This document shows positions 1 through 64,000 of a DNA stretch of 64,000 nt, in pieces. The first letter of the stretch is position 1, and every line of letters begins with the position of its first letter. The notes under the pieces are model-generated. The model worked only from the letters and a program-made list of their open reading frames with translations. It did not search any database and had not been told where the DNA came from. A program made the position numbers and the translations under genes. The stretch is from contig CAZXLH010000003.1 of assembly GCA_964641455.1 (NCBI GenBank), positions 8,592-72,591 on the forward strand. The letters are read 5' to 3'. Origin of the DNA: an uncultured Eubacteriales bacterium (GTDB lineage Bacteria; Bacillota; Sulfobacillia; Fermentithermobacillales; Fermentithermobacillaceae).

Positions 1-253
1 TGGAATAATTGCGCTTTCCAGGTTCAATTGAAGCCAGGTTTACAAAATAAGGGGCATGGATAATGAGTGGCCCTATTTGGTGCTCGTGAAATAACTGCCT
101 CATCTTGGCAACATCACTTGCAACCAATTTTTTGGCTTTTCCGCCCCGAGGGCTGCGAGAGAATATCTGTACCGTCTCGCAACCCAACTCAATAGCGGCC
201 TGAGCCATTTTTCCCATTCCACCCTGTATTGAAAGGTGAACGCCAAATCTCAT
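1..253 (-). CDS. nfo: Endonuclease IV (deoxyribonuclease IV), 5' part; runs off the window edge
   Basis: Not in the ORF track. My translation from the ATG at 253 gives MRFGVHLSIQGG...VQIFSRSPRG...IIHAPYFVNLAS, which has the GxHxSI, QIF and HAPY motifs of EndoIV. The ATG lies just after the pnp stop. Confidence 0.9.
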   Translation of the reverse strand, partial: MRFGVHLSIQGGMGKMAQAAIELGCETVQIFSRSPRGGKAKKLVASDVAKMRQLFHEHQIGPLIIHAPYFVNLASIEPGKRNYS

Positions 254-257
254 TTGA

Positions 258-2411
258 CTACCTGTTCCTCTTGTTCTTTCTTGAGTTACTTCTGAACTTG
301 TTGTATTTGTTACGTCCTCTGTCGGACCGGTTACTTGAACCTTCGATACGGGTTGTAAGATTGATTCTTCCCAAATGATCGATTTCTGCTACTTTGACCA
401 GAAACTCATCGCCAATTTCGACTTTGTCTGCATTAACCTTACCCAAATCATTTGTGCGAACCAAACCGTCTTTACCCGGAAGAACCTCAACAAACACTCC
501 AAAAGGAGCAATCCTCGTGACTTTCCCCATGTAGGTGTTGCCGACTTCGACTTCCTCGGTAATCTTCTCTACAATCTGTTTTGCCCTTAACCCTGTTTCT
601 TCATCAGTTGATGCTATGAACACCCGGCCATCCTGCTCAATGTCGATCTTAACACCGGTTTCGTTGGTGATCTTGTTGATGGTCTTGCCGCCTGGGCCTA
701 TAACATCCCTTATCTTGTCAGGATCAATCTCCACAATAATGATTCTCGGAGCATAAGGCGACAGTTCTTCTCTGGGTTTGTCAATAGTCTGCAAGACTTT
801 CTGCAATATGAACATACGCGCTGCTTTCGCTTTCTTAAGCGCCGTTTGCAGAACCTCCCGGGTTACGCCCGATGTTTTAATATCCATTTGCAGGGCGGTA
901 ATTCCGTCTTCAGTTCCTGCAACTTTGAAATCCATATCACCCAAGGCATCTTCCATGCCTTGAATATCGGTAAGTATTACTTGCTTGTCGTCCCCTTTGA
1001 CAAGCCCCATGGCAATTCCCGCTACAGGCGATTTAATAGGAACTCCTGCGTCCATGAGAGACAAAGTGCTTCCACAAATTGAAGCCATGGAAGAAGAACC
1101 GTTAGATTCAAGCACTTCCGAAACAACCCTGATAGTATATGGGAACTCTTCTTCGCCGGGTATAACAGGCAAAAGAGCTCTCTCGGCAAGAGCACCGTGG
1201 CCAATCTCACGACGGCCCGGGCCTCTTAATGGCCGGGTCTCCCCTACCGAAAAAGGAGGGAAGTTGTAGTGGTGAATATAACGTTTGAACTCTTCCAAAC
1301 CGGTAGTATCCAGTTCTTGAATATCGCTGGTAGCTCCAAGTGTTGCTATACTGAGAACCTGGGTCTGGCCCCTGGTAAAAAGCCCTGATCCGTGAACACG
1401 GGGGATAATACCGGCTTCACAACTCACCGGCCTAATCTCATCAGGCCTTCTGAAGTCCGGCCTGACCTCTTCATTGAGTATCATGGCCCTGACTTCCCGC
1501 CTCAGAATATCATGAAATGCTTCGCCTATTTCATCTTCACGCTCAGGAAACTCCTCAGAAATCTGTTCAAATACTTCCTCGAGGACACCATCAATGGCTT
1601 CTTCTCTTTCGAGCTTATCCTTAATCCTGATAGCTTGCTGAAGTTTAGGGGTAGCGACTTCATCAACTCTGGCTGCTATGTCTTCAGCCGGAATAAAGAG
1701 CACAGGTTCCATCTTGGGTTTTCCGATTTCCTCTACTATCTGTTCCTGAACTGCCACTATCTGTTTTATTACTTCATGGCCTTTCATTATGGCATCTACA
1801 ATTACATCCTCAGAAACCTCATTGGCGCCTGCTTCCACCATCAATATAGCATCTTTGGTTCCGGCAACCGTAAGCGTAAGTTCGCTTTCCTCAGTTTGTT
1901 TTACAGTAGGATTCATAATGAACTCACCGTCGACGAGGCCTACCTCTACAGCTCCTACAGGCCCATTAAAAGGAATATCGCTTACTGACAACGCTGCCGA
2001 AGCACCGATCATGCCTGCAATTTCCGGGGAATAATCATGGTCTATTGCAAGAGGTATGATTACTATCTGTACATCATTGCGAAAACCTCTTGGAAAAAGT
2101 GGCCTAAGAGGCCTATCTGTCACCCTCGCTTGCAATATGGATTTCTCAGGCGGCCTGCCCTCGCGCCTTCCCCAGCTTCCGGGAATACGGCCTACTGCAT
2201 ACAGCCTTTCCTCAACGTCTACAGTGAGAGGGAAAAAATCTACACCTTCCCGTGGTTCCTTTGATGCAGTTGCAGTCACCAAAATGGTAGTGTCTCCGTG
2301 CTTGACGACTACCGATCCGTTGGCCTGCCTTGCTACTTTGCCAAATTCCAGTACTAAAGGCTTGCTGTTTACCTCCAATGAATATCGTTTAAACCCATCC
2401 AATAAATACAC
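258..2411 (-). CDS. pnp: Polyribonucleotide nucleotidyltransferase (PNPase)
   Basis: Two RNase PH domains ([31 protein letters not shown]) followed by KH (VIGPGGK) and S1 domains; downstream of rpsO. The true start may be the TTG at 2402. Confidence 0.98.
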
Positions 2412-2428
2412 TTCCTTTCACTTTCCCG

Positions 2429-2698
2429 CTAACCTCTCAAGCCAAGTCTCTGCACTATAGCCCTGTAACGCTCAGGAGACTCCCGATAGAGGTAATTTAA
2501 GAGTGCACGACGTTGTCCGACCATTTTCAAAAGGCCTCTTCGGCTATGATGATCCGTCTTGTGAACTTTCAAATGCTCTGTCAAATACGAAATTCTCTTT
2601 GTCAAAAGTGCAATTTGAACCTCTGGAGAGCCTGTGTCATTTTCGTGGCGTTTGAACTCATCAATAATGGCTTTTTTTGTGGCAGAATCAAATGTCAA
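2429..2698 (-). CDS. rpsO: 30S ribosomal protein S15
   Basis: [13 protein letters not shown]...[19 protein letters not shown] signature. Confidence 0.99.
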
Positions 2699-2726
2699 TT
2701 AGAACACCTCCAAGTTTTGTAGCTAC

Positions 2727-2776
2727 ACCTTGAACCCAGCACTGCGCCGGAGGTACACCGAGCCGAGTCTCAAGGT
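2727..2776 (-). promoter_or_regulatory. Ribosomal protein S15 autoregulatory leader (Bacillota type)
   Basis: The minus strand reads ACCTTGA-GA-CTCGGC-TCGG-TGTACCT-CCGG-CGCA-GT-GCTGGG-T-TCAAGGT. This forms nested stems just upstream of the rpsO RBS, matching the known S15 leader architecture. Confidence 0.7.
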
Positions 2777-3777
2777 AGATTAGCATAGAAAATTCTATCA
2801 TAGGCTTCTATGTGTGTAAATGAATTCCTGCCAGGGAATCCCATACCACACGTACCCAGAAACGATAAAGCAGTTTGTATATCTGTCTTTATCTGCTTTT
2901 TCAAAATCTCTTTACTCTCGAATTTCCGTTCTTCCCTAATATGCTTCATAAAGAACACTTGCATACGCTCACCGTACAGTTGTCCGCAAAACCCCGGGAC
3001 ATGCACTTCCAACCTGACATGTTCCCCGCCAAACGTAGGCCTCACCCCTACGTTTGCCACAGCAGGCTCAAGTTCTCGCCCACAGCCCCGGACCCATACT
3101 GCATAAACACCGTTCTTAGGCATTAGTTTGTCAGCAGGAAAAGATACATTTGACGTTGGCGTGCCCATTTGCCTGCCACGGCCATCGCCACGGACAATTG
3201 GCCCATAAACGCAATAGGGCCGTCCCAGAAGCCGGCCGGCCTCTTCTACGTCACCGGCTCCAAGCAGCTGCCTAATCCTTGTGCTTGAAACTACTTTACC
3301 GCCGACTTTATACGGCGGCACAACTTCTACTTCAAAACCCATTTCCTCGCCAAATTCCATAAGGCGCTCAGGGGTTCCCTGCCTTTTGTAACCAAAACCA
3401 AAGTTGAACCCACATACAACGAGATTTGCCTTGATTTGAGTTCTAAGGTAATTGCCGGCAAACTCCCTGGGAGACATTCTGGATACGTCTTTGGTAAAAG
3501 GTATTGCCCAGAAATAATCTACCCCAAGGCCCTCAAGAAGAGCCTTCTTCTCGTCCAAAGGCGTAATCAAGGTTGCATACCTGCTCTTAGACCTGGTCAG
3601 GCTCTTAGGGTGCGGATGGAACGTTACTGCAATGACCGGCAGGTTAACTTCCTCCTTGATTGCCAGAGCCTTCTTGAAAAGTTGCCTATGGCCGAGATGT
3701 ACTCCATCAAACGCACCGATGGCTGCAATTGTATTGTGTGATTGTAAATCGATCCATGGTCTGACTACGGTCTTCAA
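2770..3777 (-). CDS. ribF: Bifunctional riboflavin kinase/FAD synthetase
   Basis: GAFDGVHLGH, VSSTRIR, GDGRGRQMGTPTSN and NVGVRPT motifs. Confidence 0.97.
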   Translation of the reverse strand: MKTVVRPWIDLQSHNTIAAIGAFDGVHLGHRQLFKKALAIKEEVNLPVIAVTFHPHPKSLTRSKSRYATLITPLDEKKALLEGLGVDYFWAIPFTKDVSRMSPREFAGNYLRTQIKANLVVCGFNFGFGYKRQGTPERLMEFGEEMGFEVEVVPPYKVGGKVVSSTRIRQLLGAGDVEEAGRLLGRPYCVYGPIVRGDGRGRQMGTPTSNVSFPADKLMPKNGVYAVWVRGCGRELEPAVANVGVRPTFGGEHVRLEVHVPGFCGQLYGERMQVFFMKHIREERKFESKEILKKQIKTDIQTALSFLGTCGMGFPGRNSFTHIEAYDRIFYANLP

Positions 3778-3783
3778 TGGGCA

Positions 3784-4758
3784 TCACTCTTCCCGAATCA
3801 ATACTTTCTCATATTTGATTCTATACGATTTGTCTTCATCCATGGCAACAGAAAGTACACAAGCTATGTCTTGACGTTGGGCAGAACTGTCTGAATAAAC
3901 CCCGACCAATATATCTTTTTTGCCGCAATCATTTTTACGCGGGCGGTTTAGCCAAGCCTCAATACTTTCAGGTTCCTGAAAAGCGCTGGGATCAAGTGGC
4001 TTTCCATGTATTACGCAAGAAATTGCATCCGGCTTAAGCTCAAACAACGGAAAATCTGCAAAAACATTGTATGGGCTTAAAAGCACATCTTCCAATTGGA
4101 ATTTGAGCAGCCTGTTCTGCAAAGAAGACATAAGCAAAGCGTCTTTTAGCATGAATCTGCCTACCCTTGTCCGTAAGAGATATGAAACTGTAGCACCGCA
4201 ACCCAACTCTGCGCCCAAATCAGTAGCAAGAGTTCTAACATATGTGCCTCGCCCTACCCTAAGAGAGAAAACGCCTTTAGGGTAAGGCCCACGGCGCCAG
4301 TGCAAAAGGCGAAATTCATGAACATTCACCTTACGTTCAGGTGGCTTTACCGGTATACCCTGCCTGGCAAGCTTATGAAGCCTTTGCCCCTTGACTTGCA
4401 CTGCAGAATACGCAGGTGGAATTTGCCTGATGACACCTGTGTATTTGGGCAGCAAACTTACAACCTTGGACGCTTCTAAATGAGGACATGGCTTCTTTGA
4501 AATAATTCCTCCGTCTAAATCGCAGGTATCAGTGGAAATTCCAAATGTAAACTCAGCCAGATACTCCTTATCCTGATCCAGCAGGTATTCAGAAAGACGT
4601 GTATATGAACCTAACGCTACAGGTAACACGCCCTGGGCCATTGGATCCAAAGTACCCAGATGGCCCGCTCTTTTCTGGCTGAATATTCGCCTTACCTCAA
4701 GAACCACATCGTGAGAGGTAACGCCTTTAGGCTTCAAAACATTTAAGAATCCGTACAT
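3784..4758 (-). CDS. truB: tRNA pseudouridine(55) synthase
   Basis: GHLGTLDPMAQGVL, PPAYSA and GTYVRTLA motifs. Confidence 0.97.
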   Translation of the reverse strand: MYGFLNVLKPKGVTSHDVVLEVRRIFSQKRAGHLGTLDPMAQGVLPVALGSYTRLSEYLLDQDKEYLAEFTFGISTDTCDLDGGIISKKPCPHLEASKVVSLLPKYTGVIRQIPPAYSAVQVKGQRLHKLARQGIPVKPPERKVNVHEFRLLHWRRGPYPKGVFSLRVGRGTYVRTLATDLGAELGCGATVSYLLRTRVGRFMLKDALLMSSLQNRLLKFQLEDVLLSPYNVFADFPLFELKPDAISCVIHGKPLDPSAFQEPESIEAWLNRPRKNDCGKKDILVGVYSDSSAQRQDIACVLSVAMDEDKSYRIKYEKVLIREE

Positions 4759-5750
4759 ATTCCCAACTCATCTAAGACCCTAAATACCCGGGCTTTGACT
4801 TGTTCCAAAGTTCCCTCTAAAACTACGCCTGCAGCCCTTGGATGGCCACCGCCGCCCAAGGAAACAGCAACTTCCGATACATCCACCTTCGACCTGGACC
4901 TCAGGCTCACATGTATACCCGTTCTCTTTTTACTTTCCTTGAAACACACAGCAACTTCGACCCCTGCAATGGCACGGGGATAATTGATTATTGAGTCTGC
5001 ATCTTCATATACTGCCCCTACATCTTCCATCATCTTGGCCGTTACTTCTATTGAAGCAAGTTTTCCGCCTCTATGCACCCTTAACGTGTTAAGGGATTCC
5101 CGGATAAGCAATATTGACGAAAGGCTCCTGGTTTCATAGAGGTAGTCTGCCACTTGTGACGGGTTAACCCCTAAGTCGACTAGCGCAGCAGCAACGTGAA
5201 AACATCTTGGGCTGGTATTCTGATATCTGAAACTCCCTGTATCACTTACCAACGCCGCATACAGGCAGGTTGCAACATCACTGCCAATCTCTGCACCCAT
5301 AGCCTTGAGCAAAAAGAATACCAGCTCTCCGGTAGCAGCAGCATCAGGGTCCACTAAATTAACGTCACCGAATCCGGAATTGGACACATGATGATCAATA
5401 TTTATCCAGATTGTGTTTCCGGCAAACTGTAATGCGTTGCCGGCCCTCTCAGGATCAGTGCAATCCAAAAACACTGTAAGATCCGGGCCGATATCTTCCG
5501 GTTCCACAGTTGAAGTTGTTACATGTAGATGGCTTCCGGGCAAGAAGTCATAAGCGGCAGGATGAGGATCTTGAGAAAGCAGCAACACCTGCTTGTCAAG
5601 AGATGAAAGAACCAGGGCAAGCGCAAGGCCTGAACCTATGCAGTCGCCATCCGGTTTTTCGTGTTCCAAAATCAAGATCCTATTGCTCGCACCTATAACC
5701 GCCGCTATCTGCTTAAAAACTTGCTTATGAGGAATTACTCCCCTGACCAT
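4743..5750 (-). CDS. nrnA: DHH/DHHA1 phosphoesterase (nanoRNase/pAp phosphatase type)
   Basis: PDGDCIGS, IDHH, DTGSF and GGGHPRAAG motifs; usual position between rbfA and truB. Confidence 0.88.
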   Translation of the reverse strand: MVRGVIPHKQVFKQIAAVIGASNRILILEHEKPDGDCIGSGLALALVLSSLDKQVLLLSQDPHPAAYDFLPGSHLHVTTSTVEPEDIGPDLTVFLDCTDPERAGNALQFAGNTIWINIDHHVSNSGFGDVNLVDPDAAATGELVFFLLKAMGAEIGSDVATCLYAALVSDTGSFRYQNTSPRCFHVAAALVDLGVNPSQVADYLYETRSLSSILLIRESLNTLRVHRGGKLASIEVTAKMMEDVGAVYEDADSIINYPRAIAGVEVAVCFKESKKRTGIHVSLRSRSKVDVSEVAVSLGGGGHPRAAGVVLEGTLEQVKARVFRVLDELGICTDS

Positions 5751-5792
5751 CGCTTCCTGGCTCCTCTATTCTCATTCGGGCAATTCTCAGGA

Positions 5793-6158
5793 TTACTCCT
5801 CTTGCTTAGGCTCACTTTCAGACTTCTTTATCTCCGAAAGCAGTTTCGACACCCGCATGCTGTATTCGATACCTTCATCAAGAACAAACTGTAACTCGGG
5901 AGCATATCTTATACCTAATGCTTTTGAAATTTCGGACCTGATAAGGCCTTGTGCACTCTTGAAACCTTCCATGGTTCTTTTCTTGTCTTCGTCAGAACCC
6001 AATACGCTAACGTATATCTTGGCCAACGACAAATCTCTGTTAACTTCCACGTTGACAATACTGGCAAATCCTATTCGCGGATCTTTAAGCCGTCGTAACA
6101 TCAGCTCTGACACAATCTCACGAATTGATGCTGCAATCCTCTCTTGTCTTTGTGCCAC
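5793..6158 (-). CDS. rbfA: Ribosome-binding factor A
   Basis: LKDPRIG...DLSLAKIYVS...IRYAPELQFVLD. Start taken as the GTG at 6158; the ORF track extends to 6191. Confidence 0.95.
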   Translation of the reverse strand: MAQRQERIAASIREIVSELMLRRLKDPRIGFASIVNVEVNRDLSLAKIYVSVLGSDEDKKRTMEGFKSAQGLIRSEISKALGIRYAPELQFVLDEGIEYSMRVSKLLSEIKKSESEPKQEE

Positions 6159-6174
6159 GAGCACCACCCCACAG

Positions 6175-6462
6175 TCATGTAATAATGTCAATTTGGAAGT
6201 TCAAGACCAGGCCATCAATGTTGTTCTCAATCCATAAAACAGCCCTTTGCAGCACTTCCGTCACATGGCTTCCTTGGTTGGAAACGAAAGCCATGCCTAC
6301 AAGGGCTCTGCCCCAAGTATCATTAGCCCCTACTTCCGCACAGGACAAGCCGAACTTCTGCCGTAATCTCGTAATAAGGCTGCTCATAACCCGCCGCTTC
6401 TCTTTCAACGAGTGAACTCCAAAAAGCCTTATATCCACCAAGCACTGCCCTACTATCATCAT
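6175..6462 (-). CDS. ylxP: DUF503 / YlxP family protein
   Basis: SLKEKRRV..SL..RLRQKF..S.AEV motif; located between infB and rbfA. Confidence 0.88.
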   Translation of the reverse strand: MMIVGQCLVDIRLFGVHSLKEKRRVMSSLITRLRQKFGLSCAEVGANDTWGRALVGMAFVSNQGSHVTEVLQRAVLWIENNIDGLVLNFQIDIIT

Positions 6463-6516
6463 ACAACTCCATGTACCACATCATTTGCCTGACTTCCAAC
6501 AACCCTGAATCGGAAT

Positions 6517-8655
6517 TTAGGCCGGTTTTACCTCTTTCATAACAAACACTTCTATTACGTCTCCCGGTTTTATATCTTGATACCGTTCAAGCCCGATACC
6601 ACATTCATAACCCTGGGCGACCTCAGAAACATCATCCTTAAACCGCTTTAGAGAAGAAATTTTGCCCTCATATATGATTCTTCCGTCTCTCACAAGCCTG
6701 ACACCTGCGCCACGGGTCACCTTACCGCTCGTAACATAGCAACCTGCCACAGTGCCGACATTGGGTACGTGGAAAGTATCTCTGACCTCCACCCTTCCCA
6801 CCAAAACTTCCTTGAATTTAGGCTTAACCAGGCCTTTGAGCATGTTTTCGACATCTTCAATAAGTTCGTATATGATTCTGTAAGTTCTAATCTCAACGTT
6901 TTCGAACTCGGCTACACTTCTCGCATTAGCGTCAGGCCTTACGTTGAACCCAAGAATCTTTGCCCCGGATGCCTTGGCCAGCATTACGTCTGACTCAATT
7001 ACGGCGCCAACGCCGGAATGAAGAATTTCCATCCTCACTTCACCTTTTTTGATTTTGCCAAGGGCTTGTAAAATTGCTTCAAGAGATCCCTGGACGTCGC
7101 TTTTTATGATTAACTTGAGTTCGCGCATTTCTTCTTCCTCTTGCATCTTAAGAAAATCCTCAAGGCTCATTGTACTCACAGACATTTCTTGTTCGCGTCT
7201 TTCAAGTTTCCGCTTTTCTGTAACCTGTTTCGCGGTTTTTTCATCGTCCACGACAAGGAAAGTATCTCCCGCCTGGGCAAGTTGTTCAAGGCCAACCAGT
7301 TCAACAGGCGTTGAAGGCCCTGCTTTTTGCACTTGCTTACCTCTTCCGTCATACATGGCCCTAATGCGCCCCCAGGTAGTATCCGTTATAACTACGTGGC
7401 CTACCTCGAGAACTCCCGACCTGACAATGCCTGTAGCAACAGGCCCTCGCCCTTTGTCCATCTCAGACTCAATGATATAGCCTCTGGCCTTCCGCGTAGG
7501 ATCAGCCTTTAGTTCTTGCATCTCAGCCACAAGCGACACCATCTCGAGAAGTTCATCTATTCCCTGCCTTGTTTTCGCCGATACCTCAACAACAACAGTT
7601 TCTCCTCCCCATTCCTCAGGTACGAGCCCAATCTCAGTGAGCTGCTGTTTTACCCGATCTGGCTTGGCTCCAGGCTTATCAATCTTGTTGACAGCTACAA
7701 TAACGGGTACCTCTGCTGCCTTGGCATGGTTAGCAGCTTCAATTGTCTGGGGCATAACCCCATCATCAGCTGCAACTACAAGCACTGCAACATCAGTAAT
7801 CTTCGCACCTCTCGCCCTCATCTGGGTAAATGCCTCGTGGCCTGGGGTATCAAGGAAAATGAGTTTTCTGTCTTCATGCCGAACCAGGGAAGCTCCTATG
7901 TGCTGTGTAATTCCGCCTGCTTCTCTCGCAGTTACGTTTGTATCTCTTATGGCATCCAACAGAGATGTCTTACCATGATCAACGTGGCCCATAACAGTAA
8001 CAACAGGCGGCCTTGGCTCAGCCTTATCAGGATCGTCAGGCTTGCCCAATTCAAGAGCGATCTTCTCTTCTACGGTTTTTTCCGGTTGTTTTACAGTTAC
8101 CGCACAGCCAAGTTTCTCAGCCACTTTACAGGCTAATTCCTCAGGAACATTCTCATTGATGCTTACCAGAGCCCCAAAACCCATCAAGGTCCGCTGTACG
8201 GTGCTAACCGGCACACCGATCAACGTTGCCAATTCCCTTACCGGGGTATCTCCTTGGATAACCACACGCCTGGCTCCAATCACAAGCTTACTTGGCTTGC
8301 GATTGGATCTGGTTCTTGGTTTATGGCCTCCTCTGCCACCCTTTCGGGACGTTCTGCGGCCACGCCCTTTTCTATCCCGTCTCTCATTCCCTTGTGAATT
8401 ATTTTCATTGCGCGTACTACCGGTTTTTTCCTGAGGTTTGTCCCTCGTAACCGTAGTTCGTGCTGATTTCTGTCTGTTTTCGGAACGGCTCTTTGCGGCC
8501 GATAGCTTTCGTCTGACATCTTGGCATATGGCTTCATCCAAAGCCGCCATATGGTTCTTTATCTCAATTCCCATTTCGTTCAAATTGGCGATCAAAACCT
8601 TTGAATCCAGTCCAAGTTGCCTTGCAAGCTCATAAACACGGATGCGTTTTGCCAT
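6517..8655 (-). CDS. infB: Translation initiation factor IF-2
   Basis: RVYELA N-terminus, [20 protein letters not shown] and the C-terminal LKRFKDDV motif. Confidence 0.99.
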
Positions 8656-8669
8656 CCGAAATCACCTCC

Positions 8670-8957
8670 TCACTCCAAACTTCCCTCATACTCAAATATA
8701 GAGCGTTCTAACTCTGCTATCAAAGAAGAGGATGGTTCCACACCCAGGGCCTTGCCTAAGCGCTGCTTTTTCACCATTTGCCTGAAGCAGCGTTCGCTGG
8801 GGCAAACGTAAGCACCTCGGCCTGCCTTCTTACCTGTAGGGTCTAACTCCACCTTGCCGTCTAAAGTTCGGACAATTCTGATCATCTCTCGTTTCGGCTT
8901 TACCCTCTGACACCCCAGACAGGTTCTTTGAGGCAGTTTCTTGAGCACGGTTACCAC
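8670..8957 (-). CDS. ylxR: YlxR (DUF448) RNA-binding protein
   Basis: PQRTCLGC...GRGAYVC motif, directly after nusA. Confidence 0.93.
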   Translation of the reverse strand: MVTVLKKLPQRTCLGCQRVKPKREMIRIVRTLDGKVELDPTGKKAGRGAYVCPSERCFRQMVKKQRLGKALGVEPSSSLIAELERSIFEYEGSLE

Positions 8958-8987
8958 CCCTATTCAAGTTAAATTCAATTTTGAATT

Positions 8988-10004
8988 TTACATATTGCGC
9001 TCAGACCTAATATCAATCTTCCAACCGGTAAGCTTAGCTGCAAGCCTGGCGTTTTGCCCGTCACGCCCAATTGCCAAAGACAGTTGATTGTCAGGGACTA
9101 TTACCCTCGCTATTTTATCCGTGTGATTCGCCTCTACACGCAGTACTCTTGCAGGACTCAAAGCATTGCCCACAAATACCTGAGGGTCATCGTCCCACTC
9201 TATGATATCTATCCTTTCTCCGCGAAGCTCTTGGACAATTACCTGGACTCGCGAACCCCTGGGCCCTACGCAAGCTCCAAGAGCGTCAACTTCAGGAAGA
9301 TTAGCCTTTACAGCCACTTTTGATCTTGAGCCTGCTTCACGTGCCATACCCTTTATCTCAACAACTCCGTCTCTGATCTCGGGCACCTCCAGTTCAAGTA
9401 GCCTTTTCAACAACCCAGGATGGGTTCTTGAAAGCAAAATCTGCGGGCCCTTGGTAGTCTTTTTCACCTCAAGAACATAAGACTTGATCCTGTCTCGTTC
9501 ACGATATCTTTCGCCTCTGGGCTGTTCCTGAGACAAAATAAAACCTTCCGCTCTTCCCAAGTCAACAATAACCACGCCTCTGTCGACGCGAATTATCTGG
9601 CCTGTAACTACGTCTCCTTCCCGCTCGGAAAACTCGTCATAGATCATATCCCGTTCTATATCACGAAGTTTCTGCATTACTACCTGTTTTGCAGTCTGGG
9701 CAGCAATTCTGCCGAAACCTTGAGCAGGAATCTCTTCTTCTACGTAATCTCCCTCTTGGTACTTAGCGCTAATGTTTTTAGCTTCGCTAATTAAAATATC
9801 CCTTTGAGGGTCTCTTACATCAGATACAACTTGACGGCGGGAGAGGACCTTAATGTTCCCAGTCTCCCGGTCGAATTGTATTCTTACATTTTCAGTTGTG
9901 CCAGAATGCTTACGATAAGCTGACAAAAGAGCAGCTTCCATAGCCTCTATAAGATCGTCTTTTGAAATGCCTCGTTCTCGCTCGAGTTGATCCAAGGCAC
10001 TCAT
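8988..10004 (-). CDS. nusA: Transcription termination/antitermination factor NusA
   Basis: [24 protein letters not shown] and [23 protein letters not shown] motifs. Confidence 0.99.
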
Positions 10005-10042
10005 AATTTCCCCGTTAATTCCTCCCGCCCCCTTTCTAGCCG

Positions 10043-10531
10043 TTAAAACGGTTTTTCCCGGTAAACCAGTTGAACTTTACTTACCATCGCCCTGGGCAAC
10101 GCTATCTCTTCATTTTCGGCCCTGATAACTACCGTTTGTTCACCGGAGGAATCTCCGAGCCCTAGGAGAATCCCCTCAAAGGTTCGCTTACCGTTAACAG
10201 GCCCGTAGAGATTTACCCTGCAAAGCCTCCCGCTGAAGATCTGATACTCCTTGTCTCTCTTCAGTCTCCTTTCCAGCCCAGGTGAAGATACTTCAAGGTT
10301 GTAGCTGCCAGGGATAGGATCCAATTCATCAAGTATCGGGCCAACAGTTCTGTCTACCGCTACACAATCATCCAGAGTAACCCCGTCCGGTTCATATATA
10401 GTCACACGCAAAATTGTTCTTCCCTCTTCAGATGTAAACTCAACGTCCAGCAATTCAAGCCCCATATTTTCAATTATAGGTTCAAAAGTTTCAAACAGAT
10501 TGTCTAGTATTTGCTTACGGCTCACATTCAT
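10043..10531 (-). CDS. rimP: Ribosome maturation factor RimP
   Basis: YNLEVSSPGLERRL motif; first gene of the nusA-infB operon. Start taken at the ATG at 10531. Confidence 0.95.
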   Translation of the reverse strand: MNVSRKQILDNLFETFEPIIENMGLELLDVEFTSEEGRTILRVTIYEPDGVTLDDCVAVDRTVGPILDELDPIPGSYNLEVSSPGLERRLKRDKEYQIFSGRLCRVNLYGPVNGKRTFEGILLGLGDSSGEQTVVIRAENEEIALPRAMVSKVQLVYREKPF

Positions 10532-10550
10532 CACCCCGACAACATACAAA

Positions 10551-10578
10551 GAGTGGGTTTTTTGACCAAAACCCACTC
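10551..10578 (-). promoter_or_regulatory. rimP leader hairpin (GAGTGGG...CCCACTC followed by TTT)
   Basis: Inverted repeat GAGTGGGTTTT/AAAACCCACTC just upstream of rimP; a similar hairpin is typical of Bacillota rimP leaders. Confidence 0.6.
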
Positions 10579-10628
10579 CGACAGAATCTCCTCGATGTGT
10601 AAAGTACTTTTGATATTGTGCTTAATCC

Positions 10629-10658
10629 AGTATAGCATAGGCTTTATAACTCTCGCAA
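10629..10658 (-). promoter_or_regulatory. Putative sigmaA promoter of the rimP operon
   Basis: Minus strand TTGCGA-N18-TATACT with an extended TG. Confidence 0.45.
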
Positions 10659-10752
10659 ATGATTGGCTGCAACCGGTAACCTGCCTTTCGGATCAAGTAC
10701 AGACGGGTATTAACCTGCCAGGCCCAATTGGATTGAGCCTGGCTTTTGTACG

Positions 10753-11727
10753 TTATTTGGCAGGATTGGGCGGAGTAAGATACTTGGCAAGAAATGCATA
10801 AATTTCGGCTCTTGACTCCTTGGCCAATTTAGTATCTATCCTGTTAAACACATGTCCGCCTGGAGCATCGTCATAGATTTTGTACTCAAAATCTTTTCCA
10901 TATGCCTTTAGCGACTTAATAAGATGTTCGACCTCAAGCACATTTACGTCTTCGTCGTTGGTACTGGTATGAATGAGCAGCGGCGTTTGCAATTTTTCAG
11001 CATTCCAGGCAGGAGACCTTCGCCTATATTCTTGCACGTCTTCATAAGCGGTCTTGCCAATATGATAGTTTGCTGAAAACAATTGCCTGTAATCTTCAGT
11101 TTTGTATCCCATACGAGCCACTACGTCACTGACCGGCACTCCGGCATATCCGGCCTTGTAACTCTCAGGATGGTTAAACAAGTTCATGAGCGTGATCATT
11201 CCGCCATGGCTCCAACCCATAATACCTACTCTCTCCGGGTCTACCAAAGGCTCGTTCTCTACCATCCAGTTTCTTGCTTCCCAAACGTCTTCGTTTTCGA
11301 GCCCGCCATAGTCTATGAACTTGTAAAACTGCTCGCCGTACCCTGTGCTTCCTCGGTATTCAGGAGCGATAATAATATATCCCTGCTCCAAAAGTTCACG
11401 GATAACATTTGCTGATCCTGACTTAAAGTTGGAATGAACACCTCCATGGACAAACACTAATAGCGGGTATTTGCTCCCGGCTTTTGCATCGCAGGGAACA
11501 AAAGTATACGCCTGAATCTTAAGCGGATTGCCCCTGTCTTGAGGTGATTGAGCCAAAGGGTTCGCCGGCGGAGGCCCGGTAAATGTTACCTTGTCAATCT
11601 TGGCTATGTGGCCCAATTTCTGATACCACATTAGGTCATCAATTTGCTTCGACAAAGATTCATACATGTGATATATGCTCTGTTGCCGACGTTCAAACTC
11701 TTCAAGTTTCTTTAGAATTTGGTCCAT
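10753..11727 (-). CDS. S9-family (prolyl oligopeptidase-like) alpha/beta hydrolase
   Basis: HGGVH, YRGSTGYG, nucleophile GWSHGG, Asp in DEDV, His in GGHVF; no beta-propeller; short helical N-terminus. Confidence 0.85.
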   Translation of the reverse strand: MDQILKKLEEFERRQQSIYHMYESLSKQIDDLMWYQKLGHIAKIDKVTFTGPPPANPLAQSPQDRGNPLKIQAYTFVPCDAKAGSKYPLLVFVHGGVHSNFKSGSANVIRELLEQGYIIIAPEYRGSTGYGEQFYKFIDYGGLENEDVWEARNWMVENEPLVDPERVGIMGWSHGGMITLMNLFNHPESYKAGYAGVPVSDVVARMGYKTEDYRQLFSANYHIGKTAYEDVQEYRRRSPAWNAEKLQTPLLIHTSTNDEDVNVLEVEHLIKSLKAYGKDFEYKIYDDAPGGHVFNRIDTKLAKESRAEIYAFLAKYLTPPNPAK

Positions 11728-11833
11728 TCAAATCACTCCTTAGTCAAAACTACGTCGAACCCCATATACTAATTTCAACAAGCAATGCAAAATGCCTTTA
11801 ATGAATAATCAAAATAATTAAAACTCCCACATT

Positions 11834-13072
11834 CTAATTGCTGTGGTACTTTAAGGCTTTGATCCATAGATGAACCGCTAATCGTATGCTCGGGTCGTCT
11901 AAAGGAAAGTCTACTACTTGCTTGATTTTGCGAAGCCGGTAATCAACCGTATTGGGATGAACATAAAGATGCCCTGCAGCATCTTTACGTTTGCCTCCGT
12001 AATCAAGCATGGCTTCCAAAGTCTTCAGCAACTCGGTACCATTGAGTTTGTCATAAAGAGCAATTTTATGAACTACGCCTCTTCCGTAAGCACCTCTTGT
12101 TTTGCATTCAGGCATGCAAGCCACCAAGTCGTAAAGAGCCGCCTGGCCATAATCAATAAAAGGTTCGTCTTGAAGAACGTTTAACCCGGCAGCAAGTTCT
12201 ATTGATTCAGAAGCTTCTTGATAGCTCTTGCTTACAGAAGAAAGTTCTTCATAACAACACCCAATACCTATAAATACAGATAGTTTAGCCTGTTCCATGT
12301 GACGGCTCAAGCCAAGGGCAATCTGCTTTACCCGGCGGCAAGATTCACCAAACACTATGGCCACCGTTCGGCCGGCATAAATACCAACCATAGCTTCAAC
12401 TTTGTTTTGTGCAGCAAACTCTTCTGTATTTTGCCTCAACGTTTTAAGATTATGTGATAACCGGGCAGGTTTAGCTGCCAAAACCATGACGTTAAACGGC
12501 GGAACAAGGCTCCACCCGTGCAACCTTGCTTTGTATTCAATAAGGCCCAACTTGCTACCGCTTGAAGACAGAATTTCAGCAATAAGTAAGTCTACACTGT
12601 TAGTTTGCTCCAAAGAGAGGTGCTGAGCATCGCAGAGTTTATTCGAAAGCAACCTTGCCGTCTTGATAATGGCTGCTTCATCTTTGGTTGAGAGCGGAAC
12701 CCCGTCATCTTTTACCCACAAATACCCTAAAACTTTGCGCCCTAAACGTACAGCTAACGCTATTCTTGAATTAAAATCAATTTCGGGAATCGCCTCAACC
12801 CTTACCACTCCAGGCGATGAATTGATTAACTTGTATACCCCGTGTTTTCTCAAAACTTCAATAGTGTTCTCAGAAGCGCCTTTTCTCAAAAGGGTTTCCA
12901 TCCTAACTGCATCAACAGGAGATTCATGAGCAGAATACGCGATAAGCGTATTATCGATATTTTCCACAGTGATAGGCCTCCCTATCAACCGTGCCAATTC
13001 ATCTACCAGGGCCTGGATCTCCATTGGATTTTTTCTCCTGAAAATCTCAACACTCATATTTAAATCAATCAC
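11834..13072 (-). CDS. PucR/CdaR-family transcriptional regulator
   Basis: C-terminal LYVHPNTVDYRLRKI helix-turn-helix; N-terminal sensor region and GGDEF-like middle domain. Confidence 0.9.
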   Translation of the reverse strand: MIDLNMSVEIFRRKNPMEIQALVDELARLIGRPITVENIDNTLIAYSAHESPVDAVRMETLLRKGASENTIEVLRKHGVYKLINSSPGVVRVEAIPEIDFNSRIALAVRLGRKVLGYLWVKDDGVPLSTKDEAAIIKTARLLSNKLCDAQHLSLEQTNSVDLLIAEILSSSGSKLGLIEYKARLHGWSLVPPFNVMVLAAKPARLSHNLKTLRQNTEEFAAQNKVEAMVGIYAGRTVAIVFGESCRRVKQIALGLSRHMEQAKLSVFIGIGCCYEELSSVSKSYQEASESIELAAGLNVLQDEPFIDYGQAALYDLVACMPECKTRGAYGRGVVHKIALYDKLNGTELLKTLEAMLDYGGKRKDAAGHLYVHPNTVDYRLRKIKQVVDFPLDDPSIRLAVHLWIKALKYHSN

Positions 13073-13163
13073 GCTGTTTTGTGGTTGTTCTCATTTATTT
13101 TGTAATTCTTCAAGCAAAGTTGCGCATTTTCCTTCTTTGAGTGATATGTATAAGCAATATTAT

Positions 13164-13195
13164 TAAGGGCCCTGGATTATAATAAGGGCCCTTAT
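13164..13195. terminator. Putative intrinsic terminator after the M24 peptidase gene
   Basis: AAGGGCCCT-N11-AGGGCCCTT inverted repeat about 60 bp downstream of the stop, with AT-rich flanks. Confidence 0.45.
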
Positions 13196-13255
13196 CTTGA
13201 AACTTGCCTCAAACTGCTCAAGGGCAGGCGCAATATGGATAAGAACCAAAATAAA

Positions 13256-14386
13256 TTACTCGCCTAAGAGATTACGGGGATACTTGGTAAGGCTCTTAAT
13301 GCCTTCGGGTGTAAGCACCACGTCATCTTCAACCCTCACCCCTCCCTTTCCAGGGAGATAGATGCCCGGTTCTATGGTAAACGTGGATCCTACCGGCAGA
13401 GGGTTGTTATTTGATGCAACCACATAAGGCTCTTCATGTATTTCAAGCCCAAGCCCGTGCCCGGTCCTATGTATGAATTTATCTCCATAGCCATGGGCAG
13501 CAATCACGTCTCTGGCCAGAGCATCCACCTCGGCCCCGGTCATTCCGGGTTTTGCCTTGAGCCTGGCGTTTTGCTGAGCCTCTACCACAATTTGATATAC
13601 CCGCCTGAGTTCATCTGAAATCTCGCCAATGGCATAGGTTCTTGTAATATCAGACCAGTAACCGTTAACATTGGCACAAAGGTCCAGCCATGCCAAATCT
13701 CCCGGCTCAATAACCCGGGAGCCTGTGCCTGCATGAGGTATTGCAGTATCTGCCCCGGTTGCCAAAGACATTCCAACTGCCTGCGCTCCTTCCAGCTTCA
13801 ACTGCCTCTCGATCTCAAGCACTATTTCAGTAGCTCGTTTCCCCGGAGCCAGCAGCTTCTTAGCCAAATCCGCCCCCAAATCTGCGAGCCTTGCAGCTTC
13901 TTGCATGTTACTGAGTTCATCTTCATCCTTAACCATCCTGAGATCTTTCATGATTTCTCCTGCATCAACCCAGGAAAACTCATCCATGACACTCTTCATA
14001 AGCGAATACTCAAGCATTCTAAGGCTTCGATATTCCAAAGCCCATGTACCTGAGCGAGACTCAAGGGCTTCATTGAATGCTTTACGGGGGCCCTCTTCGT
14101 CGGTATACGAATGCACGGAAAAGTCAACCGGAACACCTTGATCTTTCAACTTACTTGATACCGATTCCCCTTTCTGCTTTTCCAGTTCAGGCATAACAAA
14201 ACAAGCTGTGCCCTCGCTTGTGACTATCAGCAAAGTCGGCCTTTCTGACAGCCCCATGGAAAGCCCGGTCATGTAGAACATGTTTGGCCCAGGCATAAAC
14301 ACTATACCTGATGCCCGGGAAGTTTTGATTGCTTTGGTGAGTTTGTCCCACCTGGCCTTAAGCATGTCAATTCTCCTTTCGTGCAA
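13256..14386 (-). CDS. Xaa-Pro dipeptidase/aminopeptidase (M24B)
   Basis: Creatinase N-domain plus D-L-C, SDITRT, HRTGHGLGLEIHE, TIEPGIY and RVEDD metal-site motifs. Confidence 0.93.
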   Translation of the reverse strand: MHERRIDMLKARWDKLTKAIKTSRASGIVFMPGPNMFYMTGLSMGLSERPTLLIVTSEGTACFVMPELEKQKGESVSSKLKDQGVPVDFSVHSYTDEEGPRKAFNEALESRSGTWALEYRSLRMLEYSLMKSVMDEFSWVDAGEIMKDLRMVKDEDELSNMQEAARLADLGADLAKKLLAPGKRATEIVLEIERQLKLEGAQAVGMSLATGADTAIPHAGTGSRVIEPGDLAWLDLCANVNGYWSDITRTYAIGEISDELRRVYQIVVEAQQNARLKAKPGMTGAEVDALARDVIAAHGYGDKFIHRTGHGLGLEIHEEPYVVASNNNPLPVGSTFTIEPGIYLPGKGGVRVEDDVVLTPEGIKSLTKYPRNLLGE

Positions 14387-14437
14387 GTGCTAAATCTACA
14401 CCTTGCACATTACTCACGACGGTAACTTCCAAAAGTC

Positions 14438-16096
14438 TTACCGATCTACTTTGCTGGGAAAGCCTGTTAGCACCCTGTTTTTGTACCCATCGCCAAGTTT
14501 GAGGAAATTCTCCATTGTTTTGAGGCTCACCCTTGGCAGAGAGAAGATCACTTCAGTGAAATCCTTGTCGCTTAAACCAAACTCATCCTGCAAATCAGCA
14601 AGCCGCTTCATACCGTAGTAGTAACAGGTGAAATATCCTGCCATAAGCTGCTGAGCCAATACCTGGCCCTCGGCTACTTTCCTTTCGAACCCCAGCTCCT
14701 GAATATAAAGATCCACAATCTCGTCAAAAGGACGTCCGAAGTACCGTAGCCATAAATCAGCCTTTATCCTAACAGATGTATGATGGCGCCTGTATGCCAC
14801 AAACAGGGGGTAGAACGGATCTTCCGGATACACAAACTCCATAAGCCTTTCAGATCTATGAGCGCTGCCTTCAGACGTAGGCACTCCTCTGGCGCCTGCT
14901 TTGACTGTTTCGGGTAAAGGATCAAGCACGGCTCTCACCCACTGCACATGGTGGCCGGGATAACATTCATGAATAGCGTTCATTTTTATCCAGCCGTCTG
15001 TTATGGCCTTGTAATTTGCTACGTTAAGAATCGTCTCTCCTTGAAGAGGCCTTCTTCTCGGGCAACCGCCTCCGTAACCTCCCCACGGGTAATGCTTGAC
15101 CAAAGTCTCAGGGGTGGGTACCACAATGACACTTTCCTCAGGCAACCTTACATAGTCCCGGGTCGCCTTTTGAGCTCTGTCAAGATACTCTCTCATTCTC
15201 ACAAACATTTCATCAGGAGTATCACACGGGCCTTGAAACTTGTTAAGAATATCTACTACGTCCGCTACGGTTTCAGCCTTTGGCACGCCTGCAGCATCGA
15301 TATTATTTGCAATTTCAAACATTTCAGCTCTTGTTTTGTCAATTTCTTCTTCGTGCCAATCCAAAAGTTCGTCCAATTCCACTCCAAACTGGTTTTGAAG
15401 AAGGTACCTGTAACGTTCTATTGAATCTTCCTGAGGCTCATCAACCTTCTTGCCATTTGAATCCTTGCGTTCAAAAATATGTTGTCTTATTTGGTTTTCC
15501 CAATTTTTTGCCTTAACCGCAGTCTGTTCGAGGTTATACTCAATTTGCTCCATAGTTCTTTCAGAGAGGCCATTGAACAGTTTACGAACCCGAGGCTTCA
15601 TTTTGTGAGCAACAAGCGCAAGGGTATCGCACACATCCTCCATTTGCCCAACTTCTTCAATTTCTGTCTCCGGAAGAAGCCCTTCAATACCTTCCCGAAG
15701 TTGGTCTGCCATGCCCAACCTCGTAAGAAGGATCTTTGCCCTTTCAGTGCTCTCTCTTGAGTCCTTCCGTGAATAATAGTCTATAGAACCTGATAGGCCG
15801 CTTATAAATGAACCGGGAGCTTCAAACATTCTCTTTAAGGCAGAAACCTGCCCTTTTAAGAACTCATCAAAGTGATTCTTTAAGAGTTCATAAACCGGAT
15901 CCGGAGCCGGTAAGTTTGAAGCTTCATCTAAAAGAGCCTCAATCTCCTTTAGGGCTTGTTTCTTATCCTCTTCATGAGGCACATACAAATCTATTTCATA
16001 TTCCCGAATGTTCTTGAACTCGTCAAGCACGATAGCACACCTGGCGTCAAAATCCCTGTAACGTTCAACAAGCAAATTTCCTTCATTTACTTCCAT
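14438..16096 (-). CDS. DUF885-family protein, paralog 1 (putative metallopeptidase)
   Basis: AIHECYPGHHVQ motif, downstream EGSAH, and Y.TCYYYG; all-helical; no signal peptide. Confidence 0.75.
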   Translation of the reverse strand: MEVNEGNLLVERYRDFDARCAIVLDEFKNIREYEIDLYVPHEEDKKQALKEIEALLDEASNLPAPDPVYELLKNHFDEFLKGQVSALKRMFEAPGSFISGLSGSIDYYSRKDSRESTERAKILLTRLGMADQLREGIEGLLPETEIEEVGQMEDVCDTLALVAHKMKPRVRKLFNGLSERTMEQIEYNLEQTAVKAKNWENQIRQHIFERKDSNGKKVDEPQEDSIERYRYLLQNQFGVELDELLDWHEEEIDKTRAEMFEIANNIDAAGVPKAETVADVVDILNKFQGPCDTPDEMFVRMREYLDRAQKATRDYVRLPEESVIVVPTPETLVKHYPWGGYGGGCPRRRPLQGETILNVANYKAITDGWIKMNAIHECYPGHHVQWVRAVLDPLPETVKAGARGVPTSEGSAHRSERLMEFVYPEDPFYPLFVAYRRHHTSVRIKADLWLRYFGRPFDEIVDLYIQELGFERKVAEGQVLAQQLMAGYFTCYYYGMKRLADLQDEFGLSDKDFTEVIFSLPRVSLKTMENFLKLGDGYKNRVLTGFPSKVDR

Positions 16097-16240
16097 AAAC
16101 CAATACCTCCTCTGATAAATCGATTTCCAACTCTAAAAAAGCAACGCTATCAGGTTGAAAACAGTCAGGCTTGAAGTCAGGTTGTCTGATATATAAACCA
16201 GTCTTCTACGTACACCGAAAGATTTCCTTCTTAACCGTGT

Positions 16241-17434
16241 TTATCTGCGTCTTGGTTTGGATAACCTGCTTAACTTGAGAGGTTCTAAGTCAAGAACAGG
16301 TGTTTCACCGACCAGCATCTGAGATACAAGCACTCCGGTTATAGGAGCCAATCCTATTCCATCCCCTTCATGCCCTGCGGCAATATAAAGGCCCGGAACA
16401 GTATCTACATCTGAAATAATGGGCAAATGATCAGGGGTATAGGGCCTCAAACCTGCATAAGCCCTAATGACTCTTACATTCTCGATGCAAGGAAAAAACC
16501 TAAGGGCGCGTCGTGCCATAAGTTCAACCACCCGCATATTGCATGATGAATCGAAACCGGCAAATTCCCGGCTTGAGCCTATGAGAAAGTTGCCATGATG
16601 GGTTGGTTCAAAAACCATGGCTACCCCATATTTCTCCATGTCAGGTTCTACATCACGCCTGCCTGTTTGGCCGAATTTAGCCATTAAGTATCCAAACTCC
16701 TGCATCTTGCGGGAACCAACTTTGAAACTTTTCTCAGCAACAAGGATATGCCCTTTTCTGGGAATGATAGGCACATCTACACCACAGGTACGTGCGATCG
16801 AAGGGGTCCAAACGCCTGAAGCTAATACAACTTTGGGCGCCAAAATTTTCCCCTCACTTGTGTCTGCCCCCAGGATTCGGCCTTTGGCATCTTGAAGCAA
16901 ACAGCCTACCCGGGTAAAAGTTTTAATAAGAGCGCCCTTTCTCTTAGCTGCATCTACATACGCATAGGCCAAAGCCATTGGATTTAAGGATGAATCTGAG
17001 GCACATTCAAGAAGCCCAATAATATCTTGAGCAACCATTGGTTCATATTGATGAACGTCACAAGATCCTATGTACCGTACAGGAACTCCTGAACCCTTTA
17101 AGAGATTAGCCCATTCCAAAGCCATTTGAGCCTGGAGCCGGTTTTCCACTGCCAATGTACTCCCAGGCTGCCTGTATTCAAAATCAAATGAAAGTTCGTC
17201 TTGAAGCGTTGTATAAAGGCGCTGGCTTTCATAGGCCATTTTTGCATCGAATCCCGGCTGTTTGTCTATAACAAGCACATTCCCATCACACGCTGACGAA
17301 GTACCTGAAGCAACATCACCCTGTTCCACAGCAATAACTTTCATTCCGGCTTTGGAAAGATAATATGTTATAGACGCTCCGATGGCCCCACAGCCTACTA
17401 CCAATACATCACAAGTATCAACCATTTTCTTCAC
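16241..17434 (-). CDS. FAD-dependent amino-acid dehydrogenase catalytic subunit (DAO family), module 1
   Basis: GCGAIG dinucleotide fold, ASGTSSACDG, AGLRPYTPD and GHEGDGIGLAP motifs. Confidence 0.88.
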   Translation of the reverse strand: MKKMVDTCDVLVVGCGAIGASITYYLSKAGMKVIAVEQGDVASGTSSACDGNVLVIDKQPGFDAKMAYESQRLYTTLQDELSFDFEYRQPGSTLAVENRLQAQMALEWANLLKGSGVPVRYIGSCDVHQYEPMVAQDIIGLLECASDSSLNPMALAYAYVDAAKRKGALIKTFTRVGCLLQDAKGRILGADTSEGKILAPKVVLASGVWTPSIARTCGVDVPIIPRKGHILVAEKSFKVGSRKMQEFGYLMAKFGQTGRRDVEPDMEKYGVAMVFEPTHHGNFLIGSSREFAGFDSSCNMRVVELMARRALRFFPCIENVRVIRAYAGLRPYTPDHLPIISDVDTVPGLYIAAGHEGDGIGLAPITGVLVSQMLVGETPVLDLEPLKLSRLSKPRRR

Positions 17435-17690
17435 CGGCTAATAACCCAAAAGTCACAGGCAATATAGGGGGTCGTGCCCTGGCAGGCTCTATATCATCCA
17501 CTGGCTTATGCAATTCTCTTGCCAAAACATACATTAGCAAGTGCTCGCATGATCTGCCCTGGCACAAACCCATCCCTGCTCTGGTGCGCCTTTTAATACC
17601 GTTAATATCCGAAGCACCGCCGGCAATTGCCTTCTTTATCTCACCGAGGGTTACTTCCTCGCAACGGCAAACGATGACGCTGTCATCCAA
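17418..17690 (-). CDS. BFD-like [2Fe-2S] subunit, module 1
   Basis: CRCEEV...RAGMGLCQGRSC. Confidence 0.9.
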   Translation of the reverse strand: MDDSVIVCRCEEVTLGEIKKAIAGGASDINGIKRRTRAGMGLCQGRSCEHLLMYVLARELHKPVDDIEPARARPPILPVTFGLLAGEENG

Positions 17691-18861
17691 TCAAATTGCT
17701 CCTTTCGTTTTGAGTGTAGGATTTGTGTTCCTGCAGCTGTCGCCACTCATTGGCTATGGCTTGTTTGGCTCTTTGCTTGCTATACCCAAAGGGGCCTGCC
17801 CTAAGCCGGTTTAGCCTTTGCCAAGCAGTTTCCATTCGGCTGCTTACAGTTTGATGTGCCGCAGGATTAAACCTCCTGGCAATAGCCAGCCCGGCCACCC
17901 GGCCTTCTTCCATAGCTACTCCCGCTTCCTCAACACCTGCTAAATCGCCTGCAATGTAAATACCCCTAACACCGGTCTCCATTTCTTCATCATGTAAGGG
18001 GACCCATCCACCCAAATCAGGAACATACGAGAGAGTACATCCGGCTAAAGCCGCCAGGTTGGCATAGGGCCTTAACCCTGCCGCTATACAGACAGTATCT
18101 ACATCTACAATTGTCTTCGTATCTTCAATTACCTCGAAATCTGCATCTACTTCAGCAATTTCCGCACCACAAACCTGGTTCTCGCCTAATGCTCTTGTGA
18201 TAGTATGGCCTGTGAGCACCGGAACACCTGACCTTCTGGCTTTGGCCGCATGCACCGCATATCCTCCTATGCTCGGAGCCGCCTCTACTATACAAGAAAC
18301 CTCTGCTCCTGCCTGCATCAACTGGTAAGCGACTATAAGCCCAACATTGCCTGAACCAACAATTAAGAACCGCTTCCCTGGAAGCACTCTTTGTACATTG
18401 ACAAATGTTTGGGTTGCCCCTGCACCCATGACCCCGGGCAAGGTCCATCCCGGAAACATAACTGATTTTTCCGATGCACCTACTGCAAACACAAGGGTAC
18501 GGGCTAATACTACGTCCTTGCAGGGAGACGAACTGCCTGAAAACCTCGATTCGTGCACACCTCTAATGATTTCAACCACATTGCCGCTGTGCACTGCGTA
18601 TACTTCTGAATCCAGCCAAAACCTAACTCCAAGATCCAGGGCTTCGGCATAAAGCTGTTGTGCAATCAAAGTACCCCTCACACCCGCTTTGTGTTCCGTG
18701 GCACCGAAAAATCTGTGTATTTGCTTTGTTAGCTGGCCTCCGGGCACAAGGTTCGAATCGACTACAATCACACTCAAATCATACCTCGCAGCCTCGATGG
18801 CGGCAGTAAGCCCTGCAGGCCCGGCACCTACCACACATACGTCAACTTGTTGCCGACTCAT
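17683..18861 (-). CDS. NAD(P)/FAD-dependent oxidoreductase subunit, module 1
   Basis: GAGPAG, FPGWTLPGVMGAG, GSGNVG and GIYIAGD motifs. Start taken at the ATG at 18861. Confidence 0.88.
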   Translation of the reverse strand: MSRQQVDVCVVGAGPAGLTAAIEAARYDLSVIVVDSNLVPGGQLTKQIHRFFGATEHKAGVRGTLIAQQLYAEALDLGVRFWLDSEVYAVHSGNVVEIIRGVHESRFSGSSSPCKDVVLARTLVFAVGASEKSVMFPGWTLPGVMGAGATQTFVNVQRVLPGKRFLIVGSGNVGLIVAYQLMQAGAEVSCIVEAAPSIGGYAVHAAKARRSGVPVLTGHTITRALGENQVCGAEIAEVDADFEVIEDTKTIVDVDTVCIAAGLRPYANLAALAGCTLSYVPDLGGWVPLHDEEMETGVRGIYIAGDLAGVEEAGVAMEEGRVAGLAIARRFNPAAHQTVSSRMETAWQRLNRLRAGPFGYSKQRAKQAIANEWRQLQEHKSYTQNERSNLIG

Positions 18862-19168
18862 CACCAAAGCCTCCTGTTCCGTATTGGGTTTCAATTACCA
18901 TACCGCTTGTAACAGGAGTAACACATGTTTTTACATTCGGAACGCCGTTTACAGTCATAATACAATCGCTACACTGCCCAATTCCGCAAAATACTCCGCG
19001 CGGTTGGTGCCTTTTCGGAGTGTATCTGTGAATTCTGATTCCTGCGGCCATCAAGGCTGCAGCAATTGTTTCTCCGTCCCGGGCCAAAATTCTTCTTCCG
19101 TCAACAGTAATTTCCACTGGTTTAGCAGGTGGGAGCTTTCCAAGAACAGGGTGTGAAACCACTCTCAC
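18842..19168 (-). CDS. [2Fe-2S] (Fer2_4) subunit, module 1
   Basis: GETIAAAL...FCGIGQCSDC...C. Start taken at the GTG at 19168. Confidence 0.88.
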   Translation of the reverse strand: MRVVSHPVLGKLPPAKPVEITVDGRRILARDGETIAAALMAAGIRIHRYTPKRHQPRGVFCGIGQCSDCIMTVNGVPNVKTCVTPVTSGMVIETQYGTGGFGDESATS

Positions 19169-19223
19169 GTTTCTGCCTCCTTGCAAGGTAAAACCCTATG
19201 CAAATGCAAAAGCCGAACCGATA

Positions 19224-20228
19224 TCAAAGCAAAAATCCATTTTTTAAAGGATCCCTTGAATCAACCACAAAGTTGTGTATTCCGGTAACAAAAGCGCTTC
19301 CGGTTATCTCACATACAATGCCTGATACCCCTCCGACACAGGCTTCACCTACGATAGCGGCTGATAACCTGGTACCGATAATGCTTTCATTTATAAACAC
19401 TTCACCTACACCAATTTCGCCTCTTGCATACATAGATGCCAATACTGCACAAGTCCCCGTACCACACGGGGATCTGTCTATTGCATCGTGGGTAATCAAA
19501 ACCGCGTTTTTGCCATGGGTTTCAGGTGAAGACGGGCCTGCCTTAAAACATACATGAGTAACCCCTTCAATAAATGGCTTTTCAGGATGTACTACTTTGA
19601 ATTCTGCATTGATGGCTTGTCTTATCATTTTGCCTGCTCTGATTATGTCCAAAGATGATTCAGGGCTGACTTTCAAGCCAAGATCTTCAGCATCAACGAT
19701 AGCAAAGAAATTCCCGCCGTAAGCAATGTCGAACCTTATATTGCCGAGCCCCGATACGTATACATTCTTGTCGCCGGCATATAAAAAAGACGGTGCGTTA
19801 GTCAAAGTTACCGACTGAGTAACACCGTCTTTTACCAGGGCTCTTACATCAACCAGGCCTGCAGGAGTCTCGAGAGTAACAAGTGTAACAGGTTCGGAAA
19901 CACCAATTACCTTTGATTCAATAAGGGCAGTGCAAAAGCCAATTGTATCGTGGCCACACATAGGGAGGTAGCCACCTGCCTCAAGATAGATAACTCCCAC
20001 ATCTGCATCTGGATGGCACGGCTCTGTAAGTATAGCGCCTGACATCACACTATGCCCTCTTGGCTCTTGCATAAGCATAGTGCGAATGTGATCCATGTTC
20101 TCACGAAAATACAGCATCTTTTCAGATACTGTATTTCCCTGTATTGGGCCTATTCCTCCAATGATCGTCCTGGTAGGTTCGCCACAAGTATGCGTATCTA
20201 TACACATTACCGTTCTTTCGAATCTCAT
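19224..20228 (-). CDS. Proline racemase family enzyme, most likely 4-hydroxyproline 2-epimerase
   Basis: Both catalytic Cys are present (MCGH, DRSPCGTG). The HSVMSGA segment has Ser where clostridial proline racemase PrdF has Phe, resembling Bacillus-type Hyp epimerases. Confidence 0.85.
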   Translation of the reverse strand: MRFERTVMCIDTHTCGEPTRTIIGGIGPIQGNTVSEKMLYFRENMDHIRTMLMQEPRGHSVMSGAILTEPCHPDADVGVIYLEAGGYLPMCGHDTIGFCTALIESKVIGVSEPVTLVTLETPAGLVDVRALVKDGVTQSVTLTNAPSFLYAGDKNVYVSGLGNIRFDIAYGGNFFAIVDAEDLGLKVSPESSLDIIRAGKMIRQAINAEFKVVHPEKPFIEGVTHVCFKAGPSSPETHGKNAVLITHDAIDRSPCGTGTCAVLASMYARGEIGVGEVFINESIIGTRLSAAIVGEACVGGVSGIVCEITGSAFVTGIHNFVVDSRDPLKNGFLL

Positions 20229-20255
20229 TGAGCGACCTCCTGCGAATCCGGAACA

Positions 20256-20975
20256 CTAGTTGCTACTGCCGCTTTTTGCCTTCCCTAAAGCATCTCTTAC
20301 AATATCTAAATGCTCATGCATCTTGTTACCTGCAGACACTGCGTCTCCGTCATGCAAAGCTTGCAAGATAACTTCGAATTGCTCAACGGTTCGCTCGAAA
20401 GTATAAGGCAACGTCCTTAAGAATCTCTCAGCGTCTTTGTTGACTCTCCGAATCAAGACACTTACCAGCTCTGTCAATACTGCATTTTGACAGGCTCCGG
20501 CCAGAGTCAAATGAAAATCCAGCTCTTTTTCGAAAAACAGATCCATATCATCATCCATAACATCTTTCATTGATTCCAAAAGTTGCTCAAGTTTTGCAAT
20601 AACCTCATCAGTTGCCCTTTCAGCGGCAAGCCCGGCAGTGGTTACCTCAATCAGCCTTCTGGCCTCCATCAATTCAAAAGCAGGCGCCTGCTTCAGGGCC
20701 AACCTCCAATTCTGAGAGTTAATCAACGCCATGGCATCTTGGGACAAAAACCGGCCAACACCGGGCCTGGATTCAACAAGGCCCATATACTCCAGAGAAT
20801 GCAACGCTTCTCTTACTGACGAACGGCCCACTCCAAACCCTTCGCAAAGTTCCTTTTCCGTAGGCAGTTTCTCCCCCGGTTTGAGTACCCCGTTTTCAAT
20901 CATGTCGCGAATTCTGTCTGTAATCATCTCAGTGATTTTACTTGGCTTCCGTAAACGTCCTATATTACCTAGCAA
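20256..20975 (-). CDS. GntR/FadR-family transcriptional regulator
   Basis: LPTEKELCEGFGVGRSSVREAL winged HTH plus FCD domain. Confidence 0.93.
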   Translation of the reverse strand: MLGNIGRLRKPSKITEMITDRIRDMIENGVLKPGEKLPTEKELCEGFGVGRSSVREALHSLEYMGLVESRPGVGRFLSQDAMALINSQNWRLALKQAPAFELMEARRLIEVTTAGLAAERATDEVIAKLEQLLESMKDVMDDDMDLFFEKELDFHLTLAGACQNAVLTELVSVLIRRVNKDAERFLRTLPYTFERTVEQFEVILQALHDGDAVSAGNKMHEHLDIVRDALGKAKSGSSN

Positions 20976-21113
20976 ATTGCATCTCCCCCTCGTAAAGAAC
21001 CCTAATAAATCTTCCAGGGATTATCAGGCTGTCATACATCCTGATAATCATTCTATACCTATTAGGATTCCCCTGCAGAAAATCAACCTTTCGGGGAAGA
21101 TGAACCAGAGCCT

Positions 21114-22760
21114 CTATCTCACCGGGCCGGCAAATTGTGTTTGAAACCGAACCTTGTCCTCATCTGACAGTTCAAGAAACCTCTCAAAGTTGGCAAGGCT
21201 CAATCTGCCTACAGAGAAAAGAATCTCGGTAAACTCTTTGTCTCCATACTTAAACTTTGCCTGTAAATCTCCAATCTTCTTCATTCCATAATAATAGCAA
21301 GTCATATATCCAGGATTAAGTTCCTGGTAAAGCACCTGGCCCCTTGCAGATGTCCTATCAAACCCCAGTTCTTGCATATAAAGCTTAACTGCGTCATCCA
21401 CCGGTTTGCCAAAGTAATGAAGCCACAAATCAGCCTTAATCCTGACAGCGGTATGGTGCCGCCTTAGACGGACAAATAAAGGGAAAAACCGGTCAGGGAA
21501 AATATGTTCCATGAGTTTCTCTGATCGGTGAGCCGTGCCTTCCATTAAGGGAATATACCGCGAACCGATTTTCACCGTCTCAGGCAAAGGATCCATGGTG
21601 GTTCTGACAAACTGCACGTGATGCCCTGGATAACATTCGTGTATAGCCATCATCTTGAGCCAACCGTCTGTAACAGCCTTGTAATTGGTCTCATTCAGAA
21701 ATACCTCTCCAACAAGAGGCCTGCGTCTGAAACACCCTCCCCCGTACCCGCCCCATGGGTACGAATCTCTTGTTTGCTCAGGGGTAGGGCTTACAACACA
21801 GTGCTCTTCAGGCAATTTCACATAACCGTCTAACGTAGCTTTCTTTGCCGTTTCTACATAGCCTTTCATTCTGGAGAACATCTCTTCTACAGTGTCGCAA
21901 GGGCCGGCATGCTCATCTAATATTGCAAATACATCCGCCAATGATTTGACGGGCCTTACACCTAAATCCCTTGCTGTGTCCAACAGCTGCTCGCGTGTGG
22001 ATGCCATTTCCCTTTCGTGCCAATCCAACAGTTCTTCCAAACTCACACCAAGTTCGTTTTCGAGAATTCGCCTGTACCTTTCAGGGTTTACAGGCTTAGT
22101 TACGGAATCGGAGCCATGTTCAGCAGGGGTTTTGCTTTCGGCTGCATAAAGAGCTTCTTTCTCCCATGCTGCAGCCCTGGATACAATCTCATCAAGTTTG
22201 ACAGCAAGATCAGCTTGGGCCCTTGAATCAAGCTCATGATAGTACTTAGGAATATTGGTTTTTACGTTACAAGCTATAACCCGTAAAATTTTACATGCCC
22301 TTGCTACCTCTTGTATTTTGTCACTTTGAGAATCCGGGAATAACGCCTTAACCCCCTCCCACAGAGCGTCTGTCTGTGAAAGCCGGGCAGAAAGTACAGC
22401 CAAACGTTCTTGAGCAGGCCTGGAATCCTGGCGGGAATTGAAATCCAAAACCCATGTTTGCCCGCTCATAAAACGAGCCAAATGCTGAAAATTGGTCTCT
22501 ACGGCTGAAATCCGCCCTGTCAGGAATTCTATGAAATGAGATCTTAGAAGAGAAAATACAGGGTCAGGTTCAGGAAGTTTCTTGGCTTCTTCAAGCAGCG
22601 ATTCAAAAGCAGCCTTCATCTCCTCTTTCAAAGCAATGGAAGGTATTAAAGTGTGGGTTTCGTAATCACGGCTTGATGAATACTTATATACAGCCTGAGC
22701 GCACTTGGCGTCAAATTCGCAATAGATTTGCCTGACTGTATCGTTGTTTGGCTTAGTCAT
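21114..22760 (-). CDS. DUF885-family protein, paralog 2
   Basis: AIHECYPGHHVQ, EGTAHRSE and GYMTCYYYG motifs; visibly homologous to 14438..16096. Start taken at the ATG at 22760. Confidence 0.75.
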   Translation of the reverse strand: MTKPNNDTVRQIYCEFDAKCAQAVYKYSSSRDYETHTLIPSIALKEEMKAAFESLLEEAKKLPEPDPVFSLLRSHFIEFLTGRISAVETNFQHLARFMSGQTWVLDFNSRQDSRPAQERLAVLSARLSQTDALWEGVKALFPDSQSDKIQEVARACKILRVIACNVKTNIPKYYHELDSRAQADLAVKLDEIVSRAAAWEKEALYAAESKTPAEHGSDSVTKPVNPERYRRILENELGVSLEELLDWHEREMASTREQLLDTARDLGVRPVKSLADVFAILDEHAGPCDTVEEMFSRMKGYVETAKKATLDGYVKLPEEHCVVSPTPEQTRDSYPWGGYGGGCFRRRPLVGEVFLNETNYKAVTDGWLKMMAIHECYPGHHVQFVRTTMDPLPETVKIGSRYIPLMEGTAHRSEKLMEHIFPDRFFPLFVRLRRHHTAVRIKADLWLHYFGKPVDDAVKLYMQELGFDRTSARGQVLYQELNPGYMTCYYYGMKKIGDLQAKFKYGDKEFTEILFSVGRLSLANFERFLELSDEDKVRFQTQFAGPVR

Positions 22761-22908
22761 GAGGCCACCTCCAAAAAATGTATAGGTAAAATTACAACCG
22801 ATAATGTGGTGACCAGAGACGCAGGTTGTTGTGCCTGCGTCTCTATAGCAAATAATTTGGCCGAAGCAAAATCGCCGGTGGCTCACTTACTTCCGGCCGG
22901 GCCATACT

Positions 22909-24057
22909 CTAAACAACTGCCGGTTCTACCCGCAAGTCTCCTCTTTCAAAACGGGCAAGGTCTAAATCACTTATATCAATAGAAACCTCTTTGCCTAATA
23001 TCATCTCAGAAAGTAGTTGTCCGACTATAGGCGCTAACATAAACCCGTGGCCGCTGAACCCGACCGCCTGGTAATACCCGTCGATGCCCGGAACAGTCCC
23101 AAGTATGGGATGGGCATCAGGTGTAATAGTGTATAAGCCGGACCATTGCCTGATAACCCTAACGCCTTCAAGTGCCGGAACAAGTTTACACATGATGTCA
23201 GACATTCTTGCAAGGAACTGCCATGAATGGCCTATGTCATATCCTCTTGGCTCGTTTGGATCTCCAATTCCCATGACCAGGGATCCGTGAGGTGTCTGCT
23301 GACAGTAAATCCCAAGGGAAAAAGACATGAGCATAGGGTCAAACACATGGCCCACAGGTTCAGTAACCAAGATTTGGTGGCGCTCGGTATACAGAGGGAG
23401 TTTTACACCAACCATGGAAGCAACAGGAGCCGCCCAAGGCCCTGCAGCGTTTACCACAATTGAAGTAGATATGTCGCCTTTATTGGTCTTCACTTTGGTT
23501 ATTTTGCCATTTGATTTCTCAATCCCTGTAACCTCTGTAAAGCAGTTGACTTCGCCGCCGAGGCGCTCAAAAGCTTTTAAGTAAGCTCTTGTTGTGTGAA
23601 ACGGGTTGGCGTGGCCATCCCGGGCATTAAAGGTTGCCCCTAACATTCCTTCTGTATTGAGCGCAGGTACGATTTGTTTGGCATCTTCCGGAGTACATAC
23701 TTGTGCATTTACGCCCAACTTGTGTTGCACTTCAACGTTTTCCTTAAATTGCTCCCATTCTTTCTCACTATATGCCATCATCAGGTAACCTTTTTGTACA
23801 AACTCAATATCATAATCATATTGAAGTTCTTCCTGGAGACCCTCAAAAATGTCAATTGCAGCTTTGCATATTCTGATATTTCCTTCAGAGCCCCACTGCT
23901 CTCTAACCCCTGCACCGCATCGCCCGGTGGAACCGCTTGCGAAAGTATCCTTTTCACACAATACGACGTTCTTCATACCATGCTTCATAAGATTGTAGGC
24001 TATTGAAGCGCCGTTCACTCCTCCACCCACTACTACTGCGTCTGCTGAAGTTTTCAT
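22909..24057 (-). CDS. FAD-dependent dehydrogenase catalytic subunit (L-proline dehydrogenase beta / sarcosine oxidase beta-like), module 2
   Basis: GGGVNG, GSTGRCGAGVR, WSGLYTITPD and GFSGHGFMLAP motifs. Confidence 0.88.
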   Translation of the reverse strand: MKTSADAVVVGGGVNGASIAYNLMKHGMKNVVLCEKDTFASGSTGRCGAGVREQWGSEGNIRICKAAIDIFEGLQEELQYDYDIEFVQKGYLMMAYSEKEWEQFKENVEVQHKLGVNAQVCTPEDAKQIVPALNTEGMLGATFNARDGHANPFHTTRAYLKAFERLGGEVNCFTEVTGIEKSNGKITKVKTNKGDISTSIVVNAAGPWAAPVASMVGVKLPLYTERHQILVTEPVGHVFDPMLMSFSLGIYCQQTPHGSLVMGIGDPNEPRGYDIGHSWQFLARMSDIMCKLVPALEGVRVIRQWSGLYTITPDAHPILGTVPGIDGYYQAVGFSGHGFMLAPIVGQLLSEMILGKEVSIDISDLDLARFERGDLRVEPAVV

Positions 24058-24383
24058 TGGCCGGCCACCTCCTCTTGACACTTACAATCAGCACCATCTT
24101 CATCATCTTCTGAAATGATGGCCAACTCACCCATTTTTATAGGTTTAACAGGGGGCCTGTAACGAGACTGAAGGATTTCAGAAACCGGTTTTCCGAGATA
24201 CCTGGCAATCTCCCCTGCCACCAGCAACCTACAAGTTCTTCCTTGGCATGGCCCCATACCGGCTCTGGTTATGCGTTTGACTTCGTCTAAGGTGGTTGCG
24301 CCTTCTCTAATGGCTTTTCGTACCTCTCCCAATGTCACGTCTTCGCACCGGCAAACAATAATGTCGTTTTCAGCCTTAGCCAT
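24054..24383 (-). CDS. BFD-like [2Fe-2S] subunit, module 2
   Basis: CRCEDV...RAGMGPCQGRTC. Confidence 0.9.
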   Translation of the reverse strand: MAKAENDIIVCRCEDVTLGEVRKAIREGATTLDEVKRITRAGMGPCQGRTCRLLVAGEIARYLGKPVSEILQSRYRPPVKPIKMGELAIISEDDEDGADCKCQEEVAGQ

Positions 24384-24386
24384 GGC

Positions 24387-24896
24387 TCACCCCACCCTTT
24401 CAACAAGTTCAAAGTTTCTTACCGTCATAGACAATTGCTTTGGGGCTCGTACCCAAACAACAGGCGTTCCTTGAGGCTTCTTGCCGGGAAGCACTCTGTG
24501 AACCAACCCTTCCCCTACTTTTTCACCTGCCCTATCCAATAAAGACACTTTATCTCCTTTATCGGGCATGGGAGCGAACTCAAAGGGAATTGCTACCAAG
24601 CATTCAGTATCGCTAAAAGTTTCATCGACAACAAAAATCGCCAACCCCGGGCAAGCAGCTACACACACCCCGCAACCGGTACATTTGCTCCAATCTACCT
24701 CGGGAATATCATTTATTGATTCAAACTGCCGAATAGCACCAAACTTGCAACTATAATGGCATGGGTCGCACGGAATCTCCTGAAAGCATTCAACTACAAC
24801 AAAAGGCCCTTTTTCTCTCCGGGATTTCGGCGGCGTTCTGCTTTCAATTTGCTCTTTTGACGGAACACCGGTGGTCAAAAGAATATCGCTTTTCAC
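24387..24896 (-). CDS. 2x[4Fe-4S] ferredoxin-like subunit, module 2
   Basis: CFQEIPCDPCHYSC and CTGCGVCVAACP motifs. Confidence 0.9.
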   Translation of the reverse strand: MKSDILLTTGVPSKEQIESRTPPKSRREKGPFVVVECFQEIPCDPCHYSCKFGAIRQFESINDIPEVDWSKCTGCGVCVAACPGLAIFVVDETFSDTECLVAIPFEFAPMPDKGDKVSLLDRAGEKVGEGLVHRVLPGKKPQGTPVVWVRAPKQLSMTVRNFELVERVG

Positions 24897-26008
24897 ACGC
24901 TCACCCTCTTTCCCAATTGCTCTCTCAAAACAGCCAACCCTTCCACAATTGGTTTACTGGTCGGGCCCGCTCTCAATTGCTCCAATTCCTCTAAAGACGC
25001 TTTGTGTTTTTGTGAAAATTCGTTTGCAGAAACCTTGCCAAGGCTGTTGGCAACTGCCAACCCTGCAAGCCGCCCTTCTGCCATGGCAGTAGAAGCTTCT
25101 TCTATGCTGGCAACGTCCCCGGCCACATAGATGCCCTCTACCGTTGTTTCCATGTTCTCGTCGTAAAGAGGAACAAAACCGCCAAGGGCTGATACATAAG
25201 TCATTTCAGCTCCTGCCTGCCACAAGAACTCACACAAAGGCGTAAGGCCTGTAGCCAAGCATACAACATCTACTTTCAGGTCTTTTTCAGTGCCCGGGAT
25301 TCCCTGCCACTTGTCATCAAGCTGCCAGATAATCGCACCTTCCACAGAGTGCTTCCCATACGCTTCTTTAATGCTGTGCCTTGTAAGTATGGGAATGCCA
25401 AGCCGCCGGATTTTCGAGGCATGTACCGCATAACCGCCTATTGCCGGCAGAGCTTCAACGAGCGCTGTCACCTTCACACCGGCTTGCACAAGCTGGTAAC
25501 TTACAATCAGGCCGATATTTCCGGACCCTATCATCAATACAGAGTCGCCTGGCTTAACCCCATGAACATTCATGAGGGTCTGCACAGCGCCTGCCCCATA
25601 AACCCCCGGCAAATCGTTGCCCGGGAAAAGAAGCATTTTTTCAGATGCTCCTGTAGCTATCAAGAGTTTGGTGGCTTTGAGTTTCTCAATTCCGTGGGGA
25701 GTCTCAAGAAGCAGTACACCATCATCCTTGTAATACCCTAAAACTTCGGTAGATTTCATAAAGCAAATGTTTTGATTTTGCCCTATATCGTCAGCGAGAT
25801 TATTTGAAATTACAATTCCACGAGTCCCTGCGCTTTTTTCGTGCCACCCAAAGAACTTATGGGTCTGTTTTACCAGCTGCCCACCGATCCCATCGTCCCT
25901 ATCAATAAGGGTGACCTTAACTCCGTAAGAGGCAGCTTCAAGAGCAGCACAGACACCTGCAGGACCCGCTCCTACAATTGCAAGCTCTGTAGTCTTCAAC
26001 AAAGTCAC
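24893..26008 (-). CDS. NAD(P)/FAD-dependent oxidoreductase subunit, module 2
   Basis: GAGPAG, FPGNDLPGVYGAG and GIYVAGD motifs; paralog of 17683..18861. Confidence 0.88.
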   Translation of the reverse strand: MTLLKTTELAIVGAGPAGVCAALEAASYGVKVTLIDRDDGIGGQLVKQTHKFFGWHEKSAGTRGIVISNNLADDIGQNQNICFMKSTEVLGYYKDDGVLLLETPHGIEKLKATKLLIATGASEKMLLFPGNDLPGVYGAGAVQTLMNVHGVKPGDSVLMIGSGNIGLIVSYQLVQAGVKVTALVEALPAIGGYAVHASKIRRLGIPILTRHSIKEAYGKHSVEGAIIWQLDDKWQGIPGTEKDLKVDVVCLATGLTPLCEFLWQAGAEMTYVSALGGFVPLYDENMETTVEGIYVAGDVASIEEASTAMAEGRLAGLAVANSLGKVSANEFSQKHKASLEELEQLRAGPTSKPIVEGLAVLREQLGKRVSV

Positions 26009-26337
26009 TCCTTACTTACCAGGTCAGGCCCAACACCTTTTTGCATCTCAACGTGCATGCCTGCCCTTAGTTTTTCGGTGCACGCCCTAACATTAGGAAC
26101 CCCGTCAACAACCACCAAACACGAAGAACAATTGCCTATTGCACAAAAAAAGCCGCGCGCACGGCCCTCTTTCATGCTCTCATGAAGCACCTTGATGCCT
26201 GAAGCATGAAGAGCGCTTGCTATCGGCTCGCCTTCGTACCCCCAAAGTTCCTTTCCTTCCCAATAGAACTTAACTTTCTTCCTCTCGGTGAAGTCCAGTA
26301 TTGGGTGTTCTCTGATTCTGATTTCCGAAGATTCCAA
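26005..26337 (-). CDS. [2Fe-2S] (Fer2_4) subunit, module 2
   Basis: GEPIASAL...FFCAIGNCSSC...C. Confidence 0.88.
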   Translation of the reverse strand: MESSEIRIREHPILDFTERKKVKFYWEGKELWGYEGEPIASALHASGIKVLHESMKEGRARGFFCAIGNCSSCLVVVDGVPNVRACTEKLRAGMHVEMQKGVGPDLVSKE

Positions 26338-26551
26338 AGATTAATGCCCCCCTCCTGTGAACAATTATTGCTTGTAAGGATATTGCCAAGCCCGGGAAGC
26401 GCCCTGTCAATACAATTGCATCCCGAATCGAACGCCTCCCGGGCCGAAAGCCTATTAATCTGCATTTACGAATCCATGATTCAAGTTCTGCCAAACTTTG
26501 CTTACTCAGGCCACTGTATTGATTAAGTTTTCTCACAAACGCCTGCACAGG

Positions 26552-28411
26552 CTATCCGAGATCATAACCTGCTTCTTCAAGAGTCTTGGCTGCATATTCC
26601 AGCCCGAGTTCCTCCAATTTCTTCTTGGTTGGAATACCGTCTGAAGTCCACCCTCGCTTGGCGTAGTAATCATCGAGCATAATGTCTATTTTTTGCCTGG
26701 GTATGAATTTGCCTTTGGCAGGCCCTGATGGGACAGGTTCTTCCATAAACCTGGCAGGAGGATAATCCCATGGCCTTCCAAAACCTTTGTTTTCCCTCGC
26801 GGTCAAAGCCCGGGTCAGATTCCACACTCTTTCGGCAACCAAAATAAGATCTTGCCATCCGTAAGGAAGCCCTGTAATCAACGGAAAGATTTCGCCATAG
26901 TGCTGTTCTTCAAATCCGATTTCCACCCACTGCAGCCTGCAAGTGCCTAACAAGTCAAATACAGGCCTTATGTGCTGAAGTTCAATGGTTTTGTCGGCTT
27001 TACCTTCGGTTGTGTCACGGCCTTCAGCCACATCAAAGGTAACTGCCCACGAACGATTGTGGTGGGCGCCTATATCGCATGTAATGTAAGAAAGCATCAT
27101 CGCCGGAGCCCATCTTGCTTCGTATCCTGTCCATTCAAGCCCCTTTACTTGAATCGCAAACCTGTCAGAATCTCCGCCAATCTCGTCAGCCGCAGCCCGA
27201 ACTCCCTTTGCCAAAAGATCGCCTATACCTTCACGATGCGCCATCTTCTCAAGAAGATAAACTACTGATTCAAGGTCGCCCCAGGCCAGTTTTCGCCCTA
27301 CCTGTTCTTCGGTAAGAAGCCCTTTTTCAAAGCACTCTATGGCAAAGGCAGCCAGGTTTCCGCCTGAAATCGTGTCTAATCCAAGTTCATCGGCAACCCA
27401 GTTGGCGTAAGCAACTTCTTCGATTGTGTCTATGGCCACATTGCCTCCGAGCATTGCAATTGTTTCGTACTCAGGGCCCTCCACCAAAATTTCCCCTAAT
27501 TTGGTGCATGCCTTCGAGTATTTTCCACAAGGCGTTGGACAAGCAAAACATCCCTTGTCAGTCTGCAAAATTCGATCTTTAAGTGCCTGGCCATTGATCC
27601 CTTTGTGGCCCTCGAAATAGTTTGTAGAGAAGTTCTTTGTGGGAAAAACTCCGGCAGTGTTAGCCCAGTCAACCACTTCAGCAGTGCCATACGGGGTCCA
27701 TGTCTTGAATCCTGGCTTATGAAAACACACCTTATACATTTCCCTCGATTTTTCAAAAGCCTTCTTGGTGTCTGTAATCGGAATGGTATGTGAGCCGCGC
27801 ACCGCCACAGCCTTCACTTTCTTCCATCCCAGTACGGCGCCAATGCCTGTTCTCCCTGCCTGCCTGCCGTAATCATGCGATACACATGCAAATTTTACAA
27901 GGTTTTCGCCTGCAGGGCCGATCAGGGCAATCTGGAAGTCTTCACCCAACTTGTCTTTGAGCATTTTTTCTGCCGTGATACACCCAACGCCCCACACGTC
28001 TGACGCATCTTCAAAAGTGACTTTGTCATCATCTATCACTACTATTGTTGGCTTATCTGATTTACCTCTTATAATAAGGGCGTCATATCCTGCAAACTTA
28101 ATTTCAGGGGCAAAATGCCCGCCCATGTTTGAGTCACCGTAACCGTTTGTGGCAGGAGACTTACAGCCCATATGCACCTTGCCTGAAGCAGGCAAATGTA
28201 CACCGCCTAACGGGCCGGGCGCCATTACTACAACGTTTTCTGCTGAAAACGGCTCGGCACCTGCGGGAACCATGTCCCAAAGAAGTTTGGCAACAAACCC
28301 ACGTCCGCCAATATATTCTTTTATCAGTTTCTCATCAGTCGGAATTTGCCTTGATGTTTTTGAAGATAAATCAATCTCCAAAAGTTTACCCATATAGCCA
28401 CCATATGTCAT
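26552..28411 (-). CDS. aor: Aldehyde:ferredoxin oxidoreductase (tungsten AOR family)
   Basis: KSPATNG..DSNMGG, AGRTGIGAVLG.KKVKA, EGPEYET, C..CP..C and GLDTISGG motifs. Confidence 0.93.
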   Translation of the reverse strand: MTYGGYMGKLLEIDLSSKTSRQIPTDEKLIKEYIGGRGFVAKLLWDMVPAGAEPFSAENVVVMAPGPLGGVHLPASGKVHMGCKSPATNGYGDSNMGGHFAPEIKFAGYDALIIRGKSDKPTIVVIDDDKVTFEDASDVWGVGCITAEKMLKDKLGEDFQIALIGPAGENLVKFACVSHDYGRQAGRTGIGAVLGWKKVKAVAVRGSHTIPITDTKKAFEKSREMYKVCFHKPGFKTWTPYGTAEVVDWANTAGVFPTKNFSTNYFEGHKGINGQALKDRILQTDKGCFACPTPCGKYSKACTKLGEILVEGPEYETIAMLGGNVAIDTIEEVAYANWVADELGLDTISGGNLAAFAIECFEKGLLTEEQVGRKLAWGDLESVVYLLEKMAHREGIGDLLAKGVRAAADEIGGDSDRFAIQVKGLEWTGYEARWAPAMMLSYITCDIGAHHNRSWAVTFDVAEGRDTTEGKADKTIELQHIRPVFDLLGTCRLQWVEIGFEEQHYGEIFPLITGLPYGWQDLILVAERVWNLTRALTARENKGFGRPWDYPPARFMEEPVPSGPAKGKFIPRQKIDIMLDDYYAKRGWTSDGIPTKKKLEELGLEYAAKTLEEAGYDLG

Positions 28412-28812
28412 ACCCTGTGCACCTCCCCTGATTCATCTGCCAGGGCTTCTCTTGGGCAATACTTCACGCATTCGCCGCAGCTGATACATTTGAATGCAAC
28501 ATTCTTTTCTTTGATAAAGCGTATGACCTGCTCAGGGCACGCATCTACGCAAACCTCGCATCCTATACATTCCGCTTCATCAACAAAGAGAACCCCCTCT
28601 GAGTTTTCTTTGATTGCGCCTGTAGGACAAACATCTTTGCATACTCCGCATTCAGTACACACTTGCAGTTCATAAGTACCCGGGCTGGGGAAATGCTGAA
28701 TAACATTGATGGTTCCATACCTGGGGTTATTCAGGCCGTGATTTGCAAGTGAGCAAACCAGGAGACACGCTTTGCAGCCTGAACACAATTTGGACACTGT
28801 TTTTAGTTTCAC
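28408..28812 (-). CDS. Multi-[4Fe-4S] ferredoxin partner of AOR
   Basis: Four CxxCxxC-type motifs; GGAGG RBS in front of the GTG at 28812; overlaps the aor start. Confidence 0.9.
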   Translation of the reverse strand: MKLKTVSKLCSGCKACLLVCSLANHGLNNPRYGTINVIQHFPSPGTYELQVCTECGVCKDVCPTGAIKENSEGVLFVDEAECIGCEVCVDACPEQVIRFIKEKNVAFKCISCGECVKYCPREALADESGEVHRV

Positions 28813-29187
28813 GAGACCCTCCTCCAAACCTTAAGAAATTTGTGACCCTCTATACTTGGCTACTCACGGCATGAATGCGCTCATGCCCGAACCAAACATA
28901 ACCACGGGCTCGAAAACGGTGCTTCGAGCCACCTAGCCTAATAACAGTTACATTAATGGAAATGCCTGAAAAGTATGCCTTATCACAATTCGTCATATTT
29001 TCGCGGAAGTCCTGCTTGGGTCCTATTTCAATCTATGTCAGTTTGGATTAAATCTTAGATGTCAGAGTGTTGGTTAACTTTGTTTTACAACTTATCTCAA
29101 AACTCTCGGGCACATATTGCGATATTGTGTCCCACTATTTTAATAACAGATCTTTTAGCAGTTTGACATCAGCTCATCAGACAAAAA

Positions 29188-29210
29188 TGATTGTGACAAT
29201 GTCACAATCA
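29188..29210. terminator. Perfect 23-bp palindrome, probable bidirectional terminator after hypD
   Basis: TGATTGTGAC-AAT-GTCACAATCA, followed by T-runs on both strands, 32 bp after the hypD stop. Confidence 0.55.
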
Positions 29211-29241
29211 TTTTCATTCTTAACTTCTTTTGCTTGTGTTT

Positions 29242-31602
29242 CTAAAAAGTTGTATGCTCAGTTCTGGCTATTATCTCATCTTGAAGAGCTTTGGTCAGAT
29301 CGCAGAAATAATCACTGTACCCTGCAACTCTTACTATTAGATCTCTGTACTCCTCAGGGTTTGCCTGGGCATCGCGCAAAGTATCAGCGCTTACCACATT
29401 AAACTGGATATGGTGGGCTCCCATACGGAAATATGCCCTCACCAGATGAGCCAAATTATCTATACCTTCTTGCCCCTCAAGAAGTTGGGGGCTAAATTTC
29501 TGGTTTAACAGGGTGCCGCCTGTTCTTACATGGTCCATCTTGGAACAAGACCTAAGAACGGCTGTAGGCCCGTTCCTGTCTGCACCTTGCACAGGTGAAA
29601 TACCCTCTGACAAAGGCTGCCCTGCAAACCTGCCATCAGGAGTTGCCCCTATTACTGAGCCGAAATATACATGGCATGTAGTAGGTAACATGTTAATTCT
29701 ATAAGTTGCCCCGGTTGGGCTCTTTCGTCCGTTAACTTCATTATGGAAAATATCAAAAACCTGCTGCATAATTTGATCGGCATAATCATTATCATTGCCA
29801 TATTTGGGAGTGCGGTTTAACAAGAGCCGGCGCAATGGTTCTAAGCCTTCAAAATTGCACCTAAGTGCTTCCAGCAACCTGTCCATAGAAACCGTTGCTT
29901 GGTCATATACATGATACTTAACAGCTGACAAACTATCAGTAATGCTTCCTATGCCTACTCCCTGGATATAACGGGTATTGTACCGTGCTCCTCCGGCGTT
30001 GTAGTCTTTTCCGTTCTCAATGCAATCACTTACTGTCACTGAAAGAAAGGGGCTTGGCATATACCTGGCATAGAGTTTCTCTATAACATGATTGCCTCTG
30101 ATTTTAATCTCTGTAAAATACTTCACCTGCTTTTTAAAAGCCTCTATCAGCCGATCAAAACTCTTGAAACTGTTTGCATCTCCGGTTTCAAGCCCCAGTT
30201 TCTTGCCTGTCCTGGGATCAACCCCATTGTTCAGCGTTATTTCGAGTATCTTGGTTAGGTTGAAGTACCCTGTAAGAATATACGCTTCCTTGCCGAATGC
30301 TCCCGTCTCAACACACCCGCTTGTACCGCCTGAGCGAGCATCTTCTATGGTTTTTCCTTGCATAAGCATTTCCTGTATTACGGTATCAGCGTTAAATATA
30401 GAAGGCTGGCCCCAACCTTCCCTTACAATCTCCAATGCCCGCTTCAAAAACTTATCGGGACTCTTCTGGCTAAGCTGTATATTTGAGCTTGGCTGCAAAA
30501 GCCGCATTTCATCTATAACATCAAGAATCAGATAGGTTACATCATTTACCCCATCCTGGCCATCCTTTGTAAGGCCGCCGTTATTTATATTGGCAAAATC
30601 CGTATAGGTTCCGCTTTCTTGCAAAGTGATACCTACCTTAGGCGGCGCAGGTTGGTTATTAAACTTGACCCAGAAACACTGAAGCAGTTCTCGTGCGTCT
30701 TCCCGGGATAAAGTGCTTGCTTCAATTTCTTTTTTGTAAAAAGGATAAAGGTGCTGATCTAATCTTCCGGGGTTAAAAGAATCCCAAGTGTTAAGCTCTG
30801 TTATTACGCCTATGTGAACAAACCAATACATTTGGAGAGCCTCATGAAACGTCTGTGGAGCATGAGCAGGAACATGTTTGCATACCTGCGCTATCTTCAA
30901 AAGTTCTTGCCTGCGCTTCTCATCTTTTGCTTTTTTCGAAAGTTCAAGGGCTTTTTCTGCATGGCGCTCACCGTATCGAATTATGGCGTCACAACAAATC
31001 TTCATAGCCCTTAGTTGGTCATGTTTTTCGTAGGCTTCAGGATCATTGAGAAAATCCAGGTTGCTTATGGCCTCTTCTATATCTTTCTTAAAATCCAAGA
31101 AACCCTTTTGATATATCTTGCCGTCTGCTACCGTGTGGCCAGGGGCCCGCTGCTCCATGAACTCAGTAAATATTCCCGCCTCATAACAATCTTTCCATTC
31201 ATCAGTCATTTCCCGGAATATTTTATGGCGAATGGATCGTTTTTTCCAAAATGGAATTATTTCAGTTTGCTGAACTTTTCTGGCCTCAGCGCCCACTTTG
31301 AAAAAGGTTTTTTCCCGGTCATTAATAACATCGAAATCTTCCATGGTGTGACAACAAAGTTCAGGGTAAGTCGGGGTAGCCTTGGGAGCCGGGCCTCGTT
31401 CTCCGACTATCAGTTCATCTTCACCAATGTATATCTCCTTTTGCTCCATCAACGCCTTAAACGTAAGAGCCCGCAATACAGGCACAGGCACTTTACCCTC
31501 GTACTTCTTGTAAGCCTGTGTAACCAGTTGCGCTCTTTCTATAGAAAGAGCCGGCTGTGCCTCAAGGCTTCTGGTCCTAAGCCTTAATACTCTCTCCCTC
31601 AT
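29242..31602 (-). CDS. hypD: trans-4-hydroxy-L-proline dehydratase (glycyl radical enzyme)
   Basis: Long segments match my recollection of C. difficile HypD: TEFMEQRAPGHT, FNNQPAPPKVGITL.ES.TYTDFANIN, GGTSGCVETG (catalytic Cys), MLPTTCH and RVAGYS (glycyl radical loop). Confidence 0.93.
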   Translation of the reverse strand: MRERVLRLRTRSLEAQPALSIERAQLVTQAYKKYEGKVPVPVLRALTFKALMEQKEIYIGEDELIVGERGPAPKATPTYPELCCHTMEDFDVINDREKTFFKVGAEARKVQQTEIIPFWKKRSIRHKIFREMTDEWKDCYEAGIFTEFMEQRAPGHTVADGKIYQKGFLDFKKDIEEAISNLDFLNDPEAYEKHDQLRAMKICCDAIIRYGERHAEKALELSKKAKDEKRRQELLKIAQVCKHVPAHAPQTFHEALQMYWFVHIGVITELNTWDSFNPGRLDQHLYPFYKKEIEASTLSREDARELLQCFWVKFNNQPAPPKVGITLQESGTYTDFANINNGGLTKDGQDGVNDVTYLILDVIDEMRLLQPSSNIQLSQKSPDKFLKRALEIVREGWGQPSIFNADTVIQEMLMQGKTIEDARSGGTSGCVETGAFGKEAYILTGYFNLTKILEITLNNGVDPRTGKKLGLETGDANSFKSFDRLIEAFKKQVKYFTEIKIRGNHVIEKLYARYMPSPFLSVTVSDCIENGKDYNAGGARYNTRYIQGVGIGSITDSLSAVKYHVYDQATVSMDRLLEALRCNFEGLEPLRRLLLNRTPKYGNDNDYADQIMQQVFDIFHNEVNGRKSPTGATYRINMLPTTCHVYFGSVIGATPDGRFAGQPLSEGISPVQGADRNGPTAVLRSCSKMDHVRTGGTLLNQKFSPQLLEGQEGIDNLAHLVRAYFRMGAHHIQFNVVSADTLRDAQANPEEYRDLIVRVAGYSDYFCDLTKALQDEIIARTEHTTF

Positions 31603-31605
31603 GAC

Positions 31606-32688
31606 TCATCCTCCTATTTTCACAGTAAGCCCGAATTCTTCAAGTTGCTTTTTTACCTTTGACATATCCTCAGTATCAGGCTGAGAAACATCTTTCAGGC
31701 AATAGGCCTTGCCCAGCCTTGTGTACTTATCTGAACCTATATTGTGATACGGCAAAATATTGATTTGCCTGATGTTAAGTTTCGAAAGAAACTTCCCTGT
31801 ATCCCTAATGTTTTGCTCACCATCGTTCATTCCCGGAATTATGGGCATCCGGGCTATTATTAATTGATGAATTTGAGACAACCTGGACAGGTTATCCAAT
31901 ACCAGTTCATTAGAAACGCCTGTGTATTTTGCATGCTTGCCCGGGTCCATGATTTTTACATCATAAAGAAATATGTCTGCCAAAGACGCCACCTGCTCAA
32001 CTACTTTAAACGGGGCATATCCGGAAGTATCGACAGCTGTGTTTATGCCTTCATCCTTGCACCGTAAAAGAAGATCACATAGAAATTGAGGCTGCATAAG
32101 AGGTTCTCCGCCTGAAAAAGTAACGCCGCCTCCTGACTGTTCATAAAATATTCGATCTTTGAGTATCTCGTTTATGACCCAGTCAGAAGTGACCTTCTTA
32201 CCGGCCATTTCTCTTGCCGCTGCCGGGCAAATTTCTGCACACTTCCCGCACACTGTACATTTTTGCCTGTCTGTCACAATTGGGCTTACAGCGCCGGGTC
32301 TATCTTCTGCACCACGCGTATCCTTCGTGTCTGTTGCATGGACTGCGTCCCCTGATTTTGTTTCGCCTACTGTATCTATAGTGATTACTCTGGCTGCATT
32401 AGCCGCTTTATCTGCTGTTTCGTCTGCTATTTGTGTATCAGATTGTTTGTTATCTGTAGATAATGTGAAAACCGGTTCCAAAGCCCTGTTAGGACATACC
32501 GGTATACACATACCGCAACCCAAACATCTCGAGTCAAAAATTACCAATTCCTGTTCTAAACACTGGCCTTCAGGGTTATGGCACCACTTACACCTTAGCG
32601 GGCACCCCTTAAAAAACACAGTAGTCCTTATACCAGGGCCATCATGCACAGAGAATTTCTGGATATTGAATATGGTTCCCTTGTTCAT
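31606..32688 (-). CDS. Glycyl-radical activating enzyme for HypD (radical SAM with ferredoxin-like insert)
   Basis: HDGPGIRTTVFFKGCPLRCKWCHNPE, two [4Fe-4S] insert motifs, GGVTFSGGEPL; abuts hypD. Start taken at the ATG at 32688. Confidence 0.93.
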   Translation of the reverse strand: MNKGTIFNIQKFSVHDGPGIRTTVFFKGCPLRCKWCHNPEGQCLEQELVIFDSRCLGCGMCIPVCPNRALEPVFTLSTDNKQSDTQIADETADKAANAARVITIDTVGETKSGDAVHATDTKDTRGAEDRPGAVSPIVTDRQKCTVCGKCAEICPAAAREMAGKKVTSDWVINEILKDRIFYEQSGGGVTFSGGEPLMQPQFLCDLLLRCKDEGINTAVDTSGYAPFKVVEQVASLADIFLYDVKIMDPGKHAKYTGVSNELVLDNLSRLSQIHQLIIARMPIIPGMNDGEQNIRDTGKFLSKLNIRQINILPYHNIGSDKYTRLGKAYCLKDVSQPDTEDMSKVKKQLEEFGLTVKIGG

Positions 32689-32805
32689 CACACCGCCCCA
32701 CAGCCTAATTTGTTTGTCTGGTAGCATGTTGTCTGACATTTATCATTATATTACATTCTACAAAGTTATTAATTTTCCCTCTCTATCAAACACTAAACTC
32801 CTCAG

Positions 32806-32834
32806 ATTATACAATTAGGCCAATATCAAGACAA
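32806..32834 (-). promoter_or_regulatory. sigmaA promoter of the activase-hypD operon
   Basis: Minus strand TTGTCT-N17-TATAAT with an extended TG. Confidence 0.7.
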
Positions 32835-32841
32835 ACAACGT

Positions 32842-32867
32842 GAGGGCGTCTTAACAAGGACGCCCTC
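32842..32867 (-). terminator. Hairpin ending the DUF6754 cassette
   Basis: GAGGGCGTC-N8-GACGCCCTC, about 120 bp after the 32988 stop, followed by a T-rich stretch on the minus strand. Confidence 0.55.
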
Positions 32868-32987
32868 CAATTGTACACATCGTTGCCCTAACTGCTTCAA
32901 ACTCTCCAAAACCGCTGCCGGAAACAAACGGGCACCATTTCCTAACAGGCCCGTATGGAACCTATCTGCAAACGTGATTAGATACCG

Positions 32988-33605
32988 CTACTTCACTATT
33001 TCTAACCAGTCAACGATAAGGAATTGCATCCTTGCAAGAAACAAAGATACACGGGCCATAACAGTTGTTCCAAACGCAGCGCCAAAAGCTATCATCATAG
33101 TGTACCTGCCTATCCAGGAACCATATTTAAGCGGGCCTTTTGGTTCGATCGTAAACAAAAAGAACGATAACGTACATATCACGCCTACCAGAAGAAGCGA
33201 AGCATTTATGGCCTCGGCACCGGTTGGGTTTGAAAGAGGCTTTATGGTAGCAATTACCTGGTCGATCAGCATGGGCTTCCACGTCTTGGTCAATACAACC
33301 CCTGCGCCTACACCGACAGTAAACGATATAGGGTATCTTGATAACCACTGAAGGCGCTTGCTAAACCTTGTATACATCAAAAGCCCCAAAATAATCGGAA
33401 CTATATAGTTCCACTTGCCCTTTTCAAGAATGTCTATCATTACCGCAGGCTTTATTCTGTTGCCGAACGTCATTGCAACAGCATACCCGGCTGTGGTACC
33501 CACAAAGATAGTTTCGGCAAAATAGTAAACTTCGCTCTCTTTGAAGATAATGCTGTAAAGAGCAAGGGTTAAAAACGCAGCAATCCAGTTTCCGATGTTA
33601 GCCAT
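32988..33605 (-). CDS. Uncharacterised polytopic membrane protein (DUF6754 cassette gene 4)
   Basis: About 6 hydrophobic segments, a G...GY motif and a C-terminal FGAAFG..VMAR motif; overlaps gene 3. Confidence 0.8.
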   Translation of the reverse strand: MANIGNWIAAFLTLALYSIIFKESEVYYFAETIFVGTTAGYAVAMTFGNRIKPAVMIDILEKGKWNYIVPIILGLLMYTRFSKRLQWLSRYPISFTVGVGAGVVLTKTWKPMLIDQVIATIKPLSNPTGAEAINASLLLVGVICTLSFFLFTIEPKGPLKYGSWIGRYTMMIAFGAAFGTTVMARVSLFLARMQFLIVDWLEIVK

Positions 33606-34440
33606 TACCTCTTGCCTCCTTTCTTTTGGAGAGGAAGTACTGAACGTTGCCGACTATCACAAAAAGTACAATTAGCAAGTGAGTTAGGCTCTGAGCATCC
33701 ATACCTACAGTGGCAGTACCGGGTGTATTGATCAATTGTTCATATTCGGCGGCCCCTTTCATGCCTGCGAGCATGCCGGTAAGCTGGCCTGATTGAAACA
33801 AAGGCATGCTTTCAGGGATACTCACAGCAAAACACGCCCCGGTAACCGGAACTCCCAATGGAACCCCAATCATCTTTACGTAAACTGAAAGCCCCTCGCC
33901 GAGTGACCCAATTGAGGCAGCCAAAGCTACATCCTTCAGAGATTTCACTTCTTGCATAAGCGGCATGGCTTCTAGCCGTTTTCCATAAAAGTCAACTCCG
34001 TTTGCCGCATTGATGATATCAACACCCATGGCTTCAAAAAACACGTTGCCCGAACCCTTGTAACCCAAATTAACCCAATCTTCACCGTATTTCTTATCAG
34101 GGAAGTCAGGCAATACAACATCCATAGCCCTTTCAAGCAAACTCCCTGACTCTGCTGTAATCCCTGCAGAAAGCACCTTGATATCCCTGGAAAAACAATG
34201 TCTGATTAAGGCAATCGCTGCAGGTTCCATTTCAGCCAAGGAAGATGCATAATAGTCAAAACCGATATAGACCGTTTTTCCGGATGGAATTGTATCGACG
34301 AAATCATATAGCACTTGGGTTTCCTTGCTAATTGGAATGGGCAGCCCGATAGGAGAAATAATGGCATATGCTACACACATAATAATCAAAATATATAGAA
34401 CATAATCCATCCGCCTGTCATTGGTTCCAGCCGTGTTCAT
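33598..34440 (-). CDS. Uncharacterised membrane protein with a soluble alpha/beta domain (cassette gene 3)
   Basis: N-terminal TM helix, soluble domain (DWVNLGY), LAGMKGAAEYE, and a C-terminal MDAQS..HL TM helix. Confidence 0.8.
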   Translation of the reverse strand: MNTAGTNDRRMDYVLYILIIMCVAYAIISPIGLPIPISKETQVLYDFVDTIPSGKTVYIGFDYYASSLAEMEPAAIALIRHCFSRDIKVLSAGITAESGSLLERAMDVVLPDFPDKKYGEDWVNLGYKGSGNVFFEAMGVDIINAANGVDFYGKRLEAMPLMQEVKSLKDVALAASIGSLGEGLSVYVKMIGVPLGVPVTGACFAVSIPESMPLFQSGQLTGMLAGMKGAAEYEQLINTPGTATVGMDAQSLTHLLIVLFVIVGNVQYFLSKRKEARGNG

Positions 34441-34459
34441 AACCTTTACCTCCCTTTGC

Positions 34460-35072
34460 TTAATCGGCGCCCAAATGCCTGCGCTCTATCCCTAGCATGA
34501 TTCTAAAAGCCTGGGATACAGCACCTATGGAAGCACCCAAAATTATGCCCCTCATGCCTGCGGTATTGGGAACATCCAAGATCCATCCGGAAATCTTGGG
34601 AATGGTTTTTGATATGGTTGCACCTATCGGCGCTTGCCCTAACATGACTATGACACCTGCAACAAGCAGCAAAGTAGCTTCGAAGTTTTTTGCACGGAAC
34701 GCTCTGTAAGAAGCGGAACCAATGTAAAACACCAATATCGAATACATTGTTCCATCCAACGGCACAATTACATTATTATAGATATAGCCAAGCCCCGGCC
34801 CTTGATGGCCTCCGAAAAGCCCTACACCTAAGGTTACATAGACGGAAAAGAAGGATACTCCTCCAATACCGGCCGCGTTTCAAGGAAATATTTTTGGTAT
34901 GGATACGCGTGAGGTTAATTACACCTAACATACATCCGACTGCACTTACTATAAGGAACCAATTATCCAAAGTAGACTTGACGGTAACGGCTACGGGAAT
35001 TGTAAAGTAATATGCCATGGCATAAATTATGCCGGCACAAAAGGTTATGGCTAACGGTAATTCACGTCTCAA
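34460..35072 (-). pseudogene. Membrane protein split by a frameshift near 34841-34852 (cassette gene 2)
   Basis: ORFs 34776..35072 and 34460..34765 join into one coherent membrane protein if the frame shifts at CTTTTCCGTC: ...WRSILLF / VYVTLGVGLFGGHQGPGLGYIYNNVIVPLDGTMYSIL... Confidence 0.75.
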
Positions 35073-35089
35073 GAGTACTCCTCCTTTCG

Positions 35090-35866
35090 TCAGATTTTAA
35101 GCACATTGACCAAAGTTTCGCTTCCGGTAAACATAAATATCGCACCTATAGCCGTTATCACAATCATTGCCACTTTCACAAAATCAGCCACAATCAAGCT
35201 TCCTATCAGTACAGGCTCCTCTGAGATATAAGCCGAAGCAGCATAAATTTCTTCGCCAATAAGACAATAGTCACACGCCGCCACGAAAAACGGGATTTGA
35301 TGCGTGTTCGCCGTACCGGCGATTTGTATTGCTCCAATCTCATAGCCTGTTTGAGCAAAAATGAGAGATTCTGCCCAAAAAGCACCTATGGCAATATTGG
35401 TGGCCACTCTTTCCCTGCGCATGATCCCTGTTACGCCTGTCGCATAACCGAACTGGTTATCGGTAAGAAATCGTACATCATCAGGATTAAAAGCATCCGG
35501 TTTGTTCTCAGTAAGATAAGCGTTCTTGATTATTTCCTCAGATAAGGTATGCACCAAAACCTTGTTGTTGCTCATGATAAGCGGAACATCATTTCTGGCA
35601 CATTTCCTGGCGACATAGTCCAAAATAGCCATTGAGGCCATAGTCTGAGCCTCATTAACATCGCTGATTCCCGGGGAAAAGTGCACAGGCCTACCCATCT
35701 CCGTTGCCCGGCCAATGGCCTCATCCAGGGCATCCAAACCACTCACTCGCCTGATAGACGGCAGTTTCCGGCCCTTTCTGGCACGGCCGATATAAAATAC
35801 GAGGGATATACAGAAAATCAACTGAGTCACAAAAGCCATGGTTTGTCCCTTAGCAATCAACGCCAC
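35090..35866 (-). CDS. DUF6754-domain membrane protein (cassette gene 1)
   Basis: IRRVSGLDALDEAIGRATEMGRPVHF, QIPFFVAACDYCLIGEEIYAASAY; strong GGAGG RBS. Confidence 0.75.
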   Translation of the reverse strand: MALIAKGQTMAFVTQLIFCISLVFYIGRARKGRKLPSIRRVSGLDALDEAIGRATEMGRPVHFSPGISDVNEAQTMASMAILDYVARKCARNDVPLIMSNNKVLVHTLSEEIIKNAYLTENKPDAFNPDDVRFLTDNQFGYATGVTGIMRRERVATNIAIGAFWAESLIFAQTGYEIGAIQIAGTANTHQIPFFVAACDYCLIGEEIYAASAYISEEPVLIGSLIVADFVKVAMIVITAIGAIFMFTGSETLVNVLKI

Positions 35867-36425
35867 TATAATCCTCCTCTCACATTAATTAACAAGGCAA
35901 CCGCTTGCTATCCACGACACTTCTCAGCACAATCTGTACACAGACAAGTCACGGAGATATATTTGAAACCAATAAGACTGCACGGTAAATAAAGCAAACA
36001 GAAACTTGTAAGCGATTCCCCCCTTTCGATTTGCTTAAGCGGATCACACCGACGCAAAACCAAGGGCCTGAGATTGTGGTATGTTTATCGCTGCAGGTGG
36101 TTGTAGCATAATAGGAATGACTGTTTTTACCATTCTGCGGAGCTATATAACATTCCTGCCAGGACTTAATAAATATTCAGCTTAGTTTGAAGATATTTGC
36201 CTGATCAGAAAATGTTACAATATGGTTGGCCTGACGTATCATATATAGGCCTGCTCTGTGCATCAACATGTTGCAACCAGGTTCACCATGTTTGCAGAAG
36301 CAGCCACTAAGCCCGAACCTGAAACGCAACAAGGTTCAAGGGGAGGAATCACCGTGAAATTAAGATACATGTCTCTACAGCAAGAAGGGGTAAATCCCAT
36401 AACGGATTTTGGCCGGAAAAGGATA

Positions 36426-38066
36426 GTGTCAAAACGCCCCTTGCAAATTGCTGTAGTTTCTTTTCTGTTTGTTTTGTGCTTTTTCTTATTCCCCCGTGTC
36501 GCCTTTGGAGCCTTTAGATACTATATTCCAAAGCAGCAAGATCAACTTACCGTTAATGAAGACAGTTCTGTTGGATTAATACGGTATTTTGAGTTTGCAG
36601 TAGACCAAAGTTCTACTGATTCAGGCACCGAGATTTGGATAGGGCTTCCCACTTCAAGAACTCAGGTATCGTCGGTAACTGATGATAAGGGGAATAACGT
36701 TACTTTTAAAACCCAAATATCAGGCGGTGATTACACCCTGATTTTGACCGGGTTTGACGCCATAGAACCGGGAAAGGCTAAAGGGTTTACAGTTGAAGCG
36801 GTTATCCCAGAGTTCTTGTTTCCGGATTCTGAAAATGAAGGGTACGCCACAATGAAGTATATACCCGGGTGGTGGTCATCTCAAGTTAAAGTGCAAGATA
36901 TTGCAGTAATCTTACCGGGTGGCGTGGAAAAAGACGAGATAAAAACGGGAACCGGCGAATGGGACGGAATCGCCCAAACCGAGTCAGGGGCTTATGTGGT
37001 TACATGGCGCTTTGAAAACCTGGGAGCAGGCGAAAAAGTATCCGTCAACATTGGGATTCCCGATACGTACGTGACACTGCCGGTGAAGGAAGAACCTGTA
37101 CCGGTAATTCCTCCCGAGCCACTTCCTTCTCACCGGGTACCCGGCATTGGGCATTCAGGTAATTTTGGCGCCATCTTTGGCTTATTTGCAGTAGCTGTCA
37201 TTGTGATTGTGGCAATAGGCATAGCCACCGGAATGAAAGAAGATTACTCACCGCCCCGGGTAAGCATGGAAGGGATAGGCGTCAACGAAACCCTGTCTCC
37301 TGTTGAAGTTTCCATACTTTTGAGGCAACCGCCTGAGAAAACCATGACACTGCTTTTGTTCTCACTTATTAAGAAAGGAATAGTAAGAGCATATTCAACT
37401 GAACCCTTAAGACTGTCTGTTCATTACGAAAGGGACTTATCAGAAGTTGAAGAACTCTTCTTGAAAGCCATTGACAGAAATACAGGAGAACTTGATCAAA
37501 CAAAACTCACTTACGTTTTCAGATTCATGGCTGCTTCTGTAAATGAGAAAATGAAGCCTTACTGCCGAAAAGACACAGAAGCTTTCTACCGCGGGCACAT
37601 AGCGAATCTTTGGGCTGAGGTTAGGGCGGCAAACACACCCGAGTTGAAACTTGAGTCTTTTGACAAGAATCTTCTGTGGCTCATTCAAGACGAAATTAAA
37701 CTTAAGGAATCTGAAAGCATTTTTGATTCCGAACAGAAAAAAGCAGCCTGGTGGCCCAATTGGTGGCTCATGGGCTTTCCTTACGGAAGAGGATATTTCG
37801 GCATTCACTGGTGGCCTATGGCAATGTATCACTCGTTTACAGGCATCTCAAGCGGCATAATACATGGCAACGAAGAAAAGTACAGGAAAATTACTGAGTC
37901 AGTGTTTACCCCGGCCAGGCCTGTGCCTGCCAGGAGCATTTTCGGCGGCAAAAGCGGCGGAACAAGCCATCACGGAGGATTTACCCCTCCCAGTTGTGCA
38001 TGTGCTTGCGCCTGTGTTTCCTGTGCCTGTGCATGTGCTTGTGCAGGCGGTGGGGGATGCACTTAG
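36426..38066 (+). CDS. Signal-peptide, single-pass membrane protein (DUF2207-like) with a C-terminal Cys-Ala repeat tail
   Basis: Start taken at the GTG at 36426 after GGAAAAGG. Order of regions: hydrophobic signal ending VAFG-A, beta-rich ectodomain, Pro-rich linker, TM helix FGAIFGLFAVAVIVIVAIGI, cytoplasmic domain, and tail SCACACACVSCACACACAGGGGCT. Confidence 0.85.
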   Translation: MSKRPLQIAVVSFLFVLCFFLFPRVAFGAFRYYIPKQQDQLTVNEDSSVGLIRYFEFAVDQSSTDSGTEIWIGLPTSRTQVSSVTDDKGNNVTFKTQISGGDYTLILTGFDAIEPGKAKGFTVEAVIPEFLFPDSENEGYATMKYIPGWWSSQVKVQDIAVILPGGVEKDEIKTGTGEWDGIAQTESGAYVVTWRFENLGAGEKVSVNIGIPDTYVTLPVKEEPVPVIPPEPLPSHRVPGIGHSGNFGAIFGLFAVAVIVIVAIGIATGMKEDYSPPRVSMEGIGVNETLSPVEVSILLRQPPEKTMTLLLFSLIKKGIVRAYSTEPLRLSVHYERDLSEVEELFLKAIDRNTGELDQTKLTYVFRFMAASVNEKMKPYCRKDTEAFYRGHIANLWAEVRAANTPELKLESFDKNLLWLIQDEIKLKESESIFDSEQKKAAWWPNWWLMGFPYGRGYFGIHWWPMAMYHSFTGISSGIIHGNEEKYRKITESVFTPARPVPARSIFGGKSGGTSHHGGFTPPSCACACACVSCACACACAGGGGCT

Positions 38067-38082
38067 TTATAGTTATCAGGTC

Positions 38083-38397
38083 ATGCCCATAGATACGAAA
38101 CTACTGGATGGGGGAATTATCATTACCGACCAACTTAATTCAATGTGGCTGCTCATAACATATAATATCTTTGCCTGTGCATTGATGGGCTATGATAAGT
38201 ACCAAGCCTTCCGCCGGCGGCGGCGAATACCGGAAAAGACGCTCTTTGCTGTAGCCCTTACCGGCGGCAGCTTGGGGATCTTAGCCGGCATGTTTTTCTT
38301 CCGCCACAAAACCAGACACTTGAGTTTTAAGTTGGGAATACCGGCAATTCTGGTGCTACAAGTATGGTTACTGTGGTATTGCCGGACCGGACACTAA
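38083..38397 (+). CDS. DUF1294-family small membrane protein
   Basis: MGYDKYQA....RIPEKTL......GGSLG....FRHKTRH..F motif; ATG 17 bp after the previous stop. Confidence 0.85.
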   Translation: MPIDTKLLDGGIIITDQLNSMWLLITYNIFACALMGYDKYQAFRRRRRIPEKTLFAVALTGGSLGILAGMFFFRHKTRHLSFKLGIPAILVLQVWLLWYCRTGH

Positions 38398-38520
38398 GGA
38401 TGGGCCTGGTTTTCCGTTTGCCAACCGCGTACCAGGTCCAAAAGTCGAGATATGAAAGCAATGGTAATGATCCAATTCAACCTTTTACCCCATACCGCAT
38501 TTCGCCGGTTACCTGCAGAC

Positions 38521-39987
38521 TTACCTGTAGATGCTGGCTCCGGGCCTGCGTTCCAGGGGACAACCTCCGCCACATAGGTCGAGTTCCTCGCATGAGATAC
38601 ATTCCTCAGGAAGCACAGGGAAATCAGGGTGTGTGACAACCCCCGGAATTCTCCGTTTTCTCAACGCCTGAGCCAATCGATGATTCCAAATATCCGGAAA
38701 CTGATCTGTAAGCGCATTGCCTATAGATTTGTAATATGACTGGCACGGCATCACGTTGGCGTCAGGTTCAATGGCCATAACAGTGCTTGCGGCCGAACAC
38801 GTCTTAACACCCAGGGCAAGATCCACCGGGTTCAATTCCTTGTAACAAGTCGGCGTATACCATATAAACGGGAAATCTTCATCTGCCGATACCTTAATCA
38901 CTTCGTCTAAAAGATCCTTTAGCTCCTCAGGTTCAAGCCCTTCATGTGACACTCCGCGGCCTGAACGTATCAAAGCATTGAGGCCGAATTTTTTCACGCC
39001 AAGGGTTTTTATGAATCTTATTGTCTCAATAACCGAATCTTTATTATCCCTGGTTATGGTGGTATTAGTGGTTGTGTATATCCTTGACGCTGCATTCCTT
39101 ATGCCGTCTACCGTTTCAGCCCATGCACCCTCCACCCCTACCATCTTGTCGTGAACCTCAGGGCTGAGTGATTCAAGTGTGACCTGGGCAAAATCCAACC
39201 CGGCTTCGGCCAATTCCGCAACTCTTGGCCCGGTAAGAAGCCTGCCATTGGTGATAAGGCCGGTAATAAGGCCGCTGTCTTCAGCATGTTGCACCAAAAC
39301 ATCAATACCATCTCTTAACAGCGGTTCCCCGCCTGTAAATACTACTGTAGGAACTCCCCAATCAGATAACCTGTCGATAATTTGCTTCCACGAGTTTATG
39401 GAAATCTCCCGTGTACTGTGAGGCCCGCCTGCATAGCAATGGCTGCAATTGTTCTGGCACCTATAGGTGAGAATCAGATCGCATCTGTATGGAGCGGAAA
39501 GTTCAACTGACAACGGATCTATGCGCCTTACTTCGAATTCCGAAAACGGGCACATGCCTCCTTCAGCAACAGCAATCACCGAACCCCAGAGCCTTTCCCA
39601 ATCAGGTGCAGCCCGGCTCTCTTCCACCTTAAACTTGCGCCTTATTCTCCTTATCACCCTGGGAGCGAGCGCCGTGCCAACCTCCCGCGGATTGGAAATA
39701 TCAATTGAGTTCAAACTTACATCAGGGGTTTTACCCAAGATTCTGGCTAGCAGGCCCGGGGAAGCCGCTGCGCCTGTGCCTACTCCAAATCCTTCTCCGG
39801 ATTCTTCCCGCCCGCTCCCGGCAATGGCCAGCCTTTCGTATTCATCAAAGAAAGCCTCAAAATAAGCCCTGGCTATATTATCAAGAAACAAAGCAGCCTG
39901 AGCATTAATTATCAGAACTCCGGTTTTGTCAGCCTCTCTTCGCAAGTGGAGTTTCAAATCACCTATCCGGATCTTTAGCATAAACAC
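38521..39987 (-). CDS. Radical SAM/SPASM-domain protein with a PqqD/RRE-like N-terminal domain
   Basis: CQNNCSHC, FTGGEPLLR, ITNG, and SPASM Cys motifs CSAA...IEPDANVMPC and CISCEELDLCGGGCP; about 150-aa N-terminal extension with three beta strands then helices. Confidence 0.9.
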   Translation of the reverse strand: MFMLKIRIGDLKLHLRREADKTGVLIINAQAALFLDNIARAYFEAFFDEYERLAIAGSGREESGEGFGVGTGAAASPGLLARILGKTPDVSLNSIDISNPREVGTALAPRVIRRIRRKFKVEESRAAPDWERLWGSVIAVAEGGMCPFSEFEVRRIDPLSVELSAPYRCDLILTYRCQNNCSHCYAGGPHSTREISINSWKQIIDRLSDWGVPTVVFTGGEPLLRDGIDVLVQHAEDSGLITGLITNGRLLTGPRVAELAEAGLDFAQVTLESLSPEVHDKMVGVEGAWAETVDGIRNAASRIYTTTNTTITRDNKDSVIETIRFIKTLGVKKFGLNALIRSGRGVSHEGLEPEELKDLLDEVIKVSADEDFPFIWYTPTCYKELNPVDLALGVKTCSAASTVMAIEPDANVMPCQSYYKSIGNALTDQFPDIWNHRLAQALRKRRIPGVVTHPDFPVLPEECISCEELDLCGGGCPLERRPGASIYR

Positions 39988-40023
39988 CGCACCCTTTCTT
40001 TATGGCAATGCGCCCGGGCTCGC

Positions 40024-40102
40024 TGAAACACCGGGGACGGTCCTAAATGTTTCATCCTAAAACATCAGGGACGAAACATCAGGGACGGTCCTAAACGTTT
40101 CA
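40024..40102. repeat. Two (plus a partial) 31-bp elements with terminal inverted repeats, REP-like
   Basis: TGAAACA-CCGGGGACGGTCCTAAA-TGTTTCA at 40024-40054, a partial AAACATCAGGGAC, then GAAACAT-CAGGGACGGTCCTAA-ACGTTTCA. Confidence 0.7.
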
Positions 40103-40293
40103 ATCTCATTCCGCGTCTTTACCTGTGCAATTCATTCCAACGTCCGACTACTATTCTACTATGAAACATTAGACATTGGGGAAGGTCGATGGACAATGAT
40201 TTCGTTACCTTATACTCTTAATAGCCCCCTAATATGCCAACGCCAGGCTTGCCTGAGAGCCAGCCTGCAAAACGAGGCTCAACCAGGGCTCCT

Positions 40294-40688
40294 TGGTACA
40301 GGTGGCGTACCACCCACCAGTGATTGTGCCTCGGACGGTGCTGAATGGTACACGTGATGTACCACTCACCAGGTGATTGTGCCTCGGACGGTGCTGAATG
40401 GTACACATGGCGTACCACTCGGCAGGTGATTGTGCCTCGGACAGTGCTGAATGGTACACGTGGCGTACCACTCACCAGGTGATTGTGCCTCGGACGGTGC
40501 TGAATGGTACACGTGATGTACCACTCACCAGGTGATTGTGCCTCGGACGGTGCTGAATGGTACACGTAGCGTACCACTCGGCAGGTGATTGTGCCTCGAA
40601 CAGTGCTGAATGGTACACGTGGCGTACCACTCGGCAGGTGATTGTGCCTCGAACAGTGCTGAATGGTACACATGGCGTACCACTCGGC
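40294..40688. repeat. 53-bp tandem repeat array, 7 full units plus a partial unit, each with a palindrome
   Basis: Units start at 40294 (52 bp), 40346, 40399, 40452, 40505, 40558, 40611 and 40664 (partial). Consensus TGGTACACGTGGCGTACCACTC(ACC/GGC)AGGTGATTGTGCCTCGGAC(G/A)GTGCTGAA. Confidence 0.97.
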
Positions 40689-40729
40689 CTATGATTTTGC
40701 AGTTAACTAAGCCTAGTCAGGCGGGAACA

Positions 40730-41003
40730 ACATAGGCCGTAAGGGCATGAGCCAGAGTGGCACAAAGAACACGAGGCGGCATTTGAGCTAGCTCAAAACG
40801 AAGCAAAGCGGCGCTTCCATCGTTGCCCTAAATGCACCAGATGGGTGTGCGAAAACGACTGGAACGAACAGACAGCCCTTTGCACTGAGTCCGCTCCCAG
40901 GGAGGCCGTAGAAGTTGCCGCTGCCAGGGCTCCAAAAATGGTCGACGACATACAAGACAAACCAGGGTTGACTCCTGATACCTCGAAAGCCTCATTTACC
41001 TGA
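40730..41003 (+). pseudogene. Remnant of a zinc-ribbon domain protein gene
   Basis: The frame from 40755 reads EWHKEHEAAFELAQNEAKRRFHRCPKCTRWVCENDWNEQTALCTESAP...*, with no in-frame start. The upstream GMS codons are one base out of frame. Confidence 0.6.
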
Positions 41004-41178
41004 CGGCAGCAAACGATAAAACCCAAGAAATAATTTTACTTTAGCACCAAAAACATTATAATTAATTGCAGTTGATTCAGATAAGGCTTTGTGGCCCACT
41101 GCATCATTGATGACCAAAGTGCCGGTAAAGCCAGGAATGGCCTTTTAGCCATAGTTGGCACTGAAAGCGGGGCTCGGC

Positions 41179-42264
41179 ATGGCTGATACCATCCTACAGC
41201 TAATTCATATTGAAAAGAGTTTTGCCAATTCAAAGGTTCTTAACGGCATTGACCTTAGGGTCCGCAAAGGCGAGTTCCTTACCCTATTGGGCCCTTCAGG
41301 TTGCGGCAAAACAACCACGCTGCGCATAATTGCAGGCCTGGAGACACCTGACAGAGGACGCGTCCTAATTGAAGGCAAAGATGTAACCTACGAAGAACCG
41401 AACAAACGAAATGTTAACATGGTATTCCAGAATTACGCCCTGTTTCCGCACATGAATGTAGAACAAAACATCGGATACAGCCTACGGCTACGACGAGTTG
41501 ATAAGGCAAGCATCAGAAAAACCGTTCAAGATGCACTGGAACTTGTACAACTTGAGGACTTTGAAAAACGGATGCCAAATGAACTGTCAGGCGGCCAGCA
41601 ACAACGTGTAGCTATTGCAAGGGCAATCGTCAACCAGCCTGCGCTTTTGCTGTTAGACGAACCTCTTGGTGCTCTGGACCTTCAGTTACGGCGCCAAATG
41701 CAAACAGAACTCAAACGACTGCAAAAAAGATTAGGCGTTACCTTTGTATACATTACCCACGATCAAGAAGAAGCCTTGAACATGTCAGATCGCATTGCAG
41801 TCATGCGCAATGGCAAGTTTGAGCAAATCGATACACCGTCAGAAGTATATGATCGGCCCAAAACAAGTTATGTAGCCAGATTTGTCGGTTCTGCCAACAT
41901 CCTCAGAGGCAAAGCCTCCAACGTGAATAATCAACTGGTTGAGTTTCAGAATGAAAATGGAACCACGCTGGTCTCTACACAAGGGGCACACATTGCATCC
42001 GGGCAGACTGTTACCATTGCTGTACGCGGTGAAATAATAGAATTGGCTCCGGACGTTCCCATGCATTCTGCGGGCCTTCGGGCCATAGTAAAAGAAAAGC
42101 GCTTTGCAGGAGGGGTACTCCAGGTCATAGTAGCCCTGGCTGACGGCAGCGAACTGGTTTCCAAGTACCATGGTATCGATCTTCCCTTTGCTCCTGGCGA
42201 TCGGGTTATTGCAACCTGGCAACCGGACGATGCAGTTCTTGTTGATCTGGAGGATACAGCATGA
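41179..42264 (+). CDS. potA: Spermidine/putrescine ABC transporter ATPase
   Basis: GPSGCGKT, LSGGQQQRVA, LLLDEPLGALD motifs and a TOBE tail. Start taken at the ATG at 41179. Confidence 0.9.
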   Translation: MADTILQLIHIEKSFANSKVLNGIDLRVRKGEFLTLLGPSGCGKTTTLRIIAGLETPDRGRVLIEGKDVTYEEPNKRNVNMVFQNYALFPHMNVEQNIGYSLRLRRVDKASIRKTVQDALELVQLEDFEKRMPNELSGGQQQRVAIARAIVNQPALLLLDEPLGALDLQLRRQMQTELKRLQKRLGVTFVYITHDQEEALNMSDRIAVMRNGKFEQIDTPSEVYDRPKTSYVARFVGSANILRGKASNVNNQLVEFQNENGTTLVSTQGAHIASGQTVTIAVRGEIIELAPDVPMHSAGLRAIVKEKRFAGGVLQVIVALADGSELVSKYHGIDLPFAPGDRVIATWQPDDAVLVDLEDTA

Positions 42265-43178
42265 AACAATCTTCTACCATTCCCGTGATCTCCGGGAAAC
42301 CCAGGCCAAAGATCAATGCCAAAACCAATAAGAAGGTAGATGCGGCGTTTTTGACCGTAATGCCCCTTTATGTTTTTACACTGCTTTTCGTAGCAGGCCC
42401 GTTAGTTTACATGGTTATACTCAGTTTTTTGAAGCGGGCTGAAATATGGGGGATTGTACACGAGTTCACCTTGGATAACTACGCCAATATTTTGGAACCT
42501 ATTTATTTGAAAACCTTCTGGGAATCTCTCAAACTGGCCGGGCTTACCACTTTGTTGGTCGCTTTAACCGGCTATCCCTTTGGTTATTTCATGGCGAAAC
42601 TGACAGCAAAGTGGAAGCAACGGGTTATGTTATTGCTCATGATTCCTTTTTGGACCAGTTCCCTTATACGCCTGTACGGTTGGATCATCATTTTTCGGGC
42701 TAACGGTACCCTGGACCGGTTGCTCATGGGGCTTAAGATCACCGGTGCCCCTCTCAAGTTACTATACACCTACGCTGCTGTAGCCGTTGGCATGGTCTAC
42801 GCTCTGGTTCCGTTCATGATCTTTTCTGTCTACTCAAGCGCCGAAAAACTGGACTGGCAGTTAGTCGAAGCGGCACGGGATCTTGGCGCTACCCGCTTTC
42901 AGGCCTTTTGGACCATATCATTCCGGCTGACTCTGCCAGGGCTTCTGTCCGGTGTTGTTCTTACGTTCATTCCGTCAATGGGCTTGTTTTTCATCGCAGA
43001 CATTCTAGGCGGCAATAAGGTTGTGCTTATAGGCAATCTAATACACGAACAACTCATGAAGGCACGCAACTGGCCCTTTGCAGCTGCTCTCTCGGTTGTG
43101 CTCATGATCCTTACAAGCCTAATGATTGGCTTGTACCGAAAAATCTCCGGGGTAAAGGAGTTGGAAGGCCTGTTATGA
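42261..43178 (+). CDS. potB: Spermidine/putrescine ABC permease
   Basis: IPFWTSSLIRLYGW, EAARDLGA and NWPFAAALS motifs. Confidence 0.9.
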   Translation: MKQSSTIPVISGKPRPKINAKTNKKVDAAFLTVMPLYVFTLLFVAGPLVYMVILSFLKRAEIWGIVHEFTLDNYANILEPIYLKTFWESLKLAGLTTLLVALTGYPFGYFMAKLTAKWKQRVMLLLMIPFWTSSLIRLYGWIIIFRANGTLDRLLMGLKITGAPLKLLYTYAAVAVGMVYALVPFMIFSVYSSAEKLDWQLVEAARDLGATRFQAFWTISFRLTLPGLLSGVVLTFIPSMGLFFIADILGGNKVVLIGNLIHEQLMKARNWPFAAALSVVLMILTSLMIGLYRKISGVKELEGLL

Positions 43179-43245
43179 ATAACCTGAAAAGTATTTCCGG
43201 AATACCCTGGTTTCCAAAACCAGCTGCCTTGACGGAGGGGCCGGT

Positions 43246-44088
43246 ATGAAGAACCGGACAAAGATCCCCAACATCTATCTTGGCTTGATACTCGTCATAA
43301 TGTATATACCTATTTTGCTGGTAATCATATACTCCTTCAATCAAAGCAAGATCAGTTCGGTATGGGGTGGATTTTCCCTGAAATGGTATGAGGAGTTATT
43401 CAGGGATAAGGACTTGCTTGAGGCTATGGTAAACAGCCTTGTTCTGGCGGCCATAAGCAGCATTTTGGCTGCCATAATCGGAACTTTGGCAGCAATAGGT
43501 ATGCCAAAGGCTAAACTGATCAGCAAGAGTGTTATCGAATATATTTCCACGTTGCCAATCATGATCCCAGAGATTGTCCTGGGCATGGTTTTCCTGGTAT
43601 TTTTCTCACTGCTCAGATTGCCCTTTGGCATGATTACTCTTACCATCGCCCATACATCGTTTTGCATTCCCTATGTTTATATGCTGGTAAAAGCAAGGTT
43701 AGTGGGTATTGACAAAAGTTATGCAGAAGCCGCTAAAGATCTTGGAGCCAATGAATGGAACGTATTTTTCGATATTACACTGCCGCTCATCCTGCCGGCC
43801 ATTGTCTCAGGCATGCTTCTTTCTTTTGCCATGAGCCTGGATGATGTTGTCATTAGTGTTTTCGTAACCGGCGTACATACGAATACACTTCCACTGAAAA
43901 TATACACCCAGCTCAAAACCGGGGTAACACCCAAAATCAACGCACTGTGTACAATCATGTTCGGGGCAACTTTGCTTGTGCTGTTGCTGGCCTCATGGGC
44001 CAGCAAACAAACTTCAAAAAGAACCAACAGGAGGGGAAAACATGAAGAGAGTCCTGAGAACCGCTTTGGTATTGGCGTTGTTCGGTAG
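43246..44088 (+). CDS. potC: Spermidine/putrescine ABC permease
   Basis: YIPIL..IIYSFN, PEIVLG, EAAKDLGA and SLDDVVIS motifs. Confidence 0.9.
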   Translation: MKNRTKIPNIYLGLILVIMYIPILLVIIYSFNQSKISSVWGGFSLKWYEELFRDKDLLEAMVNSLVLAAISSILAAIIGTLAAIGMPKAKLISKSVIEYISTLPIMIPEIVLGMVFLVFFSLLRLPFGMITLTIAHTSFCIPYVYMLVKARLVGIDKSYAEAAKDLGANEWNVFFDITLPLILPAIVSGMLLSFAMSLDDVVISVFVTGVHTNTLPLKIYTQLKTGVTPKINALCTIMFGATLLVLLLASWASKQTSKRTNRRGKHEESPENRFGIGVVR

Positions 44089-45103
44089 CATCTTTGCCGG
44101 CTGCAATCCTGAAAGTGCCAAGGGCAAAGAAACTAAGTTGAACCTGTTTACCTGGGAAGGAATGTTCCCCCAGGACGTGCTCGATGGATTCACCGCTGAA
44201 ACAGGTATCGCAATCAACTACAGCAACTTCGACTACAACGAAACTATGCTTGCTAAACTTGAAGCAGCCAAAGGCGGGGATTATGACCTGGTTATCGCTG
44301 ACGACTACATTCTCCAAACAGTCATCGACCGTGGCCTGGCGCAAAAACTTGATCGCTCAAAGATTCCGAACTTTGAACATATTAACCCTGTATACCAAGG
44401 ACAGTTCTATGATCCTGACGATGAATACACAGCGCCCTACGGTGCCGGCGTCCAGACCATCGTTTATGACCCCAACGAGGTTCAAATCGAGATCACCGGA
44501 TACGCTGATCTTTGGAACGAATCTCTTAAAGATAATCTGGGAACTATCGCAAATTACCGTGTCATTATCGGCATGGCACTTAAAGTCCTAGGCGAGAGTT
44601 ATAATACTGAAGATTTGGACACTATCAAGGCTGCAGGCGAAAAACTGCTTGAAATTGCACCAAATATCCGCATAATCAAAGACGACAATCTTCAGGATGA
44701 TCTTCTGTCAGGGGAAATCGGGGTTGCAGTGATGTACACATCCCAGGTAACAACAGCAGTGCTGGCCAATCCTGATTTGAAGATTGTTTTCCCTGAAGAA
44801 GGAATCGGATTTGGTATCATGGCCAACTTCATTCCGTCCAATGCGCCTAACCCGGATGCAGCCCATAAGTTCATTGATTTCATCTTGCAGCCTGAAATAT
44901 CTGCCCGGTGTTTTGAATACCTGGGATACTACTGCACCAACAAAGCGGCAGAAGACCTAATAAATCCGGATTTCAAAGATATGCTTACACTGCCTTCTGA
45001 CCTGAGCGGCGATATGGAAATGATTCAAACCGTCGGAGCTGAAGCCGAAGAGATGCACGCAAAAATGTGGACCGAATTCAAAGTTGCCTGCGGGCAATCA
45101 TAA
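44042..45103 (+). CDS. potD: Spermidine/putrescine-binding lipoprotein
   Basis: Lipobox FAGC, LNLFTWEG and the PEEG motif. Start taken at the ATG at 44042. Confidence 0.88.
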   Translation: MKRVLRTALVLALFGSIFAGCNPESAKGKETKLNLFTWEGMFPQDVLDGFTAETGIAINYSNFDYNETMLAKLEAAKGGDYDLVIADDYILQTVIDRGLAQKLDRSKIPNFEHINPVYQGQFYDPDDEYTAPYGAGVQTIVYDPNEVQIEITGYADLWNESLKDNLGTIANYRVIIGMALKVLGESYNTEDLDTIKAAGEKLLEIAPNIRIIKDDNLQDDLLSGEIGVAVMYTSQVTTAVLANPDLKIVFPEEGIGFGIMANFIPSNAPNPDAAHKFIDFILQPEISARCFEYLGYYCTNKAAEDLINPDFKDMLTLPSDLSGDMEMIQTVGAEAEEMHAKMWTEFKVACGQS

Positions 45104-45105
45104 TC

Positions 45106-45145
45106 AAGCTCGCGGCCCTGAGCATATGCTCGGGGCCGCGAGCTT
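45106..45145 (+). terminator. 18-bp hairpin after potD
   Basis: AAGCTCGCGGCCCTGAGC-ATAT-GCTCGGGGCCGCGAGCTT starts 3 bp after the stop; there is no clear U-tract. Confidence 0.6.
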
Positions 45146-45202
45146 GCAAAAGCATATCCATGCAGGGATTGCTTAACAAATAGCAAACCGCAACATTAGG
45201 AC

Positions 45203-45231
45203 TTGTGAACTAAAAGAACCCATGCTAAAAT
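45203..45231 (+). promoter_or_regulatory. sigmaA promoter of tRNA-Leu
   Basis: TTGTGA-N17-TAAAAT with an extended TG, 12 bp before the tRNA. Confidence 0.65.
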
Positions 45232-45242
45232 TAGATGTCAGT

Positions 45243-45330
45243 GCCGGGGTGATGGAATTGGCAGTCATGCGCGACTCAAAATCGCGTGGGGTAACCCCCC
45301 GTGCGGGTTCGACTCCCGCCCTCGGCACCA
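45243..45330 (+). tRNA. tRNA-Leu (anticodon CAA)
   Basis: Acceptor stem GCCGGGG/CCTCGGC-A-CCA, anticodon loop CT-CAA-AA, long variable arm, T-arm GGTTCGACTCC. Confidence 0.96.
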
Positions 45331-45501
45331 TTGTTTTGCAGGGAAATATCAATGGCGGCAATCATGCATAGTACGCAACAAAGTGCGGATTGCCGCTATT
45401 TTGCCGTTAACTTTCTTTTATGCTTACTTCTTATGTGACCGGGGTGGTTCACTCTGTTTGTTCTTGGATTCTTTCACGGTTACTTCCGTTGAAACCACGT
45501 A

Positions 45502-45530
45502 AAGAAGCACCCTTTCGGGTGCTTCTTCTT
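45502..45530. terminator. Intrinsic terminator between the convergent tRNA and S15 hydrolase genes
   Basis: AAGAAGCACCC-TTTC-GGGTGCTTCTT (GAAA tetraloop on the minus strand) with T-rich tails. Confidence 0.8.
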
Positions 45531-45618
45531 AATGCTCCACATGTTAATGCTCCACATGCTTCCTTAGGTGTTATGCCAGATACTTCTGCCAGATACTCCC
45601 CTTCCGAAACATTGCCCT

Positions 45619-47775
45619 TCAGATTTTCCCGTAAAGAATAGGCAGTTTAACACACGACGGGTAATCCTCGCCGTGATAAATCTGCTGCGTAGCAATCACC
45701 GGTTTGGGATCAGTGAAAGGATCAATACCGGTATTCGTGTTCGGGAAACAAATCATATAGTCTGCCGAACTAATATCCACCCGGATTTTGTGGCCAGGCT
45801 CAAATACATAACCTGCAAAATGCAAATAAATATGGTATTTTTCAACCTTACCAGGGGTCAGCAGTGACGACGGCTCCTCCGGCCAGTTGCGAAACTCGGC
45901 GCGGATACAGTTCTTGGAAACCTGTCTGGCAACACCTTCTTCATCTACATCAGAAACGCAAACAAAGAAGTCAGTATCTACTGCACTGGAAGAAGCATAA
46001 AACTCGGCAGAAAGGTTACCTGCCACTGCCACAGGTTCAGCAAGCACCGGAGAATCATATACAAGGCAATCCTGCCTGGAATGAAGCTCATTAAGAACTG
46101 TGGGTTCAAATGAACCTTCGCTACTGCCGGTGTTTTCCGGATCGTAAACATAAGAATCGAATCTGTGTCCTTTAGCAGGAGTTGTCACAAGGCAGCCATC
46201 GCCATGCATTGAATTTGCCTTTCCACCGCTATGGAAATACAGTTCAGTAACTATAGTTTCAGTGGGACTCCAATCATCGGAATAATACCACTTATTCTCC
46301 CCTTTGCCACCAACGTAATAAGTCGCGCGAGGTTTCTTATCTTCTCCGTTGGGAATATTTTTCAGGTAGCGATCAAACCACCGAATGGTTCTGGTATCGA
46401 AATCGTAATCTATGGCATTATCACCGTACTCGATGCTCCTGCAATCACGGAATGCATTAAGTTGATGAGGCCACGGCCCAATAATAATCCGGCGGCCGGG
46501 AGTGTCATAAGCCGTAAGGAACCGCCAGGTCTCCTGTACGCCCATTGCATCACCATCGTGCCATCCAGAGATAATCAACATAGGAATCTTGACATTCTTG
46601 CCATGGAGAGTATTGTCGCACTGCTTCCAAAAATCATCGTAGTGGTAATGGCTGCCCCAAATTTCCCATATGCGAGAACGCTTGCCAATAGTCTTAATGG
46701 GTATATCCTTAAGAGGGCGTATCTTGACAGCCTCTTCAGGAACAACTGTAACGCCGCCAAATACATCGTAGTTCACCCGGTTTGATACCGATTGTCCAAG
46801 CCCCCAGCACAGCGCAGGCCAAGAGCAAACTGCACCGCCCCGGCGTACTGTATCCATAAAAAACGGCGAGCCCACATTAACCTCGCTGATTGCAGTTTTC
46901 AAGTTAGGGTGCCCGCTGGTAGCCGCGGCTGTGGTAGTGTAGCCTAGGTAGCTGGCTCCCCACATGCCAATATTGCCATCTGACCATTCCTGAGAAACGA
47001 TCCAATCGAACAAATCGTAGGCATCGTTCCGCTCGTAGTAGAAAGGCACCAGTTCGCCATCTGAATCCGAACGGCCGCGCACATCCTGGATCACAAACGC
47101 ATACCCACGGTTAACCCAATGAGTACATCGGTACATATCCCGTGATTTACCATAGCAAGTACGGACTACAATAGCCGGAAACTTCTGCCCTGGCTTGCCG
47201 CCTTCAGGCAAGAATACTTCTGTAGCAAGTTTGACACCGTCGCGGGTAGGCACCATTTGGTTGCCCAGCGGGCGAATACCGTACTCGGCCTTGGAAAGCA
47301 TAGGGTCCTGATATTTTGTAAGCGGTGTTACAGCTTCATAACCCTCCAAAATCAGCATCTCGCTGGAAATCCGCCCGGGCATGATAAAAGCAATTACCTT
47401 ACCATCTAAAGTAACTACGTCCATCACCGGCGGTTCGCCTCGTTGTGCCCAAAGCTGAGATGTAGTTTGCTTGCCGTCAACAGGCCCGGTAAACGTTAAA
47501 TAGCGGTTATAGCGCTTTCCGTTAGTAAGGGTCACCTTCTCTCCTTCCCACGCGGCATTGGCATAATCTGCAAGGTTCTCATATAGTTCTGCAAAATCGA
47601 ACAGCGACTCTTTCATGTGCTTTTCAAATGGAATATATTTAAGCTGTACCCTTGTCTGAGGGTCAACAGCAGCCCACTGCAACTCTTTTGAATCGAATGC
47701 AACTTTTCCTTCGTATACACCGGAACGGTAGTGAAAAAACGTTTTTCCTATAAGGTTATGATCCATTGAACTCAA
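45619..47775 (-). CDS. CocE/NonD (peptidase S15) hydrolase with an extra N-terminal domain
   Basis: RTCYGK, QDVRGRSDSDG, nucleophile GASYLG, GWHD and GPWPH motifs; no signal peptide. Confidence 0.88.
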   Translation of the reverse strand: MSSMDHNLIGKTFFHYRSGVYEGKVAFDSKELQWAAVDPQTRVQLKYIPFEKHMKESLFDFAELYENLADYANAAWEGEKVTLTNGKRYNRYLTFTGPVDGKQTTSQLWAQRGEPPVMDVVTLDGKVIAFIMPGRISSEMLILEGYEAVTPLTKYQDPMLSKAEYGIRPLGNQMVPTRDGVKLATEVFLPEGGKPGQKFPAIVVRTCYGKSRDMYRCTHWVNRGYAFVIQDVRGRSDSDGELVPFYYERNDAYDLFDWIVSQEWSDGNIGMWGASYLGYTTTAAATSGHPNLKTAISEVNVGSPFFMDTVRRGGAVCSWPALCWGLGQSVSNRVNYDVFGGVTVVPEEAVKIRPLKDIPIKTIGKRSRIWEIWGSHYHYDDFWKQCDNTLHGKNVKIPMLIISGWHDGDAMGVQETWRFLTAYDTPGRRIIIGPWPHQLNAFRDCRSIEYGDNAIDYDFDTRTIRWFDRYLKNIPNGEDKKPRATYYVGGKGENKWYYSDDWSPTETIVTELYFHSGGKANSMHGDGCLVTTPAKGHRFDSYVYDPENTGSSEGSFEPTVLNELHSRQDCLVYDSPVLAEPVAVAGNLSAEFYASSSAVDTDFFVCVSDVDEEGVARQVSKNCIRAEFRNWPEEPSSLLTPGKVEKYHIYLHFAGYVFEPGHKIRVDISSADYMICFPNTNTGIDPFTDPKPVIATQQIYHGEDYPSCVKLPILYGKI

Positions 47776-47782
47776 CTACCTC

Positions 47783-48745
47783 CTATTGCGACAGCTTTTC
47801 ATGGTTCCAACATCGAATGGTATGTCCGTTGCCTAAATCAGTTATAGGCGGGCTGCAATCGTAGCATTTTTGCGTAGCATAGTTGCACCGATCAGCAAAA
47901 CGGCAAGCATCCTCTGGATCTATGGGAGAAGTAATCTCACCTCGTAGCAGTATGCGGCCGGCCTCTTTGTCCAAACTCGGCACCGGAATAGCCGATAGCA
48001 GCGCCTGGGTATAGGGGTGGCGAGGGTTGGCAAACAATTCCCGAACCGGAGCCTTTTCCACCATTTGCCCTAAATACATAACCAGAATATTGTTTGAAAT
48101 GTGCTTAACCACTGACAGGTCATGGGTAATGAACATGTACGTATAGCCAAACTTCTGCTGCAAACGCTTGAGCAAATTGAGAATTTGCGCTTGAATTGAC
48201 ACGTCCAATGCCGACACCGGTTCGTCACAAACAATGAATTCCGGATCCAGCGCTAACGCACGAGCTATTCCAATTCGCTGGCGGCGTCCACCGTCAAGCT
48301 CATGAGGATAAGAGTTGACCAGACGGTCTGCCAGCCCCACAAGTTCCATAAGCTCATATACCCGGTTTTCAAGGCCCGTGTTGTCGGAATACACTTTGTG
48401 AATGATTAGGGGCTCTGCAATCGTATCGTACACCGTCTTGCGTGGGTTCAGCGAAGAAAACGGATCTTGGAAAATGATCTGGACTCGTTTGCGATACTCT
48501 TTCAACTCATTGCCTTCAAGGTTAAGTATGTTTTCCCCATCGAAAAACACTTCTCCGTCTGTAGCATCGGTTAATCTGACCATAACCCTGCCCATAGTGC
48601 TTTTTCCACATCCGGATTCACCAACAACGCCAAGGGTTTCACCTTTGTCAATCGTAAAATTCACACCGTCCACCGCATGGAGCAGGCCGCCAGGGGTTTC
48701 GAAATACTTCGTAAGGTTTCTTACCTCTATGTAGTGTTCAGACAT
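47783..48745 (-). CDS. Oligopeptide ABC transporter ATPase (OppF-like)
   Basis: GESGCGKST, ELDGGRRQRIG and HPYTQALLSAIP motifs. Confidence 0.92.
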   Translation of the reverse strand: MSEHYIEVRNLTKYFETPGGLLHAVDGVNFTIDKGETLGVVGESGCGKSTMGRVMVRLTDATDGEVFFDGENILNLEGNELKEYRKRVQIIFQDPFSSLNPRKTVYDTIAEPLIIHKVYSDNTGLENRVYELMELVGLADRLVNSYPHELDGGRRQRIGIARALALDPEFIVCDEPVSALDVSIQAQILNLLKRLQQKFGYTYMFITHDLSVVKHISNNILVMYLGQMVEKAPVRELFANPRHPYTQALLSAIPVPSLDKEAGRILLRGEITSPIDPEDACRFADRCNYATQKCYDCSPPITDLGNGHTIRCWNHEKLSQ

Positions 48746-49778
48746 TATGATACCCCTTCCCTCTTGGCAATTCGGTGGTTCTTAGCTTGTTTTCATAAAT
48801 CAAACAGCGCACACGATGCTCCTGGCCAGGCAGCGTGGTAATTGCCGGGACAATTTCACCGCATACGGGTTCGGCATATTTGCACCTGGGATGAAAAGGA
48901 CAACCTGTAGGTAAATTAGTAGGCTCAGGCATAAGCCCTTCAATTTGCGCCAAAAACTCTACCTCCTCATCAATGTTCGGAATCGATCCAAACAATCCTA
49001 CTGTGTAAGGATGAGAAGGGTTTAGATAGATATCTTCCAAGGTTCCACTCTCAATAATCTGGCCTGCATACATAATAGCGACCTTGTCACAAATCTCAGA
49101 TACAATACCTAAATCATGGGTAATCATAATCATCGAGGTGCCCAGCCGGTCGCGGAGTTCCTTCATCATGTCCAACACCTGTGCTTGAATAGTCACATCC
49201 AATGCAGTGGTAGGCTCGTCTGCAATCAGCAAACTTGGGTTACATGCCAGGGCAATGGCAATAACCACCCGTTGCTTCATACCACCTGAAAACTGATGTG
49301 GATACTCATATGCACGGTCTGCAGGAATCCGTACCAGTTCCAACATTTCAATTGCCTTATCAGTAGCTTCGCTATATGAAAGAACCTGATGGTTAGCGAT
49401 AACCTCTGCTATCTGGTCCACCACTGTCAGCACAGGATTAAGCGCAGTCATAGGATCCTGAAATATCATCGAAATCTCGCTTCCCCGGTACTTGCGGTAC
49501 TCCTCTTCGGTCAAAGTAAGGAGATCAATGCCATTGTAGACGATCTTGCCTTGCACTATTTTTCCCGGCGGGCTATCTATGAGCCCCATTACAGAGAGAG
49601 CAGTTGTAGTCTTACCGGCCCCTGTCTCTCCGACCAACCCCAAAGTCTCCTTGCGATTTAGCGAAAGGTTCAGATGATTAATTGCCTCTACTATTCCGTC
49701 ACTGGTATGAAACTCAATAACCAGACCTTGAATGTCCAGAAGTTTTTCGTCATTTGATGTCTGCTCATTCACTGGCAA
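48738..49778 (-). CDS. Oligopeptide ABC transporter ATPase (OppD-like)
   Basis: [21 protein letters not shown] and [10 protein letters not shown] motifs. Confidence 0.92.
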
Positions 49779-49787
49779 ATCCCTCCC

Positions 49788-50687
49788 TTAATCTTTCATC
49801 CTCGGATCTAAAGCATCCCGAAGACCGTCGCCCACTAATGTCAAGGCTATAACGGTGATTACAATGGCAATACCGGGAAACGCGGTAATGTGCCATGAAT
49901 CCCGAATAAATTCCCTTCCGCTTGAAAGCATGGCACCCCATTCGGGATCGGGAGGTTGAACACCGAGGCCTATGAAGCTCAGGCCACTGATTGTCATAAT
50001 ACCGCCTGGAATGCTCATCACAAAACTAGAGATAATAGGGCTGATAGCGTTAGGCAGAATATGATGCCATATGATCCGCAAATCGCTTGCACCCTGCACC
50101 CGAACTGCATCAACATACTCAAGATCCTTGATTTTTAGTACCTGAGCCCGCGTAAGCCTAGCCTTACCGGGTATGAAACCAATGGCAATTGCAATAGTAA
50201 GATTCAACACCGTCGGCGGCATAATACTAACTAATGTAATCATCAGCAGCATAGGCGGAATGGCCATTAGAATATCCAGTCCACGCATAATCCAGGTATC
50301 TACTTTACCTCCGTAATAACCGGCTAAGGCTCCAAGAATCATGCCAATGACGCTTCCGAAAAAAACCGAAGTAATCCCGACAAACAGCGAGGTCCTTCCC
50401 CCCCAAATTATACGGGCAAACATATCACGGCCCAGCTCATCTGTGCCCAACAATGTACCTTCAGTAGGAAATTTACTCCGTTCGCCAATGTTAACGCTAA
50501 TTACATCCTCCTCGTAATCAAAAAACAATGGCGCGCTTAGACAAGTCACAACAATTATTGCCAACATAACCATGCCAATAACTGCAGTCGTGTTTTTTCG
50601 TAGGCGCATCCAGGCGTCGGCCCACAGGCTACGCTTTTTAACCTGTCTGGTTGTAGTCTTAGTCAAAGAAGTATTGATCTGCATCAT
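49788..50687 (-). CDS. Oligopeptide ABC permease (OppC-like)
   Basis: LGTDELGRD and PPDPEWGAML motifs. Confidence 0.92.
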   Translation of the reverse strand: MMQINTSLTKTTTRQVKKRSLWADAWMRLRKNTTAVIGMVMLAIIVVTCLSAPLFFDYEEDVISVNIGERSKFPTEGTLLGTDELGRDMFARIIWGGRTSLFVGITSVFFGSVIGMILGALAGYYGGKVDTWIMRGLDILMAIPPMLLMITLVSIMPPTVLNLTIAIAIGFIPGKARLTRAQVLKIKDLEYVDAVRVQGASDLRIIWHHILPNAISPIISSFVMSIPGGIMTISGLSFIGLGVQPPDPEWGAMLSSGREFIRDSWHITAFPGIAIVITVIALTLVGDGLRDALDPRMKD

Positions 50688-50688
50688 C

Positions 50689-51651
50689 CTACGCCTGAAC
50701 CTCCTTCTGTTTTCTTGCCTTTGGCTTCACATACATGGATTTGATCCTGGGATCAACGGCTGCATAGGCAAGGTCTGTAAGAAGGTTGGCCAGAGCAATA
50801 ATAACCGCAGCAATAATAACGCTTGCCATGATAGTAGGAATATCTTTCTGGCGAAGAGCGTCTACCATCATTTTACCTAAGCCATTGATGCCAAAAACCG
50901 TTTCAATAATTACCGACCCGCCTACACACCGGCCAATTGCCATGCCAATGGAAGTAACTATAGGCAGCAAGGCATTCTTTAACGCGTGCTTATGCAGAAT
51001 CCGGCCATAGGCGATTCCTTTGGCGCGAGCGGTGCGAATATAGTCCTGCCGTATCACATCCAGCATGGAAGCGCGCACCAGCCGGGAATTTGTGGTCCAT
51101 CCAGCAACAGAAAGGCAGATGAGCGGCATGATACAAGCCTTAGCGCTCTCGAGCCCGTTTGACGGCAGCCAACGCAGTTTTACCGAAAACAAAAGGATCA
51201 ACATTAGTCCCAGCCAAAAGCCAGGCATAGCAGCCAAAAGCAGAGTGACAACCCGCATCACGTTATCGAAAACAGAGTTTTGTTTTACCGCCAACAAGAT
51301 ACCCAAAGGAATTGCTATTATAAAGATCAAGAATATGGACCCAAACGAAAGCAACAGGGTATTTGGCAGGCGAATCTTTATCATTTCCGACACTGGCTGC
51401 TTGGTAGTGTAAGAAGTACCAAAGTCACCTTTAAGCACGTTACCCATGTATCGTAAGTACTGAACGATCATAGGGTCGTTGAGCCCCAGCTGTTCCCGCA
51501 TCATTTCCAGCTCCTCCGGCTTGGCACCTACACCAAGAATCATCTGTGCAGGATCGCCTGGGCTTAAGGAGAGCAGGACGAATACCAAAAGAGTGACCCC
51601 AATAAGAATAGGAATTATTTGCAGCAACCGATTTACAATGTACTTGCTCAT
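50689..51651 (-). CDS. Oligopeptide ABC permease (OppB-like)
   Basis: PGDPA, GDFGTSY and DYIRTARAKG motifs. Confidence 0.92.
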   Translation of the reverse strand: MSKYIVNRLLQIIPILIGVTLLVFVLLSLSPGDPAQMILGVGAKPEELEMMREQLGLNDPMIVQYLRYMGNVLKGDFGTSYTTKQPVSEMIKIRLPNTLLLSFGSIFLIFIIAIPLGILLAVKQNSVFDNVMRVVTLLLAAMPGFWLGLMLILLFSVKLRWLPSNGLESAKACIMPLICLSVAGWTTNSRLVRASMLDVIRQDYIRTARAKGIAYGRILHKHALKNALLPIVTSIGMAIGRCVGGSVIIETVFGINGLGKMMVDALRQKDIPTIMASVIIAAVIIALANLLTDLAYAAVDPRIKSMYVKPKARKQKEVQA

Positions 51652-51679
51652 GGTCTCTCCCCTATTTCGTTCTTCGTCG

Positions 51680-51719
51680 GTGAATGGGCTGTCACAAGTA
51701 CTTGTAACAGCCCGTCCAC
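51680..51719. other. Intercistronic stem-loop between the binding-protein and permease genes
   Basis: GTGAATGGGCTGTCACAAG / TTGTAACAGCCCGTCCAC inverted repeat; such hairpins commonly stabilise binding-protein mRNA. Confidence 0.55.
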
Positions 51720-51746
51720 TACAAACAAAGAAATATCTCTACAGCA

Positions 51747-53261
51747 TTACTCAAAATAAGCATTGCGGAAGGAATAGATTGAACTTGAGTAAATTCGTAC
51801 TCCCTGCAAGGCTTTATCACAAGCAAAGATTGCCTGCCTGCTAAAGGTGGGTATGATAGGCATTTCTGAAGCTGCGATATCCTGACACTCCCGTGCAGCC
51901 TCTATCAAAGCCTCCTCGTCAGCAGCAGCCTTGGCAATGTTGAACAACTCATCACAACGTGGGTTCTCGAAGAAAGAGATGTTTCTCGAACCGAAACTGC
52001 CTGTCCAATAGTTTTCAAGCGCAACCAAAGGATCACCGGTAGTATTGTTCCAAGAGCCACACAACATCTGATACTCACCGTTAGCCATACCTTCCAGGAA
52101 CACGCCAAATTCCAGGTTGGTAATTGACATATCGACACCAATGCTCTTAAGCACAGCTTGGTATGCTTCCATAATGGAGGTATGCCCGCCATAAACCCAA
52201 GCCTCAAACGTCAGAGGATTAGATTCATTGTAACCTTCAGCTTCCAAAAGTTGCTTTGCCTTTTCCAGGTTGTACTCGGGTACATTGGGCGACGAATAGT
52301 AAGTATTGAACATTGGAGGAGTCATACTGTCAATAACGCTGGCGCCGCCTTGAATAGTGGCGAGGCTTTCCTTGTCGCAGGCATAAGCCATTGCCAATCG
52401 AATATTCTTGTTATCGAAAGGTGCTTTTTTGTTATTCATAGATATGAACGAAGTGTTAGTAGTTGTCTTGGTTATCACATTTAGATTATCGTTTTGCTCG
52501 GCTCGTTCCATATCCTGATAGTCTATAGCAGCAAACTGCGCCTCTCCGGTTTCAACAGAGATATAACGGTTGGCAGCTTCTTCAATAACCTTGAAAGTGA
52601 TATTCTTAATCTTCGGTTTTTCAAACGGATAATCTTCCCATGCTGTAAGTTCAAGTTTGTCACCGGGAATGAAGTTCTTGACCACATAAGGGCCGGTACC
52701 AACCGGTTCGTTGGCATAAGCCTCTCCGGCACTTTCACAGTAAGACTTGTTGTAAACGTGAGCATTAGCCATCAGGTTCCTAATTGTACCGCTGTTTGGC
52801 TCTTTAAGTTTGATAGTGACTTCCTTATCACCGGTAACCTCAACTGAATCCACATTGCTCATGTATGAAGCACATTTGGGGATATCGTGCAAACGCTCTA
52901 TAGAAAATACAATGTCTTCCATCTCCAGGGGTTCACCATTATGGAACATGAAACCGTCTCCAACAGTGAACTTGAAGGTTAGATCATCAACCTGTTCCCA
53001 GGAATCGGCAACCGCAGCCTCATAGTTAAAGTCTTCGTCTACAGCAATAATGTAATCATAGATATGACTCGTGGCAATAGAAACGTTAGTAAAGTTGGCA
53101 ACTGCAGCATCCAGGGTGTTACCAATAGCGGAAATAGCTACAAATATACTATTGCGGCCGGAAGTATCCGGGCCCTCTCCTTGAGACGTTGAAGGAGTGC
53201 AACCCACCAGACTTGCTACCATGCAGACAGTCAAAACAAGCACAACAACTCTTCTTTTCAT
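51747..53261 (-). CDS. Oligopeptide-binding lipoprotein (SBP family 5)
   Basis: Lipobox LVGC after MKRR at 53261; GTGPY motif. Confidence 0.9.
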   Translation of the reverse strand: MKRRVVVLVLTVCMVASLVGCTPSTSQGEGPDTSGRNSIFVAISAIGNTLDAAVANFTNVSIATSHIYDYIIAVDEDFNYEAAVADSWEQVDDLTFKFTVGDGFMFHNGEPLEMEDIVFSIERLHDIPKCASYMSNVDSVEVTGDKEVTIKLKEPNSGTIRNLMANAHVYNKSYCESAGEAYANEPVGTGPYVVKNFIPGDKLELTAWEDYPFEKPKIKNITFKVIEEAANRYISVETGEAQFAAIDYQDMERAEQNDNLNVITKTTTNTSFISMNNKKAPFDNKNIRLAMAYACDKESLATIQGGASVIDSMTPPMFNTYYSSPNVPEYNLEKAKQLLEAEGYNESNPLTFEAWVYGGHTSIMEAYQAVLKSIGVDMSITNLEFGVFLEGMANGEYQMLCGSWNNTTGDPLVALENYWTGSFGSRNISFFENPRCDELFNIAKAAADEEALIEAARECQDIAASEMPIIPTFSRQAIFACDKALQGVRIYSSSIYSFRNAYFE

Positions 53262-53420
53262 TTTGCTATGTGTACTGCCATTCTTCAATGCGGCAGTACC
53301 CCTCCTTTCTTGATTTGAACCGGTATCAAAGCCAACACCTGTCAACGAGACAAACGGAAATTTTCCCCCACCCTGTTACCACACAATCATGAGCGTCAAC
53401 AGGGCAGGGCAACAAACCAA

Positions 53421-54575
53421 TTACTTGCAAACCTCGCTCAACACACGCATCCAATTACCACCGATAATTTTGATAATATCGTCATCCCTGTAACCACGTG
53501 ATACCAGGCCTGCGGTAAGATTACCAAGGTCGCGGTAATCCTTGATTCCGTGGATGTACTCAATTGAGGGGCCATCCCCTGGCTTAAAGCCAATAGTCGG
53601 CGCCACATGTTCCTTAAAAGCCAGTGCCATCCATTTGGTTTGGGGCATTGGCCAGTCAGTTCCGATGCCGACATGATTAACGCCAATCAAATTCACCACA
53701 TAGTCAATGTGATCAAGCACATGCTCAATTGTGCTATTATTGGGATCCTCTGCAATAAACCACGGCATTGCGAATATCCCCACTACTCCGCCGGTACCGG
53801 CAATCGCTTTGAGTTCCTCATCGGACTTACAACGGTTGTGTAAATAAACCTTTTCACCGCCTGTATGAGATGCAATTACCGGGGCTTTAGAATGCTTGCA
53901 AGCATCCATGGTAGTCTGATAGCCGCAGTGGCCGGTATCCACAATAATCCCTAGCTCATTACACTTGGCTACGAACTTAATTCCGAACCTGGAAAGCCCG
54001 GCATCATTCGGCTCCATGCAACCTGCACCTACCAAATTGTGATTGTTATAGGTAAGTTGCTGAACCCGCAGGCCAAAATCGTATGCCATTTCCAAGAGTC
54101 CAAGATCCGTTCCGTAACCCAAAGTCTCCTGGCTTGTAACAATACCTGCCTTAAGGCCGTTTCTGTGAGCATACTCCACTTCTTCGGCATTGCGCGCCTT
54201 AATGAGCCATGGTTTGAAGTCAAACTCGCACTGTATATGTACCATGCTCTTAAACAAAGAATTCTTGTCAATAATACTCAACTGACGGCAACCGGCGGTG
54301 ATCCCACTTTCATACCAACACTGCTTGTACAAATCACTGAGCCTGCCCTTGGTAAACCATTGCCTGATTAACCTCTGTGCATAGGCCACCTGCGCCACCA
54401 CATCATAGGGATGTGCTTCTCGGGCAAGGGCTTGTAGTTCTTCCTCCAGTTCCTCTGGAAGTGCATAGGTACCGATTGGTCCCTGGAACAACATGTCTAT
54501 CACTATGTTTTCTTCATGCAATTTCTTTGCGTGCTGCTGTTGCTGTTCCGTGAGCCCAAAATCATATGGAACCAT
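53421..54575 (-). CDS. Membrane dipeptidase family (M19) protein
   Basis: QLTYNNHN, VDTGH, IASH, RCKSDE and HVGIGTD motifs. Confidence 0.85.
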   Translation of the reverse strand: MVPYDFGLTEQQQQHAKKLHEENIVIDMLFQGPIGTYALPEELEEELQALAREAHPYDVVAQVAYAQRLIRQWFTKGRLSDLYKQCWYESGITAGCRQLSIIDKNSLFKSMVHIQCEFDFKPWLIKARNAEEVEYAHRNGLKAGIVTSQETLGYGTDLGLLEMAYDFGLRVQQLTYNNHNLVGAGCMEPNDAGLSRFGIKFVAKCNELGIIVDTGHCGYQTTMDACKHSKAPVIASHTGGEKVYLHNRCKSDEELKAIAGTGGVVGIFAMPWFIAEDPNNSTIEHVLDHIDYVVNLIGVNHVGIGTDWPMPQTKWMALAFKEHVAPTIGFKPGDGPSIEYIHGIKDYRDLGNLTAGLVSRGYRDDDIIKIIGGNWMRVLSEVCK

Positions 54576-54592
54576 GGAAATACCTCCTTTGC

Positions 54593-55537
54593 CTATTCCA
54601 GGGTTTCGGCTACAAAGTTAGCTGCAATCAGATCTTCAAGTGCCTGTCCCAACGCCTCGAAAATTGTGATATCGCTATCACTTATCCTGCCAGGTAGCAT
54701 ACCGGACAAAACCTGCCCAGCCTCACCAAGAATGTGCTCCTCGGTAATGGAACCATCCTGCACAGCGAGCAAGTAGTCACCTGCCTCCACCACAACAGCA
54801 GGCTTCCAATCCACAAACAACCGGCCGGCTTTAACCAAATCAGAAGAAAGTTCTCGAGCATCCGGCGAGCAGGCCCCTACCGCATTGATATGAGTTCCAG
54901 GTTTTACATCTTTGCCAGAAAGGATAGACTCCTGAGAAGGAGTCAGAGTACATATGATATCCGCATCCTTTGTGGCTTCACTTACACTGGAGCAAACGCG
55001 TATGGGCAAGCCGGTTTTTTGGCCCATTTCTTCTGCATAAAGCAAAGCAGCCTCTGAAGAAATATCCCATACAGTGACATCATTGAGGTTTCGCACCAGA
55101 CTAATGGCTTCCAGATGCCGCCTGCCCTGAAGCCCGGCACCTAAAATAGCCAATCTGGAAGCATCCTGGCGAGATAACGCCTTAGTGGCTGCAGCTGAAA
55201 CTGCAGCAGTGCGGATCCCAGTGACAGACTCTGCGTCCACAATTGCCTTAATGCTGCCTGTTTCGGCATCGAACACAAGTATCTGCCCTTGATGAGATGG
55301 AAGCCCTTTCTTGTAGTTTTCCGGAAACACTGCAAGGATCTTTATTCCGGCTACCTTTTCAGAAGCTATATAGGCAGGCATCATACCCAACACATTCCTA
55401 TCATACAACGGAAAAACCGGCCTGATAATCTGTTTTCCATCTCCATTGGAAAGTGCTATCAGTGCATCCTTCATTAGTCCGATACAACGCTCCATATCCA
55501 GAGCTTGTTCCACCTGTGCCTTATTGATTATTTTCAT
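54593..55537 (-). CDS. Ornithine cyclodeaminase/mu-crystallin family protein
   Basis: MPA..., TGIRTAAVS, GAGLQG, HINAVG and G.ALED motifs. Confidence 0.9.
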   Translation of the reverse strand: MKIINKAQVEQALDMERCIGLMKDALIALSNGDGKQIIRPVFPLYDRNVLGMMPAYIASEKVAGIKILAVFPENYKKGLPSHQGQILVFDAETGSIKAIVDAESVTGIRTAAVSAAATKALSRQDASRLAILGAGLQGRRHLEAISLVRNLNDVTVWDISSEAALLYAEEMGQKTGLPIRVCSSVSEATKDADIICTLTPSQESILSGKDVKPGTHINAVGACSPDARELSSDLVKAGRLFVDWKPAVVVEAGDYLLAVQDGSITEEHILGEAGQVLSGMLPGRISDSDITIFEALGQALEDLIAANFVAETLE

Positions 55538-55573
55538 AGACCGTCTTCCTTTTTTGATTATGTAGTGGCTATT

Positions 55574-56953
55574 TCATTTCACCGGTTTGAGTTTGGCGGT
55601 GAAGTGACGAAGCACTTTCGGCTGCCAGACGATCTCATACCCCTTTACCTGATCAGCCCGTTTCTGAATGTTACTCAGCGCCTTAGCCACTAAGTCAAGA
55701 TGCGCCTGGGTGTATACTCTACGCGGCAGGCAAAGGCGAGTAAATTCCATTTCACTTTCCAGTTGCTCACCGGTTACCGGATCGGGATCCAACATGAAAG
55801 AACCGATATCGCAACCACGGATGCCGGCCTCCAGATAAAGTTCGGCTGCCAATGCATGTCCGGGGAACTGATAATACGGAATATGAGGCAAGAGCTTCTT
55901 GGCATCAATAAACACAGCGTGTCCGCCTACAGGATACTGAAACGGTACTCCGGCTTCCCGAAGCAGATCGCCTAAATATTCCACTTGCCCAATTCGATAG
56001 CGCAAGAAATCAACATCTATGCCTTCATAGAGGCCAATAGCCAAAGCTTCCAGGTCGCGTCCGGCCAGGCCTCCGTAGGTAACAAAACCTTCATATGGAA
56101 CCGTATAGCTTTGCACCTCGCGGAAAAGTTCTTCATCATCTTTTACGCCGATAAGCCCACCCATGTTAACAATGCCGTCTTTCTTTGCCGACATTGTAAA
56201 AGCAGTGGCATAGCTAAACGCCTCACGCGTAATGTCATCAATAGACTTATCTTCGTAACCAGGTTCCCGCGTCATAATAAAATAAGCATTTTCTGCAAAC
56301 CGTGCAGCATCAATCACCATAGGAATCCCATGCTTGTCGGCAACCTTGGCAGTCTCTTTGATATTTTCCATTGATACAGGCTGCCCGCCTGCAGTATTGT
56401 TAGTTATGGTCATAATAATAGCGCCGACCTTATCAGCGCCCACTTTGCTGATAAATGCCTCTAAGGCCTCAACATCCATGTTGCCCTTAAACGGAGCATA
56501 ATTGCTTGTATCACGGGCTTCTGCCACTACAATATCCTTGGGAATCGCCTTGCACAGCCCCACATGGCCTCGCGTGGTATCAAAGTGCATATTCGAAACA
56601 GAATACTGGCCCTCGCTGAGAAGGCAGGGCAACAACACCTTCTCTGCCGCACGCCCCTGATGTACAGGCTGAGCAAAACGATAGCCGAAAATGTCTTTGA
56701 CCGCATCCATAAGCCTGTAATAGCCTCGAGCGCCTGCATAGCTCTCATCGCCTTGTAGAATACCGGCCCACTGAGTGTCACTCATGGCGCCGGTACCACT
56801 GTCGGTAAGCATGTCTATGTACACGTAATCGCTTTTTAAGGAAAACAAATTGTAATGAGCTTCCTCTAGATACTTTTCACGTTCCTCCCGAGTGGTAAGA
56901 GTCAGTGGCTCTACCATTTTAATCTTAAACGGTTCCGCAACATATTCTGCCAT
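55574..56953 (-). CDS. tnaA: Tryptophanase-like PLP beta-eliminating lyase
   Basis: DMLTDSG, HQGRAAE, FDTTR, SAKKD (PLP Lys) and LRHFTA. D in FDTTR, I in DIGS and H in RHF indicate tryptophanase rather than tyrosine phenol-lyase. Confidence 0.78.
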
Positions 56954-57134
56954 ATTCTCTTCCTCCTGCTATATGCGCAATATTCCTATATTGTGAACAA
57001 CATATCAAATAGGCTTGTGTCTGTATATTGACTTTAAGTTGTCTTTAATATAAGGTAGCGCAGATAGGCACGTGACTTAAAATAAACTGAAAACACTTCA
57101 GGCAACCGGAATATCTAAGCAAAGGAGCAACACC

Positions 57135-58460
57135 ATGAAATTTAAACTAGGAGTAGTCGGACATAGGGACACCCTGGAAATGGTCTCTAAAATAATTGAC
57201 GAATACTTCGATGATATAGAAATGTACCCTGAAGAATTTGGAAACGACGATATCATTACTGATGCAGTTGAGCGAATTGCACGGCTACAGACCGTTTGCG
57301 ACGGAATCCTTTATTCCCGCCGAGATCCTTACCTGCTGGTCTCGGGACGGCTACATCATACCGTACCGGTGCGCTACGTTGAAATAGACAGTTCCCACCT
57401 GCTTATCAGCCTGTTGGAAGCTAACATTCGCTATGGGATTAGGCCTATTAACATCAGCATTGATGCTATTGACCGTGCCACAGCAGTTAAAGCTTTTCAG
57501 AGTGTAGGCATTCCCGAAGAGCGGCTAACCATCAATGTGGTCAGCACCAATTTAGGGCAAAGCGAGCTAGTCAACACTACCCTGGCCCAACATCTCAAAC
57601 ATTATCAAAAAGGCGCCCAACTGTGCATCACCAACATAACAGACGTTTACCGTTCCCTGCTGGAATTAAATGTGCCTGTAACGGTCATCAATCCAACAAC
57701 TGAATCCTTTGTTCATGAGATCCGCAACCTAATGCTCCGCTATCGTCTCAAAAGCCAGCATTCCAGCCCATTGGCTATTTTACATATCTATCTACGGTAT
57801 AAGGAAAAATATCGGTTTTACGGCGATATACCCATCAGAGAAATAGACGAGTTAAGCAATGCCGCTAAACTCATGGCCGTTTTTGCGGAAAAACTGGAAG
57901 GCGCCATGTTCACTATAAGCAGATGGGAATATCTGATTTTCTGCAGTCAGTTCGTGCTGCACAACACTACAAATCAATTTATGGAAATCGGCTTAATGGA
58001 AAGTATTAACCGGGATACGGTTTTTGACGTTGCAATGGGCATTGGCTGCGGACAAACGGTCAAGGAAGCGCAGTCCAATGCAATAATCGCCGCTAACCAT
58101 TCTGTTGCCCAGCGAGGCACTAACATGGTAATCGCACTTTCTCCTGAACGCCTTGTCGGCCCTATTAGCCCCAGAAGCAGGCATTTTTCCGACGATAGCC
58201 TTACCGAAACCCAGCTTGAAGAAATCGCAGGAGCAACCGGGCTGAGCATCAGTACCCTTAACCAACTTTATCAGGCAACCCTTGCCCGAAATTCAAATTT
58301 GTTTACTTCGGCCGAACTGGCTGAAATTCTTGATGTGACTACCCGAACAGTTAACCGCTATGTGGAACGGCTTATCGATAACCGGTACGCTGAAATTGCC
58401 GGAAAAAACCTGACAAAACCCAAAGGGCGGCCTGCACGGGTGATCCGCCTGTTATTCTAG
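57135..58460 (+). CDS. Putative transcriptional regulator (sensor, GGDEF-like middle, C-terminal HTH)
   Basis: GIGCGQT..EA..NA..A middle motif and C-terminal ELAEILDVTTRTVNRYV...GRP; divergent from the lyase operon. Confidence 0.75.
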   Translation: MKFKLGVVGHRDTLEMVSKIIDEYFDDIEMYPEEFGNDDIITDAVERIARLQTVCDGILYSRRDPYLLVSGRLHHTVPVRYVEIDSSHLLISLLEANIRYGIRPINISIDAIDRATAVKAFQSVGIPEERLTINVVSTNLGQSELVNTTLAQHLKHYQKGAQLCITNITDVYRSLLELNVPVTVINPTTESFVHEIRNLMLRYRLKSQHSSPLAILHIYLRYKEKYRFYGDIPIREIDELSNAAKLMAVFAEKLEGAMFTISRWEYLIFCSQFVLHNTTNQFMEIGLMESINRDTVFDVAMGIGCGQTVKEAQSNAIIAANHSVAQRGTNMVIALSPERLVGPISPRSRHFSDDSLTETQLEEIAGATGLSISTLNQLYQATLARNSNLFTSAELAEILDVTTRTVNRYVERLIDNRYAEIAGKNLTKPKGRPARVIRLLF

Positions 58461-58748
58461 TCAACCGGCTAACACACAGGTAACGCGAAACGGTATCGAC
58501 CCAAACTCGATATGGTGGATATAGCCTGGCTATGTAGGCGAAGCAGCATTTTTCGGCAGCAAACTTACTTTCGCAAAACGCCATATAGCCAAGTCAGGCA
58601 ACATCTCAAAACAACATGCTATTTCCGTCACTGCAAAACCTACGTATCCATCTTTGAACCCGCTACTATAGAAGATGTTATTGCCACAGTCGCAAAACCT
58701 ACGCATTCGTCTCTAAATCCATAGCTCATCCGCCTACCCAACTGCTGC

Positions 58749-59771
58749 CTACAAGTTGCATGTGATATCTTGTGCAAAAAGAGAGGCAAGCCCGCCTGTA
58801 TGAATATAGCAGGCACCTTCGTCAGAAGGTATAATGCCCTTTTTAATCAAATCAAGGAAACCGCCAAAAGACTTGCTTGTATATACATCTTCCAGCAAAA
58901 TCGCTTCTGTCTGAGCCAATGTAAAAAGCGCCTGCCTGGACTGCTCGGTGGGAACAGCATAACCTTCGCCTAAGTACTCATCGTAAATAGTCGTTACCTT
59001 ATCAGGCGAAACCTGTGGCTGGAGCCCTTGCACTGACTTAGTTATGCCAGCGGCTCCTTCAATAAGGCCGCTCATGAGTTTTTCAAGAACCGGTTTTGGA
59101 TACTCTACACTGATTACATGCACATGGAAAGGGTGTCCGAGGAGGGCAGCCCCCAACACAAAACCGCTGGCAGTGCCTCCCATGGCCCCAACTATCCCGA
59201 CATGCTTGATGTTTAAATCCTTAGCTTTGATTTGGGCATATAACTCGAAAGCCGCGTTCACATACCCAAGAGCCCCTAAAGAAGTAGATGCTCCGTTATG
59301 AATAATATAGGGGTTTCGCCCTTCCCGCCGCATTTTATCTGCCAGTTTCTCCATTTCACAGGTTCTGGTATGCTCATCTGTTTTACCCACAAAAACAGAC
59401 TCAGCTCCAAAAACACAATTCAAGAGCATATTCCCCTCAAGTTTTTGTGGCCGGTCATCATTATGAACCAGCAGACAATCGAGCCCAAGTTTACAGCAAG
59501 CCCCTGCCGTAAGTGAACACAAATTGGACTGCAACCCACCTGCGGTCAAAATAATATCTGCGCCGCTTTTCACAGCATCCCCTAAAAGAAACTCCAGGCT
59601 GCGTGTCTTGTTGCCACCTTGCCCTAATCCGGAAAGATCATCTCTTTTGATATAAAACTGCTTATGCTTTAGCTGTTCTCCCAGCCTATCTAACTTTTGT
59701 AAAGGCGTGGGCCATATTCCAAGGTTAACCCTTGGAAGCCGGTCAAGGCACCACCGGTGATTCATCCCCAT
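58749..59771 (-). CDS. D-cysteine desulfhydrase/ACC deaminase family PLP enzyme
   Basis: IKRDD, GGNK (PLP Lys), VYT.K and HTGG; the Thr residues point to the D-Cys desulfhydrase side of the family. Confidence 0.85.
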   Translation of the reverse strand: MGMNHRWCLDRLPRVNLGIWPTPLQKLDRLGEQLKHKQFYIKRDDLSGLGQGGNKTRSLEFLLGDAVKSGADIILTAGGLQSNLCSLTAGACCKLGLDCLLVHNDDRPQKLEGNMLLNCVFGAESVFVGKTDEHTRTCEMEKLADKMRREGRNPYIIHNGASTSLGALGYVNAAFELYAQIKAKDLNIKHVGIVGAMGGTASGFVLGAALLGHPFHVHVISVEYPKPVLEKLMSGLIEGAAGITKSVQGLQPQVSPDKVTTIYDEYLGEGYAVPTEQSRQALFTLAQTEAILLEDVYTSKSFGGFLDLIKKGIIPSDEGACYIHTGGLASLFAQDITCNL

Positions 59772-59840
59772 TTTCTACACTCCCAATCTCGGGACTCGGT
59801 TCGTCTCTTACCCTGATCTTCCCAATTACATAAGTGCTAA

Positions 59841-61370
59841 TCACAAGAGTGTGTTAACAACCTGGCTCGCTGCATTCGCCACTTCCCCTGAGATAATCAG
59901 TAACCTCGCCTTTTCTATGTCGTCATACATTTCCCTGTCATCATAAAGCGCGGGTACTTCATCTCGCAGCAAATTATAAGCAGCCAGCCCGGCCGGAGAT
60001 AGTCGCTCTGCCCCCAGGAATTCAATTGCCTGACACGCTGCAAGATACTCAATTGCCAATATATAAGAAACGTTTGACGCTATATCCCGGGCTTTTCTGG
60101 CGGCACTCGTTGACATGCTCACGTGGTCTTCTTGATCAGCTGATGTCGGAATAGTATCTACACTGGCAGGATGAGCTAAGGTTTTGCACTCTGAAGCAAT
60201 CGATGCGGCTGTGTACTGCATAATCATGAACCCTGAGTTTAGCCCACCGTCGCGGGCCAGAAAAGAAGGAAGCCCGCTCTTATTATGGTCCATAAGCCTC
60301 GCCGTACGCCTTTCAGACATGTTGCCAAAAGAACACAAGGCAATGCCTAAATAATCTGCTGCAACCGATAAAGGTTGTCCGTGAAAATTGCCGCCGGAAA
60401 TAACCCTTCCGTCAGGAAGAACCAGAGGGTTATCAGTAGCAGAGCCTGACTCGATTTCAATTACTGAACTCACATGATCAAGAGCTTGCCGGACTGCTCC
60501 ATGAACCTGCGGAATGCAACGTAACGCATATGCATCTTGTACCCTAACCTCTCCTGAAGCTGTAGCCAGTTGGGAATCTTTGAGCAACGCCCTCAGGTTT
60601 TGTCCCACTTGCCCGGCACCTGTATGAGGCCGAAGCGACATTATGGATTCATCGTAAGCGTCACGAACGACTCTTAATGCCTGCCCGGTAAGGCTTGCTA
60701 TTATGTCTGCCGCCACGGCCAATGTATATCCCCTGTGTATGGCCAAGGCAAGAACTGCGGCAGTCATCTGCACTCCGTTGGTCAGCGCCAGGCCTTCCTT
60801 AGCTTCCAGCTCAACCGGGGCGATTCCGGCGCGTTCTAATGCCTCTTGCCCGGAAAGCAACTCGCCCTCGTAGAAAGCATAGCCTTTTCCCAAAAGCACT
60901 AAGGATATGTGGGAAAGAGGAGCAAGGTCGCCGCTGGCTCCTACTGAACCTTTCTGGGGAACGTAAGGGATAATATTTTTATTCAGAAGGCCACAAAGGG
61001 TTCTTACGACTTCCGGCCTAACTCCGGACATCCCTCTGGCAAGCGCATTGGCCCGCAAAAACATTGCGGCCCTTACCTCGGGTTCTGAAAATATTTGCCC
61101 CACGCCCACTGCATGACTCAACACCAAATTGGTTTGCAGTTTTCTAATGTTCTCAACTGAAATTGCAACATCTGCAAACTTGCCGAAACCGGTGTTTACA
61201 CCGTATACCCTTGCATCCTGAGATACAATGTTATCGATTATCTCGCGGGAAGCGCACATTTTCTCCCATGCGCCGGATGCAATTTCAACTGCTTCTTTGT
61301 CCAAAGCTACCCTGGCTATTTCCTGGATTGTCTTTGGAGTTCCATCTACTGCAACCGTCATAACGACCAT
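59841..61370 (-). CDS. hutH: Histidine ammonia-lyase
   Basis: YGVNTGFG, LVLSHA (His-specific SH), GSVGASGD (MIO), QDAYALRC and QEDHVSM motifs. Confidence 0.95.
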   Translation of the reverse strand: MVVMTVAVDGTPKTIQEIARVALDKEAVEIASGAWEKMCASREIIDNIVSQDARVYGVNTGFGKFADVAISVENIRKLQTNLVLSHAVGVGQIFSEPEVRAAMFLRANALARGMSGVRPEVVRTLCGLLNKNIIPYVPQKGSVGASGDLAPLSHISLVLLGKGYAFYEGELLSGQEALERAGIAPVELEAKEGLALTNGVQMTAAVLALAIHRGYTLAVAADIIASLTGQALRVVRDAYDESIMSLRPHTGAGQVGQNLRALLKDSQLATASGEVRVQDAYALRCIPQVHGAVRQALDHVSSVIEIESGSATDNPLVLPDGRVISGGNFHGQPLSVAADYLGIALCSFGNMSERRTARLMDHNKSGLPSFLARDGGLNSGFMIMQYTAASIASECKTLAHPASVDTIPTSADQEDHVSMSTSAARKARDIASNVSYILAIEYLAACQAIEFLGAERLSPAGLAAYNLLRDEVPALYDDREMYDDIEKARLLIISGEVANAASQVVNTLL

Positions 61371-61412
61371 GCTCCTTTGATATCAAGTTCAATGAAAATT
61401 ACAGAAATCAGC

Positions 61413-63065
61413 CTATTTCAGCATAGGGATTTTTACGCCTCTTTGCTTGGCAGTGTCTATAGCTCTTTGGTATCCTGCATCAACGTGCCGCATTACTCCT
61501 GTACCGGGATCGGTGGTTAAGACTCTCTTTAGTTTCTCTTCGGCCCGATCTGTACCATCTGCAACTACTACCATACCTGCGTGAATCGAGTACCCAATCC
61601 CTACACCACCGCCATGGTGGACAGATATCCAGCTGGCACCGGCTGCAGTATTAACGAGGGCATTGAGAATCGGCCAGTCAGCAATAGCGTCTGAGCCGTC
61701 TCGCATAGATTCAGTCTCACGGTTTGGTGAAGCTACACTTCCGCTGTCAAGATGATCTCTGCCAATAACAATAGGAGCCTTGACTTCGCCTTTTCGAACC
61801 AGTTCATTGAACAATAGTCCGGCTTTGGCTCGTTCTCCGTAACTTAACCAGCATATTCTCGAAGGCAACCCCTGGAACTGTACTTTTTCCCGAGCCATCT
61901 TAAGCCATCTGATCATAGTCTTGTTTTCAGGAAACGCTTCTATAAGGGCTTCATCTGTGCGGTAAATATCAGCCGGATCTCCTGACAACGCAACCCACCT
62001 GAAAGGCCCATTGCCTTCGCAAAACATCGGGCGAATGAAAGCAGGCACAAAACCGGGGAAATTGAAGGCGTCTTTTAGCCCTGCAGAAAAGGCCTGTTGC
62101 CTGATGTTGTTACCATAGTCAAATACAATAGACCCTTTCTTCTGCCAATCAAGCATAGCCTGAACATGAGTAACCACGCTCTCAGTAGACCTGCGGATAT
62201 ACTCATCAGGATCTTCCTTGCGAAGAGCCTCAGCTTCCTCTATGGCCAAACCTGCCGGTACGTATCCTCCAAGCAGGTCATGGGCAGACGTTTGGTCTGT
62301 AACCAAGTCCGGTACAATACCGCGTTTTACAAGCTCAGGGTGAACCTCGGCTGCATTGCCTAAAACGGCTATAGACTTGGGTTCGCCTTTTTCCAAGGCT
62401 TCTTTGGCAACCTTGAGCGCATGGTCGAGATTGTCAGCTTGCATATCGCAATACCCTTTTTCCAGGCGGCGTTGAATCCTCCACGGATCAACCTCTACAA
62501 CAAGCGCAACTCCTTCGTTCATGGTAACAGCCAAAGGCTGTGCGCCACCCATGCCGCCCAGCCCGGCGGTAACGACTAACTTGCCTTTCAGACTGCCGCC
62601 AAAATGCTTTCGTGCAGCTTCTGCAATAGTTTCATATGTTCCTTGGAGAATTCCCTGTGCACCAATGTATATCCAGCTGCCTGCAGTCATCTGGCCATAC
62701 ATTGTAAGCCCTTTTCTCTCAAACTCTCTGAATTGCTCCCAGGTTGCCCAGGCAGGAACAAGCAGTGCGTTGGCAATAAGAACTCGTGGAGCCTGGGCGT
62801 GGGTCTTAAAAACACCTACCGGCTTACCGGACTGCACAAGAAGGGTCTCGTCTGGCTCAAGTTCCTTAAGGCTCTCGACAATTGCATCAAAAGCTTCCCA
62901 ACTTCGAGCAGCTTTTCCGGTTCCACCATAGACTATAAGTTCATCAGGCTTTTCTGCCACTTCAGGATCGAGATTATTCATAATCATTCTCATAGCTGCT
63001 TCTTGTTCCCAGCCCTTACAGGACAATTCAGAACCTCTGGGCGCTCTTACTGTACGTTTTGCCAT
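61413..63065 (-). CDS. hutU: Urocanate hydratase
   Basis: [29 protein letters not shown] and HHGGGVGIG motifs. Confidence 0.98.
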
Positions 63066-63126
63066 GTTTTTCTATCCTCCCGTTAATTATTGAACACCTA
63101 AAACTCCTTCTCTAACTTAAATCATA

Positions 63127-63828
63127 CTACTTTTTGGAATCCCGGATTTCCTCTAAATAGCGATACACTGTGTGCTTAGACGTATTGATAAGCCTTGCCA
63201 CTTCTTCAACTGTGCCTTTTACCAAAAATAACCCCTTTTCTTCAAGCGAAGAAACCAATCTAAGACGTTCTTCCCGGGTAAGCTCAGCAGGCGGCTTTTC
63301 GAGCCGCTCTTCAGCTTCTTCAAGCAAAGACCGGACAAGTGTCGAAACGTTATCAGGAAATTCCTCAAACCCAAATTGCACTGAGGAATTTGGATCCATA
63401 GTCACAAGAAGATCATTTAATGCCAGTTGCCCGGCGCGAAAATCGGTTAAATCAAGGTTAAGACAAAAACACCCAATTAGCTTACCCTTAGAGTCGCGGA
63501 TAAATATTGTAGATGATTTGAGTTCACGCCCATCACGGGTTTCAGCACGATAGCCAATAAGGTCCGGTACTTCTTCTCCATACAACCTAAGAGTTTTCAG
63601 CACCAAAGTAGTAAGTGGAGCCCCAATATCCCGGTGTGTAACGTCTCCCGCAACGTAGATAACAGAGTGATCAAGATCGGTGAAATCATGGATAACCACT
63701 TCACACGAATTGCCAAACATCTTTGCTACCCCATCTGCTACAGGCTTTAATACCTGAAAGATATGGTTTGAACACTTGTCTACACTTTCAGAGTCATTGT
63801 GTACAGATACCCCATCTCGTTGAGACAC
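63127..63828 (-). CDS. YheO-like PAS domain/HTH transcriptional regulator
   Basis: CEVVIHD, DGRELKSSTIFIRD, GLFLVKG.VE.VA..I..SK.TVY.YL. Start taken at the GTG at 63828. Confidence 0.88.
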   Translation of the reverse strand: MSQRDGVSVHNDSESVDKCSNHIFQVLKPVADGVAKMFGNSCEVVIHDFTDLDHSVIYVAGDVTHRDIGAPLTTLVLKTLRLYGEEVPDLIGYRAETRDGRELKSSTIFIRDSKGKLIGCFCLNLDLTDFRAGQLALNDLLVTMDPNSSVQFGFEEFPDNVSTLVRSLLEEAEERLEKPPAELTREERLRLVSSLEEKGLFLVKGTVEEVARLINTSKHTVYRYLEEIRDSKK

Positions 63829-63888
63829 AAGATCTTCCCCCCTTTCAAAAGCGAAAGCCTCTTTTGCTGAGCCCTTCAGCATTAGAAA

Positions 63889-63957
63889 CTACATACGTGA
63901 TTAAAGACTCGATACGTGATTAAAAGCTACATACGTGACTAGTGACTACATACGTAA
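63889..63957. repeat. Four imperfect 19-bp-period direct repeats (CTACATACGTGA core)
   Basis: Cores start at 63889, 63908, 63927 and 63946. Confidence 0.8.
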
Positions 63958-64000
63958 CCGGATAGCATTTTGCAATGCCGTAATATTGGAAACTTCGAAT

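What the first reader, a model, noticed from the sequence alone, without database searches (positions are those of the whole stretch)
36426..39987. Candidate radical-SAM modification system whose substrate may be the Cys-Ala tail of a membrane protein
Seen: a single-pass membrane protein ends in a Gly/Ser linker plus CACACACVSCACACACAGGGGCT. It is followed by a DUF1294 gene and faces, convergently, a radical SAM enzyme with a full SPASM Cys set and a PqqD/RRE-like N-terminal domain. No small Cys-rich precursor ORF is visible nearby. Known: RRE plus SPASM enzymes (sactipeptide and ranthipeptide maturases, anSME) modify Cys/Ser residues in peptides, and their precursors are usually short Cys-rich ORFs. 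Inference: the core peptide here is fused to the end of an approximately 546-aa membrane protein. With a cleaved signal peptide and one TM helix, the tail would be cytoplasmic and reachable by the enzyme. This would be a membrane-anchored RiPP-like or protein-modification system, and I know of no characterised example.
Basis: partly seen in the sequence, partly recalled or inferred. Interest (0 to 1): 0.88.

Follow-up and report, generated by a model that had tools for sequence, protein, structure and literature searches.

The report
Membrane protein Cys-Ala tail with dedicated radical-SAM enzyme
A membrane protein ending in an almost invariant Cys-Ala repeat sits next to its own radical-SAM peptide-modifying enzyme in hundreds of anaerobic bacteria and archaea, which points to an undescribed protein-tail modification system.

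Summary

- **The tail.** The protein at 36354/36426-38066 (+) ends ...PPSCACACACVSCACACACAGGGGCT. That tail is identical in homologues only 41-56% identical overall. Recognisable variants occur in Methanocella, Bathyarchaeia, Chloroflexota and Halanaerobiales. Synonymous codons are scrambled, so selection acts on the peptide.
- **The enzyme.** The convergent gene 38521-39981 (-) encodes a radical-SAM/SPASM enzyme. Its predicted N-terminal domain has the RRE/PqqD topology, and the whole model aligns best with the RiPP maturases SuiB and SkfB.
- **Enzyme to tail.** 76 of 80 species genomes carrying this enzyme clade have a CA-tail gene adjacent.
- **Tail to enzyme.** The enzyme is adjacent in 5 of 7 contexts and in 16 of 19 usable metagenome loci. 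In one unlinked case it lies elsewhere in the same genome.
- **Extra genes.** Archaea and Chloroflexota add a small zinc-ribbon membrane protein. DUF1294 is a lineage-specific passenger.
- **Family placement.** The carrier is a remote DUF2207/TIGR04222 relative. The closest published analogue is the proposed MNIO-TIGR04222 pairing.
- **Family size.** About 1000 clusters at 50% identity, with no curated model and no paper found.
- **Open question.** The chemistry is unknown; thioether cross-links are my leading guess.

The parts
36354..38066 (+). CA-tail membrane protein gene. It is a remote DUF2207/TIGR04222 relative.
36447..36503 (+). N-terminal hydrophobic segment, signal-peptide-like, followed by AFG/AF
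   Evidence: hydropathy; helix 5-20 in the AF2 model
36516..37061 (+). Extracytoplasmic beta-sandwich domain. Its fold resembles ribophorin I/Ost1 and the N-terminal domain of M1 aminopeptidases.
   Evidence: weak DUF2207 N-domain hits in 8 of 18 members
37170..37226 (+). Single transmembrane helix
37293..37721 (+). Cytoplasmic helical/winged-helix domain, DUF2207_C/TIGR04222-like but below curated thresholds
37812..37907 (+). Conserved amphipathic pre-tail helices. Candidate docking element for the enzyme's RRE (inferred).
37992..38063 (+). Invariant tail SCACACACVSCACACACAGGGGCT, the proposed core substrate
38083..38397 (+). DUF1294 gene. It is a lineage-specific passenger and not part of the conserved system.
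38521..39981 (-). RRE-radical SAM-SPASM enzyme, the proposed tail maturase
39532..39981 (-). N-terminal RRE/PqqD-like domain (residues 1-150). It carries a lineage-specific disordered insert at 57-97 and an invariant CP(F)S motif at 144-147.
38962..39486 (-). Radical SAM core with CxxxCxxC (C175, C179, C182)
38524..38868 (-). SPASM domain with seven Cys. The terminal Cys seen in most homologues is Tyr here.

Best explanation
This is a conserved two-gene module, three genes in archaea and Chloroflexota.

The carrier
- It is a single-pass membrane protein of 540-600 aa.
- Its order is signal peptide, extracytoplasmic beta-sandwich, one TM helix, cytoplasmic DUF2207_C/TIGR04222-like domain, conserved amphipathic helices, Gly/Ser linker.
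- It ends in a strictly conserved alternating Cys-Ala tail: two (CA)3-4 blocks separated by a two-residue register shift (VS, AG, HA or AS), then GGG.

The partner
- It is a cytoplasmic radical SAM enzyme with an N-terminal RRE and a C-terminal SPASM domain.

Proposed mechanism (inferred)
1. The RRE docks on the conserved pre-tail segment of the membrane-anchored protein.
2. The tail enters the active site, and Cys thiolates engage an auxiliary Fe-S cluster.
3. 5'-deoxyadenosyl radical chemistry converts the Cys-Ala array into a modified structure.
4. The product stays attached to the membrane protein on the cytoplasmic face.

My leading guess for the chemistry is multiple intramolecular thioether (sactionine/ranthionine-type) bridges between Cys sulfur and neighbouring or cross-strand carbons. 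This would give a rigid cross-linked hairpin. Second choice is oxidative conversion of Cys into a metal-binding group, an anaerobic counterpart of what MNIO enzymes do to bufferins and may do to TIGR04222 tails.

What is shown
- The gene pairing.
- Peptide-level selection on the tail.
- The enzyme's domain architecture.
- The predicted topology.

What is inferred
- That the tail is the substrate.
- The docking site.
- The chemistry.
- The physiological role.
For: Tail
- It is identical in homologues down to 41% identity, with recognisable variants at 28-31%.
- Synonymous sites are saturated: 69 DNA versions in 75 loci.
- 127 of the best 147 family representatives end in the motif, and most of the rest are fragments.

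Pairing
- Adjacent in several unrelated flanking contexts and both gene orientations.
- Start and stop overlap by 4 nt in Methanocella arvoryzae and L008.
- 76 of 80 genomes.
- 16 of 19 usable metagenome loci, covering the separate Chloroflexota-type GGGR clade.
- The unlinked pair is still co-resident in assembly JAXGZG01.

Enzyme
- PF04055 plus PF13186, with all curated NCBIfam maturase models far below cut-off, so it is a distinct family.
- Invariant CxxxCxxC and SPASM Cys.
- The AF2 model has an RRE topology, and the best full-length structural matches are SuiB and SkfB.

Other
- No alternative short precursor.
- Topology places the tail in the cytoplasm where a radical SAM enzyme can reach it.
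- Every named source taxon is one I know as anaerobic (Bathyarchaeia, Methanocellaceae, Fermentithermobacillaceae, Anaerolineales, Halanaerobiales), except one locus labelled Nitrososphaeria. The anaerobe assignment is my own knowledge, not a tool result.
- Published analogue: Cys-rich tails of TIGR04222 membrane proteins are proposed MNIO substrates (PMC12452194).
Against: - No biochemical data exist. Gene linkage shows a functional link, not that the tail is the substrate.
- The RRE is supported only by predicted fold. Pfam PqqD and PDB sequence searches with the N-terminal domain gave nothing.
- Three Bacillota genomes and three metagenome loci have the genes unlinked or not within the available flank.
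- The tail scores 1.85 on the Kyte-Doolittle scale. A membrane-embedded tail cannot be excluded and would complicate access.
- C-x-C repeats can bind metals without any modification.
- The window's own enzyme carries Tyr at the C-terminal Cys position kept in 51 of 62 homologues.
Confidence: 0.68

Rival explanations
1. The Cys-Ala tail is an unmodified metal- or Fe-S-binding element, metallothionein-like with its C-x-C repeats. The radical SAM enzyme is linked for another reason. It might build or insert a cluster or cofactor that the tail carries, or modify another residue, lipid or small molecule, with the membrane protein acting as scaffold or acceptor.
For: - Alternating C-x-C with a CxxC junction is typical of thiolate-cluster binders (my own knowledge).
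- The nearest NCBIfam models by score are cofactor enzymes (NirJ, AhbD, PqqE) rather than sactisynthases.
- NifB appears among the distant fold matches.
Against: - An RRE-type N-terminal domain and best structural matches to peptide maturases argue for a peptide substrate.
- The invariant Ala positions and the conserved GGG are more than a generic metal-binding tail would require.
- No other candidate substrate gene is conserved.
Confidence: 0.17
2. It is a classical RiPP with a giant leader. The tail is modified, then cleaved off and released as a small Cys-rich peptide, and the membrane protein acts only as precursor or export platform.
For: - RiPP precursors with long leaders (Nif11/NHLP) exist (my own knowledge).
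- The core lies at the extreme C-terminus, as in RiPP precursors.
Against: - No protease or transporter gene is conserved with the module.
- The 500-aa body is itself conserved with many invariant residues.
- The tail is predicted to be cytoplasmic.
Confidence: 0.08
3. It is a coincidence. The tail is a low-complexity tail like those of other DUF2207/TIGR04222 proteins, next to an unrelated radical SAM gene.
For: - DUF2207/TIGR04222 relatives often end in Gly/Ser/Cys low-complexity tails (PMC12452194).
- The genes are convergent in the window.
Against: - 76 of 80 and 16 of 19 adjacency across bacteria and archaea.
- Invariant peptide with scrambled codons.
- Overlapping start and stop codons in archaea.
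Confidence: 0.02

Closest known systems
RRE-dependent radical SAM/SPASM RiPP maturases: sactipeptide and ranthipeptide synthases such as SkfB, AlbA and CteB, and the streptide enzyme SuiB
   Same: - The architecture is RRE, radical SAM core, then SPASM.
- The best structural matches are SuiB and SkfB.
- A Cys-rich substrate is encoded next door.
   Different: - The substrate is not a short leader-core peptide. It is the C-terminal tail of a 540-600-aa integral membrane protein.
- No protease or exporter is present.
- The enzyme falls far below every curated NCBIfam maturase cut-off.
- The product chemistry is unknown.
TIGR04222 membrane proteins with Cys/Gly/Ser-rich tails paired with MNIO (DUF692) enzymes, proposed in PMC12452194
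   Same: - The carrier is remotely homologous: sub-threshold TIGR04222 hits in 16 of 18 members and DUF2207_C hits in 12 of 18.
- A Cys-rich C-terminal tail is the suspected substrate of a RiPP-type enzyme.
- Neither system is characterised.
   Different: - The enzyme class differs: radical SAM here against a non-haem-iron oxidase there. By my own knowledge the former is oxygen-sensitive and the latter oxygen-dependent.
- The tail here is a fixed motif, not a variable low-complexity region.
- The tail is predicted cytoplasmic here and periplasmic there.
- The hosts differ: taxa I know as anaerobes (archaea, Bacillota, Chloroflexota) against mainly Actinomycetota.
- The linkage is much tighter here. 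A third of TIGR04222 genomes lack MNIO.
Radical SAM enzymes that mature full-size proteins: anSME (sulfatase formylglycine) and QhpD (thioether bridges in QhpC)
   Same: - SPASM enzymes acting on Cys of a protein rather than on a free peptide.
- anSME is among the structural matches.
   Different: - No C/S-x-P/A-x-R sulfatase motif is present.
- The carrier is a membrane protein, not an enzyme subunit.
- The enzyme has an RRE domain that, to my knowledge, anSME lacks.
DUF2207 family (for example S. mutans SMU.243, PMC10457818)
   Same: - The same overall plan: ectodomain, TM helix, cytoplasmic domain.
- A low-complexity C-terminus.
   Different: - Only sub-threshold similarity.
- Canonical DUF2207 proteins have no (CA)n tail.
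- No paper links DUF2207 to radical SAM. My own searches covered only this family's loci, so I did not test canonical DUF2207 genes for a partner.

Membership tests
Radical SAM/SPASM peptide maturases (RRE-dependent) | CxxxCxxC radical SAM cluster motif | tested here: met
   PF04055 E 7e-27. C175, C179 and C182 are invariant in 62 homologues.
Radical SAM/SPASM peptide maturases (RRE-dependent) | SPASM domain with auxiliary-cluster Cys motif CX9-15GX4C ... CX2CX5CX3C ... C | tested here: met
   PF13186 E 1.4e-7. C395, C413, C461, C464, C470 and C474 are invariant. The last Cys is Tyr in the window but present in 51 of 62 homologues.
Radical SAM/SPASM peptide maturases (RRE-dependent) | N-terminal RRE (PqqD-like winged helix: beta-sheet plus three helices) | tested here: met
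   Met at the level of predicted fold only. The AF2 model has strands 2-33 and helices 35-56, 98-117 and 121-140. The full-length Foldseek alignment to SuiB has E 7e-18 and to SkfB 2e-17. There is no sequence-level hit to Pfam PqqD or to PDB.
Radical SAM/SPASM peptide maturases (RRE-dependent) | Short precursor peptide (leader plus core) encoded beside the enzyme | tested here: not met
   No conserved short Cys-rich ORF. The Cys-rich sequence is the tail of a 540-600-aa membrane protein.
Radical SAM/SPASM peptide maturases (RRE-dependent) | Membership of a curated maturase family (SCIFF, AlbA, SkfB, StsB, PqqE, MftC and others) | tested here: not met
   The best NCBIfam hit scores 131 bits against a cut-off of 525. 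All 25 models listed (of 63 that matched) score below their cut-offs.
Radical SAM/SPASM peptide maturases (RRE-dependent) | Enzyme-dependent covalent modification of the substrate | not testable with these tools
   This needs anaerobic co-expression or an in vitro assay with mass spectrometry.
TIGR04222 / DUF2207 membrane proteins | Match to the family HMM above the curated cut-off | tested here: not met
   TIGR04222 scores 16.8 bits against a cut-off of 43, and DUF2207_C 19.1 against 33. The weak hits recur in 16 of 18 and 12 of 18 members, so the relationship is remote homology only.
TIGR04222 / DUF2207 membrane proteins | Low-complexity Gly/Ser/Cys C-terminal tail | tested here: met
   A Gly/Ser linker followed by the Cys tail. 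Here the tail is a fixed motif rather than variable low complexity.
TIGR04222-MNIO pairing | Adjacent MNIO (DUF692/MbnB_TglH_ChrH) gene | tested here: not met
   No such Pfam family appears among the neighbours in any of the 12 annotated loci. A radical SAM enzyme is there instead.
anSME-type sulfatase maturation | Substrate motif C/S-x-P/A-x-R | tested here: not met
   The tail sequence contains no such motif.

The most novel reading that the evidence does not exclude
This is a previously undescribed post-translational modification system shared by archaea and bacteria. A dedicated RRE-radical SAM-SPASM enzyme installs new chemistry on an invariant alternating Cys-Ala array that remains tethered to the cytoplasmic face of the membrane. 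It would be the first radical-SAM 'RiPP-like' maturase whose substrate is the tail of an integral membrane protein. It could also be the anaerobic counterpart of the MNIO-TIGR04222 pairing, in which the same carrier superfamily has its Cys-rich tail matured by a different kind of enzyme. The product could be a cross-linked or heterocyclised poly-thiol device for metal or redox handling at the membrane.
Probability: 0.5. Interest if true: 0.9.

Novelty: new variant of a known kind. Interest (0 to 1): 0.84.

Why it matters
**Scope.** RiPP-type radical SAM chemistry would extend from small secreted peptides to the tail of a conserved integral membrane protein. It would also give a first functional handle on the large, uncharacterised DUF2207/TIGR04222 superfamily.

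**Distribution.**
- About 1000 clusters at 50% identity.
- Relatives of the enzyme in 359 species genomes.
- Abundant in Bathyarchaeia, for which I know of no pure culture.

**Selection.** The tail is among the most strictly conserved short motifs one can find across two domains of life, which implies strong selection for an unknown role.

**Testability.**
- The substrate and enzyme are defined.
- The core is about 25 residues.
- Methanocella species, which carry the system, are cultivable (my own knowledge).

**Wider point.** If the parallel with MNIO-TIGR04222 holds, it would be another case in which oxygen-dependent and oxygen-independent enzymes mature equivalent substrates.

Tried and rejected
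- **DUF1294 as a system component: rejected.** It is present only in the window's closest relatives (L001, L013-L016) and absent from every other locus.
- **A separate short Cys-rich precursor: rejected.** The only candidate ORF, 35908-36063 (-), is not conserved.
- **Sequence evidence for the RRE: none found.** Four N-terminal domains against Pfam at E up to 10 gave no PqqD hit. A profile of 17 N-terminal domains against PDB sequences gave no hit. The RRE call therefore rests on predicted fold.
- **Third homologue search: nothing new.** An alignment that included archaeal members returned the same 26 proteins, probably because the word pre-filter was swamped by the repeat. The exhaustive representative search was used instead.
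- **Literature searches.**
  - DUF2207 plus radical SAM, and the peptide string CVSCACAC, returned no papers.
  - The four tail-end strings returned 27 papers. The ten listed were unrelated and matched only the two strings that also read as DNA.
  - Bathyarchaeia plus SPASM plus RiPP gave nothing relevant among the 12 papers listed.
  - My guessed PMC id for Haft and Basu 2011 was not held.
- **Other conserved neighbours.**
  - PurM next to the module in Methanocella is housekeeping.
  - A SerB-like HAD fused to a membrane domain follows the enzyme in 25 Bathyarchaeia loci, with a homologous membrane protein upstream in Methanocella. I treated it as lineage synteny, not as core.
  - GNAT acetyltransferases recur in a few loci, but I did not test this systematically.
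- **Promoter and terminator scan of 35700-40400: nothing above background**.


Full report
**What is in the window**

Three genes make up the finding.

- **CA-tail protein.** The + strand ORF ending at 38066 encodes a protein that terminates in ...HHGGFTPPSCACACACVSCACACACAGGGGCT.
  - A GTG at 36354 is more likely and gives 570 aa. It is preceded by GGGGAGG and matches the N-termini of homologues.
- **DUF1294 protein.** 38083-38397 (+), 104 aa.
- **Radical SAM/SPASM enzyme.** 38521-39981 (-), convergent, 486 aa. Its first ~165 residues match no Pfam family.

No other short Cys-rich ORF in 35800-41200 is conserved elsewhere. The closest genomes are Candidatus Fermentithermobacillaceae MAGs (Bacillota) from anaerobic digesters.

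**The tail is under strong selection**

- Twenty-six homologue clusters were found. Every full-length Bacillota member, down to 41% overall identity, ends in exactly PPSCACACACVSCACACACAGGGGCT.
- Members at 28-31% identity carry close variants.
- An exhaustive profile search of 1.84 billion representatives found 1006 clusters at E 1e-3 or better, and 272 at 1e-30 or better.
- 127 of the best 147 representatives end in a CA tail. Most of the others are evident fragments or frameshifted.
- Three main tail types appear.

| Clade | Tail |
|---|---|
| Bacillota | ...CACACACVSCACACACAGGGGCT |
| Methanocella | close variants of the Bacillota type, e.g. ...CACVSCACACVSCACACACAGGGGGCT |
| Bathyarchaeia | C[VA]CAC[AH][AS]CAC[AV]CACVSCACACA[GS]GG[VA]G |
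| Chloroflexota type | CACACACAGCACACAGGGR |

- The common plan is blocks of three or four Cys-x pairs, separated by a two-residue spacer that shifts the register by one, then CA-GGG.
- At the DNA level the 13-residue core occurs in 75 loci as 69 different sequences. Both Cys codons and all four Ala codons are used at every position. Selection therefore acts on the peptide, not on a DNA repeat.

**The pairing with the radical SAM enzyme**

Starting from the tail protein:
- The same enzyme family is adjacent in five of seven distinct genomic contexts. The flanks are unrelated and both relative orientations occur.
- The two exceptions are syntenic with each other. For one of them (assembly JAXGZG01) the enzyme sits on another contig of the same genome.

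Starting from the enzyme:
- Three homologues at 42-49% identity were inspected. They are the Methanocella arvoryzae chromosome, a Bacillota MAG and a metagenome contig. Each has a 541-581-aa CA-tail gene immediately upstream, and in Methanocella it overlaps the enzyme gene by 4 nt.
- A scan of one genome per species found relatives of the enzyme in 359 genomes.
- Among the best 80, 76 have a CA-tail ORF next to it. Three Bacillota loci are orphans and one contig is too short.
- These 80 are dominated by Bathyarchaeia, with Methanocellaceae, several Bacillota lineages, one Halanaerobiales and one Nitrososphaeria-labelled MAG.

The Chloroflexota-type clade was tested separately in metagenomes. 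The enzyme is present in 16 of 19 loci that have enough flank.

**Other genes**

- In archaea and in the Chloroflexota-type loci a small protein with a hydrophobic, presumably membrane-spanning N-terminal part and a C-terminal CxxC...CxxC zinc ribbon precedes the CA-tail gene.
  - The two genes often overlap.
  - It forms a family spanning 43 loci.
  - Bacillota lack it.
- DUF1294 occurs only in the window's closest relatives and is a passenger.
- PurM and a SerB-like HAD protein are lineage-specific neighbours.

**The enzyme**

- All 25 curated NCBIfam radical SAM models listed score far below their cut-offs. The best is 131 bits against 525. It is a distinct family.
- Across 62 homologues the CxxxCxxC motif, six SPASM Cys and a Cys-Pro in the linker (C144-P145) are invariant.
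- The AF2 model has pLDDT 85 and pTM 0.87.
  - It shows four strands followed by three helices at the N-terminus, which is the RRE/PqqD topology.
  - The window lineage has a disordered insert at residues 57-97.
- The best structural matches over the full length are SuiB (E 7e-18) and SkfB (2e-17). Both are maturases I know to carry an N-terminal RRE. anSME, BlsE and PqqE follow.
- Sequence searches did not confirm the RRE.
- In the window the C-terminal Cys kept by 51 of 62 homologues is Tyr. A near-duplicate 12-bp block carrying the Cys codon follows the stop.

**The carrier protein**

The AF2 model has overall pLDDT 68, with its domains at 80-90. With hydropathy it gives this order:

1. A signal-peptide-like helix.
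2. A beta-sandwich ectodomain, whose best fold matches are ribophorin I/Ost1 and the N-domain of M1 aminopeptidases.
3. A Pro-rich linker.
4. One TM helix.
5. A helical cytoplasmic domain with a winged-helix-like element.
6. Two amphipathic helices.
7. The disordered tail.

- The tail should therefore be cytoplasmic. One caveat is that the tail itself scores 1.85 on the Kyte-Doolittle scale.
- Members give recurrent sub-threshold hits to DUF2207_C (12 of 18), the DUF2207 N-domain (8 of 18) and TIGR04222 (16 of 18). This marks a remote branch of that superfamily.
- A motif about 35-45 residues before the tail is conserved across clades: pG.dFA.s.v...e..s..iVgn.e.Ft..vt..tnP. I propose it as the RRE docking site; this is an inference.

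**Comparison with what is known**

- The closest published idea is that Cys/Gly/Ser-rich tails of TIGR04222 membrane proteins, mostly from Actinomycetota, are substrates of MNIO enzymes (PMC12452194). That proposal is also untested.
- In that system the tails are variable and predicted periplasmic, and a third of the genomes lack the enzyme.
- Here the enzyme is a radical SAM and nearly all hosts belong to taxa I know as anaerobes. The tail is a fixed motif, and the linkage is much tighter.
- No paper in the searched library links DUF2207 to radical SAM. Searches for the tail as a peptide string turned up only papers that matched it as a DNA string.
- Neither Pfam nor NCBIfam has a model for the carrier or for the enzyme clade.

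**Mechanism and confidence**

- I put about 0.68 on the reading that the enzyme modifies the tail in situ on the membrane-anchored protein.
- Within that reading, thioether cross-linking is the leading guess, at roughly 40%.
- Oxidative conversion of Cys to a metal-binding group comes second.
- Rivals:
  - an unmodified metal or cluster-binding tail, with the enzyme doing something else (0.17);
  - a cleaved classical RiPP (0.08);
  - coincidence (0.02).
The biochemical test remains open.

Noticed in passing
window 40294-40685: A 53-bp tandem repeat, 7.4 copies at 92% identity. It lies between the radical SAM gene and the potA-like ABC transporter operon that starts at 41155. It creates a set of spurious overlapping ORFs in all frames.
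   Followed up: partly
window 40020-40100: Just upstream of the radical SAM start codon there are two adjacent copies of AAACATCAGGGACG. They sit inside two ~28-bp imperfect direct repeats (TTTAGGACCGTCCCyGrTGTTT). This may be an operator for a regulator.
   Followed up: no
window 38509-38535 (- strand): The enzyme ends ...ASIYR-stop, followed by a near-duplicate 12-bp block that reads V-C-R-stop. The 99.8% identical database protein ends ASICR. The window allele has thus replaced the C-terminal Cys, kept in 51 of 62 homologues, with Tyr. This could be a strain variant, a hypomorph or an assembly artefact.
   Followed up: partly
L008-L010, L012, most of L025-L092, and the L093-L112 subset: A small zinc-ribbon protein (115-190 aa, hydrophobic N-terminal part, C-terminal CxxC...CxxC) sits directly upstream of the CA-tail gene. 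It is often overlapping and occurs in archaea and Chloroflexota-type loci. It is absent from Bacillota, including the window. It is a likely third component.
   Followed up: partly
L012 9355-10599; L088 7348-8469; L010 5189-5740: In 25 Bathyarchaeia loci a SerB-like HAD phosphatase fused to a membrane domain follows the enzyme gene. A homologous 181-aa membrane protein lies upstream of the module in Methanocella. Its function is unknown and it may simply reflect synteny.
   Followed up: partly
L099 1-2319; proteins P0216, P0236: L099 has two CA-tail ORFs in tandem and no enzyme gene in the 4.8 kb downstream. Two representatives carry the CA motif internally, followed by an extension of about 90 aa.
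   Followed up: no
window 37992-38063: The Cys-Ala tail scores 1.85 on the Kyte-Doolittle scale over 19 residues. That is formally above a TM threshold, so a membrane-associated tail cannot be ruled out.
   Followed up: no
window 32988-35866 (- strand): A cluster of five predicted membrane-protein genes, including a DUF6754 protein (E 2e-97), is divergent from the CA-tail gene. None of its Pfam families appears in the neighbourhoods of the homologues inspected.
   Followed up: no

Follow-up and report, generated by a model that had tools for sequence, protein, structure and literature searches.

Radical-SAM maturases are known chiefly as makers of small peptide natural products, and whole-protein substrates are, to our knowledge, confined to a handful of cases: QhpD, whose target is an entire protein subunit; anaerobic sulfatase maturation; and CrpC (2026). 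The SCIFF/CteB, SkfA/SkfB, and QhpC/QhpD pairs have radical-SAM SPASM/twitch enzymes that bond the sulfur of a Cys to a carbon atom of a different residue, and they act on short peptides or on a small soluble subunit. In Methanococcus voltae, CrpC, an RRE/radical-SAM/SPASM enzyme, installs thioethers on its large Cys-rich neighbor CrpA (PMC13692751, Sept 2026). StsB forms sactionines of the hairpin type, from Cys to Gly, on a CxCxC...GxGxG core (PMC10288494). TIGR04222 membrane proteins with a Cys-rich, low-complexity C-terminal tail have been proposed to be modified as whole proteins by MNIO (DUF692) partners (PMC12452194). The pair of genes analyzed here lies in a 64,000-nucleotide window from an anaerobic-digester bacterium, and encodes a membrane protein with a Cys-Ala tail and a radical-SAM enzyme. 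No Pfam or NCBIfam model and no searchable literature describes the pair, and the literature found on TIGR04222 and DUF2207 consists of the MNIO survey and a phenotype paper on an S. mutans DUF2207 protein. It is probably a protein-modification system, one for which no description was found.

The gene for the membrane protein occupies 36258..38066 on the + strand (602 aa from the first GTG), although its true start is probably later. An ATG at 36288 agrees with the database protein P0001 (592 aa), and homolog alignment suggests GTG 36354 or ATG 36369 as possible starts. Its last 23 residues, CACACACVSCACACACAGGGGCT (37995..38063), contain nine cysteines, and the remainder of the protein contains two. 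Both the cysteine count and the codons listed in a sequence-only reading of this DNA were reproduced by translation of 36258..38066(+), with the first TGT at 37995 and the stop codon TAG at 38064-38066. The end that it gave for the feature, 38066, stands; its start, 37992, falls on the preceding AGT (Ser) codon and is one codon too early. Its picture of an extended strand with all thiols on one face has no structural backing, because the pLDDT of the tail is below 50 in the AlphaFold model. The computed results speak neither for nor against the roles that it proposed, namely metal or Fe-S binding, redox sensing, and processing at the Gly run.

Hydropathy and AlphaFold predict two transmembrane helices in the protein. 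The N-terminal hydrophobic helix, a putative signal peptide or signal anchor (36438..36503, +; hydropathy 2.42; AlphaFold helix 51-66 of P0001), is preceded by the K/R-rich stretch GRKRIVSKRP. It is followed by a predicted extracytoplasmic β-sandwich domain (36519..37061, +; pLDDT mostly >90), which remotely resembles the DUF2207 N-terminal domain and for which the Foldseek matches were ribophorin I/Ost1 and the N-domain of M1 aminopeptidases. The only internal transmembrane helix (37170..37232, +; hydropathy 2.99; AlphaFold helix 296-315) leads into a predicted cytoplasmic winged-helix and helical domain (37299..37721, +), which is TIGR04222/DUF2207_C-like according to homolog alignment, AlphaFold, and profiles, and which contains a conserved PYCRKDT motif. 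Between this domain and the tail, at 37734..37991 (+), are an aromatic-rich segment, the amphipathic helix EEKYRKITESVF, TPARP, and a Gly/Ser/His-rich linker; together these are a candidate leader-like recognition element and tether, with ITESVFTPARP as the segment proposed for recognition. With two predicted helices and basic residues before the first, the C-terminal half of the protein is therefore predicted to lie in the cytoplasm, where radical-SAM enzymes work.

A Pfam search with the protein gave no family at E <= 0.01. It scored 16.6 bits against TIGR04222 (cut-off 43) and 15.5 bits against DUF2207_C (PF20990, cut-off 33). Across 33 family members, TIGR04222 matched 26, DUF2207_C 13, and the DUF2207 N-terminal model (PF09972) 12, all sub-threshold, with best E-values of 9e-6 and 1.3e-4; the TIGR04222 matches fall in the same region. 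Judged by these profiles, the protein is a remote relative of DUF2207/TIGR04222 and not a member by the curated models. The architecture of the superfamily is nevertheless present in AlphaFold, hydropathy, and Foldseek results: an outside β-sandwich, a transmembrane helix, a helical/winged-helix domain, and a low-complexity, Gly/Cys-rich C-terminus. The TIGR04222 proteins with MNIO partners are membrane proteins of the same remote superfamily, but their hosts are mostly Actinomycetota and their tails are variable Ser/Gly/Cys sequences predicted to be periplasmic (PMC12452194), whereas the tail of the present family is invariant and predicted to be cytoplasmic. The partner also differs, being an anaerobic radical-SAM enzyme here and an O2-dependent MNIO there; we found no MNIO (DUF692) gene among the scanned window neighbors or the annotated loci of relatives. 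The present family comprises 1,120 clusters at 50% identity, from Bathyarchaeia, Methanocella, Chloroflexota, and a few Bacillota.

No other part of the protein is as well conserved as the tail, which is under selection at the protein level. All 36 homologs that were retrieved by words taken from residues 1 to 500 end in a Cys-Ala tail (25-100% identity), and 21 of the 22 with at least 50% identity share the 26-residue end PPSCACACACVSCACACACAGGGGCT. The tail was found in all complete homologs, spanning two domains of life. Alignment of homolog tails, a check that had been named beforehand, was strongly positive: the Cys spacing and the Gly run are kept all the way from the Bacillota to the Bathyarchaeia and the Chloroflexota. 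What these tails have in common is CACACA-GGG at the very C-terminus; the largest subfamily has a Cys-Ala block of 15 residues with Gly runs on both sides, and the Ala residues, the Val-Ser, and the final GGG vary no more than the cysteines do. Selection on the peptide, as the sequence-only reading had claimed, is evident in the codons of the 15-residue core CACACACVSCACACA, which is encoded by 64 distinct DNA sequences across 70 loci and is identical as a peptide in all of them. Both Cys, all four Ala, all four Val, and all six Ser codons are in use; two sequences differ on average at 9.4 of 45 nt, and every change is synonymous. The tail itself was one of the two patterns that fetched the loci for this codon comparison, and the unbiased samples are therefore the homologs found with the first 500 residues and a separate family sample.

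The enzyme gene (38521..39987, - strand; likely ATG start at 39981) is convergent with the tail gene and encodes an RRE-like/radical-SAM/SPASM protein, with 95 bits to PF04055 and 32.1 bits to PF13186 (cut-off 21.5). In the AlphaFold model (pLDDT 84, pTM 0.86), the predicted N-terminal RRE/PqqD-like domain (39562..39981, -) has four strands and three helices, and it carries a disordered Gly/Ser/Ala insertion of ~50 residues in the window copy. PqqD (PF05402) matched three of ten orthologs sub-threshold (best 22.9 vs 23.4 bits), was marked weak or faint in two Chloroflexota orthologs, and did not match the window copy; this sub-threshold status of the RRE by sequence is a counter-point to reading the tail as the substrate. 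The CxxxCxxC cluster motif, CQNNCSHC followed by Tyr (39436..39459, -), is invariant at C175, C179, C182, and Y183 in the ortholog alignment. PF13186 and the same alignment place the SPASM region, C395...G408x4C413 and C461xxC464x5C470x3C474, at 38560..38799 (-). At the position of the last SPASM Cys of close relatives the window enzyme has Tyr (ASIYR), and the absence of this Cys is a second counter-point. The best full-length fold matches were SuiB, SkfB, and CteB, which are RiPP maturases, each with an N-terminal RRE, and the closest solved relatives by sequence were SkfB (7e-31), PqqE, and SuiB.

No NCBIfam model reached its curated cut-off with the enzyme or with its archaeal and Chloroflexota orthologs. 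The best match was TIGR04347 (131 bits vs 525). Lower scores came from the models of StsB (77-86 bits, cut-off 625), SkfB (76 bits, cut-off 300), and SbtM (59 bits, cut-off 350); those for AlbA, PqqE, MftC, and NirJ/Ahb were likewise below cut-off. The family models for the SCIFF/CteB, SkfA/SkfB, and QhpC/QhpD systems also fell below cut-off, and the substrates of these systems differ from the window tail in lacking a Cys-Ala repeat. TIGR04463, the model for CrpC, is absent among the best 25 NCBIfam matches of the window enzyme, all of which are below cut-off. The CrpA/CrpC system is alike in that an enzyme of the same type modifies a large adjacent protein rather than a short peptide, in that the cysteines of CrpA are in its C-terminal part, and in that its host is an archaeal anaerobe. 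CrpA differs in that it is soluble and has ten repeats of 17 residues with CxxQ/D motifs, and it is no membrane protein ending in (Cys-Ala)n-GGG; the paper makes no mention of Methanocella, Bathyarchaeia, transmembrane proteins, or DUF2207 (PMC13692751).

Active-site positions 1 to 4 of the enzyme, which were placed by sequence landmarks and without an alignment to the StsB sequence, are Y183, T216, I243, and T268 (spacings 33, 27, and 25), with F215, L242, and V267 as outward-facing neighbors. In StsB the corresponding residues are Y113, T147, I174, and S199 (spacings 34, 27, and 25), with neighbors F146, M173, and V198, and in CteB they are F, F, T, and S (PMC10288494). The four mapped residues thus appear to resemble those of the sactisynthase StsB, with Y, T, I, T in place of Y, T, I, S at near-identical spacing. 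For positions 5 and 6, a search of PDB sequences with the SPASM part alone gave only an insignificant match to TigE. StsA/StsB and BlaA/BlaB also share with the window pair an alternating-Cys CxCxC core with Gly acceptors (PMC10288494), but StsA is a short leader-core peptide served by a separate RRE protein, StsC, and in the window tail both arms bear Cys. A hairpin register with a two-residue turn would place Cys opposite Cys, not Ala, which is a counter-point to be noted.

An ortholog of the enzyme is encoded within 3 kb of the tail gene in 71 of 74 judgeable loci, so that, as with RiPP-type maturases, a Cys-containing candidate substrate is encoded beside the enzyme. It is immediately downstream and co-directional in 63 of the linked loci, convergent as in the window in five, and upstream in three. 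In many archaeal loci the two genes are 3-7 nt apart by the chosen start coordinates, and such abutting genes leave no space for a small precursor ORF; a small Cys-rich ORF adjoining the enzyme, sought within the window as an alternative precursor, was not found there either. When the window genome and 40 related genomes were compared, the same nine of 41 had both the tail protein and the enzyme (orthologs at 322-633 bits) and 32 had neither. If genomes were independent, the chance of this split would be 1 in C(41,9), or ~3e-9; they are not, as they represent 4-5 genera. The linkage can be broken, another counter-point to the substrate reading: in one Chloroflexota genome the tail gene adjoins hypE and the enzyme is on a separate contig, and in one relative the enzyme is on another contig and has an in-frame TAG.

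The cytoplasmic tail, as part of the whole protein, is probably the substrate of the enzyme, because its gene almost always adjoins that of a peptide-modifying radical-SAM enzyme. We think this reading, in which the modification probably consists of thioether crosslinks, somewhat more likely than not. The sequence-only reading had set the thioether option aside, and it is to this option that the strongest evidence, a near-obligatory enzyme neighbor and perfect co-occurrence, points. The protein would be bitopic, with a DUF2207-like β-sandwich outside, one transmembrane helix, and a winged-helix/helical domain inside, after which would come the conserved amphipathic helix with its Pro motif, the flexible Gly/Ser linker, and the (Cys-Ala)n-GGG end. 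While the tail is still attached to the full-length membrane protein, the RRE-like domain of the enzyme would dock on the conserved segment upstream, and the linker would let the tail enter the active site. There, 5'-deoxyadenosyl radical chemistry would bond Cys sulfurs to carbons of nearby Ala or Gly, and the bonds would most likely be thioethers of the sactionine type. This would leave a rigid, crosslinked, and possibly metal-binding knot at the cytoplasmic face, and metal binding may be the end purpose of the modified tail. It is possible, although we regard it as unlikely, that the enzyme goes further and turns (Cys-Ala)n-GGG into a protein-bound, multiply crosslinked or heterocyclized metal-binding prosthetic group on a DUF2207/TIGR04222-type membrane receptor at the cytoplasmic face. 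That would make the pair an anaerobic counterpart of the O2-dependent MNIO-TIGR04222/bufferin systems, and would define a new class of protein-derived cofactor across Bathyarchaeia, methanogens, Chloroflexota, and some Bacillota.

A doubtful but serious alternative is that the tail is an unmodified metal or Fe-S module, with the enzyme either using it as a cluster donor, electron donor, or membrane dock or acting on a different substrate. CxC runs are a hallmark of metal-thiolate clusters, the metallothionein β-domain likewise has nine cysteines, and Cys-X-Cys, a classic motif of metal-thiolate sites, requires no enzyme. The enzyme requires three Fe-S clusters, one lineage has the tail gene beside the hypE-hypD-hypF metal-center maturation genes, and tail and enzyme genes can be unlinked within one genome. 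Related TIGR04222 tails are treated in a copper-handling context (PMC12452194). The dense CxC motifs of metallothioneins and of the CopY C-terminus (CxCxxxxCxC) do form metal-thiolate clusters, but these proteins have no dedicated radical-SAM partner and their inter-Cys residues vary, and neither sequence nor Pfam/NCBIfam models matched the tail protein to a metallothionein or CopY family. A metal module would leave unexplained both the RiPP-type partner with its RRE-like domain and the invariant Ala, Val-Ser, and GGG, since metal sites usually tolerate change between ligands, and the perfect co-occurrence suggests that the tail has no use where the enzyme is missing.

Release of the modified tail is improbable. 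The protein would then be a self-sacrificing RiPP precursor in which a giant leader of ~570 residues precedes a tail of 20-25 residues, which is cut off at the Gly/Ser linker and leaves as a small hydrophobic peptide. The C-terminal position after a flexible, Gly-rich linker does resemble a leader-core layout, and borosins, whose cores are fused to large proteins, offer precedents; however, no protease or exporter gene is conserved beside the pair in the lineages examined, the other domains are folded and well conserved, which is costly for a leader used once, and each 600-residue protein would yield a single tail. We give equally little credence to a tail without enzymatic crosslinks that acts as a membrane-inserting or lipid-modified hydrophobic anchor or as a poly-thiol redox or oxygen sensor. 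Its score of 1.85-2.25 on a 19-residue Kyte-Doolittle window is compatible with the former, and thiol oxidation would be informative in strictly anaerobic hosts, but no basic anchor follows the tail and the enzyme would have no role. A transmembrane anchor was rejected because a helix that spans the membrane needs more than the 15 residues of the Cys-Ala block in the main subfamily. That the tail has no function, being a low-complexity end that arose by chance or a hexanucleotide repeat at the DNA level, is scarcely conceivable. Tandem Repeats Finder reports only an imperfect hexamer array in the tail DNA (74% matches, score 38), and the 2.5-Mb genome has a single copy of the motif TGYGCN x3 followed by GGN x3. 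With synonymous change saturated and no replacement among the 64 DNA versions, and with the tail in all complete homologs, this explanation is refuted, and the earlier judgment that the tail is not a slipped microsatellite holds.

The pair is very widespread in the uncultured anaerobes that dominate sediments and digesters (Bathyarchaeia, Anaerolineae, and Methanocella), and its 15-25-residue tail motif is conserved more strictly than most active sites are. A modified tail would represent a new post-translational modification on a membrane protein, made by a simple two-gene system in which radical-SAM chemistry works on a repetitive Cys-Ala template, and it would provide a function for one branch of the large, unexplained DUF2207/TIGR04222 superfamily. 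An unmodified tail would be a metal or redox module of an unusual kind and under strict conservation, and its dependence on a radical-SAM partner would still have to be explained.

A promoter and terminator scan of 35800-40300 gave nothing that exceeds the shuffled background, and the lone terminator-like match, at 37996-38011, is the Cys-Ala coding repeat itself. Other neighboring genes are not common to different lineages. A Zn-ribbon membrane protein encoded upstream, whose sequence ends in EEPKW, is a candidate third subunit. The divergent four-gene DUF6754 membrane cassette (32988-35866) was rejected as a partner, being unconserved with the pair beyond the closest relatives. The hypE-hypD-hypF neighborhood is probably coincidental, because it is seen in one Chloroflexota lineage only. 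A small DUF1294 membrane protein is encoded 17 nt downstream of the tail gene (38083..38397, +; PF06961, 82 bits; annotated in L001). It too was rejected as a partner for want of conservation with the pair beyond the closest relatives, and it is probably not a core part of the system, because there is room for the gene in those relatives only.

The tail gene is an ORF at 36258..38066 (+) encoding 602 amino acids, counted from the first GTG, and its product ends in ...HHGGFTPPS-CACACACVSCACACACAGGGGCT-stop. On re-reading the window, the codons listed for the tail in the sequence-only reading matched exactly; the tail begins at 37995, however, and not at 37992, which is the Ser codon just before it. 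There are indeed nine Cys among the last 23 residues, and the remaining ~570 residues hold two. The tail DNA in the window is merely an imperfect hexamer array (74% matches), and the pattern TGYGCN three times followed by GGN three times has a single occurrence in the 2.5-Mb genome. A chance origin of the tail is excluded.

Homologs were sought with the first 500 residues of the tail protein, i.e., without the tail itself, and all 36 homologs, at 25 to 100% identity, possess a Cys-Ala tail at the C terminus. An identical 26-residue end, PPSCACACACVSCACACACAGGGGCT, is found in 21 of the 22 homologs with at least 50% identity, the other one differing at a single residue, and homologs at 25 to 34% identity end in SCACVSCACACVSCACACACAGGGGGCT or ...CACACACVSCACACASGGVG. 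The C-terminal alignment columns C-A-C-A-C-A-G-G-x-G are invariant, so both the Cys spacing and the Gly run are conserved. It had been proposed that the tail is selected at the protein level, which is borne out by these retained tails and by the 15-residue core CACACACVSCACACA: 70 loci from genomes and metagenomes, a biased sample because one of the two patterns used to fetch it was the tail itself, contain 64 different DNA versions, with a mean pairwise difference of 9.4 of 45 nt, use of both Cys, all four Ala, all four Val, and all six Ser codons, and zero replacements. The 500-residue-seeded homologs and an exhaustive profile search are free of this bias. With clustering at 50% identity, the latter returned 1,120 representatives at E ≤ 1e-3, of which 296 reached E ≤ 1e-30; among the 148 top proteins newly listed by it, 127 have a (Cys-Ala)n C-terminal tail, and nearly all of the others look like truncated fragments. 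A very large subfamily (at least 1,567 clusters at 90% identity), whose few named members are Chloroflexota/Anaerolineae, ends in GGG-CACACACAG-CACACA-GGGR. All variants share CACACA-GGG, after which one to three residues complete the C terminus. The tail is under purifying selection at the protein level, of a strength equal to that on an active site.

A Pfam scan of the tail protein detected no family at E ≤ 0.01. Because sub-threshold matches among 33 family members were to TIGR04222 (26/33, same region, best 9e-6), DUF2207_C (13/33), and the DUF2207 N-domain (12/33), the family is, by sequence, a remote, unnamed branch of the DUF2207/TIGR04222 superfamily, whose typical C terminus is a Gly/Ser/Cys-rich low-complexity tail. 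The AlphaFold model (592-residue database copy, mean pLDDT 72) consists of an N-terminal hydrophobic helix, a confident β-sandwich (residues 78-258), one transmembrane helix (296-315), a winged-helix plus helical domain (338-478), and two more helices followed by the disordered tail. Structure comparison found similarity of the β-sandwich to ribophorin I/Ost1 and to the M1-aminopeptidase N-domain. Hydropathy gives two helices and no others, and basic residues lie ahead of the first helix and modestly favor the side following the second; the predicted location of the C-terminal half, and with it the tail, is thus the cytoplasm. The cytoplasmic helical domain contains the nearly invariant motif PYCR(K/R)(D/E)T..(F/Y)Y (37530-37560 (+), PYCRKDTEAFYR), whose Cys is the only one, apart from those of the tail, that is well conserved. 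In most family members the tail is preceded by PGADFA..IV...E..S..IV..VE.F...VTNPPP, in the window clade EEKYRKITESVFTPARP, and then a Gly/Ser linker of 10 to 20 residues, which together could be a candidate recognition element plus tether.

The gene convergent with the tail gene, at 38521..39987 (-), encodes a radical-SAM/SPASM protein of 486 to 488 amino acids (PF04055, 95 bits; PF13186, 32 bits). Among 74 loci having a complete tail gene and sufficient flank, 71 contain an ortholog of this enzyme within 3 kb of the tail gene: 63 immediately downstream and co-directional, five convergent, as in the window, and three upstream. In archaeal loci the two genes are often just 3 to 7 nt apart, by the chosen start coordinates, and the remaining neighbors of the pair are completely different from lineage to lineage. 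In the window genome and 40 relatives, the tail protein is found in nine and the enzyme ortholog in exactly the same nine, with 32 lacking both; this split has a probability of 1/C(41,9), ~3e-9, if the genomes are independent, and since the nine span four or five genera the true support is below that figure. The patchy distribution and the family's center of gravity in Bathyarchaeia suggest horizontal transfer of the pair into the Bacillota clade. Exceptions to the linkage were one Chloroflexota lineage, where the tail gene is convergent with hypE-hypD-hypF (L086:1868-2482, L087:8659-13178), genes of hydrogenase metal-center maturation, and the genome has a 622-bit enzyme ortholog on another contig (G041:C22); one Bathyarchaeota locus, which retains just a 150-residue enzyme remnant; and one same-family relative, where the enzyme has an in-frame TAG and is on a different contig from the tail gene (G024:C44:50630-51973 and G024:C20:29032-30645), which may be decay or an assembly artifact. 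A 277-residue ORF beside the G041:C22 ortholog is, at a guess, a methyltransferase; annotated methyltransferases occur near the pair in loci L004 and L087.

The enzyme has CxxxCxxC followed by Tyr, the full SPASM Cys pattern, and an N-terminal domain of ~135 to 160 residues; no NCBIfam model came near its cut-off for the window enzyme or for archaeal or Chloroflexota orthologs. Among solved structures, SkfB, a sactisynthase (7e-31), PqqE, and SuiB are nearest to it in sequence, and over the full length its fold is best matched by SuiB, SkfB, and CteB. The first elements of the AlphaFold model (pLDDT 84, pTM 0.86) are four strands and three helices, arranged as in the RRE/PqqD layout. The sequence signal for an RRE is marginal: PqqD scored 22.9 bits in the best ortholog against a cut-off of 23.4, and did not match the window copy. 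In the window copy, a disordered Gly/Ser/Ala-rich insertion of ~50 residues (39670-39830 (-); pLDDT below 50 at residues 62-84) separates the first and second helices of the RRE-like domain; the window and loci L001/L008 alone have it at full length, other relatives having a shorter one or none. The window enzyme ends in ...PGASIYR (38521-38545 (-)) and its closest relatives in ...GASICR, ...GSRCR, and ...PGPCR; the last SPASM Cys is thus Tyr, one base apart (TAT versus TGT), and is also missing in some archaeal orthologs. The Tyr could reflect either a sequence variant or a cluster with an open coordination site.

In the simplest model, the tail of the whole membrane protein would be the core substrate of the radical-SAM/SPASM enzyme, and we lean towards the enzyme modifying the tail; in the window, no small Cys-rich ORF lies beside the enzyme as an alternative substrate. 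A plain metal or Fe-S site, as the sequence-only reading had it, would fit the CxC pattern but leaves unexplained both the RRE-type partner and the fact that Ala, Val-Ser, and GGG are no less fixed than Cys. We consider it unlikely; the sequence-only reading is partly supported, in its protein-level selection, with the metal site kept as a rival. A cleaved, released peptide would have to manage without any conserved protease or exporter and is very improbable; a membrane anchor or redox sensor, for which the main subfamily's 15-residue blocks are too short and which leaves no role for the enzyme, is equally improbable.

Thioethers are a plausible, if tentative, proposal for the bonds that the enzyme would form. 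Precord et al. defined six catalytic-site proximity residues (PMC10288494). Positions 1 to 4 of the six, placed in the window enzyme by sequence landmarks (the residue after CxxxCxxC, FT-GGEP, LI-TNG, and VT-LES), are Y183, T216, I243, and T268, with outward-facing neighbors F215, L242, and V267 and spacings of 33, 27, and 25; those of the sactisynthase StsB are Y113, T147, I174, and S199, with neighbors F146, M173, and V198 and spacings of 34, 27, and 25, and those of the ranthisynthase CteB are F, F, T, and S (PMC10288494). This sequence comparison with StsB is only a lead to the chemistry. StsB forms hairpin Cys-to-Gly sactionines on a CxCxC...GxGxG core (PMC10288494), and by analogy an invariant CACACA with GGG after it would at least be in keeping with StsB-type sactionine chemistry.

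A direct precedent for a protein-sized substrate is the large Cys-rich CrpA of Methanococcus voltae, on which CrpC puts thioethers (PMC13692751), although that enzyme belongs to another family (TIGR04463), the repeat is different, and CrpA is soluble. An MNIO survey proposed, in the context of copper-binding bufferins, that the Cys-rich tails of some TIGR04222 membrane proteins of aerobes are modified by O2-dependent MNIO enzymes (PMC12452194); the tail family is a remote TIGR04222 relative, in contrast found in anaerobes with an oxygen-sensitive radical-SAM partner. The boldest reading, a speculative one that we doubt, is that the pair serves as the anaerobic equivalent and makes a crosslinked, protein-derived group that binds metal. 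What we propose is the maturation, by a radical-SAM/SPASM enzyme, of a Cys-rich C-terminal region that belongs to a full-length membrane protein. Our literature and family-model search found no description of the pair, which is widespread and testable with two genes.

In 66 loci of Bathyarchaeia and Chloroflexota (e.g., L004:7642-8007, L016:5546-6010, L023:5561-5914, L088:6576-7007, L089:6469-6834), the tail gene is immediately preceded, and often overlapped at its start, by a third conserved gene. This gene encodes ~115 to 145 residues with two transmembrane helices, and the C terminus is a Cys4 zinc ribbon that finishes in EEP[KTL]W; the gene is absent from the window and the Bacillota clade (L001-L003, L006, L008, L010), and the Methanocella counterpart is longer, with a different zinc-ribbon end. 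In several loci (L017, L019, L021, L037, L044, and others) the Cys-Ala coding repeat read in another frame gives MCLCLCRLCLCL-type extensions of the downstream enzyme ORF; overlapping the tail-gene end, these are stop-to-stop artifacts, the true start being the MSFLRK... ATG a few bases past the tail-gene stop. In the window, a DUF1294 small membrane protein is encoded at 38083-38397 (+), 17 nt past the tail gene and before the convergent enzyme gene; the intergenic gap accommodates this gene in the nearest relatives only (L001, L006, L008). A divergent four-gene membrane cassette with a DUF6754 protein (323 bits) at 32988-35866 (-) is not conserved beside the pair in the other loci examined. 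Repeated reading frames of ~52 residues on both strands at 40218-40690, immediately upstream of the enzyme gene, indicate a tandem DNA array.

Follow-up and report, generated by a model that had tools for sequence, protein, structure and literature searches.

A predicted tryptophan indole-lyase gene that heads a widespread, seemingly unstudied cassette for putative import and cleavage of a peptide-like compound

In the tnaCAB operon of E. coli, a tryptophan indole-lyase (TIL) is co-expressed with an uptake system, the TnaB permease, downstream of a TnaC leader. Operons of the Bacillus subtilis dppABCDE-ykfABCD type combine a peptide ABC importer with dedicated peptidases, while the beta-hydroxyaspartate cycle employs a PLP-dependent beta-eliminating dehydratase (BhcB) and an iminosuccinate reductase of the OCD family (BhcD). 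The locus described here, found in a window of 64,000 nt (the whole stretch of DNA that was analyzed), shares features with each of them. Its lyase belongs to the same enzyme family as those of E. coli tnaCAB and Proteus, has the same catalytic and indole-binding residues and likewise accompanies an uptake system; however, it has no TnaC leader, as no Rfam leader was found, and the partners of the lyase are an Opp-type importer, two hydrolases, a putative reductase and a ~440-aa HTH regulator. The preliminary description had proposed that a peptide transporter stands in for TnaB, which agrees with the presence of the Opp-type importer and with the failure to find a TnaB/Mtr-type permease (PF03222) in the 96.9%-complete genome. 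As in the dpp-ykf type, cytoplasmic enzymes are encoded along with an OppBCDF-type importer and its family-5 binding lipoprotein, but the enzymes are all different (an M19 variant, a CocE/NonD hydrolase with an N-terminal domain and an OCD homolog), the regulator and operator differ too, and the cassette has no epimerase or NlpC/P60 enzyme.

Pfam and NCBIfam profile matches agreed with the coordinates and families that had been given for all ten genes. In the order of the run, the features are:

57135-58460, plus strand: divergent regulator, 441 aa, C-terminal HTH
57019-57043, minus strand: conserved operator-like element GACAACTTAAAGTCAATATACAGAC in the gap between regulator and operon
55574-56953, minus strand: lyase, Beta_elim_lyase/tryptophanase subfamily, 459 aa, opening the run
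54593-55537, minus strand: OCD homolog, OCD_Mu_crystall (PF02423, 246.8 bits), 314 aa
53421-54575, minus strand: M19 homolog, Peptidase_M19 (PF01244, 239 bits), 384 aa
51747-53345 as listed, 51747-53261 from Met29, minus strand: binding protein, SBP_bac_5 (254 bits)
50689-51651, minus strand: OppB/DppB-type permease, BPD_transp_1 and BPD_transp_1_N
49788-50687, minus strand: OppC/DppC-type permease, OppC_N and BPD_transp_1, 1 nt after the OppB-type gene
48738-49778, minus strand: OppD-type ATPase, ABC_tran and oligo_HPY
47783-48745, minus strand: OppF-type ATPase, ABC_tran and oligo_HPY, overlapping oppD by 8 nt
45619-47775, minus strand: CocE/NonD hydrolase, Peptidase_S15/PepX_C, TIGR00976
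45501-45528, minus strand: terminator-like hairpin, ~90 nt past the CocE stop, closing the run

The regulator thus faces one co-oriented run, as had been described, and the ten genes are tightly packed, with successive gaps along the run of 36, 17, 159 (75 with an upstream TTG start), 95, 1, 9, -8 and 7-16 nt. The closing hairpin is strong (12-bp stem, dG -30.8 kcal/mol, z -5.63; none of 200 shuffles was equally stable), and the neighboring pot genes converge on it. From this spacing, that is, the short gaps, the overlaps and the terminal hairpin, we infer that the genes are probably co-transcribed as a conserved unit with its own divergent regulator. Since a TTGACA word and a hairpin lie in the 159-nt gap between the M19 and binding-protein genes, the transporter genes may have a separate promoter. 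A survey of the neighborhood across genomes, as the preliminary description had suggested, found the genes kept together: the gene order is identical in five other loci (L005, L085, L086, L125 and L176), which argues that the arrangement is not due to chance.

Judged by its sequence, the lyase would be an ordinary Trp-specific, indole-producing TIL of the tnaA type. It scored 725.7 bits against the PRK13238 tryptophanase model (cut-off 285) and fell below both NCBIfam TnaA equivalog cut-offs, so that the assignment of Trp specificity leans on residue conservation. Its best PDB matches were 8sij, 'Tryptophanase 1' (649.7 bits), and the P. vulgaris enzyme 1ax4 (539.5 bits), which places it nearer to the former than to the TnaA of enterobacteria, with their roughly 475-540 bits. 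At F37, T50, S52, Y72, R101, F124, D125, N186, D215, K258, R406, H450 and F451 it agrees with P. vulgaris TIL, and all active-site and specificity residues listed in PMC11301627 are present, including the equivalents of Asp133 and His458, which are retained across all cassette-linked lyases and which in P. vulgaris TIL are required for Trp but are dispensable or even unfavorable for S-ethyl-Cys (PMC11301627). As an internal control, the paralog in the genome, L002, scored 806.8 against a tyrosine phenol-lyase cut-off of 720.7, carries Thr/Arg/Phe in the three specificity columns and is accordingly classed as a tyrosine phenol-lyase. For a substrate with a modified aromatic or thioether residue, as had been envisaged, we found no specific evidence.

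The locus is probably a composite operon made of two units, this lyase gene and an eight-gene cassette for predicted import and cleavage of a peptide-like compound, which is widespread and apparently unstudied, as no published description was found in the literature. The OCD, M19, binding-lipoprotein, OppBCDF and CocE/NonD hydrolase genes, together with the divergent ~440-aa regulator, recur without the lyase in Trueperaceae (L120), Brevibacillus (L121), Treponema (L123), Lachnospiraceae (L122, which also misses the OCD gene), JGI contigs (L126-128 and L131), L175, Paenibacillus-like genomes and ~25 human-gut contigs. The trio OCD-M19-CocE occurs without the rest of the cassette in L118, L119, L181 and L186, and no tnaA-like gene was detected in two Paenibacillus-like genomes that have this enzyme trio. 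Among the 44 loci whose data reach upstream of the cassette, 39, from at least 10 distinct lineages, lack the lyase. Only in the window and in the five loci of identical order is it placed between regulator and OCD gene; the lyases of these five are 77-86% identical to that of the window, and the flanks differ. In L117 it accompanies cassette genes in a different order, still beside OCD-M19. The placement ahead of the OCD gene is confined to one small clade of anaerobic-digester Bacillota, and in the lyase tree the cassette lyases fall in one clade of 9 rows with 99% support, nested within Clostridia tnaA genes that stand alone. Conversely, a genome of the same family has the lyase but no cassette, just one of the 80 species genomes that have a close lyase carries the cassette, and an M19 ortholog was present in no more than 3 of the 400 Bacillota genomes sampled. 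The preliminary description had read the whole as one peptide-to-beta-elimination pathway; the conserved unit with a divergent regulator stands, but the lyase is not integral to it. Of the two findings it had named as contrary, a lack of joint conservation was not seen, whereas the lyase does look ordinary.

The regulator has a C-terminal winged HTH (residues 375-416) that gave its sole profile matches in Pfam, HTH_11 and HTH_24; no match was found to NCBIfam or PDB sequences, its N-terminal and middle part falls outside curated families, and its look-alike clusters in the Atlas are unnamed 'transcriptional regulators'. Orthologs divergent from the cassette are 52-68% identical in lyase-bearing loci, 58% in the lyase-less L120 and 28-34% in others. 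Within the operator-like element, a 14-nt core, GTCAATATACAGAC (57019-57032), precedes the lyase start by 66 nt and is separated from that of the regulator by 102 nt; just past it, on the minus strand, comes a weak sigma-70-like site (57008-56979). Across the window the element is found once (0 of 100 shuffles). Apart from L131, whose best match has 4 mismatches, every cassette lineage tested has the core in the gap between regulator and operon with no more than 2 mismatches, among them the lyase-less L120, L121, L122, L126/L128, L175 and gut species. The core is upstream of the lyase in the window and upstream of OCD or oppA in lyase-less loci.

These data bear on whether the lyase came to lie beside the cassette by chance, with its own promoter and without any functional or regulatory link. 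Lone lyases are indeed found in close relatives (L083/L084, 84%; G292, 81%), most cassette hosts do without the enzyme, and the tnaA of the sister clade is monocistronic with its own regulator. Nevertheless, at least six loci keep the arrangement despite a lyase divergence of 13-23% and different flanks, the lyase-OCD gap is just 36 nt and has no terminator, and the conserved operator is upstream of the lyase with none in that gap, so we regard chance adjacency as highly improbable and as the least probable of the readings weighed here. The promoter-proximal position of the lyase in at least six loci and its place beside OCD-M19 in L117 even hint at a tie tighter than mere co-regulation, a point against the explanation favored below.

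The explanation that we favor, and consider probable, is an old, horizontally spread cassette into which a canonical TIL was inserted once. The cassette is the older part, governed by its own divergent regulator and conserved operator; its DppA-sized lipoprotein and OppBCDF-type importer may take up a peptide-like ligand of di- or tripeptide size, which the two cytoplasmic hydrolases, CocE/NonD with its N-domain and the M19-fold metallo-hydrolase without alpha-metal ligands, would cleave, and the OCD homolog could convert one product from the 2-imino or 2-oxo acid to the L-amino acid form or back. In one small clade of thermophilic anaerobic-digester Bacillota, the lyase gene entered downstream of the operator and ahead of the first cassette gene, so that the only tryptophanase of the cell (L-Trp to indole, pyruvate and ammonia) would be switched on with the uptake system and might be fed by Trp freed from the imported peptide.

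The true start of the binding protein is likely Met29 (53261), giving a DppA-sized protein of 504 aa with a signal peptide and an LVGC lipobox, in line with orthologs of 500-516 aa. Its best PDB match was 5u4o (204 bits, ligand unknown), followed by E. coli YliB/GsiB (127 bits). We call the ligand peptide-like solely because of the transporter type and the hydrolase families.

The M19 homolog matches PF01244 at profile positions 90-319 only and has no signal peptide. Its AF2 model (pLDDT 94) shares the TIM-barrel of the M19 dipeptidases human DPEP1 (1itq), Streptomyces Sco3058 (3id7), Aspergillus GliJ (5lwz) and 2i5g (Foldseek E 1e-22 to 4e-27), the best matches being 2i5g, GliJ and Sco3058. 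H216, H237, D307, C186 and E188 are invariant, and the equivalents of the dipeptidase His198, His219 and Asp288 are conserved; in contrast to the dipeptidases, D27-x-L29-F-Q31 replaces D-x-H-x-D (xLxQ for the HxD ligands), and the protein also has a loop with the invariant Cys186 and Glu188 and, following strand 1, a helical insert of ~50 residues. Q149 occupies the bridging-Glu column, where Gln is invariant in this group as it is present in the uncharacterized P. aeruginosa 2i5g. The protein is thus predicted to be an amidohydrolase with a remodeled metal site that has lost the HxD ligands.

This site counts against two other readings. Bacterial M19 enzymes reportedly prefer L-Xaa-D-Xaa dipeptides, and the nearest characterized bacterial structures hold L-Leu-D-Ala or L-Ala-D-type phosphinate mimics (3s2j, 3ly0), so the cassette could salvage peptides of odd stereochemistry or linkage (L-Xaa-D-Xaa dipeptides, cell-wall stem peptides), with the lyase a co-regulated passenger; a GNAT and an Amidohydro_3 protein (D-aminoacylases are among the members of this family) next to the lyase in L117, and the carriage of the cassette by Trueperaceae and Treponema, would fit. 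We find this unlikely, since the metal site differs from the canonical one of L-Xaa-D-Xaa enzymes, racemase, epimerase and D-amino-acid dehydrogenase are absent in and beside all copies examined, and the OCD homolog alone has no known stereo-inverting role. A sharper form of the original proposal, a mercapturate-like route in which Cys-Gly and other S-substituted-cysteine conjugates pass through a Cys-Gly-type M19 dipeptidase and then the lyase acting as C-S beta-lyase, could draw on GliJ, a Cys-Gly dipeptidase (TM 0.74), on the GsiB match and on the cleavage of S-ethyl-L-cysteine by TIL (PMC11301627). It seems very unlikely, as the Trp-required Asp133 and His458 are always retained, most cassettes miss the lyase, the metal site is unlike that of GliJ/DPEP1, and a GsiB match of 127 bits is generic for the binding-protein family.

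The OCD homolog was closest to 6t3e, a Pyr2C reductase (217 bits), and then to the mammalian ketimine reductase CRYM (187 bits), and stayed under every NCBIfam equivalog cut-off. At the E56-D228-K232 positions of P. putida OCD it has G51-C223-A227, whereas the E-D-K triad is what defines cyclization by cyclodeaminases (PMC4141209); a cyclodeaminase was therefore rejected, and the missing triad points to an NAD(P)-dependent enzyme of imine-reductase/amino-acid-dehydrogenase type, as the preliminary description had supposed. Without exception, 41 cassette orthologs keep R39, K66, R109, G51 and C223. TlLhpI (Thermococcus litoralis, 6t3e; PMC4141209) and CRYM are likewise triad-less and Gly is shared at the CRYM Gly60 position, but the invariant Cys stands against Val224 of TlLhpI, and the gene lacks a hydroxyproline dehydratase or proline racemase nearby, unlike in the TlLhpI context.

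Such a reductase might trap unstable 2-imino acids, ancestrally an imine/enamine from M19 'dehydropeptidase'-like cleavage and in this lineage also the iminopyruvate released by tryptophanase (PMC11301627), turning it into L-alanine with NAD(P)H. TlLhpI, the nearest relative, has Pyr2C-reductase, AlaDH and N-methyl-Ala-DH activities, although the AlaDH activity is poor. The lyase directly precedes OCD (36-nt gap in the window, 10-nt overlap in L086), the OCD and M19 genes share 4-17 nt in L085, L120 and L123, and the rearranged L117 keeps the lyase beside OCD-M19. The pairing of BhcB and BhcD (NF045643, PDB 6rqa), with a PLP beta-eliminating enzyme gene likewise beside that of an OCD-family imine reductase, offers a precedent; however, the homolog scored only 170.7 bits (cut-off 500) against BhcD, the eliminating enzyme is of a different family than BhcB, and the lyase-OCD pairing is secondary and limited to one clade. 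With OCD missing from the L122 cassette, iminopyruvate hydrolyzing spontaneously without need of a reductase, and no evident source of dehydro-amino acids, this hand-off is possible but doubtful.

Returning to the composite operon, its last gene probably starts at ATG 47766, which gives a hydrolase of 715 aa and ortholog-like length (TIGR00976, 315 bits; cut-off 66). It shares the S15 alpha/beta-hydrolase and PepX_C jelly-roll with CocE (1ju3) and alpha-amino-acid ester hydrolases (2b4k). GASYLG, GWHDG and GPWPH align with GVSYLG, GWYDG and GPWSH of cocaine esterase, motifs that presumably hold the catalytic Ser117, Asp259 and His287, and one further aligned Tyr is presumably the oxyanion Tyr44. 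Unlike CocE, it has an extra N-terminal beta domain of ~155 residues, kept in 16 orthologs, whose model (pLDDT 83) gave no Foldseek match and a weak resemblance to LolA/LprG-like half-barrels (VIA Z at most 5.9), and hydrolases of this type were found always within the peptide-import cassette.

The genes reported in the preliminary description were confirmed by ORF listing and family scans, which returned nine minus-strand genes in the same orientation running from 56953 to 45619 and a regulator gene facing away from them. Its interpretation held in part: an importer and hydrolases do recur as a conserved unit in other genomes, while the tryptophanase-like lyase turned out to be a late addition to this unit and ordinary-looking by sequence. 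The features are listed in the order of the run.

Features of the locus (positions in the window)
57135-58460, plus strand, divergent regulator
57019-57043, operator-like element GACAACTTAAAGTCAATATACAGAC
55574-56953, minus strand, Beta_elim_lyase (tryptophanase subfamily), the lyase
54593-55537, minus strand, OCD/mu-crystallin homolog
53421-54575, minus strand, M19 homolog
51747-53261, minus strand, family-5 binding protein
next in the run, minus strand, two permeases and two oligo_HPY ATPases
45619-47775, minus strand, CocE/NonD S15 hydrolase
47242-47775, minus strand, N-terminal beta domain of the CocE homolog (also in the lyase-bearing locus L085:18997-19521 and the lyase-less loci L120:13907-14407 and L118:9791-10291)

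The intergenic gaps along the run were 36, 17, 159, 95, 1, 9, -8 and 7-16 nt, and the last gene was followed by a hairpin with a 12-bp stem (dG -30.8 kcal/mol, z -5.6), beyond which a tRNA-Leu(CAA) and the potABCD genes, converging on the run, were found. No leader RNA or riboswitch was detected between 45000 and 58800 (Rfam, E up to 1), where the tRNA-Leu and one sub-threshold sRNA match were the only hits. The source genome is a MAG of 2.54 Mb (96.9% complete), and the closest named relative for the locus is a Candidatus Fermentithermobacillaceae MAG.

The lyase had been proposed as an integral part of the pathway, and the neighbourhood survey across genomes speaks against this. Among 80 species genomes carrying a close lyase (56-84% identity), a single one (locus L005) had neighbouring cassette genes, and one genome of the window's own family encoded a lyase 81% identical and no cassette. 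When the search was started from the M19 protein, orthologs (55-83% identity) were spread over many lineages, with the gene order divergent regulator, OCD, M19, binding protein, oppBC(DF) and CocE in hosts without the lyase (Trueperaceae, Brevibacillus centrosporus, Treponema, a number of JGI contigs, and one species recovered in dozens of assemblies from the human gut). The Lachnospiraceae cassette lacked the OCD gene, and the OCD-M19-CocE trio occurred alone in Paenibacillus-like genomes and others, with no tnaA detectable in the two trio-only genomes. The lyase was absent in 39 of the 44 loci covering the upstream side of the cassette; many of these 39 belong to one gut species, and they represent at least ten distinct lineages. 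A quick maximum-likelihood search placed the cassette-linked lyases in a single clade of nine rows (SH-aLRT 99), nested within tnaA genes that stand alone in Clostridia. The tnaA genes of the sister rows are monocistronic and lie opposite a distant homolog (24-27% identical) that shares the architecture of the cassette regulator. Judged by these comparisons, the lyase joined an older cassette late. A rearranged relative was also seen (L117, G122:C39:1-10170), with genes, in this order, for a transglutaminase-like protein, OCD, M19, the lyase, a GNAT protein, a protein of no assigned family and Amidohydro_3 (529 aa), and with neither Opp genes nor a CocE ortholog nearby. The human-gut contigs (L132-L172) carry the lyase-less cassette of one species (M19 64% identical), recovered in dozens of independent assemblies.

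By aligning the gaps between regulator and operon, an operator-like element was found at 57019-57043, a sequence unique in the window and directly followed downstream by a weak promoter-like site. Its 14-nt core recurred with at most two mismatches in the regulator-operon gap of every cassette lineage tested except the lyase-less locus L131 (best match with 4 mismatches), including lineages without the lyase whose regulators are 28-34% identical, at a chance expectation of about 0.002 per 300-nt gap (our own arithmetic). Since in the window the element lies 5' of the lyase and not between the lyase and the OCD gene, the lyase was inserted within an existing control unit, and it is this conserved putative operator that links it to the control region of the cassette. 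The regulator itself (441 aa) has a C-terminal winged HTH as its sole recognisable part and no match among PDB sequences, and its look-alikes in the Atlas fall in regulator clusters without names, some with minority GCH_III or HTH matches. Regulators of about 440 aa also face lone tnaA genes in several Clostridia (L008:8316-9635, L009:8508-9830, L007, and L014), have a weak GGDEF-like middle domain followed by a C-terminal wHTH, and are a candidate for an undescribed family of tryptophanase regulators related to that of the cassette.

The lyase passed the tryptophanase subfamily model PRK13238 (725.7 bits, cut-off 285) and stayed under both TnaA equivalog cut-offs of NCBIfam (630.9 vs. 750 and 610.5 vs. 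825.8) as well as under that for tyrosine phenol-lyase (545 vs. 720.7, a larger shortfall than for the nearer of the TnaA models). Its closest solved structure was 8sij ('Tryptophanase 1', 649.7 bits), with the tryptophan indole-lyase (TIL, EC 4.1.99.1) of P. vulgaris next. Residue roles were taken from work on the latter enzyme, in which Asp133 and His458 are needed for the cleavage of Trp and dispensable for that of S-ethyl-cysteine (PMC11301627). When its cofactor set (the PLP-binding Lys K266, D223, N194, and S263) was tested, K258, D215, and N186 of the lyase aligned and were invariant in 85-86 of the 86 rows of the lyase alignment, while the indole relay Asp133-His458 together with Phe132, Phe459, and Tyr72 was present as D125, H450, F124, F451, and Y72. 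An unusual substrate had been suggested for this enzyme, a suggestion that the alignment with P. vulgaris TIL did not bear out, all residues listed for TIL being kept (F37, T50, S52, Y72, R101, F132/D133, N194, D223, K266, R414, and H458/F459). Of the 86 rows, a single one departs at the three specificity columns, that of a paralog encoded in the same genome (contig C5, 69157-70521; L002:1501-2865). It is 49% identical to the lyase, has Thr/Arg/Phe at these columns, and passes the tyrosine phenol-lyase equivalog TIGR02618 (806.8 vs. cut-off 720.7). This tyrosine phenol-lyase (TPL) paralog, in which Thr replaces the Asp and Phe the His, validates the specificity columns as a built-in control. 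The organism can probably make both phenol and indole. The retention of Asp133 and His458 in all cassette-linked lyases argues that Trp cleavage is the activity under selection, and the lyase is best described as an ordinary-looking tryptophan indole-lyase. An altered specificity due to its CDIGS loop was also considered and ruled out, as 8sij likewise has CDIGS and the Ile is retained where TPL has its Arg.

The atypical features lie in the cassette enzymes. The OCD homolog (PF02423, 246.8 bits) has as its closest PDB relatives the Pyr2C reductase of T. litoralis (6t3e) and ketimine reductase. True ornithine cyclodeaminases carry the cyclisation triad E56-D228-K232 (P. putida numbering), replaced by L52-V224-A228 in the reductase (PMC4141209). 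The corresponding positions here, transferred via the 6t3e alignment, are G51-C223-A227, so the protein is not a cyclodeaminase; both ornithine (EC 4.3.1.12) and lysine cyclodeaminase were ruled out by the missing triad. G51 and C223 were invariant in 41 cassette orthologs, as were R39, K66, and R109, the carboxylate-binding Arg-Lys-Arg set of the OCD structure. In its fold, Arg-Lys-Arg residues, and reductase relatives, the homolog agrees with the imine-reductase/amino-acid-dehydrogenase branch of the OCD superfamily, scoring under the cut-off of the Pyr2C/Pip2C reductase equivalog PRK06141 (247.8 bits vs. 322).

The M19 homolog matched PF01244 with 239.4 bits (cut-off 26), only profile positions 90-319 being covered, and its model (pLDDT 94) has the M19 fold, with Foldseek TM scores of 0.69-0.74 to M19 structures, the closest being the uncharacterised 2i5g, followed by GliJ and Sco3058. 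The binuclear Zn site (His-x-Asp plus a bridging Glu) was not found: at the N-terminus, V-I-D-M-L-F-Q stands against V-I-D-T-H-C-D of canonical Bacillota M19, L29 and Q31 are invariant, and an equally invariant Q149 occupies the bridging-Glu column of GliJ. The two His of the beta site and the catalytic Asp, located on strands 5, 6, and 8, are present as H216, H237, and D307; all three are invariant and match DxSH, SH, and G(S/T)D in 2i5g and GliJ. A C186-x-E188 loop is likewise invariant in the orthologs. Several other M19 subfamilies in Bacillota genomes (L091-L113) also have no HxD (IDGAFTN, IDATCPL, IDGLAGT) or show HEH/HDH instead, so remodelling of the metal site is widespread among bacterial M19 proteins.

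The CocE homolog (TIGR00976, 315.1 bits vs. cut-off 66.3) most likely starts with the ATG at 47766, which yields a protein of 715 aa, as in its orthologs. Its GASYLG, GWHDG, and GPWPH align with GVSYLG, GWYDG, and GPWSH of cocaine esterase, which hold the catalytic Ser117, Asp259, and His287 of that enzyme, and its oxyanion Tyr is aligned as well. An extra N-terminal beta domain of about 155 residues is conserved in the CocE homologs; its fold returned nothing from the PDB at E <= 0.001 (Foldseek) and a weak likeness to LolA/LprG/VioE-like half-barrels (VIA, Z 5.4-5.9, below the tool's meaningful level), and it may form a pocket for a hydrophobic ligand or be a new domain. The importer has the features of the Opp/Dpp type, i.e., a family-5 binding protein, two BPD_transp_1 permeases, and two ATPases with an oligo_HPY tail, and the binding protein most likely starts at Met29 (53261) with a lipoprotein signal ending in LVGC. 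None of the importer proteins reached an equivalog cut-off that would assign a ligand class. Signal peptides were absent from the OCD, M19, and CocE homologs, indicating that these enzymes act on imported material.

To judge by the type of transporter, a lipoprotein of DppA-like size, and the presence of two hydrolases inside the cell, the cassette most likely takes up a small peptide-like compound that would be cleaved stepwise, one cleavage product then being processed by the OCD homolog in a redox step. For the window lineage, the simplest reading would be that Trp freed from the imported peptide feeds the co-induced tryptophanase; no TnaB/Mtr-type permease was found in the genome of this peptide fermenter (96.9% complete). 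A possibility drawn by analogy is that the reductase traps iminopyruvate from the lyase, as BhcD does for BhcB, which would fit the tight lyase-OCD and OCD-M19 spacing; a predicted complex of M19 and OCD homolog (score 0.00) was evidence neither way. A more far-reaching reading, which we consider rather improbable, is that the cassette encodes a pathway, so far undescribed, that acts on non-canonical small peptides (e.g., dehydro-, N-alkyl- or D-residue-containing di- or tripeptides), in which the remodelled M19 frees an unstable imino acid that the Gly51/Cys223 OCD homolog reduces to the L-amino acid, and that the digester lineage recruited tryptophanase to the same reductase, converting Trp to indole and alanine. 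If true, Trp fermentation would serve as an NADH sink without free aminoacrylate or ammonia, and the BhcB/BhcD logic would have a second representative in nature. The genes flanking other cassette copies (TRAP transporter, NCS2 permease, IorAB-like, GNAT, D-2-hydroxyacid dehydrogenase, and PocR kinase) showed no recurrence and were therefore not used as substrate clues. In a single case (L122:1-2103, Lachnospiraceae), an IorA/IorB-like domain pattern of a 2-oxoacid:ferredoxin oxidoreductase adjoins the regulator gene.

No paper on the cassette was found with its enzyme combinations or the PDB codes 8SIJ and 2I5G. The locus represents a new arrangement of parts of known kinds, a tnaA captured by a peptide cassette, and the cassette appears to be uncharacterised despite its spread, human gut included. 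It occurs in several phyla and many human-gut metagenomes and combines three atypical enzyme variants with a sharply conserved operator. The search for its substrate therefore has a well-defined target, and regulator plus operator offer a ready handle for a reporter screen. Indole acts as a major signal among microbes, and uraemic toxins derive from it. In this lineage, the only tryptophanase appears to be tied to the regulator of peptide uptake and not to free tryptophan, so that the amount of indole released would follow one particular substrate that is imported.

Three minor observations concern the surroundings of the run. A gene of the D-cysteine-desulfhydrase family (58749-59771, minus strand), located after hutH, is convergent with the regulator gene and does not belong to the cassette in other hosts; it scored best with the D-cysteate sulfo-lyase CuyA (286.6 bits vs. 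cut-off 450) and stayed under every cut-off. The tRNA-Leu(CAA) (45243-45330, plus strand) lies immediately past the terminator hairpin and is conceivable as an integration site, the cassette being patchy within the family, yet the region does not stand out as a genomic island in its base composition. Between the M19 gene and that for the binding protein, the 159-nt spacer (53262-53420, minus strand) contains a TTGACA word as well as a CCCTGTT/AACAGGG hairpin; an internal promoter or a processing site may separate the expression of enzymes and transporter here.
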